In this document: positions 1 to 64,000 of the stretch, piece after piece
How the letters are laid out: each line of letters begins with the position of its first letter
Numbering within the stretch: position 1 is the stretch's first letter
Assembly (NCBI GenBank): GCA_024720975.1
Contig: JANJXX010000002.1
Coordinates: 96,001 to 160,000 of the forward strand
DNA: 64,000 nt
Direction of reading: 5' to 3'
Source: Thermoproteota archaeon
Lineage (GTDB): Archaea > Asgardarchaeota > Njordarchaeia > Njordarchaeales > Panguiarchaeaceae
Translations under genes and position numbers: made by a program
Notes under the pieces: model-generated
The model's database searches: none
Told to the model about the DNA's origin: nothing
What the model saw: only the letters and a program-made list of their open reading frames with translations

Positions 1-84
1 CTGTAGCGCTTTGTTTCAGTTTTTCTAGGCCCTCCATAGGGTTGCATCACTAGTGTAGAAATATCCAGGTAATAGGTTTTTATT

Positions 85-171
85 TGGCGCCCCCGGCGGG
101 ACTCGAACCCGCATTTCCCCTCTAGCCTGGGGCTTGACAGGCCCCCATGCTAGCCCCTACACCACGGGGGC
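85..171 (-). tRNA. tRNA-Asp(GTC) with encoded CCA and a probable 12-nt intron at 45/46 (nt 115-126)
   Basis: Reverse complement folds as a cloverleaf: GCCCCCG/CGGGGGC acceptor, GGGGC-CTGTCAA-GCCCC anticodon arm, GCGGG-TTCGAGT-CCCGC T arm. The variable region is 16 nt long. Confidence 0.93.
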
Positions 172-460
172 TCGCGCTTAAATGTATTATAAGCGTCTGA
201 TCTGAAAAGCTTGAAGCTACTTTGACCATTATTCAACATTTGGCTATTCAATATTTATAAAGTTTTTATGATTCTGGACAAGCCTTTGGATATCTTAGCA
301 GTCCCGACGGCAGTATATGTCCTGTAATTTTGTCTGCTGGCCTACTAAACGACCGGTAGGCTCCAGTTTATTTGAAACGACGCTGGAGACGATAGACAAT
401 ATTAGGAAAAAGGAACTTGTACCCTTAAGTTTTTAGGCTGTCTGAGCTCTCTCCTTAATC

Positions 461-1093
461 TCACTTGAGTTTGGACGCCTTAACGTATTCCCTGTATACC
501 TTATAATCATTCATCATGAGGATTATTATCATTGGCACTATGACTGCTAACGTGTAAACTGATAGTACTGTTAATGCATGCCTAACGTCGGCGGATTTTT
601 TGGGCCCCTCTAAATAAACGACGCATTCATCAGATATCACCGTAAACATTTTCCCTTTAGAATCAAAGTAGTTAACTTTAACTCTCCCAAGTGATAATTC
701 CTCTTGTTTTGATAGTTTTATGCTTAAGTTGTATTCTACGATAACGCTTATATTTGGTTTAAGTTCGTTAATGAAGTAGTTTCTATAATACCCATATGTT
801 TCTAAGGTCCATTCAGGGTAATTCTCATCAATTATAGTCAAGTTATACGCCGTGTCATTTCCGAGATTGCTTACAATTATGGATACTTTAAAAGGATCCC
901 CTACATTAACCTTGCGAGGAGCTACCTTAGTTGCGAAGATTAGTGGGTACTTGATCTCAGTCTTTTGAGAAATATTGATCTGTGCACATTTAACACATGA
1001 GCCAGGTTCATGTGACGTATGACACCACGGCAGAGATAAGAATAGTATTAAAATTAAACAGCACAGCAATGTAAATCGAAGCCATCTCGACAT
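461..1093 (-). CDS. TRAP-beta (SSR2)/BatD-like Ig-fold membrane protein
   Basis: N-terminal signal/TM segment, VSNLGNDTAYNLTIIDENYP motif resembling TRAP-beta, C-terminal TM helix. Lies directly downstream of STT3. Confidence 0.6.
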   Translation of the reverse strand: MSRWLRFTLLCCLILILFLSLPWCHTSHEPGSCVKCAQINISQKTEIKYPLIFATKVAPRKVNVGDPFKVSIIVSNLGNDTAYNLTIIDENYPEWTLETYGYYRNYFINELKPNISVIVEYNLSIKLSKQEELSLGRVKVNYFDSKGKMFTVISDECVVYLEGPKKSADVRHALTVLSVYTLAVIVPMIIILMMNDYKVYREYVKASKLK

Positions 1094-1116
1094 ATTAGCA
1101 CCATACTCCGCTTTTT

Positions 1117-3219
1117 TTACCTCGTAGAAATCAAAACTGATGATGCATTAAATACTGCAGGAAATGATGGCAAGTAGGATAGTTCCTCCGGCCATACAAG
1201 TCTGTAGAGCTTTACAAAGCTTCTTCCCTCTGTCTTTTTCATAACAAGCACAAAGTAAGACAAACTCTCGACTCTGAACTGACTCGCCTTATCCTTTAGC
1301 TTCGTTTCGCCATAATTACGTACCCATGTGTCCGCGTTTGCGCCTTCACCATATGCAAGGCAGACCCATAGAACTGAGTAGAAGAATGGTTCTTTGTAGC
1401 GGAATTCTTCTTTATTCAGGTATGCATCCTCGCTAATTCCGTACATAGGTGCATGCGCGCTAGCTATCCTTATCATCCAAATGGCTTTTGGTAAATCTTC
1501 AGAGTACACAAGGATCCATTTGACATTATACATACGCATTAATATTATTGATTTGTTAGGCGGAAGCATTAGCATTGATCCAACGACACCCATTTGCGTG
1601 GAGTTACCCGTACCATTGTCAGAGAGCGTCGTAACATTGGCTGCAATTGTACAACGATAGCCATAGTCCCACCAACTTAGTACAACATCATTAGGACTAG
1701 CATACTTTTTAAGATAGCCAAAAATGGCTCGTTCAGCGTCTGTGTAATCGTAGCCAGCATAGAAACCCGATACCTGTACTCCGTGAATTACTGTTATCGA
1801 AAGCACAAGGAAGATGATTAAGTAGACACCCAAGGCTTCCCCTTTGGGAATTCTTCTTTCACCAAGGTATCTCCTTACTACACGCGCCTTATGAAGTATA
1901 AACCTACCACTAAAGAATCGAGCATAGGGTGAGAGCACGTAATCTATTCCCAGACCAACAACGATAGCAAGTACTGGTGCTCCAAGAACAATGTAACGCG
2001 TGATCGATGCTGCAAAATAGAAGGACGTCACTGTTAATAGTAGTAACACTATATCGGTTTTGGTCCGCTTTTCGATCATGGCAAGTATAGCTGGCGGGAC
2101 AAACAATATCGCGGGTCCGGCCGCTAGGTAGAAGTTAGTCCAAATACCTGGTTGATTTTCTGCTACGCTTATATAAGTAACCATTTGTTCGCGGATAAAG
2201 GGATTTAATACTGAAGCAAACTTACCGACAATTGGGACAAGCTTTCCTGCTGCTAGTAGTGCTAATGCTCCTGTAATACTAAGCGCGAGTCCTCCCATTA
2301 TGATGAGATTATACATACGAGCTCGCGTGCTCCTGAAAATCTTCGCTAAGATCGTAGCAAAATATTCTAACATTATAATCAGAACAATTATCAGTGCTGC
2401 TGCACTTTCGATCCCAGTTGCTATTTCATAGTTTCTTGGAATTATTATTCCTATTCCCAAGCTTATGGGGATAACTATCATTAGAGTTAAGCGATCTTTG
2501 TTATCAAGCGTCCCACTAATTATTCTGATGACGGCATAAACAACGTATATAGCTATCAAGTATCGCCATATACCCCAGCTAAGTATTACTATGCCGGAGA
2601 ATAGACTGCACGCTAATATATCGATGCTCTTGCCGTGTTTTATTGATCGAATAAAGAATAGAATCGCTAGGAGCACAAAGCAGATTGTAATTTCATTATC
2701 GAAGAATCCAGCAATCGTCCTTTGTATATGAGCTGGGGAAACAGCAGTTATTATTGCTGCTATTAGACCTACAGTGGAATCCTTTATCTCCTTACCTAAG
2801 AGGTATACAATTAATACAGCAAGTGAGCCCATTATAGCAGGAGTTACAATAGTAGCTGTTAATAAGTCAACATGGATGCCCAAAGCATTGAGTAAGAGAA
2901 AGATTATTACTCCTAATATGGGAACTATTACATATAGAGAGCTAGGACTATTCCCATATGGATACCAGAACTTGAAGTCATGGTATGCTAACATACCATC
3001 AAGTCCCTTTTCCAGGAGAAGCTTTGCAGCAAAATATTGTACAAATGTGTCATACTCACGCTGACCAATGCCATAACGTACTATGGGTTGAACTCTTAAA
3101 ATGAAGCCTACGATGATAGCTATCGCTAATGTTAGGATTTTTAGTAAAGTTTCCTTTGGAATTTTAAATACACTAAAAAAGTTTGATACCTTTTCGTATA
3201 ATCTCATTACCACCACCAA
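1117..3219 (-). CDS. aglB: Oligosaccharyltransferase STT3/AglB
   Basis: Multi-TM N-terminus; EYD, FFDNE, SVAENQP, WWDYG and DLPKAIWMIRIA motifs. Confidence 0.95.
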   Translation of the reverse strand: MVVVMRLYEKVSNFFSVFKIPKETLLKILTLAIAIIVGFILRVQPIVRYGIGQREYDTFVQYFAAKLLLEKGLDGMLAYHDFKFWYPYGNSPSSLYVIVPILGVIIFLLLNALGIHVDLLTATIVTPAIMGSLAVLIVYLLGKEIKDSTVGLIAAIITAVSPAHIQRTIAGFFDNEITICFVLLAILFFIRSIKHGKSIDILACSLFSGIVILSWGIWRYLIAIYVVYAVIRIISGTLDNKDRLTLMIVIPISLGIGIIIPRNYEIATGIESAAALIIVLIIMLEYFATILAKIFRSTRARMYNLIIMGGLALSITGALALLAAGKLVPIVGKFASVLNPFIREQMVTYISVAENQPGIWTNFYLAAGPAILFVPPAILAMIEKRTKTDIVLLLLTVTSFYFAASITRYIVLGAPVLAIVVGLGIDYVLSPYARFFSGRFILHKARVVRRYLGERRIPKGEALGVYLIIFLVLSITVIHGVQVSGFYAGYDYTDAERAIFGYLKKYASPNDVVLSWWDYGYRCTIAANVTTLSDNGTGNSTQMGVVGSMLMLPPNKSIILMRMYNVKWILVYSEDLPKAIWMIRIASAHAPMYGISEDAYLNKEEFRYKEPFFYSVLWVCLAYGEGANADTWVRNYGETKLKDKASQFRVESLSYFVLVMKKTEGRSFVKLYRLVWPEELSYLPSFPAVFNASSVLISTR

Positions 3220-3329
3220 GAAACCATAATCACTGATTGCGATTTTAAAGTCTTAAAACGGCTATAAAATCAAAAGATTACTAAAAGCTTATTCATGCCT
3301 TTTATGTCAATGCCCGAACTAAGCTAATG

Positions 3330-3554
3330 CTATGTTTCAAGTGTCAATGCAAAAAGTCCATATTCCTCCTTTTGAAGAAGTCTTGCAACTTGCGATTTTT
3401 GGGGGTTCAATATGAGTACTATGTTGGAGTAATTACTTGCAAATTTATCGTTACCGCAAAAAGGACATTTGGATTTGTTGCCCTCTTGAATAAGTTCCTT
3501 TCGAAGTAGAATTCTCTTACACTTCGTACAAGCTACGTATTTTCCTCGTGCCAA
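3330..3554 (-). CDS. spt4: Transcription elongation factor Spt4 (RpoE'')
   Basis: ACTKC...CPFCG Zn ribbon followed by ILNPQKSQVA...GLFAL. Confidence 0.9.
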   Translation of the reverse strand: MARGKYVACTKCKRILLRKELIQEGNKSKCPFCGNDKFASNYSNIVLILNPQKSQVARLLQKEEYGLFALTLET

Positions 3555-3556
3555 TT

Positions 3557-4186
3557 TTACTCCTCAGCAACTATCCTGTAGTATATTTCTTCACCACTGG
3601 GAATAAGTCTTTTGAGGATTTTGTATATTTCCTGGCCAGCATCTTCACCATATTTTTGGATAAGCTCCTCTAAGGCAGGCACAGACCTTCTAATTTCTAT
3701 AATTTGCCCAGGCTTAGCTTTAAGTATACGGACTGCAGGATCGTTAACTAAAATTTTCGGGAATGTTCTATAAGCTAGTTGGTAGTCACCACCAGCGTAT
3801 TTTTCAACTACTTTTTTAGCTTCTTCCGGAGGTAGAACTCGATGCTGAGGAACAAGCCAATGGTCAAATATGTATATGAGGGGCTGTTTGATATCAATCA
3901 CTTCGATACCATAAGATTCTGCTTCCTTTTTAGCTTGGGATGTGGCCTCACGTATGGTAGCAATAAGTCCCTGATCGCAGTTATTTTCCTCCATAGCCTT
4001 TTTTACTCTTCTTACGTGTTGTACACTCAGCTTCCTGTTGATTAGGTATACATATACCCTAGAATTTCCCTTCTGGAAAATAGCCTCAACAGAATCTTTT
4101 TTAGAAACCAACAGGGAGGCTAATGTAAATCCCCGACCTTTTTCCAGAATCTTTTTAACTTCAGTCCATAGTTTTTCTACGGACAT
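3557..4186 (-). CDS. rpoH: RNA polymerase subunit Rpo5/RpoH with RPB5-like N-terminal domain
   Basis: C-terminal HWLVPQH...PKILVNDPAV...KPGQIIEIRR...YYRIV; about 100 extra N-terminal residues. Confidence 0.9.
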   Translation of the reverse strand: MSVEKLWTEVKKILEKGRGFTLASLLVSKKDSVEAIFQKGNSRVYVYLINRKLSVQHVRRVKKAMEENNCDQGLIATIREATSQAKKEAESYGIEVIDIKQPLIYIFDHWLVPQHRVLPPEEAKKVVEKYAGGDYQLAYRTFPKILVNDPAVRILKAKPGQIIEIRRSVPALEELIQKYGEDAGQEIYKILKRLIPSGEEIYYRIVAEE

Positions 4187-4204
4187 AAGATGCCAGCCTT
4201 TGGC

Positions 4205-4906
4205 TTATCGCAAACGCACAGCTTCGGCTATTTTGTCGAGTATTTTTGAAATGTCTCCTTCGATGCGAGCAGAAATTTCAGCGTAAGGCGTTAGACTTGA
4301 TTCGTCAAATGATTTATAAACTATAAAATCGCGAATCGGATATATTTTATGGATCAATGAAAGAATTTCTCTATGAAATGCCTTTCTGATAACCAAATTC
4401 CAAAGAAAATGCTGTGCATCAAATTCCTTTGCCTTTTCGTTAATGTACGAGTTCATTAACTTTCTGATAGCCCTACGTTGATTAAAATGCGCCCGCTTAG
4501 ATGTCATGGCAATTACGGAGACTTTAACTCTGTGATTATCTTTAGTAATGACCCTTGTTACGATCTCACATCTACTTCTTCTTCTACGAACTATCGTAGA
4601 AATTACCTCACGAGGATAGCAGTGTCCAATAAACGCAGCGTGAGCACCCGAGGACGTAACTTTGTTGATGCGAAATAGTAGATCCATCAGCTGATCTTCG
4701 TACGTTGAGACATAGCCTACAGCCTTTATTCTTACAACTCTATTAATAAGATCTTTTGGGTCTACTGTCAAAACCTTTACAAATGGTTCCTTTCCTAAAA
4801 ATTCAGGCGGGTACACCGGAACCCAATAGAACGCTCGCTTCCTAACTATGCGTGGTCGTGCGCTCAAAATATTCCACCTATTTGGTGTTAGTACATTAAG
4901 ATTCAT
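4205..4906 (-). CDS. rps3ae: 30S ribosomal protein eS1 (S3Ae)
   Basis: VRRRRSR, TKDNHRVKV, QRRAIRK and KIYPIR motifs. Confidence 0.85.
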   Translation of the reverse strand: MNLNVLTPNRWNILSARPRIVRKRAFYWVPVYPPEFLGKEPFVKVLTVDPKDLINRVVRIKAVGYVSTYEDQLMDLLFRINKVTSSGAHAAFIGHCYPREVISTIVRRRRSRCEIVTRVITKDNHRVKVSVIAMTSKRAHFNQRRAIRKLMNSYINEKAKEFDAQHFLWNLVIRKAFHREILSLIHKIYPIRDFIVYKSFDESSLTPYAEISARIEGDISKILDKIAEAVRLR

Positions 4907-5040
4907 GGACTATTAGCAAATTAAAAATCAAAAATAACTTATACCTTAAGGGGGCGAAATCGAGATTGCAATAATATCTGTAAGAATCACCAATATGGCT
5001 AAAAAATACTTGGTACAATAAAATAATCTCGGATAATCTC

Positions 5041-5116
5041 GGGCCCGTGGTGTAGTCAGGATTAGCACGCGGGCTTGCGGAGCCTGTAGTCGCGGGTTCA
5101 AGTCCCGCCGGGCCCA
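5041..5116 (+). tRNA. tRNA-Arg(GCG)
   Basis: Cloverleaf with GGGCCCG/CGGGCCC acceptor, CGGGC-TTGCGGA-GCCTG anticodon arm, A20 identity base and GGTTCAAGTCC T arm. CCA is not encoded. Confidence 0.93.
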
Positions 5117-5192
5117 TAGAATTTTACTTAACACCTAAAATGTTCACGCCGCCTCTAGCACGGAGAATTTAATTTCTCTAGATGATGATTCG

Positions 5193-5705
5193 TTACTGCT
5201 CAAGGGCTTCTAGCTCCGAGGTGATAGCTCTATATTTGCGCACAATCAGAAAGATCCCAAGTGAGCAGAATGCGAGTGGAATATGATATAGAAAGATGGT
5301 AATTCTGTAGAATAGAGCGCCTAAAAATTCTTGCGGATTGTGCACAATTAAGAAACCGGGCGACGATAAAGAAAACGTCGCAGTGAAATCACCGACGGTT
5401 ATTAATAATAAAACGAATGCTATTAGACCTAAGTAGTGCAGCACTGCTTCAGATTTTCTCTCAGACGTTACGGCCGTTAGAATTAAACTGAAGATTATTA
5501 GTGCTAGATTCCTTATCGTTGAAGAATTTATGGACACGCTGGTCTTGAGATACTCTGGAGCAAAAAATAATGCATACAGTGTATCCTTAAACGATGGATA
5601 AGAATGCATACTATATTCTAGAAGCGGTACTATTATACACATAATCGCGTCAATAGTGCTGATTATCAGAAGAATGAGAATTACTCTGGATAAGCCTCTC
5701 AACAC
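5193..5705 (-). CDS. Hypothetical membrane protein (about 4 TM)
   Basis: 170-aa ORF with four hydrophobic segments, abutting the TPR gene. Confidence 0.65.
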   Translation of the reverse strand: MLRGLSRVILILLIISTIDAIMCIIVPLLEYSMHSYPSFKDTLYALFFAPEYLKTSVSINSSTIRNLALIIFSLILTAVTSERKSEAVLHYLGLIAFVLLLITVGDFTATFSLSSPGFLIVHNPQEFLGALFYRITIFLYHIPLAFCSLGIFLIVRKYRAITSELEALEQ

Positions 5706-5706
5706 T

Positions 5707-6774
5707 TTAACTACCTATGCATCGCTTAAGTACATTAGCATAAATACGCACTAGTTCATTTGGATAAAGCATATAAGCTTTCCATATAGAATCGAAGGCC
5801 GCTCGGAAGTTCCCTTTGGCTATATAGCATTCAGATAATCCGAATAACGCCAACAGCTTTATTTTTTTATCACGGACTTGAATTAGCGCTCTAAACGCCA
5901 GGGAGGCCTCATCATATGACCCTATGTTAAGTAGAATTGCTCCTCTAAGCAACCTAGCGATAGGATCTTGGCGTATTAGTAATGCTTGTTTTACATACTC
6001 TAAAGCAAGCTTGAACTCTCCATAGAGGGCGTATATCTGGGAGATATTTATTAGAGCCTCAAACTTATCTTTCATATCCCCAGCCAAAGCTACTGCTTTT
6101 GTGAATAGTCCAAGAGCTACAGTGGGTTTATTAAGAAAGAAGAGCACTTTACCTTTAGCTGTTAATAAGTTATAATCATTTTCCCCAGTGGAGTATTGCC
6201 TTAATTTTATCAGCGCTTCCTTAGCAAACGGTGTTTGGGCCATCAGAGCTATCAGATATGATACTAATTCCTGCCTAATAACTGGATCTAATCCACTAAG
6301 TCTATCATTCCTGAGAAGTTTGGTTATGAGAGCTAATGCAAACTTAGAGAAAGGCTCTTCTTTCAAGTAGTCTTGCACTATTTGTCTGCGCAAGTTTGTA
6401 ACTCTCTGCTCACTCAAAAGCTCGTACCAGCTGCCTATCTTATGAGCTAGCGTCGAAACAGGCGATATAATAAGTATTTTGGTCCTAATTCTGCGTAAGG
6501 TATCTAAGATTTTAGTAAAATCATTGACGAGAATACTGGCCACAAGTCTGTATTCGAGAATCTTGACATTGTTCTCATCGTATATGTCTAACTGATCTTC
6601 AAGAAACCTCTCAGAAACGCTTATAATTCCTTCATAATCTCTTTTGAGTAGCTTTATAGCAAGTAGATTCAAGACGCTATCTTTTTCCAATGTAGGCACA
6701 GTATCTGTCACTTTTTTCTCTGCTGAATCTAAGTCTCCTTGAAGTAAGTCAAGGAGCCAGTCAAGCTTTTGCAT
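5707..6774 (-). CDS. Tetratricopeptide repeat protein
   Basis: C-terminal half shows TPR-like helical repeats (e.g. ALINISQIYALYGEFKLALEYVKQAL). Confidence 0.75.
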   Translation of the reverse strand: MQKLDWLLDLLQGDLDSAEKKVTDTVPTLEKDSVLNLLAIKLLKRDYEGIISVSERFLEDQLDIYDENNVKILEYRLVASILVNDFTKILDTLRRIRTKILIISPVSTLAHKIGSWYELLSEQRVTNLRRQIVQDYLKEEPFSKFALALITKLLRNDRLSGLDPVIRQELVSYLIALMAQTPFAKEALIKLRQYSTGENDYNLLTAKGKVLFFLNKPTVALGLFTKAVALAGDMKDKFEALINISQIYALYGEFKLALEYVKQALLIRQDPIARLLRGAILLNIGSYDEASLAFRALIQVRDKKIKLLALFGLSECYIAKGNFRAAFDSIWKAYMLYPNELVRIYANVLKRCIGS

Positions 6775-6859
6775 AGTAAAACCCTTGATAATAAAAGACG
6801 ATACTGATATTAAGTGTTTTGTAGCCTAATGACAGTTCTTAGCTTTGAGGGAAATTAAT

Positions 6860-8161
6860 ATGGTATACATCAAAGATGATATAGAGTCACTGGATGAAAA
6901 GATTGACGAAGAAGTAAGAGTTTGCGGTTGGATTATTAGAAAGAGATCCGTCGGGAAAATTCTATTCTGGAGAGTCCTTGATTCCACAGGAGAAGTGCAA
7001 GTGATCTTCAAGAAGGATGAAGTTCCAGACGAGCTATTTGAAACCGCGCAGAGAGCTACATTACTTAGCGCCGTAGAAGTTAAGGGCATTGTTAGACGAG
7101 CCCAAACTAAGGGCGGGAAGGAAATTGTTCCTAAGGAAGTTATAGTAACGCCCTCGGATCCTATATTACCAATAGATCCCCTAAACAGAACTAGCACCTT
7201 GGCTCAAAGACTTAACTATCGCGCACTTGATCTGCGCGATCCCAAGGTGAGCGCAATCTTCAAAATCCGATCAATGATCGCTCAGGCATTTCGTGAGTAT
7301 TTTACATCTCAGGGATTCGTGGAGATACATACGCCCGCCATAAGCGTATACTCTGCTGAAGGAGGGGCCGATGTTTTTGAGGTTAAGTATTTTGACAAGA
7401 ATGCATATCTTCGACAGTCACCACAACTGTACAAGCAACTTGCCGTGGCAGGTTTGGAGAAAGTCTTTGAGATAGGACCTGCATTTCGTGCGGAAAAACA
7501 TTGGACAATAAGACATCTTTGCGAGTTCACTTCAATGGATATAGAGGTCGCGTGGATAAATGATATTCAACCACTTCTGGAGTTTGCTGAAAATGCGATC
7601 AGATACATATTTGGGAAGTTAAATGAAAATGGAAGGAGGTACTTTGAAATTCTTGGTGTTGAGCCACCCAAAGTCCCTGAAAAACCCTTCCCAAAAATTA
7701 CTTGGGAAGAAGCAATGAAATTCATAAAGGAGCGCGGAATCGCTGTGGAGGGAAAGGACTTACCCCCAGCTGGCGAGAGAGTACTCTACGAGTACTCGAA
7801 AGATCATTATGATTGCGAATTCATATGGATTGTTGACTGGCCATTTGAGGTAAGACCATTCTATGCAATGAAGTATCCTAATTCTGAACTCACGCAAAGT
7901 ATGGATTTGCTGTACCGCGGATTAGAGATACTTACTGGAGGAAAACGCGAACATAGATATGAGATACTAAGAGCACAAATGCTTCAAAAGAATCTCCGAC
8001 CGGAATTTTTCGGATATTATCTGGAAGCATTTAAATACGGTTTTCCTCCTCATGGAGGCTGGGCAATAGGACTAGATAGAATCACAATGCAAATTCTAAA
8101 TTTAGGTAATATCAGGGAGTGTACGCTATTTCCAAGAGATCCTGAGCGCCTAGAACCCTAA
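6860..8161 (+). CDS. aspS: Aspartate--tRNA ligase
   Basis: N-terminal OB fold, QSPQLYKQ, motif 2 FRAE..RHL, motif 3 PPHGG..IGLDR, LFPRD. Confidence 0.93.
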   Translation: MVYIKDDIESLDEKIDEEVRVCGWIIRKRSVGKILFWRVLDSTGEVQVIFKKDEVPDELFETAQRATLLSAVEVKGIVRRAQTKGGKEIVPKEVIVTPSDPILPIDPLNRTSTLAQRLNYRALDLRDPKVSAIFKIRSMIAQAFREYFTSQGFVEIHTPAISVYSAEGGADVFEVKYFDKNAYLRQSPQLYKQLAVAGLEKVFEIGPAFRAEKHWTIRHLCEFTSMDIEVAWINDIQPLLEFAENAIRYIFGKLNENGRRYFEILGVEPPKVPEKPFPKITWEEAMKFIKERGIAVEGKDLPPAGERVLYEYSKDHYDCEFIWIVDWPFEVRPFYAMKYPNSELTQSMDLLYRGLEILTGGKREHRYEILRAQMLQKNLRPEFFGYYLEAFKYGFPPHGGWAIGLDRITMQILNLGNIRECTLFPRDPERLEP

Positions 8162-8297
8162 TTTTATGCTACATTATTTGAGACTCAGATCCTTGAAAAT
8201 TGAGACTAACTTTTAACTAGCTTTATCTTAAATACTTACAAATAACCTGCCAGAAACCTTTATTTGGGTGAAGTTAGCTTTCTAAAGTGATATCCAT

Positions 8298-8924
8298 ATG
8301 TTTTACCTCGTAAAAGCAGAAATAACAACTCCGATAGCCCCCGATCAGATAGATCCGGAGAAGGACATAAATGATGTTGCTCTAGGGATAGTAAGAGAAG
8401 CCTTAGAGGGGACCGTTCATCCAGATTTTGGATATATAATTGCCATCCTTAATGGTAGAACTAAGACTTTCGGGTACATTACAACTCAGACTCCATCGAT
8501 ATTCTTTAAAGTCTACGTTGAAATGCTTGTATTTAAACCTGAGAATAACGAGGTCGTCGAGGGGTCCGTTGAAAACGCCATAGAAACCGGCGTCTTCGTT
8601 AATCTGGGTTTCCAGGATGCATTTATTTCAATAAATGCGCTCGGACAAGACCACTTTGTATATGATATAAGAACCGGTGAGCTTCAAGGCACACGAACTC
8701 AAATAACTATTAGACGCGGGGATTGGATCCGAGGAAAGCTTCTACCTGCAGCTACTAGCATAATTGTAGCAGAGGGGGCACGATGGTCGAAAACAAGAAT
8801 AACTGTGAGAACCCCTATAAGATTAGATAGAGTGACTGGAGAGCTAAGAATCCGAATGAGTAGTCGCGAACCTGGTCTGGGATTGCTTAAGGTAATATTT
8901 AGGAATAAAGTAGAGTCCACTTAG
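8298..8924 (+). CDS. rpoE1: RNA polymerase subunit Rpo7 (RpoE')
   Basis: FKPENNEVVEG.V, GVFVNLG..DAF S1 domain, REPGLG. Confidence 0.9.
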   Translation: MFYLVKAEITTPIAPDQIDPEKDINDVALGIVREALEGTVHPDFGYIIAILNGRTKTFGYITTQTPSIFFKVYVEMLVFKPENNEVVEGSVENAIETGVFVNLGFQDAFISINALGQDHFVYDIRTGELQGTRTQITIRRGDWIRGKLLPAATSIIVAEGARWSKTRITVRTPIRLDRVTGELRIRMSSREPGLGLLKVIFRNKVEST

Positions 8925-8974
8925 TTGGGTTCCAAGTACTATCATAGTACACATATCATAAATTTTAACATGAA

Positions 8975-10009
8975 TCAGAGAACTTGTAGGTCGATACAGT
9001 AAATATATCTCCTAGGGGAAACCTCCTCGATGACCCTGCTGGATAAGTTAATAATTTTCCTATCGTGTGATTGAACAATATCCTCAATTCTATGTACTAA
9101 ACTTTCAAGCTCATCAACTCTTGAGAACACATAGACATGTATAAATCCATATGATCTAAGAACACTTATTGCTGAATCAATGAACTCTATAGAACGCTCC
9201 GGATAATTCATTATTATTCTGCTTGCCTCGTATCCCACCTCTGCGATTTTAAGTCGAGCATCGCCTTCTAGGATTGATATGCTCACTTTATTCAGCTTAG
9301 AATTTAATTTCATGAATTCTACAGCATGTTTGTTTATATCAATAGCACAAACTTGAGCGCCGGATAATTTCTTGATGAGTATAGCAAAGGGGCCGACGCC
9401 CGCAAACATATCAACAACGAATTCGTCCCTTTCAACTCGCTCGGCAATTACCAGTCTTTCATTACTTAATCGAGGATTGAAGAAAACTTTTGAGATATCG
9501 AGAGAAAACCAACATCCATTCTCGCGGTGCACAGTAAATGTATCCCCCCATCCAGCCAACTTGTGCCAAGAGGCAACTCTTTGGATCCCGTTGAACTTCT
9601 CCGCTTTGAGAAAAACTGCTCTGACACCAAAATTTTTAAGTAAAACCTTCCCGATTTCATATTCACGTCCCTGTGCAGCCTCTGGAAGTTTATTTACCAA
9701 TAGAATGTCCCCTACAAGAGTTGCACTTTTAGGAATAGGGACTCCTACACTCTTCTCAAGTTTTTTAAGGCTTATGATTTGCTTTCTCTTCGGGAAAATA
9801 TCTGGAAGCATCCACGTAATTTCGGCGTTTAATTCTTGTTTGATAAAATCAACAACGTTTCTCCCAGGGGATTCCCTAAGCGGAATGTAGACTTTATACT
9901 CAGAGAATGCTGGTTTAAGCGTTTTATGAGAGTATTTAGCCAAAGTTGCGAGAGCTTTGTTGAGGTTTTCAATTGGTAGTATTACCACCTCAACTACATT
10001 TTCAGGCAT
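8975..10009 (-). CDS. Trm5/Taw2-family SAM-dependent tRNA methyltransferase
   Basis: HRENG, KVFFNPRLSNER, VDMFAGVGPF and IIMNYP motifs. Start moved to MPENVV after the GGGAG SD. Confidence 0.88.
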   Translation of the reverse strand: MPENVVEVVILPIENLNKALATLAKYSHKTLKPAFSEYKVYIPLRESPGRNVVDFIKQELNAEITWMLPDIFPKRKQIISLKKLEKSVGVPIPKSATLVGDILLVNKLPEAAQGREYEIGKVLLKNFGVRAVFLKAEKFNGIQRVASWHKLAGWGDTFTVHRENGCWFSLDISKVFFNPRLSNERLVIAERVERDEFVVDMFAGVGPFAILIKKLSGAQVCAIDINKHAVEFMKLNSKLNKVSISILEGDARLKIAEVGYEASRIIMNYPERSIEFIDSAISVLRSYGFIHVYVFSRVDELESLVHRIEDIVQSHDRKIINLSSRVIEEVSPRRYIYCIDLQVL

Positions 10010-10104
10010 AATAGACTCCCGTTCAAAAGTTATTAACATTATAGATTCTATCAAGTAGTATCATTTTTACATCGCATTACTGAAAACTGGCAGGTGCAAC
10101 TTCG

Positions 10105-11484
10105 TTGGACAAGCTCTTCGGAACGTCTGGCATCCGCGGATCAATGAGCGAGATTACTCCGGAATTCAGTGCCAAGCTGGGTTTATGTGCTGCCGCTTTC
10201 TATGATCGGGGTTCAACTGTAATTGTTGCTCGCGACCATAGACCTCATGCTCAAATTGTTGAAATGGCTTTAATTAGTGGCTTAATAGCAGGAGGCGTCA
10301 ATGTTCTAGAGTCAGGAGTATCTCCAACACCAGCGGTTTTGTGGGCAATTAAAGAGTTCAAAGCAGACGGCGCTATTGTTGTTACAGGTTCTCATACACC
10401 CCCTGAAATCGTTGGAATACTGTTCTTCAAAAATGATACATCGGAGCTTGACAGAGACGAAGAAAAGACATTTGAGGAAATGTTCCTCAGCGAGAGATAC
10501 ACACAGGTGCCATGGAATGAAGTTGGAGACTTTGAATACGTTGATGTTAGAGAAATATACATTGAAAGAGTCCTTGGTAGTATTAAATCCGAGCACATAT
10601 GCGATTCAAGAGTTGTGATAGACCCAGGTAACGGCGCTGCTTCAGGAATTCTAAAGGAAATAGTCGAACTTGCAGGTGCAGACGTTATAGCTATAAACGA
10701 TACCCTCGATCCACGATTTCCAAAGCGTGATCCATTTCCTCGCCCTGAAAATTTAGCAAAATTGGGTGCATTAGTCAAGTCTACAAACGCTGATTTGGGC
10801 GTCGCAACTGATGGTGATGGCGACCGCGCAATATTTGCCGGTGATGACGGAAGAGTTTACTGGGGAGATATTTCCAGTGCTATGTTTGCCATTGACGGGA
10901 TAAAGAACAGAAACATTAATAGCATTGTTGTCACAATAAATACTAGTAGCATCGTCGAAATCGTCGCAAGAAAGTTTGGAGGTAAAGTACACTATTGTGA
11001 TGTGGGTCCTCCATCCATAGCCTCTAAAATGAAGGAGACTGCATCTGGATTGGGTCTTGAAGAATCGGGCAAGTACATATGGTCAGACTGCATCTTCTAC
11101 GGCGATGCTGCACTATCTACTCTTCGTATGCTAGAGTTTTTAAAGAGAACTAACAAATCGTTCTCTGACATTGTTCAGGAACTTCCTAAGCGCTATTTGA
11201 TGAAAATTGCTATTGATTGCCCCAATGAAATAAAAAGTATCATTACTAGAGAGCTAGAAGAGCGCATTGGCCGCCTCGAAATTAAGCCGATTCGTCAATT
11301 AATAAAAATTCATAATGGGTTTAAGGTTATATTCTGTGATGATTCATGGCTTCTCTTTAGACCATCAGGAACAGAACCAAAATATAGAATACATAGCGAA
11401 AGTTCAGATGAAGAAGATTCTAAATCGCTTATCTCACTTGGGTTTGAATTGGTTAGCAATATTATCAAACGTCATATAGGTTAG
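10105..11484 (+). CDS. Alpha-D-phosphohexomutase (phosphoglucosamine mutase / PMM-PGM)
   Basis: FGTSGIRG, TGSHTP, DGDGDR and RPSGTEP motifs. Confidence 0.92.
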   Translation: MDKLFGTSGIRGSMSEITPEFSAKLGLCAAAFYDRGSTVIVARDHRPHAQIVEMALISGLIAGGVNVLESGVSPTPAVLWAIKEFKADGAIVVTGSHTPPEIVGILFFKNDTSELDRDEEKTFEEMFLSERYTQVPWNEVGDFEYVDVREIYIERVLGSIKSEHICDSRVVIDPGNGAASGILKEIVELAGADVIAINDTLDPRFPKRDPFPRPENLAKLGALVKSTNADLGVATDGDGDRAIFAGDDGRVYWGDISSAMFAIDGIKNRNINSIVVTINTSSIVEIVARKFGGKVHYCDVGPPSIASKMKETASGLGLEESGKYIWSDCIFYGDAALSTLRMLEFLKRTNKSFSDIVQELPKRYLMKIAIDCPNEIKSIITRELEERIGRLEIKPIRQLIKIHNGFKVIFCDDSWLLFRPSGTEPKYRIHSESSDEEDSKSLISLGFELVSNIIKRHIG

Positions 11485-11522
11485 TTAAAAATAAGCAGAA
11501 GTGTGTCTGGCGTAAGAAGTTT

Positions 11523-13448
11523 TCAAGAACTTTTTAATTTGCTGAGAAACTTATCTAGCTCCTCTTTCAAGATTTTAGCTGCAATGTTTCCACTAATCTT
11601 ACCCCGGAATTCTTCCATGACGAGCCCCATTAGTGGCTTGAACGCATACTCTCTACGCTCAATTATTAGGTCTTTTTTCTCGTGTAACAACTTAGTTATA
11701 AAGTCCCTTAGCATCTCTTCGCTAACTTTCTGAAGCTCTAGCTCCTTGATTATTTCCTCAGCACTTAAACTTGGATTTTGAAATAATTTCTCAAGAATAA
11801 TCTCTAAGGCTTCCTTCGCAACTTTTCCAGACATTATAGCTAGCAGAACTTTAATTAACTCGTCTTCGGGTACATTTACAGCTTCAAATCCTTTCCTTTG
11901 CAAACTCGTGATCACATTTATAGATCTAATTACTAACCGTGGATCGATGCTCTTGTTAATGCTCACTTCGAAGAAGTCTGCCCATTGTGATAGGATAATT
12001 CTATGCACGTCATCATAAGGTATTTTATATTTGTTTGAAATCTCCCTCGCTATATCCCATGGGAATTTAAATTCTATCCTTGAGATTTTGCTCAATAATT
12101 CACCTTTTATCTCTATCGGAGGCGAATCTGTATCGGGATACAACCTGGCCGCGCCGCCCAGCGGCCTCTCAAAACTCGTTGTTCCATCGGGATTTGCCTT
12201 ACGTGTCTCCGAAGGCGGACCACTTAGAGCAAGTATTGCGCGCTCTTTTATCTCCTCAATTGCATCCAATACTTTAGGTTCAGGACCCACCACAACAACG
12301 ACACAATCTCTTTCTCTATCTGCTCTTGTAACATCAAAAAGCTTATTTTTCTCTTCTTCAGAAATACCGTAAGCTGGTAATTCATCTGTATGAATAATTC
12401 CGGCTAAGCCTGTTATAACCTTCACACGTTCTGCGAATTCTTTCCCGAAACGCCTATTTTTTTGGATTTCTTTTCCAAGTATACCCCCAAACCCTGGTAG
12501 TTTAAGAGCATATACCTTTTCTCCCTGAGAAATAGCCTTTTGTATAAACTTGGCTTTAGTACCCTTAAAAATATGAGTAACGTCGATGGATTTTTCATTT
12601 ATTATATCATTTGCTGATATACCCCTGCTCTTCATTTCCTTTGCAATTTCTATGAGGTTAATCTGCCTCATTATTTCGCCATCTATTAGCGGTTTGAACC
12701 ATTCGGGATATTGTACACCCTTTATTTCGACCCTCGTTCCCTCTTTTATTGATATATTTATATCTTGCCGAATTGTTCCAAGACCCCTTTTCACTCGCTT
12801 AGTCGCTCGTAATATAGCTCCTATTTTCAGTGCACACTCGAGAACTTCATCTGGAGACTCCAATTCTGCTGCTGTTGTTATTTCTACTAGAGGAATTCCT
12901 AGTCTATCCACCCTGAATACAACTTCCTCTTCGGATTCTTTTACTTTTCTGGCAGCATCCTCTTCAAGACAAAGTTGATCTATCCTAACTTTTTTTCCAT
13001 TTGAAAGCTCGAGCTCACCTTTTAATCCTATAAGAATTGTTCTCTGAAATCCACTTGGAACGCTGCCATCCAGGTACTGCTTCCTTGATACAAACAACAC
13101 ATCCGGAATTTCCATTTTAAAAATTCTTGCTAGAAGCAGAGCAGTCTCTAAGGCATAATCATCAACAAATTCTGGAGGTTTTTCATCAATCTCGTACAAA
13201 CACAAGTCCTTGTACATCTCATAGATTATTCTCCTTCTCTTCTTAAATTCTTTTATAGCTGTTGGATCTAGCTCCCCAGTCTCAGATAGCGTTGGCCTTT
13301 GAAAGCGGACTATTCTTACATCAGGTTCTCTGTCTATAAGTTCCGGCTTACAGAAGCAGAAAAGTTTTCTGGGAGAATCTAACTGCTGATGAATTTCAAG
13401 TCCAACTCTTAAACCTACTTGTTTGTAGTTTATCTCCATGGCAATCAC
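11523..13448 (-). CDS. gatE: Glu-tRNA(Gln) amidotransferase subunit GatE
   Basis: GLEIHQQL, DGSVPSGFQRT, LEEDAAR, GLGTIRQD and RLYPDTD motifs. Confidence 0.96.
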   Translation of the reverse strand: MIAMEINYKQVGLRVGLEIHQQLDSPRKLFCFCKPELIDREPDVRIVRFQRPTLSETGELDPTAIKEFKKRRRIIYEMYKDLCLYEIDEKPPEFVDDYALETALLLARIFKMEIPDVLFVSRKQYLDGSVPSGFQRTILIGLKGELELSNGKKVRIDQLCLEEDAARKVKESEEEVVFRVDRLGIPLVEITTAAELESPDEVLECALKIGAILRATKRVKRGLGTIRQDINISIKEGTRVEIKGVQYPEWFKPLIDGEIMRQINLIEIAKEMKSRGISANDIINEKSIDVTHIFKGTKAKFIQKAISQGEKVYALKLPGFGGILGKEIQKNRRFGKEFAERVKVITGLAGIIHTDELPAYGISEEEKNKLFDVTRADRERDCVVVVVGPEPKVLDAIEEIKERAILALSGPPSETRKANPDGTTSFERPLGGAARLYPDTDSPPIEIKGELLSKISRIEFKFPWDIAREISNKYKIPYDDVHRIILSQWADFFEVSINKSIDPRLVIRSINVITSLQRKGFEAVNVPEDELIKVLLAIMSGKVAKEALEIILEKLFQNPSLSAEEIIKELELQKVSEEMLRDFITKLLHEKKDLIIERREYAFKPLMGLVMEEFRGKISGNIAAKILKEELDKFLSKLKSS

Positions 13449-13551
13449 TAATTTACTCCTTTACTCTTACTATCGGAATAAATTTGGATATATTGACTAT
13501 GTACTTTGTTCTTTAGCTTTACTACTCAGCTGCATTGTACGGGTGAGGAGT

Positions 13552-14124
13552 TTGAAATTCGACATACTGCGTTGGGATGACGTGATCCGTTTATCACTTA
13601 AATTAGCAAGAAAAGTTAGCGCATCGGAATTCAAACCAGATGTTATCGTTGCATTGCTTCGAGGTGGTCTCGTCCCGGCTAGGATTCTCTCCGATGTTCT
13701 TGGAGTGTATAAGCTGTTTATCGTTGGAGTTGCTTTTTACGTTGACGTTGGGATACATGCCAGCAAGCCTGTTATAACTCAACCACTGAACGCAAATTTA
13801 GGCGGATCTAATGTGCTTATAGTTGATGATGTAGCTGACACCGGAAAGTCTCTTATCGTTGCTAAGGAGCATGTTAAATCCATGGGAGCGGGCTCCATAA
13901 AGATCGCGACCCTTCATAAAAAGCCCTGGTCAGAAATAGAACCCGACTATTTTGTATCTGAAACCAACGCATGGATTGTCTATCCCTGGGAATACGTTGA
14001 AGTCATTAAAAGTTTGGAAAGTAAGCTATCATCGGAAGCTCTTTCAGAAGAAGCGAGGGCACATATTACCGATGCATTGCGGAAAATTAGAGAGGCTCTA
14101 AGATTCTACGAGGAGCACTTATAG
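13552..14124 (+). CDS. Type I (purine) phosphoribosyltransferase
   Basis: RGGLVPA, VLIVDDVADTGKSL PRPP-binding motif, WIVYPWE. TTG start after the GGTGAGG SD. Confidence 0.9.
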   Translation: MKFDILRWDDVIRLSLKLARKVSASEFKPDVIVALLRGGLVPARILSDVLGVYKLFIVGVAFYVDVGIHASKPVITQPLNANLGGSNVLIVDDVADTGKSLIVAKEHVKSMGAGSIKIATLHKKPWSEIEPDYFVSETNAWIVYPWEYVEVIKSLESKLSSEALSEEARAHITDALRKIREALRFYEEHL

Positions 14125-14290
14125 AACAAGTACTCTGGGCTATTCCAAAGACCGGAAAATTACAGAAATAAGCGAACTTTGATGAGCGTAGAGGGTCCTG
14201 TAACTTGTACTTTGGTGTAACGTTAAACCCTGCTTCACCTACGAGAGAACCACATCGATTTGACCAACGAGGATACCTGCCACGCGGGTA

Positions 14291-17065
14291 TTAACCCAAA
14301 AACGATGATATTTCAGTCAATCCACGCGCTTTCTTCTCTAGATCTTCGATTTTCATGCCTAAGGCGTCAAGCAGTTGATCAAAAACACTACGCGTAAACT
14401 CAAAGTATTTCTCTAAGTCCACTCTCCTTCTCCATTGCTTATCTTCTTTAAGTGTCTCCACAGGCCATGGTCCGTCCTTACATTTAACATATGATATTAT
14501 TTCACCCGGAAATACTTGCCGCCGCAATTTTCTTGCAGCTTTAACGTGTTCTGGTGTGGTTTTTGTGTATTTCTCTATGGGTTTGGAAACCATAACTCTG
14601 AATGCTAGGTCTTCTAGATTGTAGTCGCCATTCATAAGTTTTCGGTAGATGCTAATTATATGTTCTCCTATTCTCTCTTTGACTCTGTCCATGTCTTCTT
14701 GTGTTCTAACAGTTCGAAGCAATTCTAAGACATTTGCGAACTCATTCTTAAGAAACTCTGGAGTGTTCCTTTTCTTTCCAAGGAGACCCTTTATATCAAT
14801 ATTTTTGTCTGTTAATAATCCGAAGTAGTTCTTCTTTCTGCTCGAGAACGCCACGAACACGTATTGCTTATCTACCTCTAAATCAACTTTTAGTTCTCTG
14901 CTAACCCAGTCAATTAGCTTGTTTATCAGATCGTCAGAGGGATTATGTATGAATATGCTGTCTGTATCACCATATATTACATCTAGATGCAACTCTTTCG
15001 CTTTTTCGGCTACAGCTAGAATTTTTTGCCTCCCGATAGCAGTTATTGATTCCGCTACTGGTAGAAAATATAGGCTGAAGTTCTCCGCACCAAAAACGCC
15101 ATAAGACGCATTTATTAGAACCTTTAAAGCACTTTCAATCGCAGAGTATAATGTTTTGAGCGCCGGGTCTTTCTCCCTTCTGGCAATTTTTTTGTAATAG
15201 TTCACTCTTAGGTCTCGAATAAATCCAACCAATGCACTTGCGAGTCCTTCTTTTTTGGTACATATCCAATAATTAAGATCGGAAATCTTGTTAGTTCGAC
15301 AATCCTTGTGCGGACACAAAACTGTTTCAAATGATATGTTATGAACTTTTATTATTGTTGGATATATCGAAGCAAAGTCGAGGACATAAACATTGAACCA
15401 AACGCCGGCCTTGGGGCGAAACACAATAGCGCCCCTGTACTTTTTACCTTTTGTTACTGGACTCGGTCTCGGAGCAATATTCGCGAGCTCCTTTTTTGAT
15501 TCTAGATCCTTTTCATTTGGGATAAGCCAGTTTCTCTCGCGAATTTCGGAGTAGAACCAATTACTAATCCAGCTGGATACACCTCGACGACTCAAATCCC
15601 TTATTGGATATCGTGTTATTCTGGAAAGGATAAGCATTATGCGCCATGGTAACCAGTCACTGAATGTAAATAAGCGGGCTGTAAGATAGGCATCCCACCA
15701 GTTATATTTTGCGATCTCTCCAAGTGTCATTTTTTCAAAGTCAACAGCTAGGTATAGCTTCCTTTCACCTAGCAAGACACGAGAGAGCTCATCTAAGCTT
15801 ACAGTTTCGTAGACGTCCTTAAATACGTATGTTTTTATTGCACCATTTGAAAAGAATTTATATAAATCTATGTGAACTCCTCGTTTCAATTCAGCAATCG
15901 TCAACTCAACCGTTCGCTTGACCGTAAATGGTATAAGTTTGCTTTCTATGCCTAATTGCTCTGCTCTAGCGTAAAGGTAATTCAAATCAAAATTGTCTCC
16001 ATTGAATGTTACTAAGATTGGTACCGTCCAGAGTCTCTTAAAAACTTCGGCTATCATCAATTTTTCCGACTTATACACGTATGCTCTAATCTTCTTCTGG
16101 TTGATGTTAATGAAACCTTTAATTACTCCATCGGTAGTTTCTTCTACTTCTATGTCCTCTAAGGTCAGTTCTGATCCCTTCTTAGAAATTCCTAACAGGT
16201 GCACTTCACCATTGAAGTCATTTGTTTCTTTTTCGTGCCATACTAGGCTTACTGAGAGCACCCTATCCTTCGGCGTGCGGAAATCTGGAAGCTTATTAGG
16301 TGGAGCTTCGACTTCTAAATCTAGTGCAATGAATCTTACCGTCGGAATTTCTTGCATTAGTATCGGAACATATTTACTCACCAGATCACTAAATCTTTTT
16401 TCAATCACCTCAAAAATCTCTGAGGGTAACTTAGTGCTGTCTACCTTAACTTTTATTGCACTTTGATTAACAGAATGTATAGCGGACGGCCACAAGTCTT
16501 TGTTATCGTATAAGTAGCATAAATAGTACTTTATATGTGCCTCCCATGAATGCTCCTCACCAATGATGGACCTCAACCCCCTTCGGCCAACTCCGCCGCC
16601 GACATCTTGAGGAGTTTTGACAATAATTTTGTTAAGCTTTACTGGCTTATCAAGTATTGGATGATGCTTCTCAACTTCAACTATGTCAATAATGCTTTCC
16701 TTTAATCCATGCGAGGCAGCTAGTTTCATAATTTCTTCTTTAGGCATATCGGTTAGCATGTAAGGATGATGTCCACTATTGTCCACTACCGTGAAAATTT
16801 CCTCAGTTATAAGGTCATAAAATTTTGCAACGACCTTATTAATGTCTGGATTATAATCTAGGCCCAGTAAAAGAGCCATTTCGGATGAGGACTTTTCATG
16901 AATCTTAAGTGCAATTTCGCTCAGCTCTTCTAGGACTTTAAGTTCGTATCCCCTAATATCAGCAGAGCGCTGCGTTGGTCTGGTTCGCTCTCTGCCTATA
17001 CTTTCTTCGGTTTTTTCCTTTTTGATGAATGAATCTAATGTTAACGCTTTGTGCATGTAATTCAC
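14291..17065 (-). CDS. polB1: Family B DNA polymerase, PolB1 type
   Basis: DLEV exo I, TFNGDNFD exo II, YRGA, DFASIYP, KVLINASYGVFG, YGDTDS. N-terminus (DNSGHHPY, WEAHIKYY) is typical of B1. Confidence 0.93.
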   Translation of the reverse strand: MNYMHKALTLDSFIKKEKTEESIGRERTRPTQRSADIRGYELKVLEELSEIALKIHEKSSSEMALLLGLDYNPDINKVVAKFYDLITEEIFTVVDNSGHHPYMLTDMPKEEIMKLAASHGLKESIIDIVEVEKHHPILDKPVKLNKIIVKTPQDVGGGVGRRGLRSIIGEEHSWEAHIKYYLCYLYDNKDLWPSAIHSVNQSAIKVKVDSTKLPSEIFEVIEKRFSDLVSKYVPILMQEIPTVRFIALDLEVEAPPNKLPDFRTPKDRVLSVSLVWHEKETNDFNGEVHLLGISKKGSELTLEDIEVEETTDGVIKGFININQKKIRAYVYKSEKLMIAEVFKRLWTVPILVTFNGDNFDLNYLYARAEQLGIESKLIPFTVKRTVELTIAELKRGVHIDLYKFFSNGAIKTYVFKDVYETVSLDELSRVLLGERKLYLAVDFEKMTLGEIAKYNWWDAYLTARLFTFSDWLPWRIMLILSRITRYPIRDLSRRGVSSWISNWFYSEIRERNWLIPNEKDLESKKELANIAPRPSPVTKGKKYRGAIVFRPKAGVWFNVYVLDFASIYPTIIKVHNISFETVLCPHKDCRTNKISDLNYWICTKKEGLASALVGFIRDLRVNYYKKIARREKDPALKTLYSAIESALKVLINASYGVFGAENFSLYFLPVAESITAIGRQKILAVAEKAKELHLDVIYGDTDSIFIHNPSDDLINKLIDWVSRELKVDLEVDKQYVFVAFSSRKKNYFGLLTDKNIDIKGLLGKKRNTPEFLKNEFANVLELLRTVRTQEDMDRVKERIGEHIISIYRKLMNGDYNLEDLAFRVMVSKPIEKYTKTTPEHVKAARKLRRQVFPGEIISYVKCKDGPWPVETLKEDKQWRRRVDLEKYFEFTRSVFDQLLDALGMKIEDLEKKARGLTEISSFLG

Positions 17066-17220
17066 ACGAAATGAGAGAACCTGAGTTGAATCCCTAGTTT
17101 CAGACTACTAGAGAAAAATAATGATAGAAAAATAGAAAAATTTATTCATTTCGGCATGCATAATTTTCGCTATAAGGTAATACCTCGCTATTAGCTTGAT
17201 TAGAATTCGTTTAGCGCAAC

Positions 17221-17529
17221 TTAGATTATGTTAGTCATTAGCTTATTATTGAGTATCATTAAGTGAACAATAACACCTATGAAAAAGAGCTTAGTCATGG
17301 GCTCGCTCTGATATTCTATTAAGTATCTGTAAACGGCAACCAGAACTGTGCTATCAATTACTACTAGACCATACACCATAATATAGTGTATGCATAGACA
17401 AGCGAATACATTTAGGATTGTAATCAACATGAGGGTATCTTGTAACAAATTAGGATATGCTGCCGTAATCACAAAGATCAGCTGTAAGTTGAACCCAATA
17501 TCCAGCAGCCGAGTTACAATCTTAGCCAT
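17221..17529 (-). CDS. Small hypothetical membrane protein
   Basis: 102-aa hydrophobic ORF preceded by a GGTGA SD. Confidence 0.5.
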   Translation of the reverse strand: MAKIVTRLLDIGFNLQLIFVITAAYPNLLQDTLMLITILNVFACLCIHYIMVYGLVVIDSTVLVAVYRYLIEYQSEPMTKLFFIGVIVHLMILNNKLMTNII

Positions 17530-17587
17530 TATAATTCACCAAAATCTTAGGTTTCATATTGCAATTTATGCGATGAACGTGTAAACT

Positions 17588-18526
17588 ATGCCTCCCCCCA
17601 TTAAGATCTTTTTCCTGGGAACTGGTGGCACCGCTCCATTTAACCTTAGAAAGATGCCTTGTATTGCCTTGAAGTATGAAGGTTACTTAATAATATTCGA
17701 TTTGGGAGAGTTCTGTCAGTTCAGTCTAATTGAAAAAAGATTACATCCGTTCCGTTCTAAGACTTATATACTGATAAGTCATCTACATGCAGATCACGTA
17801 GGGGGTCTCCCCACATTTCTACACACATTTAATCTAACGCAGACTGCAAAACCAATACATATCGTTGGACCAAGCGGTACGAAGATCTTCCTGGAAACAA
17901 TTATAAACACTTTTGGAATAGATCCTGTTAAGAATAAGCTGAGAATTCTGGAAGTTACTCCGGAAAATCACTGCTGTGTAGCAGCAGTCAGGGAGCGAAG
18001 CTTTACTATATATGCATTCAAAACTGAGCACAGTATTCCTTCCTTGGGTTATGTTTTCCAGGAAAGAGATTTTAGAAAGTTTGACGATGAGAAGGCCAAG
18101 CAATACGGAATCCCAAGAACACGCATACGAAAGCTACTTTTGAGGGGTAAATCAGTTGAAGTCCTTGGCAAAATCATCCATCCTGACAATGTTACAACAA
18201 TAATACCAGGAAGAAGAATAGTTTATACGGGAGACACACGCCCACTCCAATATCTGGCAGAAATAGCAAAAAATGCAGATCTGCTAATCCACGAAGCAAC
18301 TTTCCTAAAGGAACACAAAAGTTCAGCAGACGCAAAGGACCACTCGACGATTGAGGAAGTAATTGAAATTGCAGGAAAAGCAAACGTTAAAACTTTAGCC
18401 CTCGTGCATATATCCCCAAGATACGCAAAGAAACTCGACGCAATAGCTGAATACACTAGGGAGCTTTCAGTACAATTTGGCATTAAGCTGATAATTCCTA
18501 ATGATGGAGACGAGATAACAATATAG
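17588..18526 (+). CDS. rnz: Ribonuclease Z
   Basis: FLGTGG, HLHADH, YTGDT, HEATF and HISPRY motifs, plus exosite arm. Confidence 0.94.
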   Translation: MPPPIKIFFLGTGGTAPFNLRKMPCIALKYEGYLIIFDLGEFCQFSLIEKRLHPFRSKTYILISHLHADHVGGLPTFLHTFNLTQTAKPIHIVGPSGTKIFLETIINTFGIDPVKNKLRILEVTPENHCCVAAVRERSFTIYAFKTEHSIPSLGYVFQERDFRKFDDEKAKQYGIPRTRIRKLLLRGKSVEVLGKIIHPDNVTTIIPGRRIVYTGDTRPLQYLAEIAKNADLLIHEATFLKEHKSSADAKDHSTIEEVIEIAGKANVKTLALVHISPRYAKKLDAIAEYTRELSVQFGIKLIIPNDGDEITI

Positions 18527-18537
18527 GGATTCCATTA

Positions 18538-19107
18538 ATGTTAAGTTCATATCAGGTGAGACCTTTGGAGAGCATGAGTAAAGATGCTATGTTAGCTTAT
18601 CATGAAGTAGATTTAAAAACAAGAAGAACAATCCAACCTGAGCTGGGTGATCTTGCACTTGGTCAGGTAGTTAACGTCGGCGACAAAATAGCTACATTAC
18701 TAATTTCGATGATATTTCGAATTCAAAGAGAAGGGGAACTCAATCGCCTAGTAATTCTAAGGCCTCCACCACCCACACACGCAAATATATTCAAGGGAGA
18801 TGTATCTTTTCCATGCGTGAATCTAGTCGATATTATCAAAACAGGAGACATTATCCTAGGCCGCGTAAAAATAGCCTGGTTTAAACCCATCTTCATGAGT
18901 TTAGACACCGAAGAAACTGGAGTCGTGTCCGGATTATGCAGCAACTGCGGGTTAGTGATACCGACACCATGCGATCTATCAAAGCAGACTTTAATATGCC
19001 CTAGATGTGGTGGGTCTAGAAAAACAAAAATTTCCAAGCTTTATAATCCCATGCTATGGCGAGAGATCTACCACATTAACAGAGTGCGGACACTTCCACC
19101 ACTATAA
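18538..19107 (+). CDS. csl4: Exosome RNA-binding subunit Csl4
   Basis: S1-like region (GDIILGRV), GVVSGLCSNCG...CPRCG...KTKIS Zn ribbon. Confidence 0.75.
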   Translation: MLSSYQVRPLESMSKDAMLAYHEVDLKTRRTIQPELGDLALGQVVNVGDKIATLLISMIFRIQREGELNRLVILRPPPPTHANIFKGDVSFPCVNLVDIIKTGDIILGRVKIAWFKPIFMSLDTEETGVVSGLCSNCGLVIPTPCDLSKQTLICPRCGGSRKTKISKLYNPMLWREIYHINRVRTLPPL

Positions 19108-19279
19108 CCGATTCACACATGCTAGGATACATTAATCATTCATAATCCTGCTGATCTTGTCCTAAATAAGCTAGAGCACGGGTTATTATCGATAAGAGAC
19201 TTGTATTATTAAAGGCATATGTACCATACAATAAATAGACTACTAACTACTATAGGCTAGACTACGTAGGAGGATCTGT

Positions 19280-20413
19280 ATGTTCTTATATGAGTACGAG
19301 GGAAAGTTCCTATTTCAGAGATTGGGAATTCCTACTCCACCAGGCAAAGTAGCAAATAATCTCGAAGAAGCAGTTAAGATTGCCGATGAGATAGGATACC
19401 CCGTGGTACTGAAGCCACAGATCATCGGTGGACGGCGAGGAAGAGCCGGAGCAATTCGTTTTGCAGAAAATCAGCAAGAATTAAGGACGAACTTTGAGGA
19501 ACTATCTAACCTAATAATCCATGGAAAAAAAGTGGAAAAAATTCTCATCGAGAAAAAAATTAACATAAAACATGAATACTATGTATCTTTTCTACTCGAT
19601 TTCTCCCACGCGAAGCCTGTATTAATTTTCTCCAGTGAGGGAGGAATAGAAATAGAAGAAATTGCCGCTAAATATCCTCAAAAACTGGTAACCTTGTACT
19701 TGAATCCAGAGGGGGACCTACAACCCTACACAATTTATAGCTCCCTGAATCGCGTAGGAATATTTGGCGACAATGCTAAGAAGTTTATACCTATTATAAT
19801 GAAGCTCTGGGAACTATTCTCAGAGTACGAACTGATCTTAGCTGAAATAAATCCTTTAGCTGAGACGCCTGAGGGTGAGCTGGTGGCTTTAGATGCTAGA
19901 ATCATCGCAGATGACAATGCAGAATTCCGCCAGAGTTACATCAAGGAGTTTAAGGCTTCAAGGGGAGGTTTAGAATCAGTCGAATACAAGGCTAAGGAGA
20001 AAGGGTTATCGTTTGTTGTTATTGATGAGGAAGGGGATATTGGGATTATAGGAAATGGTGCAGGACTAACACTGGCAACAGTCGACATAGTTAGACTCCT
20101 CGGCGGAAAGCCTGCAAACTTCTTGGATGTGGGAGGCGGCGCGAGTGCAGAACGCATACGAAATGCAGTACAAACATTACTGCTAATGAAGAACCTTAAA
20201 AAGATATTCGTCAACATATTCGGCGGGATCACTAGATGCGATGAGGTAGCTAAAGGACTTGTAAGAGCCTTGGAGGAATTAAATCTGAAAGTACCGATGA
20301 TTGTAAGACTAACCGGAACGCTTGAGGATGAAGGAAGGAGGATCCTGAGGGAGGTGGGCATAGAGGCCTATAATCAAATGCTTGAAGCAGCAAGGAAAGT
20401 TGTCATGGGGTGA
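19280..20413 (+). CDS. sucC: Succinyl-CoA synthetase beta subunit
   Basis: LYEYEGK, GRRGRAG, EINPL, GNGAGL, NFLDVGGG and NIFGGI motifs. Confidence 0.95.
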   Translation: MFLYEYEGKFLFQRLGIPTPPGKVANNLEEAVKIADEIGYPVVLKPQIIGGRRGRAGAIRFAENQQELRTNFEELSNLIIHGKKVEKILIEKKINIKHEYYVSFLLDFSHAKPVLIFSSEGGIEIEEIAAKYPQKLVTLYLNPEGDLQPYTIYSSLNRVGIFGDNAKKFIPIIMKLWELFSEYELILAEINPLAETPEGELVALDARIIADDNAEFRQSYIKEFKASRGGLESVEYKAKEKGLSFVVIDEEGDIGIIGNGAGLTLATVDIVRLLGGKPANFLDVGGGASAERIRNAVQTLLLMKNLKKIFVNIFGGITRCDEVAKGLVRALEELNLKVPMIVRLTGTLEDEGRRILREVGIEAYNQMLEAARKVVMG

Positions 20414-20417
20414 TCAT

Positions 20418-21287
20418 ATGGCGATTTTGGTGAATAAAGATTCAAAAGTTGTTGTACAGGGCATAACAGGTCGTGAAGGTTCATTTCATACAAAGCTAAT
20501 GATAGAATACGGAACGAAGATTGTAGCAGGTGTCACGCCCGGAAAAGGAGGCAGTGAAGTTCATGGAATTCCTGTATATGACAGTATCGAAAGCGCCATG
20601 AAAGAGCATGAAATAGACGCCAGCATCATATTCGTTCCAGCAAATTTCGCATTAAGTGCCGTTTATGAAGCCATTGATGCTGGACTGAGCCCAATAGTGG
20701 TAATTACAGAGGGTATACCCGTATGGGATACAATGAAATTCGTGAACAAAGCCAAGAGCAAGGGCTTGTGTATAATAGGTCCAAATTGTCCTGGGATAAT
20801 AGTTCCAGAGGAGACAAAAATAGGTATAATGCCAGGACACGTGTTTACTAAAGGTGACGTAGCAATAATATCGCGGAGCGGAACATTAACATATGAGGTC
20901 GCCCAAATATGCAGCCTAAATGGCCTTGGACAGAGCGTTGTTATAGGGCTCGGAGGCGATCCTATAAGGGGACTAACAATCCCAGAGGCACTAAAGATGC
21001 TTGAAAGCGATCCTGAAACCAAAAAAATCGTTATCATTGGAGAAATTGGAGGTACAGAGGAGGAGGAAGCTGCTGAACTTATCAAGAAAGGTGAAATTAC
21101 TAAACCTACAGTGGCGTATATTGCAGGAGCAACAATTAAACGCACAGGGGTTTCATTCGGGCATGCAGGCGCGATAATACTAGGTGAAAAAGGTAAACCT
21201 GAAACAAAAATAAAAGCATTCCAGGAAGCCGGAGTACCCGTTGTGAGGTTCCCTCATGAAATACCTGATGCTCTTAAAGAGCTATAG
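20418..21287 (+). CDS. sucD: Succinyl-CoA synthetase alpha subunit
   Basis: VQGITG, GPNCPG, SRSGTL and phospho-His FGHAGA motifs. Confidence 0.95.
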   Translation: MAILVNKDSKVVVQGITGREGSFHTKLMIEYGTKIVAGVTPGKGGSEVHGIPVYDSIESAMKEHEIDASIIFVPANFALSAVYEAIDAGLSPIVVITEGIPVWDTMKFVNKAKSKGLCIIGPNCPGIIVPEETKIGIMPGHVFTKGDVAIISRSGTLTYEVAQICSLNGLGQSVVIGLGGDPIRGLTIPEALKMLESDPETKKIVIIGEIGGTEEEEAAELIKKGEITKPTVAYIAGATIKRTGVSFGHAGAIILGEKGKPETKIKAFQEAGVPVVRFPHEIPDALKEL

Positions 21288-21378
21288 CTAGTTTTATGCA
21301 ATTGAACATTGAAATTGCAAAGTAATATAATGAAAAACGAGTACTTAACATATAGCCACAGTTGAATAGGCGACGATA

Positions 21379-21720
21379 ATGCCTGAAAAGGCAGATGAAA
21401 AAATCCAAAAGCTTGAGCTAATTCAAAAAGAGCAAGTCAAATTCGTGGAGCTTCCTGATGTAGTAGAGCTATACTTTGAGAGGGCTGATAAACCCGGCCG
21501 TGGAATAACAATAACAGTGCCAATAACGGAGCTGTTCGAGAACATCGTGCGTGAGGCTGCCAAGAAGCTCAACTTCAAGAATACACAAGTTGGAGTTCTA
21601 GGAGGTTCTACTCCAGTATCCTTCGTAGGAAAAACTGTTAAAGATGTTATCAAAGAGACATCAAGCGTAAACTTTCAGATTGCTTCCGCTGAAATGCTTG
21701 GGATAACTGGAAGCACTTAA
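21379..21720 (+). CDS. UFM1-like ubiquitin-fold protein
   Basis: By-eye alignment to UFM1: VPITELFENIVREAA vs [21 protein letters not shown] vs QTAGNV, C-terminal LG-ITGST vs VG-SC. Confidence 0.6.
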   Translation: MPEKADEKIQKLELIQKEQVKFVELPDVVELYFERADKPGRGITITVPITELFENIVREAAKKLNFKNTQVGVLGGSTPVSFVGKTVKDVIKETSSVNFQIASAEMLGITGST

Positions 21721-21795
21721 TCTTAGCTTCTTTATTTGATTTCGATTTCTGATTCATGATTAGAGCAAACTTTAAGCGTCCCATTAGTATTTCTG

Positions 21796-22518
21796 GTGGC
21801 AACTCGGTTGGCCGTTCACATTGATAACATACTTTGGAGAACCATAACGAAGATTATTAAAGGTGACACCAACGAGCGAGCTTTTTACCTAGTTGGTTTT
21901 TCTGATGGAGAAAATTACTATGTTATAGAGAGCTTTGAGATTCAATATAAAACTAAAACTCAAGCGTGCATAGTCTCTGATCCGTACGGACGGTTAATAC
22001 TATCAAGTTCACTTCCCGCTGGAGTTAGTATAATAGGTGTAAGTCACAGTCATCCGTTTGACTATAGCAATGAAAAGCCAAAGCCATCAACCATGGATTT
22101 GAGTTTTGTCTACAATTACAAGGAGGAGATAATAATGACAATTAATTCCACTGGGAAAGCGAGTGCTGTGAGATTCTCGGAAGATCTTGAGGAACTCGAT
22201 ATAAAAGTTAGAGACTTCCCAGAAAAACCCAAAGTCCTTCGCATCAAGGGTGTGTACATGGTATTTCCCTGGTGGGCATCTGACGAGATGATAAGACTCA
22301 AAGCACCAAGACTTTATGGAGAAATTCTTTATCGGCTACACTTTCACGCTTACCTTAAAGGAAAAAGAAAGATTGTCGTGCCTCCATATGAGTGGTTCTT
22401 CGTGAGACAAAAGTATGCAATACCCCACGTAGCTTTTGGCAAACTTCGAAATATCGCAAAAGAATATTTACTGAACAATAGTGTCACTAAATTTGCGCAG
22501 AATGTTCATTCCCAATAA
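21796..22518 (+). CDS. JAB/MPN+ (JAMM) metalloprotease with C-terminal extension
   Basis: Catalytic Glu in NERAFYLVG and the HSHP...PSTMD JAMM motif. Confidence 0.8.
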   Translation: MATRLAVHIDNILWRTITKIIKGDTNERAFYLVGFSDGENYYVIESFEIQYKTKTQACIVSDPYGRLILSSSLPAGVSIIGVSHSHPFDYSNEKPKPSTMDLSFVYNYKEEIIMTINSTGKASAVRFSEDLEELDIKVRDFPEKPKVLRIKGVYMVFPWWASDEMIRLKAPRLYGEILYRLHFHAYLKGKRKIVVPPYEWFFVRQKYAIPHVAFGKLRNIAKEYLLNNSVTKFAQNVHSQ

Positions 22519-23010
22519 ATATCGTTTACATTTATCGCAAAAGTCATCAAACTTTAGATCAAGCTCTAGCAAGGAGTTCGCAAAAACCATTACACAACGC
22601 CTATTGCAATGCAAAAGACCGAAGACATGTCCTAACTCATGTTTAATTGTTTTTGAGACCCTTGCATGATAAAGGTTCTGGTCTGGGCTTTTGAGTCTCC
22701 ATGTACTTATAACGCATCCCACAAATGGCAGCGCCACGCCAAAAACGTAATTCAAACCCGGAACAAAGATATCCCTATGTAGCATCACCATGAACAAGCC
22801 ATCTATGATGCCGCTAGCTACTACATTTAGTAGATTCTCCGCATTGTATTGCCTGCGATAACGGTCATAGGCGATTTTTAGATTTATCTTAAGGGGTGCT
22901 AACTTTAGTCTCAAGTTAAAAAATTTCTCAATCGTTTCAACGGCGAATTCTTTGGCTAAATCATCAACAGATTCATCAACAAGCAAGTAGAGATCTCTAG
23001 TACTTCTCAT
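22468..23010 (-). CDS. amzA: Archaemetzincin (M54 Zn protease)
   Basis: RRQYNA, LNYVFG, HELGHVFGLLHC...CVM...S...D...FCDKC. Confidence 0.92.
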   Translation of the reverse strand: MRSTRDLYLLVDESVDDLAKEFAVETIEKFFNLRLKLAPLKINLKIAYDRYRRQYNAENLLNVVASGIIDGLFMVMLHRDIFVPGLNYVFGVALPFVGCVISTWRLKSPDQNLYHARVSKTIKHELGHVFGLLHCNRRCVMVFANSLLELDLKFDDFCDKCKRYLLGMNILRKFSDTIVQ

Positions 23011-23110
23011 TGATAAAGCCCAAGATCTAATTTTTCGAAACTATTACTTCAGATTTGCTATAGCAACAATAGGATTATAATATAGAGCAGCGTGATTTTA
23101 TTATTAGTAG

Positions 23111-23172
23111 AATTGAGATGATGAAGACAGCGGAGCCTGAGTAGTGATGATGCTCCAACACTTCTGACAATT
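23111..23172 (+). ncRNA. Box C/D guide sRNA
   Basis: C box ATGATGA 23118-24, D' CTGA 23137-40, C' GTGATGA 23144-50, D CTGA 23164-67; 12- and 13-nt guides; AATTG/CAATT terminal stem; intergenic. Confidence 0.88.
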
Positions 23173-23190
23173 AATTCTAAGGGATCATAT

Positions 23191-23979
23191 GTGAACAGTT
23201 CAATTCCGATACAACACGCGCAAGTGGTTTACATAATGGGCTTTGCTGGTTCAGGAAAATCTACTTTAGTTTCTTCATTCGCTGAATATTTAAGTGAGCG
23301 CAAATTCAGCGTGGCGTGTGTGAATTTAGATCCAGGCGCTGAAGTTCTTCCGTACAAACCCGATTACGATGTAAGATCAGTTGTAAAACTAGTGGATGTT
23401 ATGCGCAAGGAAAGGCTCGGGCCAAATGGAGGCCTCATACGCGCAGTTGAGATTATTACAAACAAGATCACCGAGATCGTTAAACCGATTCAGAAATTAG
23501 CATTTTCAAGAGACTGGCTGCTCATCGATACAACTGGCCAGCTTGAGCTATTTGCATTTCGAGAACTCGGTGAAACCCTAATAAGAATGCTCAACGTTCG
23601 CAGCATTGGGGTCTATCTTGTGGATGCTTCTATGATTTCTAAGCCGTCTGACATAGTCTTAAGTCAATTGATTTCCCTTGCCATCAGACTTAGATTAGGC
23701 ATCGATATTGTTGTAGCAATAAATAAAATAGATGCCGAGAGGGTGAATACGCGTGAACTCATGGAGGAGTTTCTACTTAGGGTAGGTGATTTCAAGGAAC
23801 GTCTTAGAAAAGAAAATCTGGGTGTCCTTACTGATCTTACGTACGATCTAGTAGATTTCCTTATAAGTTACTTCCCCCCTGCGCGTATTATTACAATCTC
23901 TGCAAAAAATAAGACTGGATTTGATGATTTATACTCAATTTTGCATGAGATTTTCTGCGTCTGCGGCGATTTAACTTAG
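23191..23979 (+). CDS. GPN-loop GTPase (paralog 1)
   Basis: GFAGSGKS, NLDPG, LGPNGG, DTTGQLE, NKID, C-terminal CVCGDLT. Confidence 0.93.
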   Translation: MNSSIPIQHAQVVYIMGFAGSGKSTLVSSFAEYLSERKFSVACVNLDPGAEVLPYKPDYDVRSVVKLVDVMRKERLGPNGGLIRAVEIITNKITEIVKPIQKLAFSRDWLLIDTTGQLELFAFRELGETLIRMLNVRSIGVYLVDASMISKPSDIVLSQLISLAIRLRLGIDIVVAINKIDAERVNTRELMEEFLLRVGDFKERLRKENLGVLTDLTYDLVDFLISYFPPARIITISAKNKTGFDDLYSILHEIFCVCGDLT

Positions 23980-24016
23980 ACTCTGTAGTTTTAGAGTATA
24001 GGATATCATAGGTCTA

Positions 24017-25837
24017 TTACAACTCGAGCGGTATTTGAATGCCATACTTCTCGGCAAGCAGCTTAGATTCGTTATGTAACACTTCATAGAATCTTTTGAA
24101 TGCCTCCTCATTGACACCAATGACTCTTTCTGCCTTCTCATCTAGCAAGGCCCAGTTAAACTTTAGAGAAACAAGCATTTTTGTAGACTCCAGTCTTTCT
24201 ATTTCTTCCACTGGAACCACTTCGGTAAATCTTATCATAATCTCATAGTATTTCATAAATGCCTCTAAGATCCTGGCTTGTATTTCCGGTGGTGTATAAC
24301 GATCAGCAACGTCATAGGCATTTTGAACGAGATAACCATCCTTAAACATCTTAGTAAACCGAAGAATAAATCTCTCTTTGTTTTGCAGAGCTTTTTCACC
24401 GACGATTTTTGAAATATCTTCGATGCGCGTGCCCTCCTCAAGAATGCCAAGGGCTTTCGCACGATGATCAAAGAACTTTGGAGCTTTAAATTCCTTAGCA
24501 AAGTACTCTCTGAGTAAATCAACACAACTAGAGAATGAGAGCGCCCAGTTTATCGATGGAAAATGCCTTGCAAAGGCAAGCTTTTTATCAAGTGTCCAAA
24601 GGACCCCAATGAAGCGCATAGTTGTTGCTGTCACGGGCTCTATAAAGTCACCTCCTGGAGGTGAAACCGCACCCATTATTGTTAACGAGCCCTCACGTGG
24701 ATTTTTACCTAGAGTTACTACACGACCTGCGCGCTCATAAAACGCCGCTATATATTGTACAATATAGGCTGGAAAACCTTCCTCAACAGGGACATCTCCT
24801 AATCTTCCTCCGAGTTCCCTAACTGCCTCCATCCAACGTGATGTTGAATCAGCCATCATTGCTACATTGTATCCTTGGTCCCTGAAATATTCACCAATTG
24901 TCGCTCCAAGATACACAGAGGCCTCCCTTGCAGCAACTGGCAGATTGGAGACATTGGCAATGAATACAGATCTTTCAATTAACTTGTGTCCTGTACGCGG
25001 ATCATCAAGTTCGGGAAAGTGCGTTACAACATCAGCCATTTCATTTCCTCTTTCACCACAACCGACATATATTATTATATCGGCCCAGCTCCATTTGGCA
25101 AGATTTTGCAAAGTAACAGTTTTTCCAGTACCAAATCCACCAGGTATTGCTGCTGAACCACCCATAGCAATGGGGAAGAATGTATCTATGACCCTCATTC
25201 CTGTGATTAGAGGTTTAGTAGGGGGCAATTTCTCCCTTACAGGTCTTGGAATCTTAACGGGCCACTCTTGAACCATTGTAACTTCTATTCTCTTCCCGTC
25301 ACTAGTTTCTAAGGTTGCAAACGGCTCCTTGATTGTGTATTTTCCTTCTCGAATATCGATGATTTTAGCCCTTCTAAATCCATGAGGAGCCAGTATTCTA
25401 TGTTCTATCACTTTTGTCTCTGGAACTTTGCCGAGGATGTCTACAGGTTCTACCTCATCTCCCTCCTTTAGAGCAGGTATAAATGTCCACCTCTTCTTTG
25501 TATCAAGGGGCTCTAATTTTACTCCTCTTGGAACAAAAGGCCCGTATCTATGCCAGACTTCAGTAAGAGGATTTTGAAGTCCATCATAGATCTGCTTAAG
25601 AATTCCCGGTCCTAGCTTTGCTGTTAATGGTTTTCCAGTATTTTCTACTGGATCTTTTGGCTTAACACCACTTGTATCCTCATAAACTTGCACAAACACT
25701 CTATTGAGACTTATTCTAATTATCTCTCCTATAAGTTTGTTCTCTCCAATATAAACTACATCTCCAACTTTTGGATTTGGCACATTCTCCGCAACTACAA
25801 GTGGTCCTGAAACCCTAACTACATAACCAGCAGTAAT
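24017..25837 (-). CDS. atpA: A/V-type ATP synthase subunit A, probable ATT start
   Basis: GGFGTGKT, GCGERGNE, DSTSRW and SPPGGD motifs. The conserved N-terminus GYVVRVSGPLVVAE lies upstream of the ORF-track start. Confidence 0.93.
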   Translation of the reverse strand: MTAGYVVRVSGPLVVAENVPNPKVGDVVYIGENKLIGEIIRISLNRVFVQVYEDTSGVKPKDPVENTGKPLTAKLGPGILKQIYDGLQNPLTEVWHRYGPFVPRGVKLEPLDTKKRWTFIPALKEGDEVEPVDILGKVPETKVIEHRILAPHGFRRAKIIDIREGKYTIKEPFATLETSDGKRIEVTMVQEWPVKIPRPVREKLPPTKPLITGMRVIDTFFPIAMGGSAAIPGGFGTGKTVTLQNLAKWSWADIIIYVGCGERGNEMADVVTHFPELDDPRTGHKLIERSVFIANVSNLPVAAREASVYLGATIGEYFRDQGYNVAMMADSTSRWMEAVRELGGRLGDVPVEEGFPAYIVQYIAAFYERAGRVVTLGKNPREGSLTIMGAVSPPGGDFIEPVTATTMRFIGVLWTLDKKLAFARHFPSINWALSFSSCVDLLREYFAKEFKAPKFFDHRAKALGILEEGTRIEDISKIVGEKALQNKERFILRFTKMFKDGYLVQNAYDVADRYTPPEIQARILEAFMKYYEIMIRFTEVVPVEEIERLESTKMLVSLKFNWALLDEKAERVIGVNEEAFKRFYEVLHNESKLLAEKYGIQIPLEL

Positions 25838-26013
25838 TTCTTTTCACCAGATTGATCGGTCTCAATTTATATTGAGTTTGAGCATTTATATTTAGCTCAT
25901 CTACATATTTAAATATTTTCCCCAAATAAATGAAATTCTCTGTAGGAGCTTTTCTCTTCCTTAAATATTGAGAAATTATTCATTTTCAGGAATAGGTATG
26001 TTCGGTGGTATTC

Positions 26014-26337
26014 TTGCCGCATAAGAGGAAAAATAGAGGAAGGAAAAAGGGAAAAGACGCTGGACACGTAAAATACGTCCATTGCACACTATGCCACGCG
26101 CGGGTTCCGGCCGACAAGGCTGTAAAGAGAGTATACTGGGGATCTCCAATAGCTGGCGCTATTGCAAAAGAGCTTACCTCACAGGGAACTTTAATCACAA
26201 ACGAGCGAAGAACTGTATACTACTGCATTAGATGCGCAATGTTCCATGGTATTGTTAAAATCCGTCCGAGAGACGAGAGAAAGAAAATACCTGAAGAAAT
26301 TCTAGAGAAGAGATTTCGAAGTATCTTAGGTGCTTAA
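26014..26337 (+). CDS. rps26e: 30S ribosomal protein eS26
   Basis: PHKRKNRGR, CTLC..VPADKA, YYCIRCA..HGIVKIR. Confidence 0.93.
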   Translation: MPHKRKNRGRKKGKDAGHVKYVHCTLCHARVPADKAVKRVYWGSPIAGAIAKELTSQGTLITNERRTVYYCIRCAMFHGIVKIRPRDERKKIPEEILEKRFRSILGA

Positions 26338-26458
26338 TAAATAGTTCTAATACGCATACTTTATTATTTTCTAGTTATTACAAAGACGTGTTTTGCAAAC
26401 GCTAAGCTATAATGCTACCTTCAAACATTATAGAAATCCAAGAACCAATAATATTGAA

Positions 26459-27328
26459 TCAATCCAACCACCAATCTTTATTAAGGACTTCATTCAGTGA
26501 TCTCTTCAGGAGTACATAGAAGCATCTTCTTCTATCCGCCGAGTATATGAGGTCGGCCACAATATATCCCTTTGAGAGGTAATTCTTAAACAACTCGCGC
26601 GTGCCCATGCGCCAATCGGTTGCAAGCTTGAGACTCCGCTCTTTTATTTCATTGAAATTTAGTGGTATTTCCACTGCTAATATTTTCTCATGCACGGACG
26701 TTTCATAGTCTTTTAGAACCACTAAGTTTGTACCTTCAATCCTCGTTTGGGTAACAACAGTCACCTCAAGATCCTCAATATGTGGGGGTCTATTTTCTCC
26801 TCTGATTCTGCTTACCACCCTTGGTGAAAGAATATACCACTCGACGAAAAATCTGTCTGTTGAAACCCCTTGATTTAATCCATCTCGTAATTCGCCGTAT
26901 AGATTTTCAATGTATTCTCTACTAACTACACCCAGTTTCACAAAGTTAAAGTATGCATTCTTGGCTTGGAGTGGATCAAAAGTCCATCTAATTAGATCTA
27001 TTCCCATATTAATGGCATATTCTCGTTGTTTGAGCTTGAGCATAGCGCCTATGCCAGAGTTTTGGTACTTCCTTTTGACCCCCACCTGATGCGAATGTAG
27101 ATATAATTTTTTATTATGAATTCCCAGAAAACCAAAGACATAGCCAGCAGGTTCCTCTCCACAGTAGGCAAGAAAAACACAGTTGCCTGACATTTGAGCC
27201 GCTCTGAGTACGTGGGCAGGCGTTATTGTTATGTCCTCAGCGTTCCAGGCGTCTCTTTGTATTTCTTCCATGGCCTTAAATTCATCGGGATTCTCCGGGA
27301 TAACTATCTTTACCTTTGTTACTTCCAT
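26459..27328 (-). CDS. GNAT acyltransferase (D-amino acid N-succinyltransferase-like)
   Basis: LHSHQVGV, QNSGIG..LKLKQR, WTFDPLQAKNAYFN..KLG, TDRF.VEW. Near an NSAR/OSBS gene. Confidence 0.85.
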   Translation of the reverse strand: MEVTKVKIVIPENPDEFKAMEEIQRDAWNAEDITITPAHVLRAAQMSGNCVFLAYCGEEPAGYVFGFLGIHNKKLYLHSHQVGVKRKYQNSGIGAMLKLKQREYAINMGIDLIRWTFDPLQAKNAYFNFVKLGVVSREYIENLYGELRDGLNQGVSTDRFFVEWYILSPRVVSRIRGENRPPHIEDLEVTVVTQTRIEGTNLVVLKDYETSVHEKILAVEIPLNFNEIKERSLKLATDWRMGTRELFKNYLSKGYIVADLIYSADRRRCFYVLLKRSLNEVLNKDWWLD

Positions 27329-28508
27329 TCTCCCTCTCCGTCTGCTCAGTCTCTACTTCTTGTCCTACAAGTGGACGCAATTCTTCAAACGGAGATATAG
27401 GCAACAATTGCAGGAACTCTCTTAGTACTTTAGAATCCACCAAGTAAAGTATGAGTATATCATTTTGCTCAAATTTCTCTGGCATGAATATTCTTGCAGC
27501 TCTCTTAACAGCAAGGACCTTGATACGATGATCGAAATCGCTCTCAATGTCAGAGGGTCTTCGTCCCACGTAATCTTTTGGTACAGGAGCTTCAATGGCA
27601 GTTGCGTAAGCAAAGCCTAGCCCTAAGCGTCTTACGAGTTCACGACTAGTCAAATCTATGTCATCCAATACTACTACATTTTTGATTGATTTGCCTACAA
27701 GGTCGAGAAGAGGTGGTTTGTTGCGTGATAGAAGAATTATCGGTACGTCTGGGTTTACTTTTCGAACATTTACAAGTATATGCTGCGCTAATTGAGGTTC
27801 ATCAACGAGTATCAATACCTTTAGTGCATTTTTGAACTCAATTTTATTGTATAGGATTTCATCTGCTAAAGCTTCCGGTGTATCCAAAGTAAGTAAATCT
27901 ATATAAGTTTTTACTTCCATCATCCAAGGTTTTTCTTTTTCAGCTATCAGAGCCACAAGGGGTCCAAAGCCCATATTACATAGCGATTTAACAAAGTTAT
28001 GCACTAGCTGATTACTGCCAAAGACATATATTACCGTCTTCTTTGATTTAACCCTAACTGAGAAATGCTCTAACTTAGGTCGCATGAATGCTGACAATAT
28101 AGCACCTGCAAGTACTCCAATGAAGTATAAAGGATTTATCCTGGAGGAAAATAAAGTCTGAGTCAGACCACTAAGGGAGAAAGAAATCGGACTTAGTTCT
28201 ATTAAACTCGATAGCAGCGGAACAATGTAATTATTATAGAAGAAGACCACAACAATTACGAGTGATGCAACAAAAAGTATAAATATGGCAAGATATAGTA
28301 CAAGCTTAAGCAAAGCTGCAACTTTAATCAGGTACTTCGCATAATTGTACGTGTGTTTAATAAGCTTCATAATCATGCTCTTGTAAATTTTATACCTTAT
28401 CCGATACTTCCGAAATATATCCGTTCGGAAGAAAATCACTAAAAATATGACCAGCAGCAGTAAAATTATCGGAGGAAGCCAGTAAAGTATATTGATCATA
28501 CTAGTCAT
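27282..28508 (-). CDS. Membrane protein with RCK/TrkA-like cytoplasmic domain
   Basis: Three TM segments, then a Rossmann-like start (VIYVFGSNQLV) and an RCK_C-like segment (YVGRRP..IKVLAVKR). Confidence 0.55.
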   Translation of the reverse strand: MTSMINILYWLPPIILLLLVIFLVIFFRTDIFRKYRIRYKIYKSMIMKLIKHTYNYAKYLIKVAALLKLVLYLAIFILFVASLVIVVVFFYNNYIVPLLSSLIELSPISFSLSGLTQTLFSSRINPLYFIGVLAGAILSAFMRPKLEHFSVRVKSKKTVIYVFGSNQLVHNFVKSLCNMGFGPLVALIAEKEKPWMMEVKTYIDLLTLDTPEALADEILYNKIEFKNALKVLILVDEPQLAQHILVNVRKVNPDVPIILLSRNKPPLLDLVGKSIKNVVVLDDIDLTSRELVRRLGLGFAYATAIEAPVPKDYVGRRPSDIESDFDHRIKVLAVKRAARIFMPEKFEQNDILILYLVDSKVLREFLQLLPISPFEELRPLVGQEVETEQTERENGSNKGKDSYPGESR

Positions 28509-28590
28509 CTTGCAAACGTGCTCTATAACAACTTGCTTAATTCTAGAATCTAAGAATTATTACCAATGAGTTTTTTAAGTCAGATACCAC

Positions 28591-29784
28591 CTAAAACTTC
28601 CAATATCTTATTTGATACTTTAACAACCTATCCATGTCAACATCCACGCCAATACCAGGCTTATTAGGAACACTTATTGTACCATCACTAGAATTCAATT
28701 TGTGTGGAGGATCAATTATATCCTCCAGCCAGTACCTATTAGATGCTGATATATCAGAGGGATAAGTTATGTTGGGTAACGACGCTATGTGAAGCAAGTG
28801 AGCTTTTCCGATGCCCGTTTCTAGCATTCCCCCGATCCATGTGCCGATACTATTCTTAACGCATAAGTTATGTATTTTAAATGATTCTATTATTCCTCCA
28901 ACGCGCGGAGGCTTTATATTTATTATATCACAGCTGCCGAGTGCTATCGCTGCCTCTGCAGAATGAACCGACCCAATACTTTCATCTAAGCATATTGGTG
29001 TCTTAAGTTGGGGCCTTAGTCTCGCATGATCAACCAAATCATAATAGTGGAGGGGCTGTTCTATCATCAAAAGGTTGAATTTATCCAGGTCCAGTAGAGT
29101 CTTGAGATTTTTGGATATATCATAGGATGCATTTGCGTCTACCTGAAGCGCCACCTCGGGAAATACTTCCCTTACAGCTTTTAAGACCTCTATATCATAT
29201 CCAGGAGCTATTTTCAGCTTTATCCTACAATACCCTTCCTCTACGTATTTCTGGATCAATTCGATGAGATATTGTATTTTGTCTATGATGCCTATGGAAA
29301 CACCCACTGGCACTCTAGTTTTCGCGCCGCCATAAAGTCTATACAGAGGCTCGCCTAGAACTTTTGCATATAGATCCCAAAATGCATATTCTAATGAGCA
29401 CTTAGCTATTGGATGTCCTCTAATGATCTCTAATGAGTCTCTAAAGTCTCTTGGCGAGCTGAATTGTTTATTCAAAATTCTGGGGATTAGAAATTTCTTG
29501 AGAACCAGCAGAGCTGTTTCAGAAGTCTCGTAGGAGAATCCAGGAAAGAGATCAGCAGCTACCTCTCCGTAGCCAACAAAATCGTCTGAATGAAGTTCGA
29601 CTATTAATACGTCCCTCCAGAAGGTTTTTCCGAAGCTGGTCTTAAACTCATCTTTTAATCGCACGCGAATATGCCTCAAAATAACTTGATCGATCGTGAT
29701 AGAGACTTCATTATTCAATTCATGCTCCCGCATATATGATTGATTAAAGAGGAAAGCACTAATATTACCATCTCTAAAGGACAA
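28591..29784 (-). CDS. OSBS / N-succinylamino acid racemase (enolase superfamily)
   Basis: KLK, VDAN, IEQP, LDES, NIKP.RVGG, GGMLETG and DISAS motifs, typical of the NSAR/OSBS subfamily. Confidence 0.9.
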   Translation of the reverse strand: MSFRDGNISAFLFNQSYMREHELNNEVSITIDQVILRHIRVRLKDEFKTSFGKTFWRDVLIVELHSDDFVGYGEVAADLFPGFSYETSETALLVLKKFLIPRILNKQFSSPRDFRDSLEIIRGHPIAKCSLEYAFWDLYAKVLGEPLYRLYGGAKTRVPVGVSIGIIDKIQYLIELIQKYVEEGYCRIKLKIAPGYDIEVLKAVREVFPEVALQVDANASYDISKNLKTLLDLDKFNLLMIEQPLHYYDLVDHARLRPQLKTPICLDESIGSVHSAEAAIALGSCDIINIKPPRVGGIIESFKIHNLCVKNSIGTWIGGMLETGIGKAHLLHIASLPNITYPSDISASNRYWLEDIIDPPHKLNSSDGTISVPNKPGIGVDVDMDRLLKYQIRYWKF

Positions 29785-29874
29785 AATTCACAACTTGCAG
29801 ATCTAAGATTGAATAGATAATTAAACTCGAGTTAAATTTTAGAATTTCACTCAAGAGTTCTCAGGTGGTTTAGA

Positions 29875-30534
29875 ATGAGACGTGCTCTGACAGAACTCGA
29901 AGCTAAGGCCTTTCTTGAAAAATACGGTATCCCTTTTCCGAAAAGAGATCTTGCTCAAAACGAGAACGAAGCGATTAAAATATCACAAAAAATAGGGTAC
30001 CCTGTAGTTTTGAAAGTTGTCTCTCCAGATATCATCCACAAGACTGATGTTGGAGGTGTAAAGATAGGGATCAATTCCGACGACGAGTTACGAGAAGCCT
30101 TCAGAGATATTATGGAAACTGTAAAACGAAAAAAACCTGATGCAAGGATAGATGGAATCTTAGTAGAGGAGATGATTAAAGGCGGTTACGAAGTTATAAT
30201 CGGCGGCATTCAGGATCCAACGTTTGGACCCGTTGTCATGTTTGGTGGTTTAGGAGGAATTTATGTTGAGTTATTCAAGGATGTAACCTTCAGGCTTGCT
30301 CCGATAGATGATGTAGAAGCCGAAGAAATGATTAAAGAGACGAAAGGTTACCAGCTTCTAAAGGGATTTCGAGGCGGAGAACACGCTAACATTGAACTCC
30401 TTAAGAGACTATTAGTAAAGACAAGTCAAATTTTAGTGGAACATCCAGAGATTGTTGAATTAGATTTAAATCCGATACGAATATTCAAGGACAGAGCCGT
30501 CGTTCTAGATGCAAAAATTTTAGTCAAGGGTTAG
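29875..30534 (+). CDS. ADP-forming acyl-CoA synthetase beta subunit (ATP-grasp)
   Basis: GYPVVLKVVSPDIIHKTDVGGV, DPTFGPVVMFG, ELDLNP. Confidence 0.92.
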   Translation: MRRALTELEAKAFLEKYGIPFPKRDLAQNENEAIKISQKIGYPVVLKVVSPDIIHKTDVGGVKIGINSDDELREAFRDIMETVKRKKPDARIDGILVEEMIKGGYEVIIGGIQDPTFGPVVMFGGLGGIYVELFKDVTFRLAPIDDVEAEEMIKETKGYQLLKGFRGGEHANIELLKRLLVKTSQILVEHPEIVELDLNPIRIFKDRAVVLDAKILVKG

Positions 30535-30538
30535 CATC

Positions 30539-30751
30539 TTGATTAAGGAACGACTGTTTGTAGCACTTCTAACTGTTATTTTTCCGTGGGTTGCGCTTAC
30601 CTTTGCAGTTCCGATAGCAGCTCTTTGCGTGTTTAAGGCTAGTGGAAACCAATATTTGGGTTATTTTGTTGCACTATTGGTATTCGTTGTTTTTCTGATT
30701 AGCTGGTATCACTTAAGCATACTATTCCTGAGAAAAAATTTGGAACGATAG
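30539..30751 (+). CDS. Small 2-TM membrane protein
   Basis: 70-aa ORF with two hydrophobic helices, 4 nt after the ACD beta gene. Confidence 0.55.
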   Translation: MIKERLFVALLTVIFPWVALTFAVPIAALCVFKASGNQYLGYFVALLVFVVFLISWYHLSILFLRKNLER

Positions 30752-30780
30752 TTCGCATCAAGCATCTAGAAAATAGCTAG

Positions 30781-30969
30781 CTACGGTGGAAATAGATACC
30801 ACATCGCGATGACGCCAAAAATCAAGAGAAATGCTGCGATAAAGACAAATCTTGGTCCAACTTTAGCGCCCTCAGGTGTTTCTTCATAGAATATAAGCAA
30901 TCCTGCACCTGTTGGTGGTGTAGATAACCTATCACGAGACTTCTTCTTTTTCTCATCTTGCTTGGGCAT
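30781..30969 (-). CDS. secG: Preprotein translocase subunit Sec61beta
   Basis: PPTGAGLLIFYEE...KVGP plus C-terminal TM. GGAGG SD before MPKQ. Confidence 0.9.
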   Translation of the reverse strand: MPKQDEKKKKSRDRLSTPPTGAGLLIFYEETPEGAKVGPRFVFIAAFLLIFGVIAMWYLFPP

Positions 30970-31034
30970 TTTTGACCTCCTGCTTGAGTAGGTATTATAC
31001 TTAAGCATTGATTTAATTAAAGGCATCACGAAAA

Positions 31035-31958
31035 TTATGGACTAGAGTCTGTTTTTCCTAACTCATTGTAGAAAATTTTTCTGACAATTTTTCTAATTTC
31101 TTCATCGCCTCCAAGGGCCTCTCGTATTTCTCGGATCTTATTTCTTAGTGTTATCTCTGTACAATAAACAACTTTTGCGAAGTCTTTCTGCGATCGCGTT
31201 TCTCCCGTATATTCAGTTGATATGTAAGTGCATGCAGCTGCGACCGACAATGGATCTCTTCCAGTGAGTAACTGCTTTTCTTCGACAGTTTTTGCGAGCT
31301 CTTCCGCTATCCTTACACAATGGAAACTCAACTTGAGTTTTTCAGCTATGTAACGTATATAATCACGCGGTCTAACTGGTTGAAGCTTTATTTTTAACGT
31401 ACTTGTGAATTCCTTAAGCGCTCTTGAGAAGTTTTTCTTTAATACATCTGCTGACTTTAGCATATAATCTAATGGAACAGGATGAAGCATTAAACGCGAA
31501 GCAACAAAGATTGCTGCTAAAACATAAGCATTTAATTCTTTTGCTTTAAGGTTTCTCTTCTGATTGAAATCGAGTAATAGATGAATAGTCTTTCTCTCGA
31601 CCTCGGGGTGAAGCTTAAATATGGCTGAGAATTTTTTAACAAGGAATTTAGTCTCAAGAACACGCCGAGATCTGTAATCCTCTGTTATATTCGAGCCGGA
31701 GTATGGTTGATAATCCGCTAGAAGAGGGTGCTGATCCCCAAGAGATTTAATTAACCTGCTTTCTCTGTATAGGTCATCCACGTTAAAGAATCGCTGCTCT
31801 GAATCTGTCGAGATATTATCCTCATCAAACACACGACCACAAAGAGGACATACTAGAACTTCAGATTCAACCTCGTTTAAGCAAACGGTGATTAAAGGTA
31901 ACCCACAAACGGGGCAGGAAGTAGTTTTATTAGTTTTATTAGTGGTATCATCATCCAT
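31035..31958 (-). CDS. tfb: Transcription initiation factor TFB (divergent)
   Basis: CPVC...CPLCG Zn ribbon, two cyclin repeats, GRDPLSVAAA, TEITLRNK. Confidence 0.88.
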   Translation of the reverse strand: MDDDTTNKTNKTTSCPVCGLPLITVCLNEVESEVLVCPLCGRVFDEDNISTDSEQRFFNVDDLYRESRLIKSLGDQHPLLADYQPYSGSNITEDYRSRRVLETKFLVKKFSAIFKLHPEVERKTIHLLLDFNQKRNLKAKELNAYVLAAIFVASRLMLHPVPLDYMLKSADVLKKNFSRALKEFTSTLKIKLQPVRPRDYIRYIAEKLKLSFHCVRIAEELAKTVEEKQLLTGRDPLSVAAACTYISTEYTGETRSQKDFAKVVYCTEITLRNKIREIREALGGDEEIRKIVRKIFYNELGKTDSSP

Positions 31959-32252
31959 ATGAATTACCCTTCGTTAAGAACTCAGTCATTTTCAAAAATA
32001 TGTTATATGCTACCCGCTCTTTTAAAATTTATTATTCATGATGTTAATTATGGAAAGACTTTGATGTACTTCTCGTTGGTCGTCGTAATTATTACAACCA
32101 GAAGATTTTTAATATGAACTTTTGAATGCTATCTAGCAGAAGTATCTTACTTTCCTAGCTTTGATTTATTACTATAAATATTGTGTCGATTTTTATATTC
32201 CTAAATATTGACTGAGAGACTAACTTGAACGCAAAACTGGTGAAAAATAAAA

Positions 32253-32705
32253 ATGCCACTGAAACCAGAGGAAGTGGAAAAATTTTTAAGTAATACTCCA
32301 CCGAAATGGTTGGAATTCACCTACAGAGGTTACACAATTAAGGAGCTTTTAACCATGCCATTGGATGAATTGGCGAAGATCGCTCCAGCTAGGATACGTA
32401 GAAAAATACTGAGATTTATTAACGGGAATGGTGGCCTAACAATAATGGAGCGCAGACTATTAGACAAGATAAAAAAGTACCATGAACGCGGTATAAAGAA
32501 ACCGATAAAGACACACTGTAGAGATTTTCCAATTCTCCCAGAAATGATTGGCATGCGTTTTCTAGTCCATAATGGAAAGGAGTTCGTCGAGGTCCACATA
32601 ACCCCATGGCATTTATTCAACCGACTCGGAGATTTTGCACCGACTACAAAATTCGTCCAGCACGGTGGTGTTAAGAAGGCCGGAACTGAAAGAAAGGAAA
32701 AGTAA
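32253..32705 (+). CDS. rps19p: 30S ribosomal protein uS19
   Basis: FTYRG, IKTHCRD..ILPEMIG, VHNGKEF, LGDFAPT. Confidence 0.95.
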   Translation: MPLKPEEVEKFLSNTPPKWLEFTYRGYTIKELLTMPLDELAKIAPARIRRKILRFINGNGGLTIMERRLLDKIKKYHERGIKKPIKTHCRDFPILPEMIGMRFLVHNGKEFVEVHITPWHLFNRLGDFAPTTKFVQHGGVKKAGTERKEK

Positions 32706-32717
32706 TAGGTGAATTTT

Positions 32718-33272
32718 ATGCCAAAGAACAGAGAAGGATACACGGTCCTTATCAAAGAGCTACCAAGAGAAAGAATAGCTCTCGCTAGAGGGCGAAACCT
32801 ACCTATAAAATGGAAACACGCCGTTAATATTTGTGATGCAATAACTTCCAAGAGACTACTGATTGATGAAGCAATAGAATACCTAAAAAACGTAATTGCC
32901 CGAAAAGAATACGTTCCATACTTTACTCACAGGCGACATTATGCACATAGAAAGGGTTCTGAGAAATGGAAATGGCCCCAGGGAGGATATCCTGAAAAAG
33001 CCGCTAGATACATACTAAAAATACTCAACAGCGCAAGGGCTAATGCTGAGCACGCCAGATTGGATCCATCAAAATGCATCATCTTCGTGATGTCAGCACA
33101 TAAGGGGCGCGCGATCCGCCGCCGCCCTGACCGCATAGGCCCTGGCCTGTTTCGAGGACAAAAAGTTAAAAGAGGCTGCAATATAGAGGTCGTTCTGTAC
33201 CAATTAACAGATGAAGAATATGAGCAACTCATGAGAGCCCGCAAAAAAGAGGAAACGTCAGCTGGCTCCTAA
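32718..33272 (+). CDS. rpl22: 50S ribosomal protein uL22
   Basis: HRKG, GGYPEKAA, ARANAE, AHKG motifs. Confidence 0.92.
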   Translation: MPKNREGYTVLIKELPRERIALARGRNLPIKWKHAVNICDAITSKRLLIDEAIEYLKNVIARKEYVPYFTHRRHYAHRKGSEKWKWPQGGYPEKAARYILKILNSARANAEHARLDPSKCIIFVMSAHKGRAIRRRPDRIGPGLFRGQKVKRGCNIEVVLYQLTDEEYEQLMRARKKEETSAGS

Positions 33273-34106
33273 GCACTTAAGTTTAGTTACTTCTTCAGTT
33301 ATCACCTCAAGTTGCCAATTATCCAAACTCCTGATTCTAATCTGAGGACTTATGCCACGCTTCTCAATTGCTTGAATGATCCCCTCGGCACAGTTGCGCG
33401 GGAAGTGCTCGCGAATAGCACTTCTGAGCGTCCTATTAGGTGTATTAAAAAGTATTGTTACAACTCTATTGTAGTCATCAAACGAGACTATATGATTAAT
33501 CCTTCGCGGCTTCATACGAATGAGTGCTGAATCGACATTCGGAGTAGGAAAGAAATTTCTCCTCGAGACTCTTGAGAGAATTTCAACTTCAGCAAAGTAT
33601 TGAATTGTGGCGGAGATCCTACTCCTCTTCTCTCCTGGTCTCGCCGCAAGTTTTTCAGCAAATTCGAATTGGACAATAAAAACCGCTAACTCAAAGTCCG
33701 GTTTTGTGAAATATGTCTGAGCTAGCCTAAACATAAGTGGAGATACTATGTGGAAAGGTGGGTTTGAAACTATCTTTGTTACATCCGAGGGAAGATCTAT
33801 TTCCAGAGCATCGCCAACTATTAGTTCTATTTTCCCCTCTTCGATGAAATTTTTAAGTCGCTCTCTTAAAACGAGAGCTATATCAGGATCAACTTCAATT
33901 GCGTATACTTTCCTAGCTAGAGGTGCCAAGAGCTCTGTTAGGAAACCAAAACCGGCTCCTATGTCGAGCACTACATCACAGCTGCGTACATTTGCTGCTT
34001 CAATTTCGAGTTCGATAACATGCCTCGCATGAAGAAAATTCTGGGATAACTTTGGATCTAACCTTATGTTGTACCTCCTGCAAAGTTTAAGTATGTCGCT
34101 GAGCAT
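33258..34106 (-). CDS. rsmA: 16S rRNA dimethyladenosine transferase KsgA/Dim1
   Basis: LSQNFL, DIGAGFG, NPPF, FFPTPNVDSA. Confidence 0.92.
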   Translation of the reverse strand: MLSDILKLCRRYNIRLDPKLSQNFLHARHVIELEIEAANVRSCDVVLDIGAGFGFLTELLAPLARKVYAIEVDPDIALVLRERLKNFIEEGKIELIVGDALEIDLPSDVTKIVSNPPFHIVSPLMFRLAQTYFTKPDFELAVFIVQFEFAEKLAARPGEKRSRISATIQYFAEVEILSRVSRRNFFPTPNVDSALIRMKPRRINHIVSFDDYNRVVTILFNTPNRTLRSAIREHFPRNCAEGIIQAIEKRGISPQIRIRSLDNWQLEVITEEVTKLKCLGAS

Positions 34107-34125
34107 TCTAGTAACACAACTTGGA

Positions 34126-35058
34126 CTATTTCATATATTTACGCGTTGATTTAACTGCAGCAACTAACCTGTCAACAAAATAGTCTATATTTTCATCCAA
34201 ATAAACTCTAACTACATTAGGTCTAGCTATCGTTATATAACCCATTCTCTCGAGCGATCGTGAGAGTATAGTTAAATCGTAGCTACGAGAGCTAATATAG
34301 CACAACTTTACCTGCCTCCCATCACAACCAAGCAGTAGGATTATAGGCGCATTTAGAGGCGGTGCATAAAGCAAATACTTGGCGGCGATTTTTTCAACCG
34401 CATCTTTAATTGAGAATGATATCATCGCCACTTGTGGCGCGACCACCTGGAGGTTATCCCTGATTTTGTTCACTGTGAACTTTACTAAGCCGGCTAAATC
34501 CACAGATGTCGCTTTCTGAATCCAATCCCTAACTCTGTCCCATAATCCAGCTTTTACAAGGATTGCTAGCTCTTTATGAGCACTTTTTTCAGATAGCAAC
34601 CAGGCAAGTAAAAGCTTCTCAGAGAATGCATCTGCATGAATATTTCGCGTTGCTATATCATAGACAGCATCGAGAAAATCATTGGGAATTTCAAGATTGA
34701 ATGCATCAACAACAAGGTCTGTTAGTGATCCGTAGCTACTATCACACAAAATTAAGTTTGTCTGAAGTGCAGCACCATAGAATTGCTCGCAGTTAACCAC
34801 ATCAATTATGAAACTCTGGAATACCTGCAAATCTCTACTTATGGGTACTCCCAATATAACGCTGTACTTAGCCCTTCTAATGATGAGCCTAAATCGTATG
34901 GGAGCATCAAAAATTCTACTGAGAAGCCCAGAAGAAAATATCCCATCTAAATGAGGTTGCGTTATTATATTTCTATACTTCCGATGCATACCATTTGGAG
35001 AACTCATACATGACATAGAATTACCTGCAATTCTCATTCTGGAGAAATAAAAGTCCAT
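34126..35058 (-). CDS. Hypothetical protein, degenerate DHH-phosphoesterase-like
   Basis: HLDGIFS resembles DHH motif I. The DHH motif position reads IIDVV. The true start is probably downstream of the ORF start. Confidence 0.5.
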   Translation of the reverse strand: MDFYFSRMRIAGNSMSCMSSPNGMHRKYRNIITQPHLDGIFSSGLLSRIFDAPIRFRLIIRRAKYSVILGVPISRDLQVFQSFIIDVVNCEQFYGAALQTNLILCDSSYGSLTDLVVDAFNLEIPNDFLDAVYDIATRNIHADAFSEKLLLAWLLSEKSAHKELAILVKAGLWDRVRDWIQKATSVDLAGLVKFTVNKIRDNLQVVAPQVAMISFSIKDAVEKIAAKYLLYAPPLNAPIILLLGCDGRQVKLCYISSRSYDLTILSRSLERMGYITIARPNVVRVYLDENIDYFVDRLVAAVKSTRKYMK

Positions 35059-35810
35059 TCTGACTCTTCAATTTGGTACTTTACCTCATCAATAATCCAG
35101 CGTTCTATAGCCTCTCGATCCTCCAGATAAACAAACTTATCGTCAATTGGCGTCTCTATTTTAAACAAAATCAAACCCTCAGGCGGTGCTGGCGGGATGC
35201 CTCCCTTATACTGCTTTCCTCTAAGAATATTCACGTAGGTCTCAAAGCTTACTCTACGCATACTAACGCCGAGCAACAGACTGACCACTCGCCGTACTTG
35301 CTCCCAGTAAAATCTTCGTCCGGCGACCCTAAAGAAGATCCAATAACTAGAGACGTCAAAGTCCACGAAAATACGCATCCATGGATTTCTTACCGACTGA
35401 CTGGGGTGCTTAATCAAGTGATAATAGTTGTGAGTTCTGCCGTTCAAGTAGTGAACGGCTTTTTCTAAGCGCTCGACATCCACACTGGGAAATAGTGGCG
35501 ATATGTACAGGTATTCCTTCCTAATAATCTTAAACTCGGGTAAGCTATCGGCGTAGTATGCAAACAACCTAACATCTGCTGGGAGTTCATTCCTAACGAA
35601 ATGCAAGAGATCCAAATCTCCCTGTTGTAAAAATATTATTTGATCAACCGCAGAAACCTTTGCATCTGTCCTGGAAACATACCTTATTGACTTAGAGTAG
35701 CCACTCTTTCTGAGTACACTTTGTAGAACTCCCTGCACAGTCGGAACGTCTGGCTGTATTTGAAAGCCTCTATAATTGAACCCCAGGTACGCGCAACGAA
35801 TCACTAGCAT
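35034..35810 (-). CDS. truA: tRNA pseudouridine synthase TruA
   Basis: GFQIQPDVPTVQ, SRTDAKVSA, QVRR, APPEGLIL. Confidence 0.92.
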   Translation of the reverse strand: MLVIRCAYLGFNYRGFQIQPDVPTVQGVLQSVLRKSGYSKSIRYVSRTDAKVSAVDQIIFLQQGDLDLLHFVRNELPADVRLFAYYADSLPEFKIIRKEYLYISPLFPSVDVERLEKAVHYLNGRTHNYYHLIKHPSQSVRNPWMRIFVDFDVSSYWIFFRVAGRRFYWEQVRRVVSLLLGVSMRRVSFETYVNILRGKQYKGGIPPAPPEGLILFKIETPIDDKFVYLEDREAIERWIIDEVKYQIEESEWTFISPE

Positions 35811-35819
35811 GTTCTATCC

Positions 35820-36680
35820 CTAACTTATGAGTTCGTAAATCGTTGGTGAATCATCTACATAGAATGTTTGAATGTCTTTTACTATTGTGACTAATCTCCC
35901 TGTCGTAGGATGAATAGAGCCGGGCATTCTTAGAAGTCTGTTCACATCTATTGTTACCTGCCGATCTACACGTGGTAACCGCTTTCTAACAGTTTTCCAT
36001 ATTTCGGCGACTTTTTTCTTCGCAGTGACATCAACTACATCAATTCTCCCGATTTGATCCACCTTACCGAAGATTTTAAGTGCCCTTTTCTGCCAGTATA
36101 GAGGACGCCTAAAGTTTTCACCCTGAGGAGAGATCCATTCAACAATGGCTTCTCTTGCTTCTTCATCTAATTCCATGACTTCAGATGACTCTGAAACCCA
36201 ACAGTGTAAACCACGTCTACCGCTGAAGACCCAGGTTATTTTTTCGAATCCAAAGTCCTCTCGTAGGGTCTCATCAATAAATATAGCCGAATCTCTCACA
36301 AGCGGCCAGCATTGCCTACACACGTGTTCCTTACCCTTTCCACAAGTACGTATGTCATCATACTCTGTTAAGTCTAAATCAAAAATCAGCTCGTGTCCAA
36401 GCCACTTGAGCTGTGTAATGGACTGCCCCCTCGGTGGAGGATCATATAGACCACCTACAGATATAGCTTGAGGTATTTCCGACCGAACAAACCTTAGAAA
36501 ATCGTCTGGTGTTTCAAAAGATCTATTTCTCGTGAAGATTTCTTTGTCATCTTTGATGAATACGAAACCAAATTCTCTGTGATGGAATGTGCTTGGATCT
36601 ATTATCTTAAACAACTGAGCTAGGGAGAACACATGCTTATAGAACTTTTCCAAGATATCAATTGGTATCAACCTAACCAC
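35820..36680 (-). CDS. priS: DNA primase small subunit
   Basis: REFGF, ELIFDLD, FSGRRGLH, DRQVTIDVNRLLRMPGSIH. Confidence 0.95.
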   Translation of the reverse strand: MVRLIPIDILEKFYKHVFSLAQLFKIIDPSTFHHREFGFVFIKDDKEIFTRNRSFETPDDFLRFVRSEIPQAISVGGLYDPPPRGQSITQLKWLGHELIFDLDLTEYDDIRTCGKGKEHVCRQCWPLVRDSAIFIDETLREDFGFEKITWVFSGRRGLHCWVSESSEVMELDEEAREAIVEWISPQGENFRRPLYWQKRALKIFGKVDQIGRIDVVDVTAKKKVAEIWKTVRKRLPRVDRQVTIDVNRLLRMPGSIHPTTGRLVTIVKDIQTFYVDDSPTIYELIS

Positions 36681-36886
36681 TAGACAGCCAAGATGTGCTT
36701 TCTCGTCCTAGCTCTTGCTTTGACTAAAATCGTTTTGTTACAATTGGGACATGCAATCCTATTGACCAATGCCAGTGCTGACGGCAGTGCCTGGTCACCG
36801 GACAGCCCCCAAACTTGACCACAATGTGGGCATACGACCCTTGCTTTGGCCTTTGCAGGTATTCCAGGACCCGACCGCTCCTCCAT
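36680..36886 (-). CDS. rpoP: RNA polymerase subunit Rpo12 (RpoP)
   Basis: CPHCG...IACPNCNKTILVKAR...KHILAV pattern. Confidence 0.75.
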   Translation of the reverse strand: MEERSGPGIPAKAKARVVCPHCGQVWGLSGDQALPSALALVNRIACPNCNKTILVKARARTRKHILAV

Positions 36887-36987
36887 AATGTCACCTGGCT
36901 AGTTCAATTTGATTCTAGCATTTTAATAAAAATCCGATGCTACAGATAATAAAAAGGTTTCCAAAGATAACATGAATTATTATACTA

Positions 36988-38196
36988 TCACTCAACTTGT
37001 TGAGCACTCTGTTGTTGTCGCTCTCCTAAGTTAATGATTTTGGTCTTATTATCTTCTTTATAAGCGAGGTATTTTACTCCTGCACTTCCCAGTTTGATTA
37101 ATAGATCCTCTGTTGGATGCATATCCATGATTATCACGTGAATCTTAAAATCACTACTTGAGATCATTTCAACTGAAGACTCGAGCAGCGTTAAAGCTCC
37201 AGAGAATATCTCCTCTAAGTTCTCATCCAAAGCTACGAATCTTTTGCTACCGACGATTTTCTCTAACTTTGCATCCAAGACTTCCTCAAGATTTTCAACT
37301 CGCTCAGCCTTGTATGCTTCTTCGAAGTGTTGCTCGAGGAGGTATTCCAATCTGCTGATATCAAGAGCTAGTTTCTCGGTCGATAATTTGTAGTCCAGCG
37401 CTTTCTTTATTTCCTTAAATGACAGCTCTTCGACTTCTTTGCCTCTAGGAGCTATTGCTACATAGTCCACGTCCGCCGTTTGAAGCAACGATTTAAGTAA
37501 AAGTATACCGGCTCTATCACCATCAACAAAGACTGTTGTCGTTTTCTTTTTCGATAAATCAATTATTGATTCAGGAATTTCACCGGAGCCTCCTACGGCG
37601 ATTGCATTATCAAAGCCGTGCTTGAGTAGGTTTAATACATCTGCACGACCCTCTACTATTATTATTTCATCCGACTTGAGTATTCCAACACCCGCGGGGA
37701 GTTTTTCAGGACCATAGGATATAATCTTAGACTTCTTAAGATGTTCCTCAACCAATCTAGGCACTTTCTCTGGAGGAATTTTGGTTTTTTCGAAAGTATG
37801 CCAACTTGCCAGGATCTCACTCGCACGCTCGATTATGCTTCGTCGTCGCTCCTCCAGAACATTTTCTATGGATTCTAGTTTTGTTTCAGCTTGGGCGGGC
37901 CCGATTTTATCGACTGTTTCTATAGCAGCCGCAAGCGTTGCCGCTTCGACTTTATTTAATGAGCATGGTATAGTTATCTCAGCATATGTCTTTCCCTCTC
38001 GATGAATTATTGACACTTCGATTCGTCCTATTCGACCCATATTCAGTAAGTTTTGGGGGTCGAGGTCTGGAGGCAATATACCCTCAAGCTGTCCAAATAT
38101 CGCTCCTATGATATCGTTTCTTTCCACGAAACCATTAACTGTCATCCTGAATTTCAGTACGTATTTAGAAAAGGGAACTCTATTCGAACTTGCCAT
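36988..38196 (-). CDS. dnaG: Archaeal DnaG (TOPRIM, exosome-associated)
   Basis: IIGAIFGQ.EG, GRIGRI, IVEGRADV, DGDRAG, KEVEEL. Confidence 0.95.
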   Translation of the reverse strand: MASSNRVPFSKYVLKFRMTVNGFVERNDIIGAIFGQLEGILPPDLDPQNLLNMGRIGRIEVSIIHREGKTYAEITIPCSLNKVEAATLAAAIETVDKIGPAQAETKLESIENVLEERRRSIIERASEILASWHTFEKTKIPPEKVPRLVEEHLKKSKIISYGPEKLPAGVGILKSDEIIIVEGRADVLNLLKHGFDNAIAVGGSGEIPESIIDLSKKKTTTVFVDGDRAGILLLKSLLQTADVDYVAIAPRGKEVEELSFKEIKKALDYKLSTEKLALDISRLEYLLEQHFEEAYKAERVENLEEVLDAKLEKIVGSKRFVALDENLEEIFSGALTLLESSVEMISSSDFKIHVIIMDMHPTEDLLIKLGSAGVKYLAYKEDNKTKIINLGERQQQSAQQVE

Positions 38197-39127
38197 TCTT
38201 ATCACCCATCATTTCCAAAATCTTGCTCACGATTAATCGCGAAACTGAGAGTTCATCGCGCACAAAAGGATTGCTGACTGTATCCGTTGTTGCCATTTCG
38301 TCAACACCGCTTAGTAATAACCTATTGGCGGCGTCTTCTAGGAAAAGGCCATGGGTTCCATACACAGCAATTTTACCTTTGAAACCTTCCCCGCGCAACC
38401 ATTTAGCTACATTTGCTATTGTTCCCCCTGTAGCTATTATATCATCTAGAACAATAAAGCACTTGATATAATTAATGGCAGTCTTTATTGATTCCTGATC
38501 AATGGGGCTATGTCCTAAGATTTTGCCTGTCTTAGGATCACGACGCTTTTCGAATACGTAATATTCGACCCCCGCGTAATCAGATACCTTCCTAACAAAA
38601 CTTTCCCGTCCGCGGTCAGGTGCAATTATAGCAACTTCATCGCGGTGGTATTTGCTTGCAATATAATCGGCCCATAGTCTCTCTGTTGTTACATTTAATA
38701 CGCTACTTCCAAATTGTTTGAAAGCATTTTCATTATGAACATCAACGGTTATCAGCTTGCTGACACCTAATAGGAAAAATGTCTTAACTAGTGTAGTTGC
38801 GGAAATGGCCTCACCAGGCAGGAATCTTTTATCTTGCCGTGCGTAGGGGAGGTAAGGCCAAACTAATATTATGTCCTCAATACCAAGATCCTTAAGAGTA
38901 TCTACTATCAGAATTCCACGAAATATATTGGCATTTTGTTCCGGAAAGCCTCTTAAAATGACAGTGTAAGTTCCCTTCTCTACCTCATTACAAAATCTTA
39001 TATACTCTTCGCCATCCGGAAAAGTTTTATGCTCAATGCTAATTATTTTGAAGTTATGCTGCACAAAAGGCTCGATTTTAAATTGTTCATAAAGCGGATC
39101 TTTGACGACATACATGCGCATGTTCAT
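38180..39127 (-). CDS. prs: Ribose-phosphate pyrophosphokinase
   Basis: FPDGE, PYLPYARQDKRF..GE, DVH, APD, LDDIIATGGT, THG. Confidence 0.93.
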   Translation of the reverse strand: MNMRMYVVKDPLYEQFKIEPFVQHNFKIISIEHKTFPDGEEYIRFCNEVEKGTYTVILRGFPEQNANIFRGILIVDTLKDLGIEDIILVWPYLPYARQDKRFLPGEAISATTLVKTFFLLGVSKLITVDVHNENAFKQFGSSVLNVTTERLWADYIASKYHRDEVAIIAPDRGRESFVRKVSDYAGVEYYVFEKRRDPKTGKILGHSPIDQESIKTAINYIKCFIVLDDIIATGGTIANVAKWLRGEGFKGKIAVYGTHGLFLEDAANRLLLSGVDEMATTDTVSNPFVRDELSVSRLIVSKILEMMGDKNGKFE

Positions 39128-39250
39128 CACCGTAATACTAAACTTATTAATTGGCAGTGAGTGTTGACTAATGCTTATGAAACACAATGTAGTGATACTA
39201 TACACAATTATGATACTTGATAGGCTATTTGCCAGCTACCTATACGAAAT

Positions 39251-42200
39251 ATGGTGCAAAAATTGGATGAAAAAGCCATTAAACTCCAAATACCACCTAA
39301 TCTAAAATATCCTGAGAGCTATAAACCATACTTTGAGGAACTCATAGAAAAAACACAAGATGCGTATAGAGTAGCATTAGAAGCTAGAAGCAAAGGTTAT
39401 GACCCGCATACTAGACCTGAAATATCACTAGCCTTTGACCTAGCATCGAGAGTAGAAGCGTTAGTGGGACCAAAGGGTATAAGCGAACGGATAAGAGAGC
39501 TTCAAATGTCTGGTAAAGAGCTTGAGGAAATAGCGATTATAATAGCCAGCGAAATAGCCTCTGGTGCTTGGGAGTTACCAGAAAAAAACCCTGAAGCCGT
39601 CGCTGAGCAAGCATTGAGAACTTCACTTGCTATTGTCACTAATGGCGTTGTAGCAGCGCCTTTAGAAGGAATAGTCGCGGTTAAAATACGACCCGAAAAT
39701 CACATGGCAGTATTCTATGCTGGACCCATACGATCAGCAGGTGGGACCGAAACCGCAATGAGTGTTCTACTGGCAGACATTATTAGAAGAACACTAGGGC
39801 TATCAAAATATAAAGCAACACAAGAAGAAATCGAGAGAATGGTTGAGGAAATATTTCTCTATGACAGATATAGCAACCTGCAGCACCCTCCAAATCGAGA
39901 GGAAATTGTCTTTACCATGCAAAATATTCCCATAGAAGTCAATGGTGAAGGGATCGACAAAGAGGTCCAGATGTATCGTAAAGTGAGATATGTAGATACA
40001 CCAAAAATACGCGGAGGCGCGGTTCTAGTTATAAATGATGGACTAATAGCAAAAGCGAAAAAATTACTCAAGATCATTAGAAAATTTAATATAGATGGTT
40101 GGAATTGGTTGGAAGATCTTACAAAAACGAGTGACTCCAAGAACAGTAATGAAGAAACTAAACAATCAGAAAATAGCAAAAGTGCTGCAGACAAGAGATT
40201 CAGAGTAGAACCAAATTACGCATACATGAATGAAATCGTCATAGGCCGGCCAATATTTGCTTCTCCTATGAAGCACGGTGGATTCAGATTAAGGTACGGA
40301 AGATCAAGAAATACCGGTTTAGCTGCAGTAGGTGTACATCCGGCTACGATGTACATTCTTGAAGAGTTCTTAGCCATATGCACGCAAATAAAGCCAGAAA
40401 GGCCAGGAAAAGGCGCTATAGTCACTCCAGTTGATTGCATAGAGCCACCGGTCGTGTTACTTAAAGATGGCTCAGTCATTAAAGTTGAAACCATCGAGGA
40501 AGCACAAAAAATACGTGAATACATCGAAAAGATATTGTTCTTAGGAGATATGCTCATAGGGATCGGAGAGTTCCTGGAAAATAATCACGTGATTCTGCCT
40601 TCGCCTATCGTTGATGATTGGTGGGAGAAAGAGCTATTAGAAAGACTTTCACAAATAAACGAAAGCGCAAAATTTTTAGAGTACAAGGAGAAATCTTTGA
40701 AGGATCCTGAATTCATGGCCAAACTATCAGAAAAATTAGCTATTCCATGGCATCCTCGTTACACCTACTTCTGGAAAAATATATCAAAGGATGAATTAAT
40801 TTACCTAGCCGAAAGAATTGCGAATTCACCAACTACTACAATTAACTTTGACGCATTGCTAAAAAAGATTCTAGAAAAACTTCTAGTAGAGCACAAGATT
40901 ATTAATGGCAGCATCGTAATTAAGCCTGAGGATTTTGCTGCTCTTAAGATAATAGCCGATAAGGTGCTCGATAACAAAGAAAAAATTAAACTAACATATA
41001 TCAATGCGCTAGAGGTGTTGCAAGAAATAGGACTTAAGATCTACGATAAGTACACCATTTTCATTGGAGCTCGGATGGGAAGACCCGAAAAGGCAAAGCG
41101 ACGAGAAATGAAACCACTTGTGCATGTACTATTTCCTATCGGAGAGGCGGGAAAAACCACACGATCAGCGATACAAGCTATGGACAAAGAAAAGGTTTTC
41201 GAAATCGAAGCAAGTAGTATGTTCTGCAAAAAGTGCCGAAAGTTAACGTTTTATCCATTTTGCCCATCTTGCAAATCACGTACAGTTCCTGTATTTGTAT
41301 GCACAAACTGCAAACAAATATTCACGCAACCCACTAAAAAATGCACGAAATGCAACAATCGAGTCTTGCCGTACACCAGATTCCAGGTAGATTTTAAGCA
41401 ATTGCTAGCTGAGATTGAAGGGATACATGGAATAAAACCACCAAAAGATCTTAGATGTGTGATAGGCCTTATATCCAAAAGAAAAATGCCAGAATACTTA
41501 GCAAAAGGCATACTAAGAGCGAAGTATGATCTATCAGTTTTCCGAGACGGAACTATACGGTTTGATGCCACAGACGCTCCGTTAACACACTTTAAGCCGG
41601 TAGAAATTGGGGTTTCTGTAGAAAAATTAAGAGAATTAGGATATACTCATGACATATACGGAAAGCCTCTAGAAGACTGTAACCAGATCCTGGAGTTGAA
41701 AGTTCAAGACATCATAATAAGCGAAACTGCTGCTGACTATCTCGTCAGAGTAGCACAATTCGTTGACGAACTTCTGGTAAAAGTCTATGGTCTCAAACCC
41801 TACTATAATGCTAAGGATAGATACAGCCTGCTGGGGCACCTAGTTATTGGTCTCGCACCCCATACATCGGCGGGAATATTGGGCCGTATTGTAGGATTTA
41901 CGAAAGCAAAATGCATCTTTGCCCATCCATATTGGCATGCAGCTAAAAGAAGAAACTGCGACGGTGATGAGGACTCAATAATGCTTCTACTCGATGCTCT
42001 TATTAACTTCTCGAAGGAGTACCTACCGAAAAGCCGGGGCGGAAAGATGGACGCTCCTCTCATAGTGACAGTAATATTAAACCCCTTGGAGGTTGATTCC
42101 GAAGTTTACAATCTGGACACAATGAGAGAAATACCGCTCGAATTTTATAGAAAATCACTTAATTATCCCGAGCCCTCTGAAATTGAAAGCATCATAAACA

Positions 42201-42799
42201 ATGTTGAGAAGAGATTAAACACACCAGAGCAGTATGTAAATCTTCATTTTTCAGTAGATACCTCCCAGATAGATCTAGGACCTATAACCACCGCCTATTC
42301 TAGAACTAGAAGCATATTAGATAAGCTTACAAAGCAAATAAATCTAATGAAGAAAATCGCCGCCGTAGATTATGCAGATTCCGTCGGAAGGATTCTAGAC
42401 GGTCACATCCTCAGGGATATTTTTGGTAACTTAAGGTCGTTTGGTACACAAACATTCAAGTGCACGAAATGCAGAAGGACTTACAGAAGAATGCCCATAA
42501 CTGGCAAATGTCCCTCATGTGGAAATACTCTTCAGCTATCAGTATATATAAACATGATTCTGAAGTTCTTTAATACAGCTAACGAGATAGTCGACAACAT
42601 GAGTGAAGAAGATTATAGATCGCAACAATTTAGCAGATTCCTAGCAACGGATTATAGAGTTTTACGCCCAGCTATAAAAGATTTGGCTGAGACATTAGCA
42701 AGTAATGATCTTGAAAACAATAATATTAGAAGGAACAAAAACGAAAATACTGCAGTAGTAAGGAAAATAAAGGTGAATCTATCAGACTTTTTCAGCTGA
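39251..42799 (+). CDS. polC: DNA polymerase D large subunit DP2
   Basis: AGPIRSAGGT, GFRLRYGR, RMGRPEKA, KRRNCDGDED catalytic motif, Zn ribbons. No intein seen. Confidence 0.97.
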   Translation: MVQKLDEKAIKLQIPPNLKYPESYKPYFEELIEKTQDAYRVALEARSKGYDPHTRPEISLAFDLASRVEALVGPKGISERIRELQMSGKELEEIAIIIASEIASGAWELPEKNPEAVAEQALRTSLAIVTNGVVAAPLEGIVAVKIRPENHMAVFYAGPIRSAGGTETAMSVLLADIIRRTLGLSKYKATQEEIERMVEEIFLYDRYSNLQHPPNREEIVFTMQNIPIEVNGEGIDKEVQMYRKVRYVDTPKIRGGAVLVINDGLIAKAKKLLKIIRKFNIDGWNWLEDLTKTSDSKNSNEETKQSENSKSAADKRFRVEPNYAYMNEIVIGRPIFASPMKHGGFRLRYGRSRNTGLAAVGVHPATMYILEEFLAICTQIKPERPGKGAIVTPVDCIEPPVVLLKDGSVIKVETIEEAQKIREYIEKILFLGDMLIGIGEFLENNHVILPSPIVDDWWEKELLERLSQINESAKFLEYKEKSLKDPEFMAKLSEKLAIPWHPRYTYFWKNISKDELIYLAERIANSPTTTINFDALLKKILEKLLVEHKIINGSIVIKPEDFAALKIIADKVLDNKEKIKLTYINALEVLQEIGLKIYDKYTIFIGARMGRPEKAKRREMKPLVHVLFPIGEAGKTTRSAIQAMDKEKVFEIEASSMFCKKCRKLTFYPFCPSCKSRTVPVFVCTNCKQIFTQPTKKCTKCNNRVLPYTRFQVDFKQLLAEIEGIHGIKPPKDLRCVIGLISKRKMPEYLAKGILRAKYDLSVFRDGTIRFDATDAPLTHFKPVEIGVSVEKLRELGYTHDIYGKPLEDCNQILELKVQDIIISETAADYLVRVAQFVDELLVKVYGLKPYYNAKDRYSLLGHLVIGLAPHTSAGILGRIVGFTKAKCIFAHPYWHAAKRRNCDGDEDSIMLLLDALINFSKEYLPKSRGGKMDAPLIVTVILNPLEVDSEVYNLDTMREIPLEFYRKSLNYPEPSEIESIINNVEKRLNTPEQYVNLHFSVDTSQIDLGPITTAYSRTRSILDKLTKQINLMKKIAAVDYADSVGRILDGHILRDIFGNLRSFGTQTFKCTKCRRTYRRMPITGKCPSCGNTLQLSVYINMILKFFNTANEIVDNMSEEDYRSQQFSRFLATDYRVLRPAIKDLAETLASNDLENNNIRRNKNENTAVVRKIKVNLSDFFS

Positions 42800-42871
42800 C
42801 TTTGAAAGCTGCTTCATTATTTTGCCATCGATCTGGTTTTTAACTAATTAGAAAAATAATGAAGTTGTTGT

Positions 42872-43861
42872 CTATTTCATGCCCGCGAGTTTAAGAAGAT
42901 ATTCCCAATCCCTGTCGACTTTTCTTTGAATTTCACTTATTATGTCATCTCTTCTAGTAGGTGTGAATAGATGACTAAAGCGTCCTTGTAACTTTAAGTA
43001 CTCCTCCACAGGAACCTTTTTCTCCGGGTTTCGAGCGATTTCAAGAGATTTATCTGTTATCCTGTACTCCTTATTCTCAGGATCAAATTCCCAGAGCGGA
43101 TGAAGGCATGTTTCCGTCGCTAACCTTGAGACGGTCATTGTTATTTTTGAACTATGATACCAACCCCTTGGACAAATTGATATCGCATGAATAAACGCGG
43201 GGCCATTATACTCAGCAGCGACTCTGACCTTCTTAACGAAGTCGATCCAGAAGTATGGATTTGCTGTTGCAACGTACGCATTGCCGTGTGCAGCGATTAT
43301 AAATCCGATTGGTTTTTTCCACTCCAATTTTCCAGGAATCACTACTCCTGCGGGGGTTGTAGTAGTCTGAGCAAACTGCGGCGTTGAGGAACATCTCTGA
43401 ATTCCAGTGTTCATGTATGCTTCATTATCATACAGAATGTAAACGAATTTGTGACCTCGCTCGACCGCACCACTTAGTGATTGTAGGCCGATATCATAAG
43501 TCCCACCATCACCACCAAAAACTAGGACTATAGGCAGATCATCTTTCCATACTGCCTTGGCTTTCAGAGCCTTGAATGCAGCTTCGATGCCCGAGGCAGT
43601 GGCAGCAGCATTTTCAAATGCATTGTGTATCCATGGTCGCTTCCAGGAGGTATATGGGTATATCGTACTTGCTACTTCAAGGCAGCCAGTAGCATTCACG
43701 ATGACTACATTTTCAGGATTAGGTAATGCTTTTAATGCTAACTTTACTATTACTGGAGCGGCACAACCTGCACACATTCTATGACCTGAGATGAAGTAGT
43801 CAGGTTTCTTAGCGAGTTCTATCGGTATCGGAGTCCACTTTAAATCTTTCACTCCTACCAT
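42872..43861 (-). CDS. porB: Pyruvate:ferredoxin oxidoreductase beta subunit
   Basis: CAGC, TGC, GGDG...DNEAYMNTG TPP motif. Confidence 0.94.
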   Translation of the reverse strand: MVGVKDLKWTPIPIELAKKPDYFISGHRMCAGCAAPVIVKLALKALPNPENVVIVNATGCLEVASTIYPYTSWKRPWIHNAFENAAATASGIEAAFKALKAKAVWKDDLPIVLVFGGDGGTYDIGLQSLSGAVERGHKFVYILYDNEAYMNTGIQRCSSTPQFAQTTTTPAGVVIPGKLEWKKPIGFIIAAHGNAYVATANPYFWIDFVKKVRVAAEYNGPAFIHAISICPRGWYHSSKITMTVSRLATETCLHPLWEFDPENKEYRITDKSLEIARNPEKKVPVEEYLKLQGRFSHLFTPTRRDDIISEIQRKVDRDWEYLLKLAGMK

Positions 43862-43874
43862 CTTACACCACCAT

Positions 43875-45122
43875 TCATTCTCTGACTCCGATGTATTTTT
43901 TAATGAACGGTTTCTCCTTACCTTCTTTTATTCGGATTAGTTCCTCAAAGGTTTTCTCAGCAAGCTCAGGTGTTAAGTCTCTTCCACCAAGACCGAATAT
44001 ATATGTGACTGTATTCTTAGGTCTATTTTTCGAATAGTACAAAGCTGATAGGACCTCAAGAGACAAGGGGCCCACCATAGCACCTGCATCTTGGGCTCTA
44101 TCAAACACAGCAACGACTTCTTTATTCTCAAGTAACTTTTGAACCTCTTCCCACGGAAATGGTCTAAACATGCGCACTTTGAGTATACCTATCTTAGTCC
44201 CCCTCTCTCTATACTTTCGAGCAACCCATCTTAGCGTTCCTGCAGCGCTACCCATAACAACTGCAACTATATCAGCATCATCTACATTCCAGGGAACTAA
44301 ACGACCATTTCCATATAGTCTTCCGCTTAACTCGTAATACTCTTTGTTGACTCTTTCGACGATCTCTGGGACTGCTTTCATCGCTTCAATTTGTTGTCTC
44401 TTAAACTCAAAGTAGTAGTCATAATAGCAGAATGGCCCGAAGGTTAAGGGTATCTTATTCCTAGGATTTAATGACAGTTCTACCTCCTCACCCATAAGCT
44501 TTATTCTGGCCACAGGTCTTACTTCTCCCACGAAATCTTTAACAATTTTAGGATTTCCAAAGACTTTAAGATTCATCGCCGTATGCGATACTAAGAAGCC
44601 ATCCAGACATACCATTGTTGGAAGGAGGACGTCAGGGTTCTCGGAAATTTTAAAAGCTTGAATTGTTGTGTCGTAGGCTTCTTGCGCGTCCTCAGTAAAA
44701 AGCATTATCCAGCCAGCATCGCGCTGACCCATGGCATCAGTATGATCACAGTGTATGTTAATTGGTCCAGAAACAGCTCTATTAGCGACAGCCATCATAA
44801 CAGGAAGTCTCATAGATGAAACTATGTAGAGAATTTCGTGCATGAGTTGAAGTCCATTGGCCGCTGTAGCAGTCGCCGTTCTCGCACCCGCAGCTGCTGC
44901 ACCAACCATTGCAGAGATTGCGCTATGCTCGCTCTCAACATTTATAAACTGCGTTCTAACTTCGCCATTTGCAACAAACTCTGCAAATTTCTCCACAATA
45001 AGTGTCTGGGGAGTTATAGGAAATGCCGCTACAACGTCCGGCTCTACATGCTTCCAGGCCCATGCAACTGCAAAATCTCCGTTCAAGAGCATCTCTACTT
45101 GTTCTTCAACCATGAATATCAC
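43875..45122 (-). CDS. porA: Pyruvate:ferredoxin oxidoreductase alpha subunit
   Basis: FPITPQT, ESEHSA, NIHCDH, FRPFP, GLGGRD. Confidence 0.94.
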   Translation of the reverse strand: MIFMVEEQVEMLLNGDFAVAWAWKHVEPDVVAAFPITPQTLIVEKFAEFVANGEVRTQFINVESEHSAISAMVGAAAAGARTATATAANGLQLMHEILYIVSSMRLPVMMAVANRAVSGPINIHCDHTDAMGQRDAGWIMLFTEDAQEAYDTTIQAFKISENPDVLLPTMVCLDGFLVSHTAMNLKVFGNPKIVKDFVGEVRPVARIKLMGEEVELSLNPRNKIPLTFGPFCYYDYYFEFKRQQIEAMKAVPEIVERVNKEYYELSGRLYGNGRLVPWNVDDADIVAVVMGSAAGTLRWVARKYRERGTKIGILKVRMFRPFPWEEVQKLLENKEVVAVFDRAQDAGAMVGPLSLEVLSALYYSKNRPKNTVTYIFGLGGRDLTPELAEKTFEELIRIKEGKEKPFIKKYIGVRE

Positions 45123-45421
45123 CTTTTCTCAAGCTCCATATTTATTGCTTTTACCGGACAAACTTCAGCACAAATGCCACATCCTTTGCAAAATTCATAA
45201 TCAACCTCAACCTTTTCAGGCCTGGAACCATCAGACGTCCAGTTGATTTTTATTGACATCTCAGGACAATATATGTAGCAGAATAGACACTTTACGCACT
45301 TATTATGATTGATAATTGGTCTCTCACTGCGCCAATCTCCTGTCTTGTACTCTGTAGAGAACTTCCAGGGTATGCCAGCAATTGGAATCTCATGCCACTT
45401 TTTAAGCTCCCCACCACTCAC
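45119..45421 (-). CDS. porD: 2-oxoacid:ferredoxin oxidoreductase delta subunit
   Basis: KTGDWR and two CxxCxxCxxxCP ferredoxin motifs. Confidence 0.94.
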   Translation of the reverse strand: MSGGELKKWHEIPIAGIPWKFSTEYKTGDWRSERPIINHNKCVKCLFCYIYCPEMSIKINWTSDGSRPEKVEVDYEFCKGCGICAEVCPVKAINMELEKR

Positions 45422-46017
45422 TCTCCTCTCACCTCTTTATATGCCCTTTCAACAGCATCGATATTACCCTTTACAATAGCCTCAGAATACCTACCACCTA
45501 AGACTTCTCTGACAGCATAGATTAAATCATTGAGAGATAAATACTTCACTCCTAGCTCCTCAAGAACTTTGATAACACTTCCTAGTATCGCCGTGTTCGC
45601 TATGGGTCTTTTTAGAGTTTCTAAGGCTATTCTGGTCCCATCCACGGTATAGATCTTAACGCTTTCCGGAATCCCAAGCTTTTTCTTGAGTTCGGCTGGA
45701 CTTTCGGAAGTATTAATCACAATAGCACCCTTATCCCTAATGAAATCCTTTGCCATATGCGATAAAGTACCATCAACTACTGCAACAATCTCAGCCTGCG
45801 TTATTCCAGCGTGAATTTCAATCGGTTTATCGTGAATTCGAGCGTAAGCTTTCACGGGCGCACCCGAGCGCTCTGGGCCAAATTCTGGAAATGACTGCGC
45901 ATACTTTCCAGCGCGCAAAGCCGCTTGAGCGATCAGTATACTACTTGTCCACGCACCCTGTCCACCACGGGCTAGAAATACGATCTCAAATGGCTTATCT
46001 TCCTGCATTTTGTACAA
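45418..46017 (-). CDS. porG: 2-oxoacid:ferredoxin oxidoreductase gamma subunit
   Basis: RGGQG, FPEFGPERSGAPV, NTAILG. Confidence 0.94.
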   Translation of the reverse strand: MYKMQEDKPFEIVFLARGGQGAWTSSILIAQAALRAGKYAQSFPEFGPERSGAPVKAYARIHDKPIEIHAGITQAEIVAVVDGTLSHMAKDFIRDKGAIVINTSESPAELKKKLGIPESVKIYTVDGTRIALETLKRPIANTAILGSVIKVLEELGVKYLSLNDLIYAVREVLGGRYSEAIVKGNIDAVERAYKEVRGE

Positions 46018-46248
46018 ACCTTTAGAACGTTCCAGTGAACTAAGAAAAAATTCGACTATTATTATCTAACAATATATAAAAGCCGCCTCAATGAGGGCCC
46101 ATTAACCTTGCTTAGTATGTCAAGCATATTAAAGATTAGTGGCTTCTAACATTGCAAATGCGTCTAGGCATTTGGGGCTAAGAGGCTTGGCCTATCAACC
46201 GAAGAGAAGATACTATGCAGAACCGTTTGGTAATATTAATCTGAGAGA

Positions 46249-46331
46249 TGCGGGGGGCGGGATTCGAACCCGCGTAGGCATTCGCCACAGGGTCCTCAAC
46301 CCTGCCCGTTTGACCACTCCGGAACCCCCGC
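46249..46331 (-). tRNA. tRNA-Leu(GAG)
   Basis: Reverse complement GCGGGGG...CAGGG-TTGAGGA-CCCTG, long variable arm, GGTTCGAATCC, discriminator A. Confidence 0.95.
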
Positions 46332-46472
46332 ATGTCGTTAAAAGCTTGAGTAAGATTTATATCAAACCCAAGCTTAAATTTATGAAAGCATTAGTTATTT
46401 AAAATAGTGCACTTTCATGCATGTTGCTTCGCCTTTATCGAACTTCCCTCATACCACTCTAAGGGGTCCTGC

Positions 46473-48911
46473 TTGGTTTCTAAAAGTTTTGAGCTCATTA
46501 AATACCTGTTAGGGGACGACATTATAACTGAAATCGAACACGGCACACACAGGAAAAAAATAGCTATGAAGCTCTTAGATAATTTACACCTTCTAAGGCT
46601 ATTTCCACCTCTTAGGGATCTTCTTCCTGCTCTTGCAGCATCTCTCTTCGAGCCCCCTACTCATAGATTAACCCTCATAGAAAAATTTATAATAGAAAGA
46701 GGGCTACTCTCACGAGTATGGATTAAGGATACAGCCACCGAAGAACTCCTTGGAAAGACCATTAAATTAATACAAGATCTTAGTCATGATACCCTGCTGA
46801 AGATATTGGCTGTGATCATGAAGAACTACGCTACAACAAGCGAACTAGAATCGCGACTCGATCATCTTATTGATATGACTTTTACTCTGTATGCTCGCGC
46901 AGGGAAGTTCGATCTAACCGCACCCAAACTTTTTCCATCACCAAAATTTTTATCAGAAATTACAAAGTGCAAAGAACTTGAGGCAAATCCTGATGAAATT
47001 ATTAACGAGGCTATAAGGACTACATGCAGAATCCTGCCCAAGCGTCTGCTTAGTTATTTGGACTTTGCACTCAGAATCTTAACTGGTATAAGCTTGAGGG
47101 AGCTATCTTCAAATACTATATCTAAGTTACTCTTTAGTGAACGATTGGAAGCCATAAAGATTGTATGCATCATCGCGATGCTATACGCCGGATCTTTTTC
47201 TCCTGATAGATTAAGAGAACAAATCAGGCTAAGCCTGTTAGAGTTTCTCATTCGGGAATACATTACATCCAACGACAACATGGTTCATGGCTGGCTAATC
47301 TCGTTACTGTTAACGGTGAGCGCATCTAGAGAAGAGCTACTTAACCTTCTAACAATATATAAGCTCGCTTCAGTCCATGGAGGAAAAGTAATGCTAAGGC
47401 TTCTCGAAACATTATTCGAAAACTCTAATGCCTACCTAATTGCTTGCATGCTAATGCTCTTAACTGCACATCACAACGATGAACTAGAGGCCATAAGCTC
47501 ACTTGCAATTTCAAGAAACAGTACTAGACTTAGGCTTATTAACAGCATACTCATTAAATCCGATCTTAAACCTCACGGATTGACTGCACCTATCCCCTGG
47601 GAGCTATATGGTTCCATCGATAAACTCCTTAGAAGTTGTAAATCAGCGATTACATATTACAAAAATTTATACATCCAGCCACCAAGAAACTTATTAAGAC
47701 TTGACAAATTTCTAGAAAGTGCGAATAACATGATAAACCTCGAGCTTGAGGAGACAACCAACATAGAGGAACTCAAGCAGAAACTTGAACTTACGCTAGA
47801 AACTCTAAGTAGAGGTTATGCTTTCACTAGTGAAATGATAAGAACCTTTGGAATGCTGCCAGGATTCTTCCAAACAATTAATGCTGTAAGGAACACCTGT
47901 AAAAAGCTTAGCGATAGGTGGGAATACACACTTACAAAGGACTATCTAAATTTAGTCACCAAGCATCGAGATTTGTTCACGATATCATCTCTTGATGCTG
48001 TTCAAAGGGAACAGGAACCTATAATCTCCTTAATTATTGATGGCCTCCGCTTCGATGATCTAATTTTGCGGTTACTACCTAAGCTTAAAAAGCGCGGCTT
48101 TAGACTCATACAGGGGGGAGCGAAAATCTCTTTGCTACCATCAATAACGACGGTATCAAGACGAGCTATAATATCTGGAGAACTTCCCCAGCTGCTAGCC
48201 TTCTCTAAAACATCCCTAAAGAGAGAAGACGAAATCCTACTGGGTAGATTCGGACAAAATATCGAGTCTTACTACGGACCAGTGGCAACTGTTTATAGCA
48301 AATTCTCAGAAAGAGAGTATCACTCAAACAAAGTGTTCATAGTACTCAGTGAGCTCGAAAAATCTATGCACGGATCATCAGAAAAAATCCTAGCACATTT
48401 CGTGGATGAATATCTACATAGTATCGTTGAACTGATAATGTATCTAGTAACATCGATTACAAGAAAGCATAAAAAGATACGGATTCTTATATGTTCAGAT
48501 CATGGTCTAAGCGCATTTGTGAAGTTTTATGACTTATCAATTTTCCTAGAAAAGCTAACAAACAAAAAACTCACTGATCCTTCATTGGAGCCGCTAATCA
48601 AGGAACGATTTGCCCTCATTCCATTAAGAAACCCGCAACAGATATTAGAAGCCCAGCAAATTTACAGTTCCGAGGAAGAGTTTCGATACTCGTTTTGGTT
48701 ATTACCTGCAGATAGTCTTGGCTTCAAGGAAATAGAGTTTTATCTGAAAGGAACGAAGACTCTAGCGAAAACTTGTCCCTCATCAAGAGTTGTAATAATA
48801 TTTCCGAAGGGCGACAGGAAACTTATAAGTGGTAAGGGCGCCATATATCACGGAGGTTTATCACCGGATGAAACATTTAGCGCCTATGCCTTACTCTCTT
48901 ATGATGCTTAA
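46473..48911 (+). CDS. PglZ-domain (alkaline phosphatase superfamily) protein
   Basis: C-terminal IIDGLR, LPSIT.VSR.AI, SDHG and HGGLS.DE motifs; long helical N-terminus. The ORF is open from 46407. Confidence 0.85.
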   Translation: MVSKSFELIKYLLGDDIITEIEHGTHRKKIAMKLLDNLHLLRLFPPLRDLLPALAASLFEPPTHRLTLIEKFIIERGLLSRVWIKDTATEELLGKTIKLIQDLSHDTLLKILAVIMKNYATTSELESRLDHLIDMTFTLYARAGKFDLTAPKLFPSPKFLSEITKCKELEANPDEIINEAIRTTCRILPKRLLSYLDFALRILTGISLRELSSNTISKLLFSERLEAIKIVCIIAMLYAGSFSPDRLREQIRLSLLEFLIREYITSNDNMVHGWLISLLLTVSASREELLNLLTIYKLASVHGGKVMLRLLETLFENSNAYLIACMLMLLTAHHNDELEAISSLAISRNSTRLRLINSILIKSDLKPHGLTAPIPWELYGSIDKLLRSCKSAITYYKNLYIQPPRNLLRLDKFLESANNMINLELEETTNIEELKQKLELTLETLSRGYAFTSEMIRTFGMLPGFFQTINAVRNTCKKLSDRWEYTLTKDYLNLVTKHRDLFTISSLDAVQREQEPIISLIIDGLRFDDLILRLLPKLKKRGFRLIQGGAKISLLPSITTVSRRAIISGELPQLLAFSKTSLKREDEILLGRFGQNIESYYGPVATVYSKFSEREYHSNKVFIVLSELEKSMHGSSEKILAHFVDEYLHSIVELIMYLVTSITRKHKKIRILICSDHGLSAFVKFYDLSIFLEKLTNKKLTDPSLEPLIKERFALIPLRNPQQILEAQQIYSSEEEFRYSFWLLPADSLGFKEIEFYLKGTKTLAKTCPSSRVVIIFPKGDRKLISGKGAIYHGGLSPDETFSAYALLSYDA

Positions 48912-49203
48912 ATCCGCCTTTGGGTTTCTCTTTTTCAGCACCCTCCGTTTTTACAGTCTTCTTGAGTTTTGATATCAGGGAGATTATATCTTTGAGAACA
49001 TAGCGCGCACTTTCGCTAAGACCACTTTCAGCTGATACAAGAAGCTTTAGAGCAGCATCTATGACCTCTCCACCACATTTGTTACGTTTTACATAACCCT
49101 CAAGTGTATGAACACATCTATAGGCACTAATGGAGTCGCCGTCTCTTAATGCATTTATAATGTCCCCAGCAAGCCCAAGGACGAGCCTCTCCTCACATGT
49201 CAC
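48877..49203 (-). CDS. Hypothetical protein with basic C-terminal tail
   Basis: 108-aa ORF translationally coupled to the Pop5 gene. Confidence 0.6.
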   Translation of the reverse strand: MTCEERLVLGLAGDIINALRDGDSISAYRCVHTLEGYVKRNKCGGEVIDAALKLLVSAESGLSESARYVLKDIISLISKLKKTVKTEGAEKEKPKGGFKHHKRVRHRR

Positions 49204-49568
49204 CTAGCAACACCATTAGCAGCTTTTAAGAATTCAATAAAGAGTTTCCGTGCGTTTAGTTCTTCCTTAAGCTTTCTGTATGTACCGGAACAGTACAAAT
49301 CATTAAGAATAACCGGTGTTCCCTTGATTTCTCTGAGCAAACCTAAAGCCGTTCTGAGACGCCTCAAGTCTTCACTTAAGCACTTTATTATGACCAAGCC
49401 TCGCTGTTCATCAAAGTCCTCAATATTAAAGATAACATCATAAAATGATCCAAATAGTTCGTATATCTTACGCTTAAGCTCCGCAACGAACTCATCCTTT
49501 GTTATGGTTCTGCTAGTTATAATCTCTAAAGCTAGCCATCTGTACTTTCTCCTAATCAAAGAAAACAC
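49200..49568 (-). CDS. rnp2: RNase P protein Pop5/Rpp14
   Basis: RRKYRWLA, ELFG, GLVIIKC, SGTYRK. Confidence 0.85.
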   Translation of the reverse strand: MFSLIRRKYRWLALEIITSRTITKDEFVAELKRKIYELFGSFYDVIFNIEDFDEQRGLVIIKCLSEDLRRLRTALGLLREIKGTPVILNDLYCSGTYRKLKEELNARKLFIEFLKAANGVAR

Positions 49569-49636
49569 CTAACAGAGACTTATAATAATTACTAAACAAA
49601 CAAGAAATTTGCAATTTTCGAGATGTAGATAATAAA

Positions 49637-50551
49637 TTACAGGCTAGTCATTAAACTGAGAGAAAGCGCGGCCAAGAGAGGAAAGAGTATGTTATCATTA
49701 ATTGTTATGCGAGAAGCACCATTTATAAAATCAAGTATCGCCACTATTAAAGACGCCGGTATGGCAATCCACCCCACGATGAGATAGCCAGCAAGAGAAC
49801 CTGTGATGAAGTTCGCTAAGAATCCTTCCAAACTCCTATCGTTTAGTGCTATTCTTCTGCACTTCTTACCGATTATACATGCAGCCAAGTCAGCTAAAAA
49901 TGCAATGGCTATTGCTGCAGCAACTATATCATCATGAGGAAAGAATAACAACGCAACAAGATAAACTGCCGCTGCTGAATATAAATATGAAGCCAATTGA
50001 TTAAGTTCTTTCTCCCTTAACAATACACCAAAAATCGCAGGTTTATAATTGAGTCTCAAAAACTCAATAAAAGTAAACAGCATCAATAGCGCAAGCGCAA
50101 CGGCAAACAACAAAAGACACAAAAAGCCCTCATCCCGCTTTGTAATGAATATCCCAAATGTTGCATATGTACCATCAATGACAAAATTGTATATTTGACG
50201 GTAAAGATGTTTTGGAACAAATAATGCTAGGGCAATTAAATGAAAAGTCTTACGCTTAACTTCATCAATATATGTTTTATTATTTACTACTTTTATCTCG
50301 ACGCGTCCTGTAGCAAATGTTATGAAAATAACTATAAGAATCACGACTGGCAATATAAAGGCAGCAGCGATAGCTAGAAAATATTCCTCTGCCGGCGTGA
50401 ATGGATTCATTCGAATAATATAAAGCAACCCCCACATCATGAGACCTACCAGAAACGCTTCACTTTGAATGCTAGCATGCTTCTTTAGGGCTATGTAGCT
50501 TATAATCGCTGTCATTAGAACTTGAGCCAGTATTAGAAACACTACTTGCAC
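49637..50551 (-). CDS. Dolichol/phytol kinase-like CTP-dependent membrane kinase
   Basis: EVKRKTFH, LLREKE, ADLAACIIGK, RSLEG, NDN; multi-TM. Confidence 0.8.
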   Translation of the reverse strand: MQVVFLILAQVLMTAIISYIALKKHASIQSEAFLVGLMMWGLLYIIRMNPFTPAEEYFLAIAAAFILPVVILIVIFITFATGRVEIKVVNNKTYIDEVKRKTFHLIALALFVPKHLYRQIYNFVIDGTYATFGIFITKRDEGFLCLLLFAVALALLMLFTFIEFLRLNYKPAIFGVLLREKELNQLASYLYSAAAVYLVALLFFPHDDIVAAAIAIAFLADLAACIIGKKCRRIALNDRSLEGFLANFITGSLAGYLIVGWIAIPASLIVAILDFINGASRITINDNILFPLLAALSLSLMTSL

Positions 50552-50671
50552 CAGGTCAACAGTAGCGGCTAAAACTTATCCAAAGGTTTAAAAGTAAAGT
50601 CGGGGATTGCGTGATAAAGTCGAATTAGTAAATCTTAATCGTACATAATAAAGGAATATAAAAACCCAATA

Positions 50672-50953
50672 CTATACAATACTTTTTATAGCCTCTACGA
50701 TTCGCTTTCCCCTGTCTGTTATCCTTATTGTCCATGCATTAACTCTTGGAGTTATCTTCTTTACAGCAATTCTAACAAGACCAACTTCAGCCAGGAGTAA
50801 AACTGCCTTTCTCACTGCTTTATACTTTGAAAAGCCCAAGTGAATCAATATGTCAGTGAGCTTCATTTCCCCGTATTTGTCTAGGAGGTATAGCACTAAT
50901 ACTGAAAATGGCGAAGAGAGTGCTTGTAGTATAAGCTCTAGACTCAAATACAA
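50672..50953 (-). CDS. Small winged-helix DNA-binding protein
   Basis: ArsR/MarR-like pattern ending in ITDRGKRI. Confidence 0.75.
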   Translation of the reverse strand: MYLSLELILQALSSPFSVLVLYLLDKYGEMKLTDILIHLGFSKYKAVRKAVLLLAEVGLVRIAVKKITPRVNAWTIRITDRGKRIVEAIKSIV

Positions 50954-51264
50954 CCCCCAATAATCATAGAGTAAAAATAGTTAGAAAGACTTAAAAACGT
51001 AGAATACGAAACATGAGGCACTGCATTGACTCTAATAGATCCCAGAAAAACACAGAACTAAAGTCTCTTAATGTATACAATAAGACGATTTAATAATAGT
51101 CTGATACTGTGAATTTCACAAAAGGGTGTTTCAACCTATTACATTTAGCCAACAAAAATCATCAGTAAGCACCCTGTATAACAGACATCAACTTCACAAG
51201 TGCCACTTCCTGTGAACAAAACTTGTTAACTTTGCGAATCTATTGAACCTAGCTAGCATCGTTT

Positions 51265-51285
51265 CTCCAGTGGAAATGGGGGGTC
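51265..51285 (+). promoter_or_regulatory. Origin recognition box (ORB)
   Basis: Matches the archaeal ORB consensus TCCAGTGGAAA plus G-string. Confidence 0.8.
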
Positions 51286-51624
51286 TTGAAAAAACAGACT
51301 AGAATCAGACTTTCAGAGACAATATAATTGCTAGAGGCATATCTGAAAGGCTCAACAGTTTCTACAAGAACTCAGTGACCCAAGTGAATCCCTGTAGACC
51401 CCTGGTCTTCCTATATAGTTAATATCAACATATTTGTGAATCGTGCTGTTATACGTGAACTATACGCGAAGCATATCCTAGTTTCACATTCTCTAACTTC
51501 CAATAGTGAAGTTAACTATCCACCTAACAGCTTAGATTTTAGTTCCATGATTGAATGCTTCTTCTCTGTAGAAAGTCGTCTTTGGCGGGGCTTTTTGTTA
51601 TTGGTGTTCGGATGTTATTGGGTG

Positions 51625-51646
51625 CTTCAATGGAATTTAAGGGGTC
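51625..51646 (+). promoter_or_regulatory. Second ORB-like element
   Basis: TTCAATGGAA..GGGGTC, same orientation as the first ORB. Confidence 0.6.
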
Positions 51647-52003
51647 ATCACATTCACTTGCGAAGATAGTTAGGTAAATAAGGATTCCTGTAAATTGCCC
51701 ATGGTGGGAGAATGTCGTTGTATTTGTCCTCAGCTGGTGCCATATGTAAGTCAAGTAGCAAAATTGTCTGATTAACTGCCGAAGTATGGCATTAATTGAT
51801 TTAGGAGACTTTCACTCGAGGATAAATTACTGACTCCTATTTCCCTAAAGTATTATCTACACTGCTTGCTCATGGTTTTGATTCTGTGAAAGTTAGATAG
51901 CTTAGCATATCTATTCGTGTATTCGTTGCGTATAACGTTCGATATACACTTCACTTTAATTTCACTGCATGATGATTACCATTGGTAATCTTGGTAGGAC
52001 TAG

Positions 52004-52486
52004 ATGCCGACATTGAATATTAAAGTGAAAGTAGGAGATACTGAGGTAGAAGTTAAAGCAGATGGTACTTTGGATAAGGAAACTATTCATGCTATTAGGA
52101 GCATCTTAGCCCCTCTCGCGTCTAGAATTCCGTCTGCCGCTGCTGTTAGGGACAATGCTAGTCTGAATAATAACACTGATGACATTGCTGTAAATAGTCA
52201 GGATGCATTTGTGAGGAATGTTAACTTGTATGCCAAATTTAAGGAACTAATGCTTAACGTGTTCAAGCTTGGACAGTGGTTTACGTCTATTGATGCTAAA
52301 GAAGTGTTCCATGATACTTATGGGATCCTTCTGAAGTCGTCAACTGTGACGACATATCTCCGTCGTATGGAGGATGAAGGGCTACTGACGTCTAAGAGAC
52401 AAGGACGCCTATTGCAGTTTAGGATTTCAGCAGTTCCTCTCTATGCAACTCTTGCAGAATCGGAATTTAATGAACTTAAAGCTTAG
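52004..52486 (+). CDS. Winged-helix protein with N-terminal beta-hairpin domain
   Basis: N-terminal IKVKVGDTEVEV, low-complexity linker, C-terminal FTS...SSTVTTYLRRMEDEGLL wHTH. Confidence 0.8.
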   Translation: MPTLNIKVKVGDTEVEVKADGTLDKETIHAIRSILAPLASRIPSAAAVRDNASLNNNTDDIAVNSQDAFVRNVNLYAKFKELMLNVFKLGQWFTSIDAKEVFHDTYGILLKSSTVTTYLRRMEDEGLLTSKRQGRLLQFRISAVPLYATLAESEFNELKA

Positions 52487-52493
52487 GTCTGGT

Positions 52494-54109
<1,616 letters not shown>

Positions 54110-54195
54110 TTATCTTAATTCTCCTTGAATTAACTAGCAGTAGTGTTAATTCTTGATCAATGATACACTACGTACGCATTGATCGGTGAAAGAAA

Positions 54196-55119
54196 GTGGA
54201 GGATGAGGTTAGAGAGCCCGCGGTTGCCGGTTTCTTTTATCCAGGAAGTGTGACGGAACTTATGAAATGTTTAGAGTGGTGTTTTAAACATGAGTTGGGT
54301 CCTCAGAGAACTCCAGGAGAAGTAGAACCATCAGGTAAGTATAGAATAAAAAGTGCTATAGTTCCTCACGCAGGATATATATACTCTGGACCTTGTGCTG
54401 CTCATGTATATGTTACAATAAAAGAAGATCGTGTGCCAGAGACTATAATTATACTAGGACCAAATCACACAGGATATGGTGCGCCAGTTAGTGTATTCCC
54501 CAGGGGCATTTGGCGCACGCCACTCGGAGATACGAAGGTGGATGACACAATAGCAGAAAAGTTGGCTTCAATGGAACCTTTCAAAGCTGATAAGCTTGCG
54601 CATCTTGAAGAACACTCAATAGAGGTTCAAATACCATTCTTGCAATATGTGCTTAATAAGGAATTCAAGATTGTTCCAATTGTCTTAATGGACCAAAGGC
54701 TTCGCACTGCAAGAGAAGTAGCGGGAGCCATTTATGATTTGATGCAAGAAGTTGATAAAGACATCATAGTGCTTGCTAGTAGTGATATGAGTCACTATGT
54801 ATCTCAAAAGTCTGCATATGAGAAGGATTTGAAGGCTCTCGAATACGTTATAAATCTAGATATCGAGGGCTTTTACGATGTTGTCGAGCAGGATAATATA
54901 ACAATCTGTGGTGTTGGGCCCATAGCAGTTGCTGCACTTGTTGCAAAGTCATTTGGTATTCAAGGTGCGCTCCTTAAATATTACACTAGTGGTGACATTT
55001 CTGGGGATAAAACCGCGGTTGTTGGTTATGCGTCGTTAGTGTTTGGAGAGAATCCACCTAGAACTGAGAGATCAAGAGTCAGAAGAGAAAAAATAAAGGA
55101 GGCTCCATTGGTGGCGTGA
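54196..55119 (+). CDS. MEMO1-family protein
   Basis: REPAVAGFFYP, PHAGYIYSG, GPNH, EHSIEVQ, SSDMSHY, CG, VVGYAS. Confidence 0.93.
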   Translation: MEDEVREPAVAGFFYPGSVTELMKCLEWCFKHELGPQRTPGEVEPSGKYRIKSAIVPHAGYIYSGPCAAHVYVTIKEDRVPETIIILGPNHTGYGAPVSVFPRGIWRTPLGDTKVDDTIAEKLASMEPFKADKLAHLEEHSIEVQIPFLQYVLNKEFKIVPIVLMDQRLRTAREVAGAIYDLMQEVDKDIIVLASSDMSHYVSQKSAYEKDLKALEYVINLDIEGFYDVVEQDNITICGVGPIAVAALVAKSFGIQGALLKYYTSGDISGDKTAVVGYASLVFGENPPRTERSRVRREKIKEAPLVA

Positions 55120-55155
55120 TAGCTCTTAATATATGAGATTTTAAGGAAGCACCAG

Positions 55156-55560
55156 GTGAGCGCAATGGGCTTTGGTTTGGAGCTGGAAATAAGGAATGTT
55201 AAACTTAAGGTGCCAACTGAGCAAAAAGGAGGAATTTCAAGATTGACATCATCGCCATTTCCATTTGCTGAGATATTAGTATCTGACGACAAACTCAAGG
55301 CGCGGCTTCTTGCGAGGTTCTCCAACCTGGAGGGCTCTGTACCCTCACTAGATTCTATACTCAGAGCGTTGCAATCCGTGGTTGATTTTGCGGTACCAGT
55401 GTTCATACGGGTAGGTCAGTTCTATGAGTTAAAAATTGATCTCGATAAGAAATTAGTTACCGCGACAGGACTTGCCGATGGAAGAACAAAGACATTTAAA
55501 CTTGAAGATGTTAGGAGATTTAATCTCGGGGAAATTTGGCGTAGGATTTATGAGTTCTAG
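55156..55560 (+). CDS. Hypothetical protein
   Basis: 134-aa ORF with an AGGTGA SD, filling the gap between the MEMO1 and ABCE1 genes. Confidence 0.6.
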   Translation: MSAMGFGLELEIRNVKLKVPTEQKGGISRLTSSPFPFAEILVSDDKLKARLLARFSNLEGSVPSLDSILRALQSVVDFAVPVFIRVGQFYELKIDLDKKLVTATGLADGRTKTFKLEDVRRFNLGEIWRRIYEF

Positions 55561-57365
55561 TCTCGTGTGTAATAGTACTCTCCCCTAGCTTTTTGTTCTA
55601 TATCCAATCTTGAGCCTATCTTGTTAATTCTTGGCCTATATGTCTCGGGGTCTCTTCTGAATGTTATTCCTAAGTATTTTAAAAAGGTATTCATGCCCTC
55701 GCGAAGGCTTAGTGGTTTCGAAGCTTGGCCTCTAATTCCTGGTTGTCCGTCGAATACGATTATACGATCGCTGAAGTAATCTAGTAAGAGTATATCGTGT
55801 TCAACAACCACGATACAACACTGCTTTCTTTGGGCTAACTCCCTTATCGCTTTGGCTACCAGAAATCTATCCTCGGCTGATATATATGCCCCAGGCTCGT
55901 CAAGTACGTATATTTCGGCATCTCGTGCCAACGTTGTTGCAATAGCTACTCTTTGTAGTTCGCCTCCAGATAACTCATCTAGTCTTCGGTCTAGGATGTA
56001 TTCTAGATCGAAAGGATTGATAACGAAGTTTTTAAACCATGGATCGCTCATAGCTCTTGGATTGACTGATCTAATCTTTTCGTTAACCGTCATCCAATAC
56101 TCATCCCCAAGAAACTCCTGGAGATATTGAGGTTTGTACGACATTATAATGCCGCCTGGTGGTTCATAATTGCCCTCATCGGGTCTGATAATTCCTACTA
56201 GTAACTTCAGGAATGTTGTTTTTCCGATAGCATTAGGACCAGCAATACCAATAACTTCCCCCTTGGTTAGTTGTCCGCTCTCAACAATGAGCTCAAAGTC
56301 ACCTAGTTTTTTCTTCATAGCTGGGTAACTAAGTATAATTTCCTGTCCGATTTCGGGTCTTTCAAATACAGCCTGATGAAACTTTATGGGTGTATCACGG
56401 AAGAGATAGTTCTCAGCGGGATCGTATCCATTTAAGAATACATTTATACCTTCTCTAGCACTTTTAGGCTTTGAAACTATTCCAAAAGCTCCGGGAGTAC
56501 CATAGTACAGGCAGACTTTGTCACTCATGTAGTCAAGCATTGCTAAGTCATGTTCGGCTACTACAACGGTCTTTTTTTGTTCAGACGATAAGTTATATAT
56601 TATGTTTGCAATTCGAAGTCTTTCTCGAATATCTAGATATGACGATGGCTCGTCAAATAGATATACGTCAGCATTTTTTTCAAGTGCTATTGCAATAGCT
56701 AATTTCTGGAGTTCCCCTCCGGCCAGCTCTGTAGTTTTCCTGTTTAGAACTTTATTGAGGAGTAATTCTTCAACGATGATATCCATAATACCGCGTTCGT
56801 CATGTTTTTCCAGTATATTACGCACTGAGTCTTTAACTACGTGTGGTATTGCGTCAACTTGTTGAGGTTTGTAAACAATTCTAAGTCGCTTATTGGCCAG
56901 CGCCTCGAAATAGTTCTGCAATGTAGTACCTCGAAATCTTTCGAGAATTTCGTCCCAATCTAATGACTGCTCATATTTTCCAAAATTGGGTCTAAGCAGG
57001 CCCGCTAGTATCTTCAGAGAGGTGGATTTTCCAGTACCATTTTGTCCGACTAGTCCTGTAACTTCGCCTTCGCTTATCAAAGGTAATCTATACAACTCAA
57101 ATTGGTTTGGACCATACCTGAAGATAAGATCTTTTTCTAGAGGGGCTGGTACGCGAGCGATTTTAATTGCTCGAAAATTACAGGCTCTAACGCACAAACC
57201 GCAACCAATGCATAGGCTTTCGTCTATTATAGGAAAGCCATTTTCGTCCGTGTTAAAGACTTTCTGACCCGAACGCTGTGGTGGACAAATTTTCATACAG
57301 TTATATGGGCATCTCTTAGGATTGCACCTGTCATGGTCTATGATTACCACTCGCTTTTCTTTCAA
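55557..57365 (-). CDS. Ribosome recycling ATPase ABCE1/Rli1
   Basis: N-terminal Fe-S domain, two ABC domains, GITFRRD...RPRINK.GS. Confidence 0.96.
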   Translation of the reverse strand: MKEKRVVIIDHDRCNPKRCPYNCMKICPPQRSGQKVFNTDENGFPIIDESLCIGCGLCVRACNFRAIKIARVPAPLEKDLIFRYGPNQFELYRLPLISEGEVTGLVGQNGTGKSTSLKILAGLLRPNFGKYEQSLDWDEILERFRGTTLQNYFEALANKRLRIVYKPQQVDAIPHVVKDSVRNILEKHDERGIMDIIVEELLLNKVLNRKTTELAGGELQKLAIAIALEKNADVYLFDEPSSYLDIRERLRIANIIYNLSSEQKKTVVVAEHDLAMLDYMSDKVCLYYGTPGAFGIVSKPKSAREGINVFLNGYDPAENYLFRDTPIKFHQAVFERPEIGQEIILSYPAMKKKLGDFELIVESGQLTKGEVIGIAGPNAIGKTTFLKLLVGIIRPDEGNYEPPGGIIMSYKPQYLQEFLGDEYWMTVNEKIRSVNPRAMSDPWFKNFVINPFDLEYILDRRLDELSGGELQRVAIATTLARDAEIYVLDEPGAYISAEDRFLVAKAIRELAQRKQCCIVVVEHDILLLDYFSDRIIVFDGQPGIRGQASKPLSLREGMNTFLKYLGITFRRDPETYRPRINKIGSRLDIEQKARGEYYYTRD

Positions 57366-57448
57366 AATACTCGCACCAGGAATGCGATACTATGATTCTA
57401 CGCAATATATTGACCTATTGTGGGATTAAAAGATCAGGTGAGTGTCAT

Positions 57449-58189
57449 TTGCGCACGATCGTAATTCTGGGTCCAGCCGGGTCTGGAAAGTCTGTCTTGG
57501 CGGGTGCCATAACTCATATGCTGCAGGATATGGGTATGGATGCACTGATACTCAACCTAGACCCAGCGGCAATCACATACCCTTATGATGAACCTGACAT
57601 TGACATTAGGAAGTATGTAAGAACTGAGCGCGTCATTAGGAAATTTAATTTGGGGCCAAATGGTGGCTTGATTGCGTCGATAGATATTGCGGCTAAGTTT
57701 AGTCGTCGGATAAAGCGAGAGATTATAGAGAATGGACCTGAGTATTTGGTGGTGGATACACCTGGCCAACTAGAGATTTTTGTTTTTCGTAATGCTGGAA
57801 TAATTCTTCTTAGAGAGGCAATCTTAAGTATTCCAGATAATAAGTCGTTAGCGGTATTTCTGTTCGATCCTTTTCTATGCTCAGATTTAAATTCGATGTT
57901 ATCTCTGCTTCTACTTGCTGCGAGTGTTTCGTTAAGGATTCAGATGCAGATTCTGGGGGCTTTGACAAAGATTGATATTATTCCAGAGGCAGAAACAAAG
58001 AGAATCTGGAACTTGCTAAGCGATCCAAGGCAAATACTACTGCAAATGCAAGAGAGTAATGTAACCTCACCCATCAGGAAGATAAATCCTTACGCAATAA
58101 AGCTAGATGTATGGCCAGTCTCAGGGATTTCAGGGGAGGGATTAAAAGAATTCTTAACAAAAATAGAGGATCTTCTCGGGGAAGATTAG
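57449..58189 (+). CDS. GPN-loop GTPase (paralog 2)
   Basis: GPAGSGKS, NLDPA, LGPNGG, DTPGQLE, TKID. TTG start after the AGGTGA SD. Confidence 0.92.
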   Translation: MRTIVILGPAGSGKSVLAGAITHMLQDMGMDALILNLDPAAITYPYDEPDIDIRKYVRTERVIRKFNLGPNGGLIASIDIAAKFSRRIKREIIENGPEYLVVDTPGQLEIFVFRNAGIILLREAILSIPDNKSLAVFLFDPFLCSDLNSMLSLLLLAASVSLRIQMQILGALTKIDIIPEAETKRIWNLLSDPRQILLQMQESNVTSPIRKINPYAIKLDVWPVSGISGEGLKEFLTKIEDLLGED

Positions 58190-59724
58190 GGAGTCAAAAA
58201 CTCCTCCTCAATTGCTTCTTTGGCAATTTCGTATAACTCATTTGCATAGTCTAGGCCATGTGTTTCTAGCCAGGTCTTGTACTCCTCAGCTTTCTTGATT
58301 GCCCACTCATATAATTCGCGTGAGATTATACCCTGCTCGAGGTACTTCTCCAATTTTTTCCTGTCGATTATAGTAATATTGTTCTCGTAGGTTCTTACGA
58401 CATCAATTTCTAAGTCTATATATCGTATTGAGTGTGGATAGATCTCTATCGGAGTGTTTATATTGACGTATATTCCTTTAAGCTCAAGATTCATTGAATA
58501 GTATGCCGTCAGAAGCTTTGTGTCTCCCTCCCTGGCCACAGTGATTCCGAAGTCACCAGACTCTCTTGGTGCGTTAATTCCATCATAGTAGCTACCTGAA
58601 GAGAAGCGTCTAAACATTATATATTCGAGGCCGTCATCTGTGTTTTGAGCTTTAATAATTTTTGCGGGGCCTAGAATAATCCTCTTCATCGTTGGCTTTA
58701 TGTGATGTATTGATATCACATCTCCTTTCTTTGGTAGTATATTTTTCCTTATGAAATCGACAGCCAATCTTGAGAGCTCTTCGAAATTAAGACTTTTATA
58801 GTTGCATCCGAGCTCCTCTATAAAATCTATTAGCAAGCTGGGTGCTTTTCCTAGAGTCTTAATCCAGTGGTGTCCTTTGACAGTTGGAGTGACTTCTGAT
58901 CGGATCTTATCAAGCGTCATTTTCGAATTTTGGGGAAAAATTACTGTGAGTATGTTTATGCCTTCTCGTATTTGAGTGAAGGCAGGAATTTTCTCTAAAC
59001 TCTTCTGGAACTCCTCAGCATATTTATGAAGACTTTTGAGCTCGTCACTTATTGCATCGAGAGACGCTTGCATAGCTGAGGTTCTGAAGATTATTCCCCA
59101 GCCGGGCGGCCTTAGAATGTTGCCTATATCGAGAAGTTCGACTTTTCGGGGGCCTTTAATCTTCCTAGATGCCTTAATTATTTCCTTTTGCAGCAAAACA
59201 ACAAACTCGCCGGGTATTGAGATAAATTCCGTGAGGAGAATTCTTTTACTTTTCTGATCGTAGCCCTTTACCTCAACGACAACGAGGTCCCCTTCCTTAT
59301 ATTGTTGTCGGGCTTCCTCGCTTGGTAGGAATCCCTCTTGGTTTATTGAGAATCGTACAATATAACCATCTTTAAGTTTCTGTGTTACTACTCCCCTCCA
59401 GATGCTATTCTTTGCATAAGGTTCCTGATAGGCAATGACGTCGCTGAAATTTTTAAATAGGATCTCTTTAAGCGTGGGTGTAAGGCGCTCCAAACTTTCG
59501 ATTGATGCTCGGGACCCTTTTGCTTGGATATCTATGTGAGGACTCAGGTATTGTAAGCTGTCAAACTTGAATCTTTCGCAGACCTTAGGACTTGGCTGTG
59601 TTATTTCGAAGCCATGTTCCAAAAAAAGTTTAGTTAATGCAGTTGAGTAGGGACCGCGAATCCTTACCCGGATTTTGCTTGTATCAGTTGGAATGTCAAA
59701 CAACCACTTTCCCAAGACAAACAC
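58186..59724 (-). CDS. FAU-1-like RNA-binding protein / ribonuclease
   Basis: RIRGPYSTALT, S1 domain, PTVKGHH, YYDG, YVNINTPIE..YIDLEIDVV (DUF402). Confidence 0.88.
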   Translation of the reverse strand: MFVLGKWLFDIPTDTSKIRVRIRGPYSTALTKLFLEHGFEITQPSPKVCERFKFDSLQYLSPHIDIQAKGSRASIESLERLTPTLKEILFKNFSDVIAYQEPYAKNSIWRGVVTQKLKDGYIVRFSINQEGFLPSEEARQQYKEGDLVVVEVKGYDQKSKRILLTEFISIPGEFVVLLQKEIIKASRKIKGPRKVELLDIGNILRPPGWGIIFRTSAMQASLDAISDELKSLHKYAEEFQKSLEKIPAFTQIREGINILTVIFPQNSKMTLDKIRSEVTPTVKGHHWIKTLGKAPSLLIDFIEELGCNYKSLNFEELSRLAVDFIRKNILPKKGDVISIHHIKPTMKRIILGPAKIIKAQNTDDGLEYIMFRRFSSGSYYDGINAPRESGDFGITVAREGDTKLLTAYYSMNLELKGIYVNINTPIEIYPHSIRYIDLEIDVVRTYENNITIIDRKKLEKYLEQGIISRELYEWAIKKAEEYKTWLETHGLDYANELYEIAKEAIEEEFLTP

Positions 59725-59763
59725 CTTGATATTCTTTCTGCGATGAACTCAGCATTGGACAGT

Positions 59764-60432
59764 TTAGGTGTAGGTCTCGATGTATGAGAGTTTGATATGC
59801 TTATTTATTTCGTCTGGACTTAGCCTCTGGAATCCTTCCTCACGGGATATTATTACAAGGTCTACGCCATCTCCACTAAAAACATCGCGGAGTATAGCTG
59901 ATCTCAAAGCGGTTAGTACCAGTTTAATTGCATCATCGCGTGTTAAATCATCTCTGAATCCATCCTCTAGTACTCCAAGGGCTATGGGAGAACCGCTACC
60001 AGTGGCAATGAATTTTTCTTCTTGCATGCTGCCGGCGTGGTCTAGGAAAACTATATGCGGTCCAGTTGCGTCAACGCCTGCAACTATGAAGTGATTTACG
60101 AAGGGGATCAGTCTCTTAAAGTAGGAATGCATCACATTGGATAATAGGTTAACCAGTTCTAAGACAGTTGGATCTCTTTCAACATTAAGTTTGAAAGTTT
60201 GAGCGCGAGTTTGTAACCATCGAACTAGGACCTGAGCATCCGCAACAGCGCCTGATATCGTCATTGCTATGTAGTTAGTAATTTTATGAATTTTCACAGC
60301 TCTCTTGGAGGCGATTAAATAGCCAGCAGACGCGCGCCGATCAGCACCAAGAATTACTCCCTCCTTAAATACCAAACCTACAGTTGTCGTACCGTGGATG
60401 AGTTTGTTTTTCATTTCGTTGTCGAATGCCAC
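59764..60432 (-). CDS. psmB: Proteasome beta subunit
   Basis: Propeptide then HG-TTT, ADRRAS, GAVADAQ, TGSGS, RD..SG. Confidence 0.95.
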   Translation of the reverse strand: MAFDNEMKNKLIHGTTTVGLVFKEGVILGADRRASAGYLIASKRAVKIHKITNYIAMTISGAVADAQVLVRWLQTRAQTFKLNVERDPTVLELVNLLSNVMHSYFKRLIPFVNHFIVAGVDATGPHIVFLDHAGSMQEEKFIATGSGSPIALGVLEDGFRDDLTRDDAIKLVLTALRSAILRDVFSGDGVDLVIISREEGFQRLSPDEINKHIKLSYIETYT

Positions 60433-60449
60433 GAATATGCACCTATTTT

Positions 60450-61262
60450 TTAACTGTGTTCCTCCTCTTCGGACTCCTCTTTTTCTTCACTTACTGAGAT
60501 TCTTTCCTTCCATTCTTCGAAGATTTTTTTGGCTTCTTCATAGAGCTTTGCTATGCTTGGATGGTCTGCTGTTACGATTGTTGCGGGACTGTCCCTCTTA
60601 ACGTATCCTACCTCAATCTCAATCGGTGGTGATGCTGTACCAAGAGCTATTAGTATAGCTGCAATGGCGTACTTTACTGCATCATCGAATGTTAATTGCT
60701 CAGGAGAGTTCATCTTGAGAATTTCCTCTAAAAATTTCTCTCCCTTCTTTGCGTTTAGTCCTATAACGCCTGCGCGCCATGACACTGTCGAGCCTCCAGG
60801 ATCGCTGAAGAGCAAGCGGGGACCAGAAATATCAACGCCTCCCAGTATTATTGACACGCCTAGTGGCCTAAGGCCGGCGTATAAGGTTGCTTGGTGCATA
60901 ATAGAGCTTATGTATCTTGCAACAACATAAACATCCGGCTTTTCGCTGCCATATACAAATCGTAGAGATGCCGCATACTCTCGTGCATTTTCCACTAGGA
61001 ACATTCCATCTGAACTGTAACCAGCGAATGTTGCAATAATGTTGTCATCGACCTGGAAAACTTTCCTATTTGGCATAAGTAGAACAGACATTTTCCTTTT
61101 TCCTGTGATTATTACACCATCGTTGAATAGTAGACCACAACTGGGGGTTCCCGCTTCAGCCGCTTTTCGTGCATATAATACTTGCAGGATTCTTCCTCTG
61201 GGATCGAAGAGTGTTGCCGATCTATCATAGGCTGTTGCCATTCTTTCTGGTGGGAAAAACAT
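60450..61262 (-). CDS. psmA: Proteasome alpha subunit
   Basis: YDRSATLFDPRGRILQV.YA, RPLGVS, DPGG. Confidence 0.93.
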   Translation of the reverse strand: MFFPPERMATAYDRSATLFDPRGRILQVLYARKAAEAGTPSCGLLFNDGVIITGKRKMSVLLMPNRKVFQVDDNIIATFAGYSSDGMFLVENAREYAASLRFVYGSEKPDVYVVARYISSIMHQATLYAGLRPLGVSIILGGVDISGPRLLFSDPGGSTVSWRAGVIGLNAKKGEKFLEEILKMNSPEQLTFDDAVKYAIAAILIALGTASPPIEIEVGYVKRDSPATIVTADHPSIAKLYEEAKKIFEEWKERISVSEEKEESEEEEHS

Positions 61263-61615
61263 TTAATACGCACCTCATTTACCAAATATTCATACGCGCA
61301 ATCTTTTATACTTTATGTTCTCAATCAGTTGAATTGCACTAAATTGTCTTTCTTGTATTATAGCTGATTTAAACTAGAGGAAATTCTCCATTCTTGGTAC
61401 AGCATTCAAATATGTGTTTAAGATAACACAATGTTAGAATTTTACAGCAATTAACTTGGAGTCTATCTAGCAGTCTCGGCGCATCTAATCTAGTCGAAGT
61501 TTTACGGCTGAGTTAAGATACTAGTCATCCTAAAGCAAAATGCTCATTGTTAAGTATAATGCCATAATGATCCCCTCAAATTACGTGATAAAAGGATGTC
61601 ACAAGGAGTACTTTT

Positions 61616-62893
61616 ATGTCTAGAGTAGCAATCTTTGTAAGTGGCTGCTCAATGAATCAGGCCCTGGGGGAAATTATTAAGTCTCTATATCGCGATATGC
61701 TCGTTGATAGCATACAAGAGGCTGATGTGATTATCCTTAACTTGTGTGCAGTGAAAAAACCAACTGAAGATAGGGGCATATCTCTTGCACGCAAGCTAAT
61801 TAGGTCGCAAAAGAAAGTTATAATTACAGGATGTCTTGCAGAATCTGATCCAATTCGCATTAGTAAGTTAGTAAGAGGAGCGCATTTAATAAGTCTTCAG
61901 CATCTGCTTGAATTGCCGCCGGAGGAGTTTATATGCAGAATCAAGGAGGCAGAGAAACCTATAATAAGTACTGGTCTGAGACTTAACATATGCTACCCAT
62001 CAAAACGTATCCTTAGGAATCCCTTGGTGGGCATAGTTCCCATAGCGTTCGGGTGTACTAATTACTGTACGTATTGCTTAGACAAGCGAATATGGGGCTC
62101 CACAAAGAGTATACCTCCTCACATGCTGATTGACGAAGTAAGGAATCTACTTAGAAAAGGCGTTAGGGAGATCAGAATAACAGCGCATGACGTGGCAGCT
62201 TATGGGATTGATATAGGCACAAATCTAGTAGAGTTGTTAGAGAACATCCTAAAGTTTGAAGATGAGTTTATGATACGCATCGGAATGGCATCACCGAATA
62301 CCTTTAGCCAAATTGCTGATGATCTTCTTTCGCTCATGAAAGATGAGGAGCGAATATATAAGTTTATCCACATACCCGTCCAGTCGGGTTCCGATAGAAT
62401 CCTAAGGCTTATGAATAGACCATATACAATCGAAGAATACGTAGAGCTCTTCATGAAAATTAGAAAATTTTTAGGCTCAGAATCTACAATAGCAACCGAC
62501 GTAATAGTAGCATTTCCAACAGAAAGCGAAGATGATCATAAGGCAACGATACGCCTTCTCGAAGAACTTAAGCCTGATATTACAAATCTCTCTCGCTATG
62601 GAGATAGGCCAGGTTGTATGTCGTCAAAAATTAAACCTAAGATCCACAGTGCGGTAGCAAAGCGGCGATCTATTGAGTTGTTTCAAGTTATCAGGAGAAT
62701 CTCGATGGAACAAAATAAGAAATTTATAGGCAGAACTCTAAGGGTGTTATTTTTAGAAAGGCGTGGTGCCTTTCTTGGCAGAGCCTTCAATAATAGGATA
62801 GTATATGTGCAAGACATTGTTGATCTAGGAAACTTCTATTCAGCAAAAATCACAAGAGCCACTTGGAAATCGCTATATGGACGCGTCGAGTAA
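61616..62893 (+). CDS. tRNA methylthiotransferase (MtaB/MiaB-like radical SAM)
   Basis: GCSMN, NLCAVK, GCLA, CxxxCxxC, HIPVQSGS, TRAM tail. Confidence 0.92.
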   Translation: MSRVAIFVSGCSMNQALGEIIKSLYRDMLVDSIQEADVIILNLCAVKKPTEDRGISLARKLIRSQKKVIITGCLAESDPIRISKLVRGAHLISLQHLLELPPEEFICRIKEAEKPIISTGLRLNICYPSKRILRNPLVGIVPIAFGCTNYCTYCLDKRIWGSTKSIPPHMLIDEVRNLLRKGVREIRITAHDVAAYGIDIGTNLVELLENILKFEDEFMIRIGMASPNTFSQIADDLLSLMKDEERIYKFIHIPVQSGSDRILRLMNRPYTIEEYVELFMKIRKFLGSESTIATDVIVAFPTESEDDHKATIRLLEELKPDITNLSRYGDRPGCMSSKIKPKIHSAVAKRRSIELFQVIRRISMEQNKKFIGRTLRVLFLERRGAFLGRAFNNRIVYVQDIVDLGNFYSAKITRATWKSLYGRVE

Positions 62894-62959
62894 TTTCACT
62901 GGTGTGGTTTTTAAATTAGAGCTGAGTTTTATCCCTGTCATTAATATAGGATTCTAGAG

Positions 62960-64000
62960 TTAGTCTTCTGGCACCAGAAGCCATGGAATTTCGCAAATGC
63001 TGTCTACGAAAAATAGCTTTGTTGGTATGCCTGTAGATAAATCTATTTTCAGTTTGCCCACTAAGCATAGTTCCTTGCCGAGAAGTTTCTGCAAAAGGAG
63101 TTGAGTATCGATCGTATTGGAGGTAATCCCAAGTTTTTTCAGCTCTGATATGGGTACTATTCCAGTTTTCTCAGAGAAACCATCATCAATAGTTATTGAA
63201 GCAACATTTTTTTCATCAACATACCCAGAATGGCCCATCTCACAAATTTGCTTAGCTGGATTAATTATTAAGCCACCACACTTTTTGCAAAACTGCATCT
63301 TTCCGATCCACTCGATTCCTGTTACTGTTCCAATAATGCGAGATTGCTTGCCGAGGCTTAGATCATCGAGTGTCTTAACTCTCTCTACTTGATTACTAGA
63401 AGGTGCTCTTGCATATTCAAATTCTCTTGCGATTACATCAAATTGTGTGGATGGTGTTGATAGCAATACCAACGTGTCTTCATCCCCTTTAGATCGCTCA
63501 ACACGCACGTTTGTTATCTTCACCAGTGCATTTAAATAGTCCTTAGCATGTTTGAAGTTCTCTGAGTCCCATACCAGCATCTTCAATGTCTTAGTTCCAT
63601 CTGTTAATTTTAAAACCCCATAAAGTTTTCTGCTCTTAACTTCCTCAGCGCCAACAATTTTGCATATTACGTTTACGTAGGTATTTTGACTAATTGCATG
63701 AAAGCTTGTAACTACTGGTCGAGCTACAAGCAGTTTTGGCGTACCTTCGTCACTGGCAATCTCCAGGTAGCCACTGCTCCTATGTACATGTATTTTTAGT
63801 TGATCGCCGGAGAACTCCAGCATACCGAATATTGTTAATCTATCCTCAGCTCGTATCCTAGCTAGATCTTCCAAAAAATTCTCATTCCAGACAAGTACCC
63901 TTACTCTAGTGCCGTCTTGCAAATTACCAACGAGAATAGCATATCTACCAGTTTGGCCATTTTTCTCATATGTACCGAATCTAGGAGGGCTTCTTATAAC
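62960..64000 (-). CDS. RPA-like multi-OB-fold ssDNA-binding protein (5' end outside window)
   Basis: Repeated L.DGT..VLVW OB motifs and a CKKC...C..H Zn finger in the last OB. The frame stays open to the window edge. Confidence 0.75.
   Translation of the reverse strand, partial: VIRSPPRFGTYEKNGQTGRYAILVGNLQDGTRVRVLVWNENFLEDLARIRAEDRLTIFGMLEFSGDQLKIHVHRSSGYLEIASDEGTPKLLVARPVVTSFHAISQNTYVNVICKIVGAEEVKSRKLYGVLKLTDGTKTLKMLVWDSENFKHAKDYLNALVKITNVRVERSKGDEDTLVLLSTPSTQFDVIAREFEYARAPSSNQVERVKTLDDLSLGKQSRIIGTVTGIEWIGKMQFCKKCGGLIINPAKQICEMGHSGYVDEKNVASITIDDGFSEKTGIVPISELKKLGITSNTIDTQLLLQKLLGKELCLVGKLKIDLSTGIPTKLFFVDSICEIPWLLVPED

Follow-up and report, generated by a model that had tools for sequence, protein, structure and literature searches.

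What would a ubiquitin-fold protein be doing next to a zinc metalloprotease in an archaeon of the Njordarchaeales? UFMylation is treated as a eukaryotic pathway, in which UFM1 is served by the E1 UBA5, the E2 UFC1, the proteases UFSP1/2 with ODR4, and the UFL1-DDRGK1-CDK5RAP3 E3. In the 64,000-nt stretch of DNA analysed here (the window; positions 96,001 to 160,000 of contig JANJXX010000002.1), two adjacent genes had been read from the letters alone as a UFM1-type tag accompanied by a metalloprotease in place of a cysteine protease, and our analysis supports this original prediction. A UFMylation-like pathway probably exists outside eukaryotes; for the mechanism as a whole, we consider there to be a good chance that the 113-aa protein is the precursor form of a UFM1-type modifier operating in a cascade of JAMM, E1 and E2. 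Judged from genome sequence, the novelty would lie in a UFM1-type cascade with a JAMM metalloenzyme as its protease, encoded in a Njordarchaeal genome by four dispersed genes.

Both open reading frames are present as earlier described, on the same strand and 75 nt apart, with the first ending in ...AEMLG108 followed by ITGST. The locus comprises:

21379..21720, plus strand: putative UFM1-like ubiquitin-fold modifier precursor ("tag"), 113 aa
residues ~1-25, plus strand: Lys/Glu-rich N-terminal extension of the tag, poorly conserved
residues 26-108, plus strand: beta-grasp core of the tag
21700-21702, plus strand: codon of the invariant Gly108
21703-21717, plus strand: 5-residue tail ITGST
21718-21720, plus strand: stop codon of the tag
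21721..21795, plus strand: intergenic spacer of 75 nt from tag to JAMM gene, sequence read directly
21796..22230, plus strand: JAMM/MPN+ zinc metalloprotease domain of the 240-aa protein, residues ~1-145, with E27, H84-S-H86, S98 and D101
22231..22518, plus strand: C-terminal domain of the JAMM protein, residues ~146-240, mixed alpha/beta by secondary structure

A T-rich tract lies right behind the stop codon of the tag, and the spacer may possibly serve as a partial terminator and/or harbor a separate promoter for the protease gene. The pair lies among housekeeping genes: upstream are those for subunits of succinyl-CoA synthetase, and downstream follow an archaemetzincin gene in convergent orientation and one for a GPN-type GTPase. 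The archaemetzincin gene (Peptidase_M54, E 1.8e-21; window 22468-23010, minus strand) overlaps the 3' end of the JAMM gene by 51 nt. The window DNA recurs near-identically in hot-spring metagenomes from several studies, and because contigs from two other hot-spring studies show 0 differences in tag tail, spacer and JAMM start, the arrangement is not an assembly artefact. The sole named homologue of the 113-aa protein is from 'Candidatus Njordarchaeota'.

How closely are tag and protease linked across genomes? The tag is present in 5/5 genomes of the window's genus and 7/7 of a sister genus belonging to the same taxonomic order; with a single protein as query, no tag was detected in the remaining genomes of the phylum that were searched. 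In 9 of the 12 tag-bearing genomes the JAMM gene directly follows, so that the synteny put forward as a check in the original prediction is widely conserved. In the sister genus, a ThiF-type, UBA5-like E1 is additionally encoded at most 3 kb from the tag (G008, G009, G012 and G013). Besides this main locus, sister-genus genomes (G006, G009, G011 and G012) carry a second, paralogous operon consisting of a JAMM of 300-400 aa, a UBA5-like E1 and a tag ending in ...DVLG or ...VLGL, meaning that the three-way association occurs twice. With the queries used here, this operon was not found in the window's genus. Its positions are:

G006:C151:11759-14546, G012:C167:21015-23723, G009:C1:23811-26561 and locus L012: paralogous JAMM-E1-tag operon

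In both genera, the UBA5-like E1 also adjoins a coiled-coil protein of 121-143 aa that belongs to no family and carries a conserved ETPRGxVPT motif; it may be an undescribed E1 partner:

L014:2270-2671, minus strand: coiled-coil ETPRGxVPT protein
L008:814-1176, plus strand: coiled-coil ETPRGxVPT protein
L009:1919-2320, minus strand: coiled-coil ETPRGxVPT protein
L007:2779-3210, minus strand: coiled-coil ETPRGxVPT protein

Is the tag related to UFM1? The by-eye alignment along the length of UFM1, on which the name of the tag was originally based, found no statistical support in sequence comparisons. Pfam and NCBIfam scans of the 113-aa ORF returned no UFM1 match, searches of PDB sequences (phmmer with the single protein, plus two family profiles) matched neither UFM1 nor any other chain, and Pfam Ufm1 (PF03671) gave no match up to E 10 for any of the 26 tag family members. 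A six-frame search of 151 genomes of the phylum with the Ufm1 model likewise gave nothing above the cut-off of 27 bits. The best score of that search, 16.9 bits, fell on a tag relative in G005, a third-genus family member that ends in ...IVPRDLLG and aligns to the tag family with an hhalign probability of 97.5% (E 5.7e-12); it forms a weak sequence bridge between tag and UFM1. That no sequence method links the tag itself to UFM1 weighs against a UFM1-type reading. The likeness did hold for the fold, which in structure comparison of the prediction is a beta-grasp, with UFM1 nearest among the ubiquitin-like classes listed and a lead over other Ubl folds of merely ~2-3 Z units. At this level, going by the predicted structure, the resemblance is real.

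Part of this evidence would also suit an ATG8/LC3-like modifier destined for lipid conjugation, since LC3/ATG8 chains produced the best Foldseek E-values (5.6e-4) and ATG8, too, has a single terminal Gly and an N-terminal extension. However, the rmsd of the LC3 alignments mostly lies between 12 and 14 A, with 6 A as the lowest value, and they are driven by the low-confidence N-terminus, and no LC3 chain is among the best 50 by Z. Moreover, the linked E1 described below is far nearer to UBA5 (6e-27) than to ATG7 (8e-11), and the E2 is UFC1-like, not ATG3-like. We find an ATG8-type identity of the tag barely credible.

Under the UFM1-type reading, Gly108 would be the residue to be conjugated, and its conservation, likewise proposed as a check, extends down to ~24% identity: it occupies one of only 3 columns that are invariant across 26 homologues. 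Among 15 close homologues, the entire ...ASAEMLG stretch is invariant, with 10 of the proteins ending at the equivalent of Gly108 and the rest carrying DS, AP or, in the window, ITGST. In the wider family the residue before the Gly is Leu, Ile or Ala, and the chain either ends at the Gly or continues for 1-6 residues or into a complete fused protein (26 homologues). As far as alignments can tell, this is the signature of a modifier that needs a free C-terminal Gly.

Would the neighbouring enzyme be equipped to act on such an end? Structure comparison finds a JAMM/MPN+ fold in the 240-aa protein, and the catalytic motif is as intact as first reported, with E27, H84-S85-H86, S98 and D101 invariant in 10 JAMM orthologues from two genera (a set taken from synteny; a word-indexed homologue search had yielded 2). 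The window protein has no Pfam match; orthologue L010 scores 25.5 bits against Prok-JAB (cut-off 25), and the family profile matches AfJAMM and JAMM1 at ~3-5e-4. Between H86 and S98 there are 11 residues in the window JAMM and 9-11 in the family, as compared to 7 in the canonical His-to-Ser spacer. Structural matches mostly end at ~residue 145, and the C-terminal domain (~residues 146-240) has no clear solved relative. The window JAMM differs from the SAMP-JAMM and Rpn11 enzymes both in a longer spacer from its His pair to Ser-x-x-Asp and in an extra C-terminal domain of ~95 residues.

Complex prediction for the JAMM and tag residues 22-113, a further check suggested at the outset, gave a score of 0.72 (0.67-0.74 in three runs), with 0.00 for the best of 3 controls; of 80 solved complexes, 58 attain the mark used for this score, as do 2 of 110 mismatched pairs, and these counts are rough as own alignments were used. 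The runs share at least 90% of contacts, at a partner pLDDT of at least 83. In the model, tag residues 102-110, spanning Gly108, contact E27, H84, H86 and S98-D101, placing the C-terminus of the tag in the predicted active site, and residues 176-217 of the C-terminal domain contact the tag body. Because JAMM-Ubl complexes have already been solved (5lda, 6fnn), the score may reflect likeness to these and is not independent proof.

The closest solved protease to the window JAMM is Pyrococcus JAMM1, which acts on SAMP2. Could the locus then encode no more than a Ubl-JAMM pair of the SAMP/Urm1 kind, as is generic for archaea? The tag would in that case be a sulfur carrier and/or a SAMP-like modifier with a MoeB/UbaA-type E1 and no E2, its UFM1 likeness would amount to the shared beta-grasp, and the E2 of the genome would serve elsewhere. 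SAMPs use a MoeB-type E1 and no E2; a full-length, MoeB-like ThiF protein is encoded on contig C25 of the window genome, and the tag's want of a sequence link to UFM1 points in the same direction. Yet, in place of the Gly-Gly of SAMPs, ThiS and MoaD, the tag has one Gly, preceded by Leu, and the structural ranking sets UFM1 above all other classes listed. Furthermore, the E1 found beside the tag in the sister genus is UBA5-like, with a match to UBA5 that surpasses the one to MoeB by 13 orders of magnitude, and a UFC1-like E2 with catalytic Cys is present in 11 of the 12 tag-bearing genomes. Taken together, we judge a SAMP/Urm1 system to be quite unlikely.

If the tag is instead a UFM1-type modifier, as we favour, which enzymes would activate and transfer it? 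The original prediction correctly stated that the window holds no E1 or E2, and the genome search that it called for located both elsewhere:

G000:C27:56427-57191: UBA5-like E1, 255 aa, orthologue of the E1 that neighbours the tag in sister-genus genomes
G000:C11:295562-296131: UFC1-like E2, 191 aa, catalytic Cys139

The E1 matches ThiF at 1.6e-41, and in the PDB it comes closest to five UBA5 sequences (~6e-27), followed by MoeB (2e-14) and ATG7 (8e-11), with an alignment that spans the catalytic Cys motif of UBA5 (SLPTTM context) and the CxxC zinc site. It is a small enzyme made up of the adenylation domain alone, with the Cys inside this domain. Eukaryotic UBA5 bears a C-terminal tail that binds UFM1 and UFC1, and this tail is missing from the 255-aa protein. 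According to Picchianti et al. 2023 (PMC10183829), UFM1, UFC1 and UFSP2 are confined to eukaryotes, while UBA5 is also found in prokaryotes; that UBA5-like E1s occur there without UFM1 counts against the UFM1-type reading.

As for the E2, the window genome's own copy scores 17.9 bits against Pfam UFC1, below the cut-off of 25, and 6 of 12 orthologues are matched by this model (best 4.4e-7). A profile of the 12 orthologues, drawn from three genera, matches 26 PDB UFC1 sequences (2e-7 to 1e-4), with no other match below E 0.5, and the alignment includes the catalytic Cys139, the downstream Trp and G-[LI]-A-H. While E1, E2, JAMM and tag co-occur across the order, the tag/JAMM pair, the E1 and the E2 lie on different contigs in the window genome, and their pairing is suggested by sister-genus synteny and family identity. 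The E2 gene is always preceded by that of a small Cys-rich zinc-finger protein (110-127 aa, CxxC...CxxC), which could be an E3-like partner, and in the window's genus it is followed by that of a 249-255-aa protein without a family:

L019:2076-2444 and L019:740-1486, both minus strand: E2-associated proteins

What about the remaining components of the eukaryotic pathway? The UFSP family (Peptidase_C78, PF07910) has no match in the window genome, in line with a metalloprotease doing UFSP's job; as this genome is 81% complete, absences are provisional. Genome searches also revealed no convincing UFL1, DDRGK1 or CDK5RAP3. The DDRGK search produced non-specific matches alone, with control matches in 9 of 14 genomes, and E3_UFM1_ligase (UFL1) weakly matched a 450-aa protein on contig C11 (E 0.004-0.009; no PDB support). 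Some 5 kb from the latter resides a separate pair of a 479-aa ThiF E1 and a 220-aa JAB protein, which is another Ubl system of this genome:

L018:1123-2472, minus strand, contig C11: 450-aa protein with the weak UFL1 match
L015:1411-3502, minus strand, contig C11: ThiF-JAB neighbourhood

Where might the tag act? In eukaryotes, UFMylation targets ribosomes at the Sec61 translocon, and this makes a linkage of the tag to Sec61beta suggestive. In the window, the two genes are ~9 kb apart on opposite strands and share no operon:

30781..31029, minus strand: Sec61beta gene, from tblastn and ORF

In the sister genus, however, Sec61beta directly follows the tag-JAMM pair in four genomes and the tag itself in one (loci L006, L007, L010, L011 and L009). 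G012 even encodes an in-frame fusion of the tag to Sec61beta (...MLG-APP-Met...; Pfam Sec61_beta on the fusion, E 1.8e-12), and a second fusion, from another metagenome and <50% identical to the first, has the same TIM-gene context:

L008:1225-1800, plus strand: tag::Sec61beta fusion
L033:976-1506, plus strand: tag::Sec61beta fusion

G009 and G012 have Sec61beta either behind the tag or fused to it, and the only JAMM found in these two genomes is the paralogous one (E ~3e-22). The operons and fusions constitute a first genomic hint as to where such a system might act in archaea, although the linkage is confined to one lineage and may be an accident of gene order.

Alternatively, the tag may be a ubiquitin-fold domain that is not conjugated at all, i.e. 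a docking or regulatory module or a chaperone-like N-terminal leader for Sec61beta, with the JAMM releasing fusions or acting on other substrates. Both the Ubl::Sec61beta fusions and a 368-aa fusion protein speak for such a domain, as does a tandem form devoid of the terminal Gly. Most family members, in contrast, are free-standing and end at the invariant Gly, an end for which a docking domain has no need, and E1, E2 and protease co-occur across the order. We give this possibility very little chance.

For the UFM1-type modifier that we favour, cleavage, activation, transfer and the nature of the targets are what we infer from the observed fold, glycine, motifs, gene linkage and presence of E1 and E2. 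The JAMM would cut after Gly108, thereby removing ITGST here and the fused Sec61beta in some relatives. Since most relatives have no tail and yet keep the gene pair, processing cannot be its sole role, and the enzyme most likely also strips the tag off its conjugates, thus reversing conjugation. The UBA5-like E1 encoded on C27 would adenylate the exposed Gly108 and form a thioester with it, and the tag would then pass to Cys139 of the UFC1-like E2 encoded on C11, to be attached to target lysines.

Compared to eukaryotic UFMylation, the archaeal tag shares with UFM1 the fold and a single C-terminal Gly with a short tail beyond it, at which cleavage is predicted, but has a ~25-residue N-terminal extension and leaves Pfam Ufm1 silent. 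The E1 bears the catalytic Cys motif of UBA5, and the E2 has the catalytic Cys and the W...G-[LI]-A-H signature of UFC1. Unlike in the eukaryotic pathway, this E2 is always paired with the small zinc-finger protein, and the protease is a JAMM with an intact catalytic motif rather than a C78 cysteine protease. The combination of a JAMM/MPN+ enzyme with a beta-grasp modifier encoded beside it is known from SAMP-JAMM systems (Haloferax HvJAMM1; Pyrococcus JAMM1-SAMP2, 5lda) and from the Caldiarchaeum ubiquitin-Rpn11 operon (6fnn; PMC6043591). As in these systems, the C-terminal tail of the modifier is predicted to lie in the zinc site, and both processing and deconjugation are predicted here; their modifiers, however, end in Gly-Gly and are not UFM1-like, whereas in the tag, as in UFM1, a hydrophobic residue is followed by one Gly alone.

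Koestlbacher et al. (Nat Microbiol 2026, PMC12962969; bioRxiv 10.1101/2024.07.03.601958) detected Ufm1 homologues by structure in nine Asgard clades, and the tag described here is likewise an Asgard UFM1-fold protein that is detectable by structure and not by sequence. In its accessible text, that work is concerned with the tag only: the accessible parts of the published version do not mention UBA5 or UFC1, those of the preprint contain neither "conjugat-" nor "protease", and "Njord" appears in neither. The present analysis connects the tag with a protease, an E1 and an E2. The literature searched contained no report of an archaeal UFC1.

In a bolder scenario, which we consider unlikely, an archaeal UFM1-type system would already have operated at the translocon, and its active JAMM would be ancestral to the inactive MPN module of ODR4 and C. 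elegans UfSP, which still guides the deUFMylase in eukaryotes. ODR4 and the MPN domain of C. elegans UfSP are described in PMC10952357, which cites Ha et al. 2016, as the partner with an inactive MPN fold that accompanies this deUFMylase. The catalytic residues, absent from ODR4, are all kept in the window JAMM. If true, the tag-JAMM-Sec61beta operon and the two independent fusions would be relics of a pre-eukaryotic link between UFM1 and the translocon, and the catalytic task of the JAMM would have been taken over later by the cysteine protease UFSP. That the conjugation system might be ancestral, as had been suggested, we likewise infer. Apart from this scenario, a single Asgard genome with tag, E1, E2 and a protease of another catalytic class makes the origin of the pathway directly testable with four small thermostable proteins, and it offers an explanation for the retention of a catalytically dead MPN-fold protein alongside the deUFMylase of eukaryotes.

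The tag family also recurs in other settings. Further architectures retrieved with the tag profile are P0020, P0023, P0019 and P0025; the first is the 368-aa protein, in which the tag precedes a ~260-aa domain without assignment, and P0023 is the tandem di-tag without terminal Gly. These architectures include two giant proteins of 3427 and 4057 aa, with 34 and 11 matching stretches, respectively. Finally, a distant family member, P0029 (88 aa, ending in ...DMLGR), is encoded 4 nt upstream of an ESCRT-II EAP30 gene (L034:857-1784).
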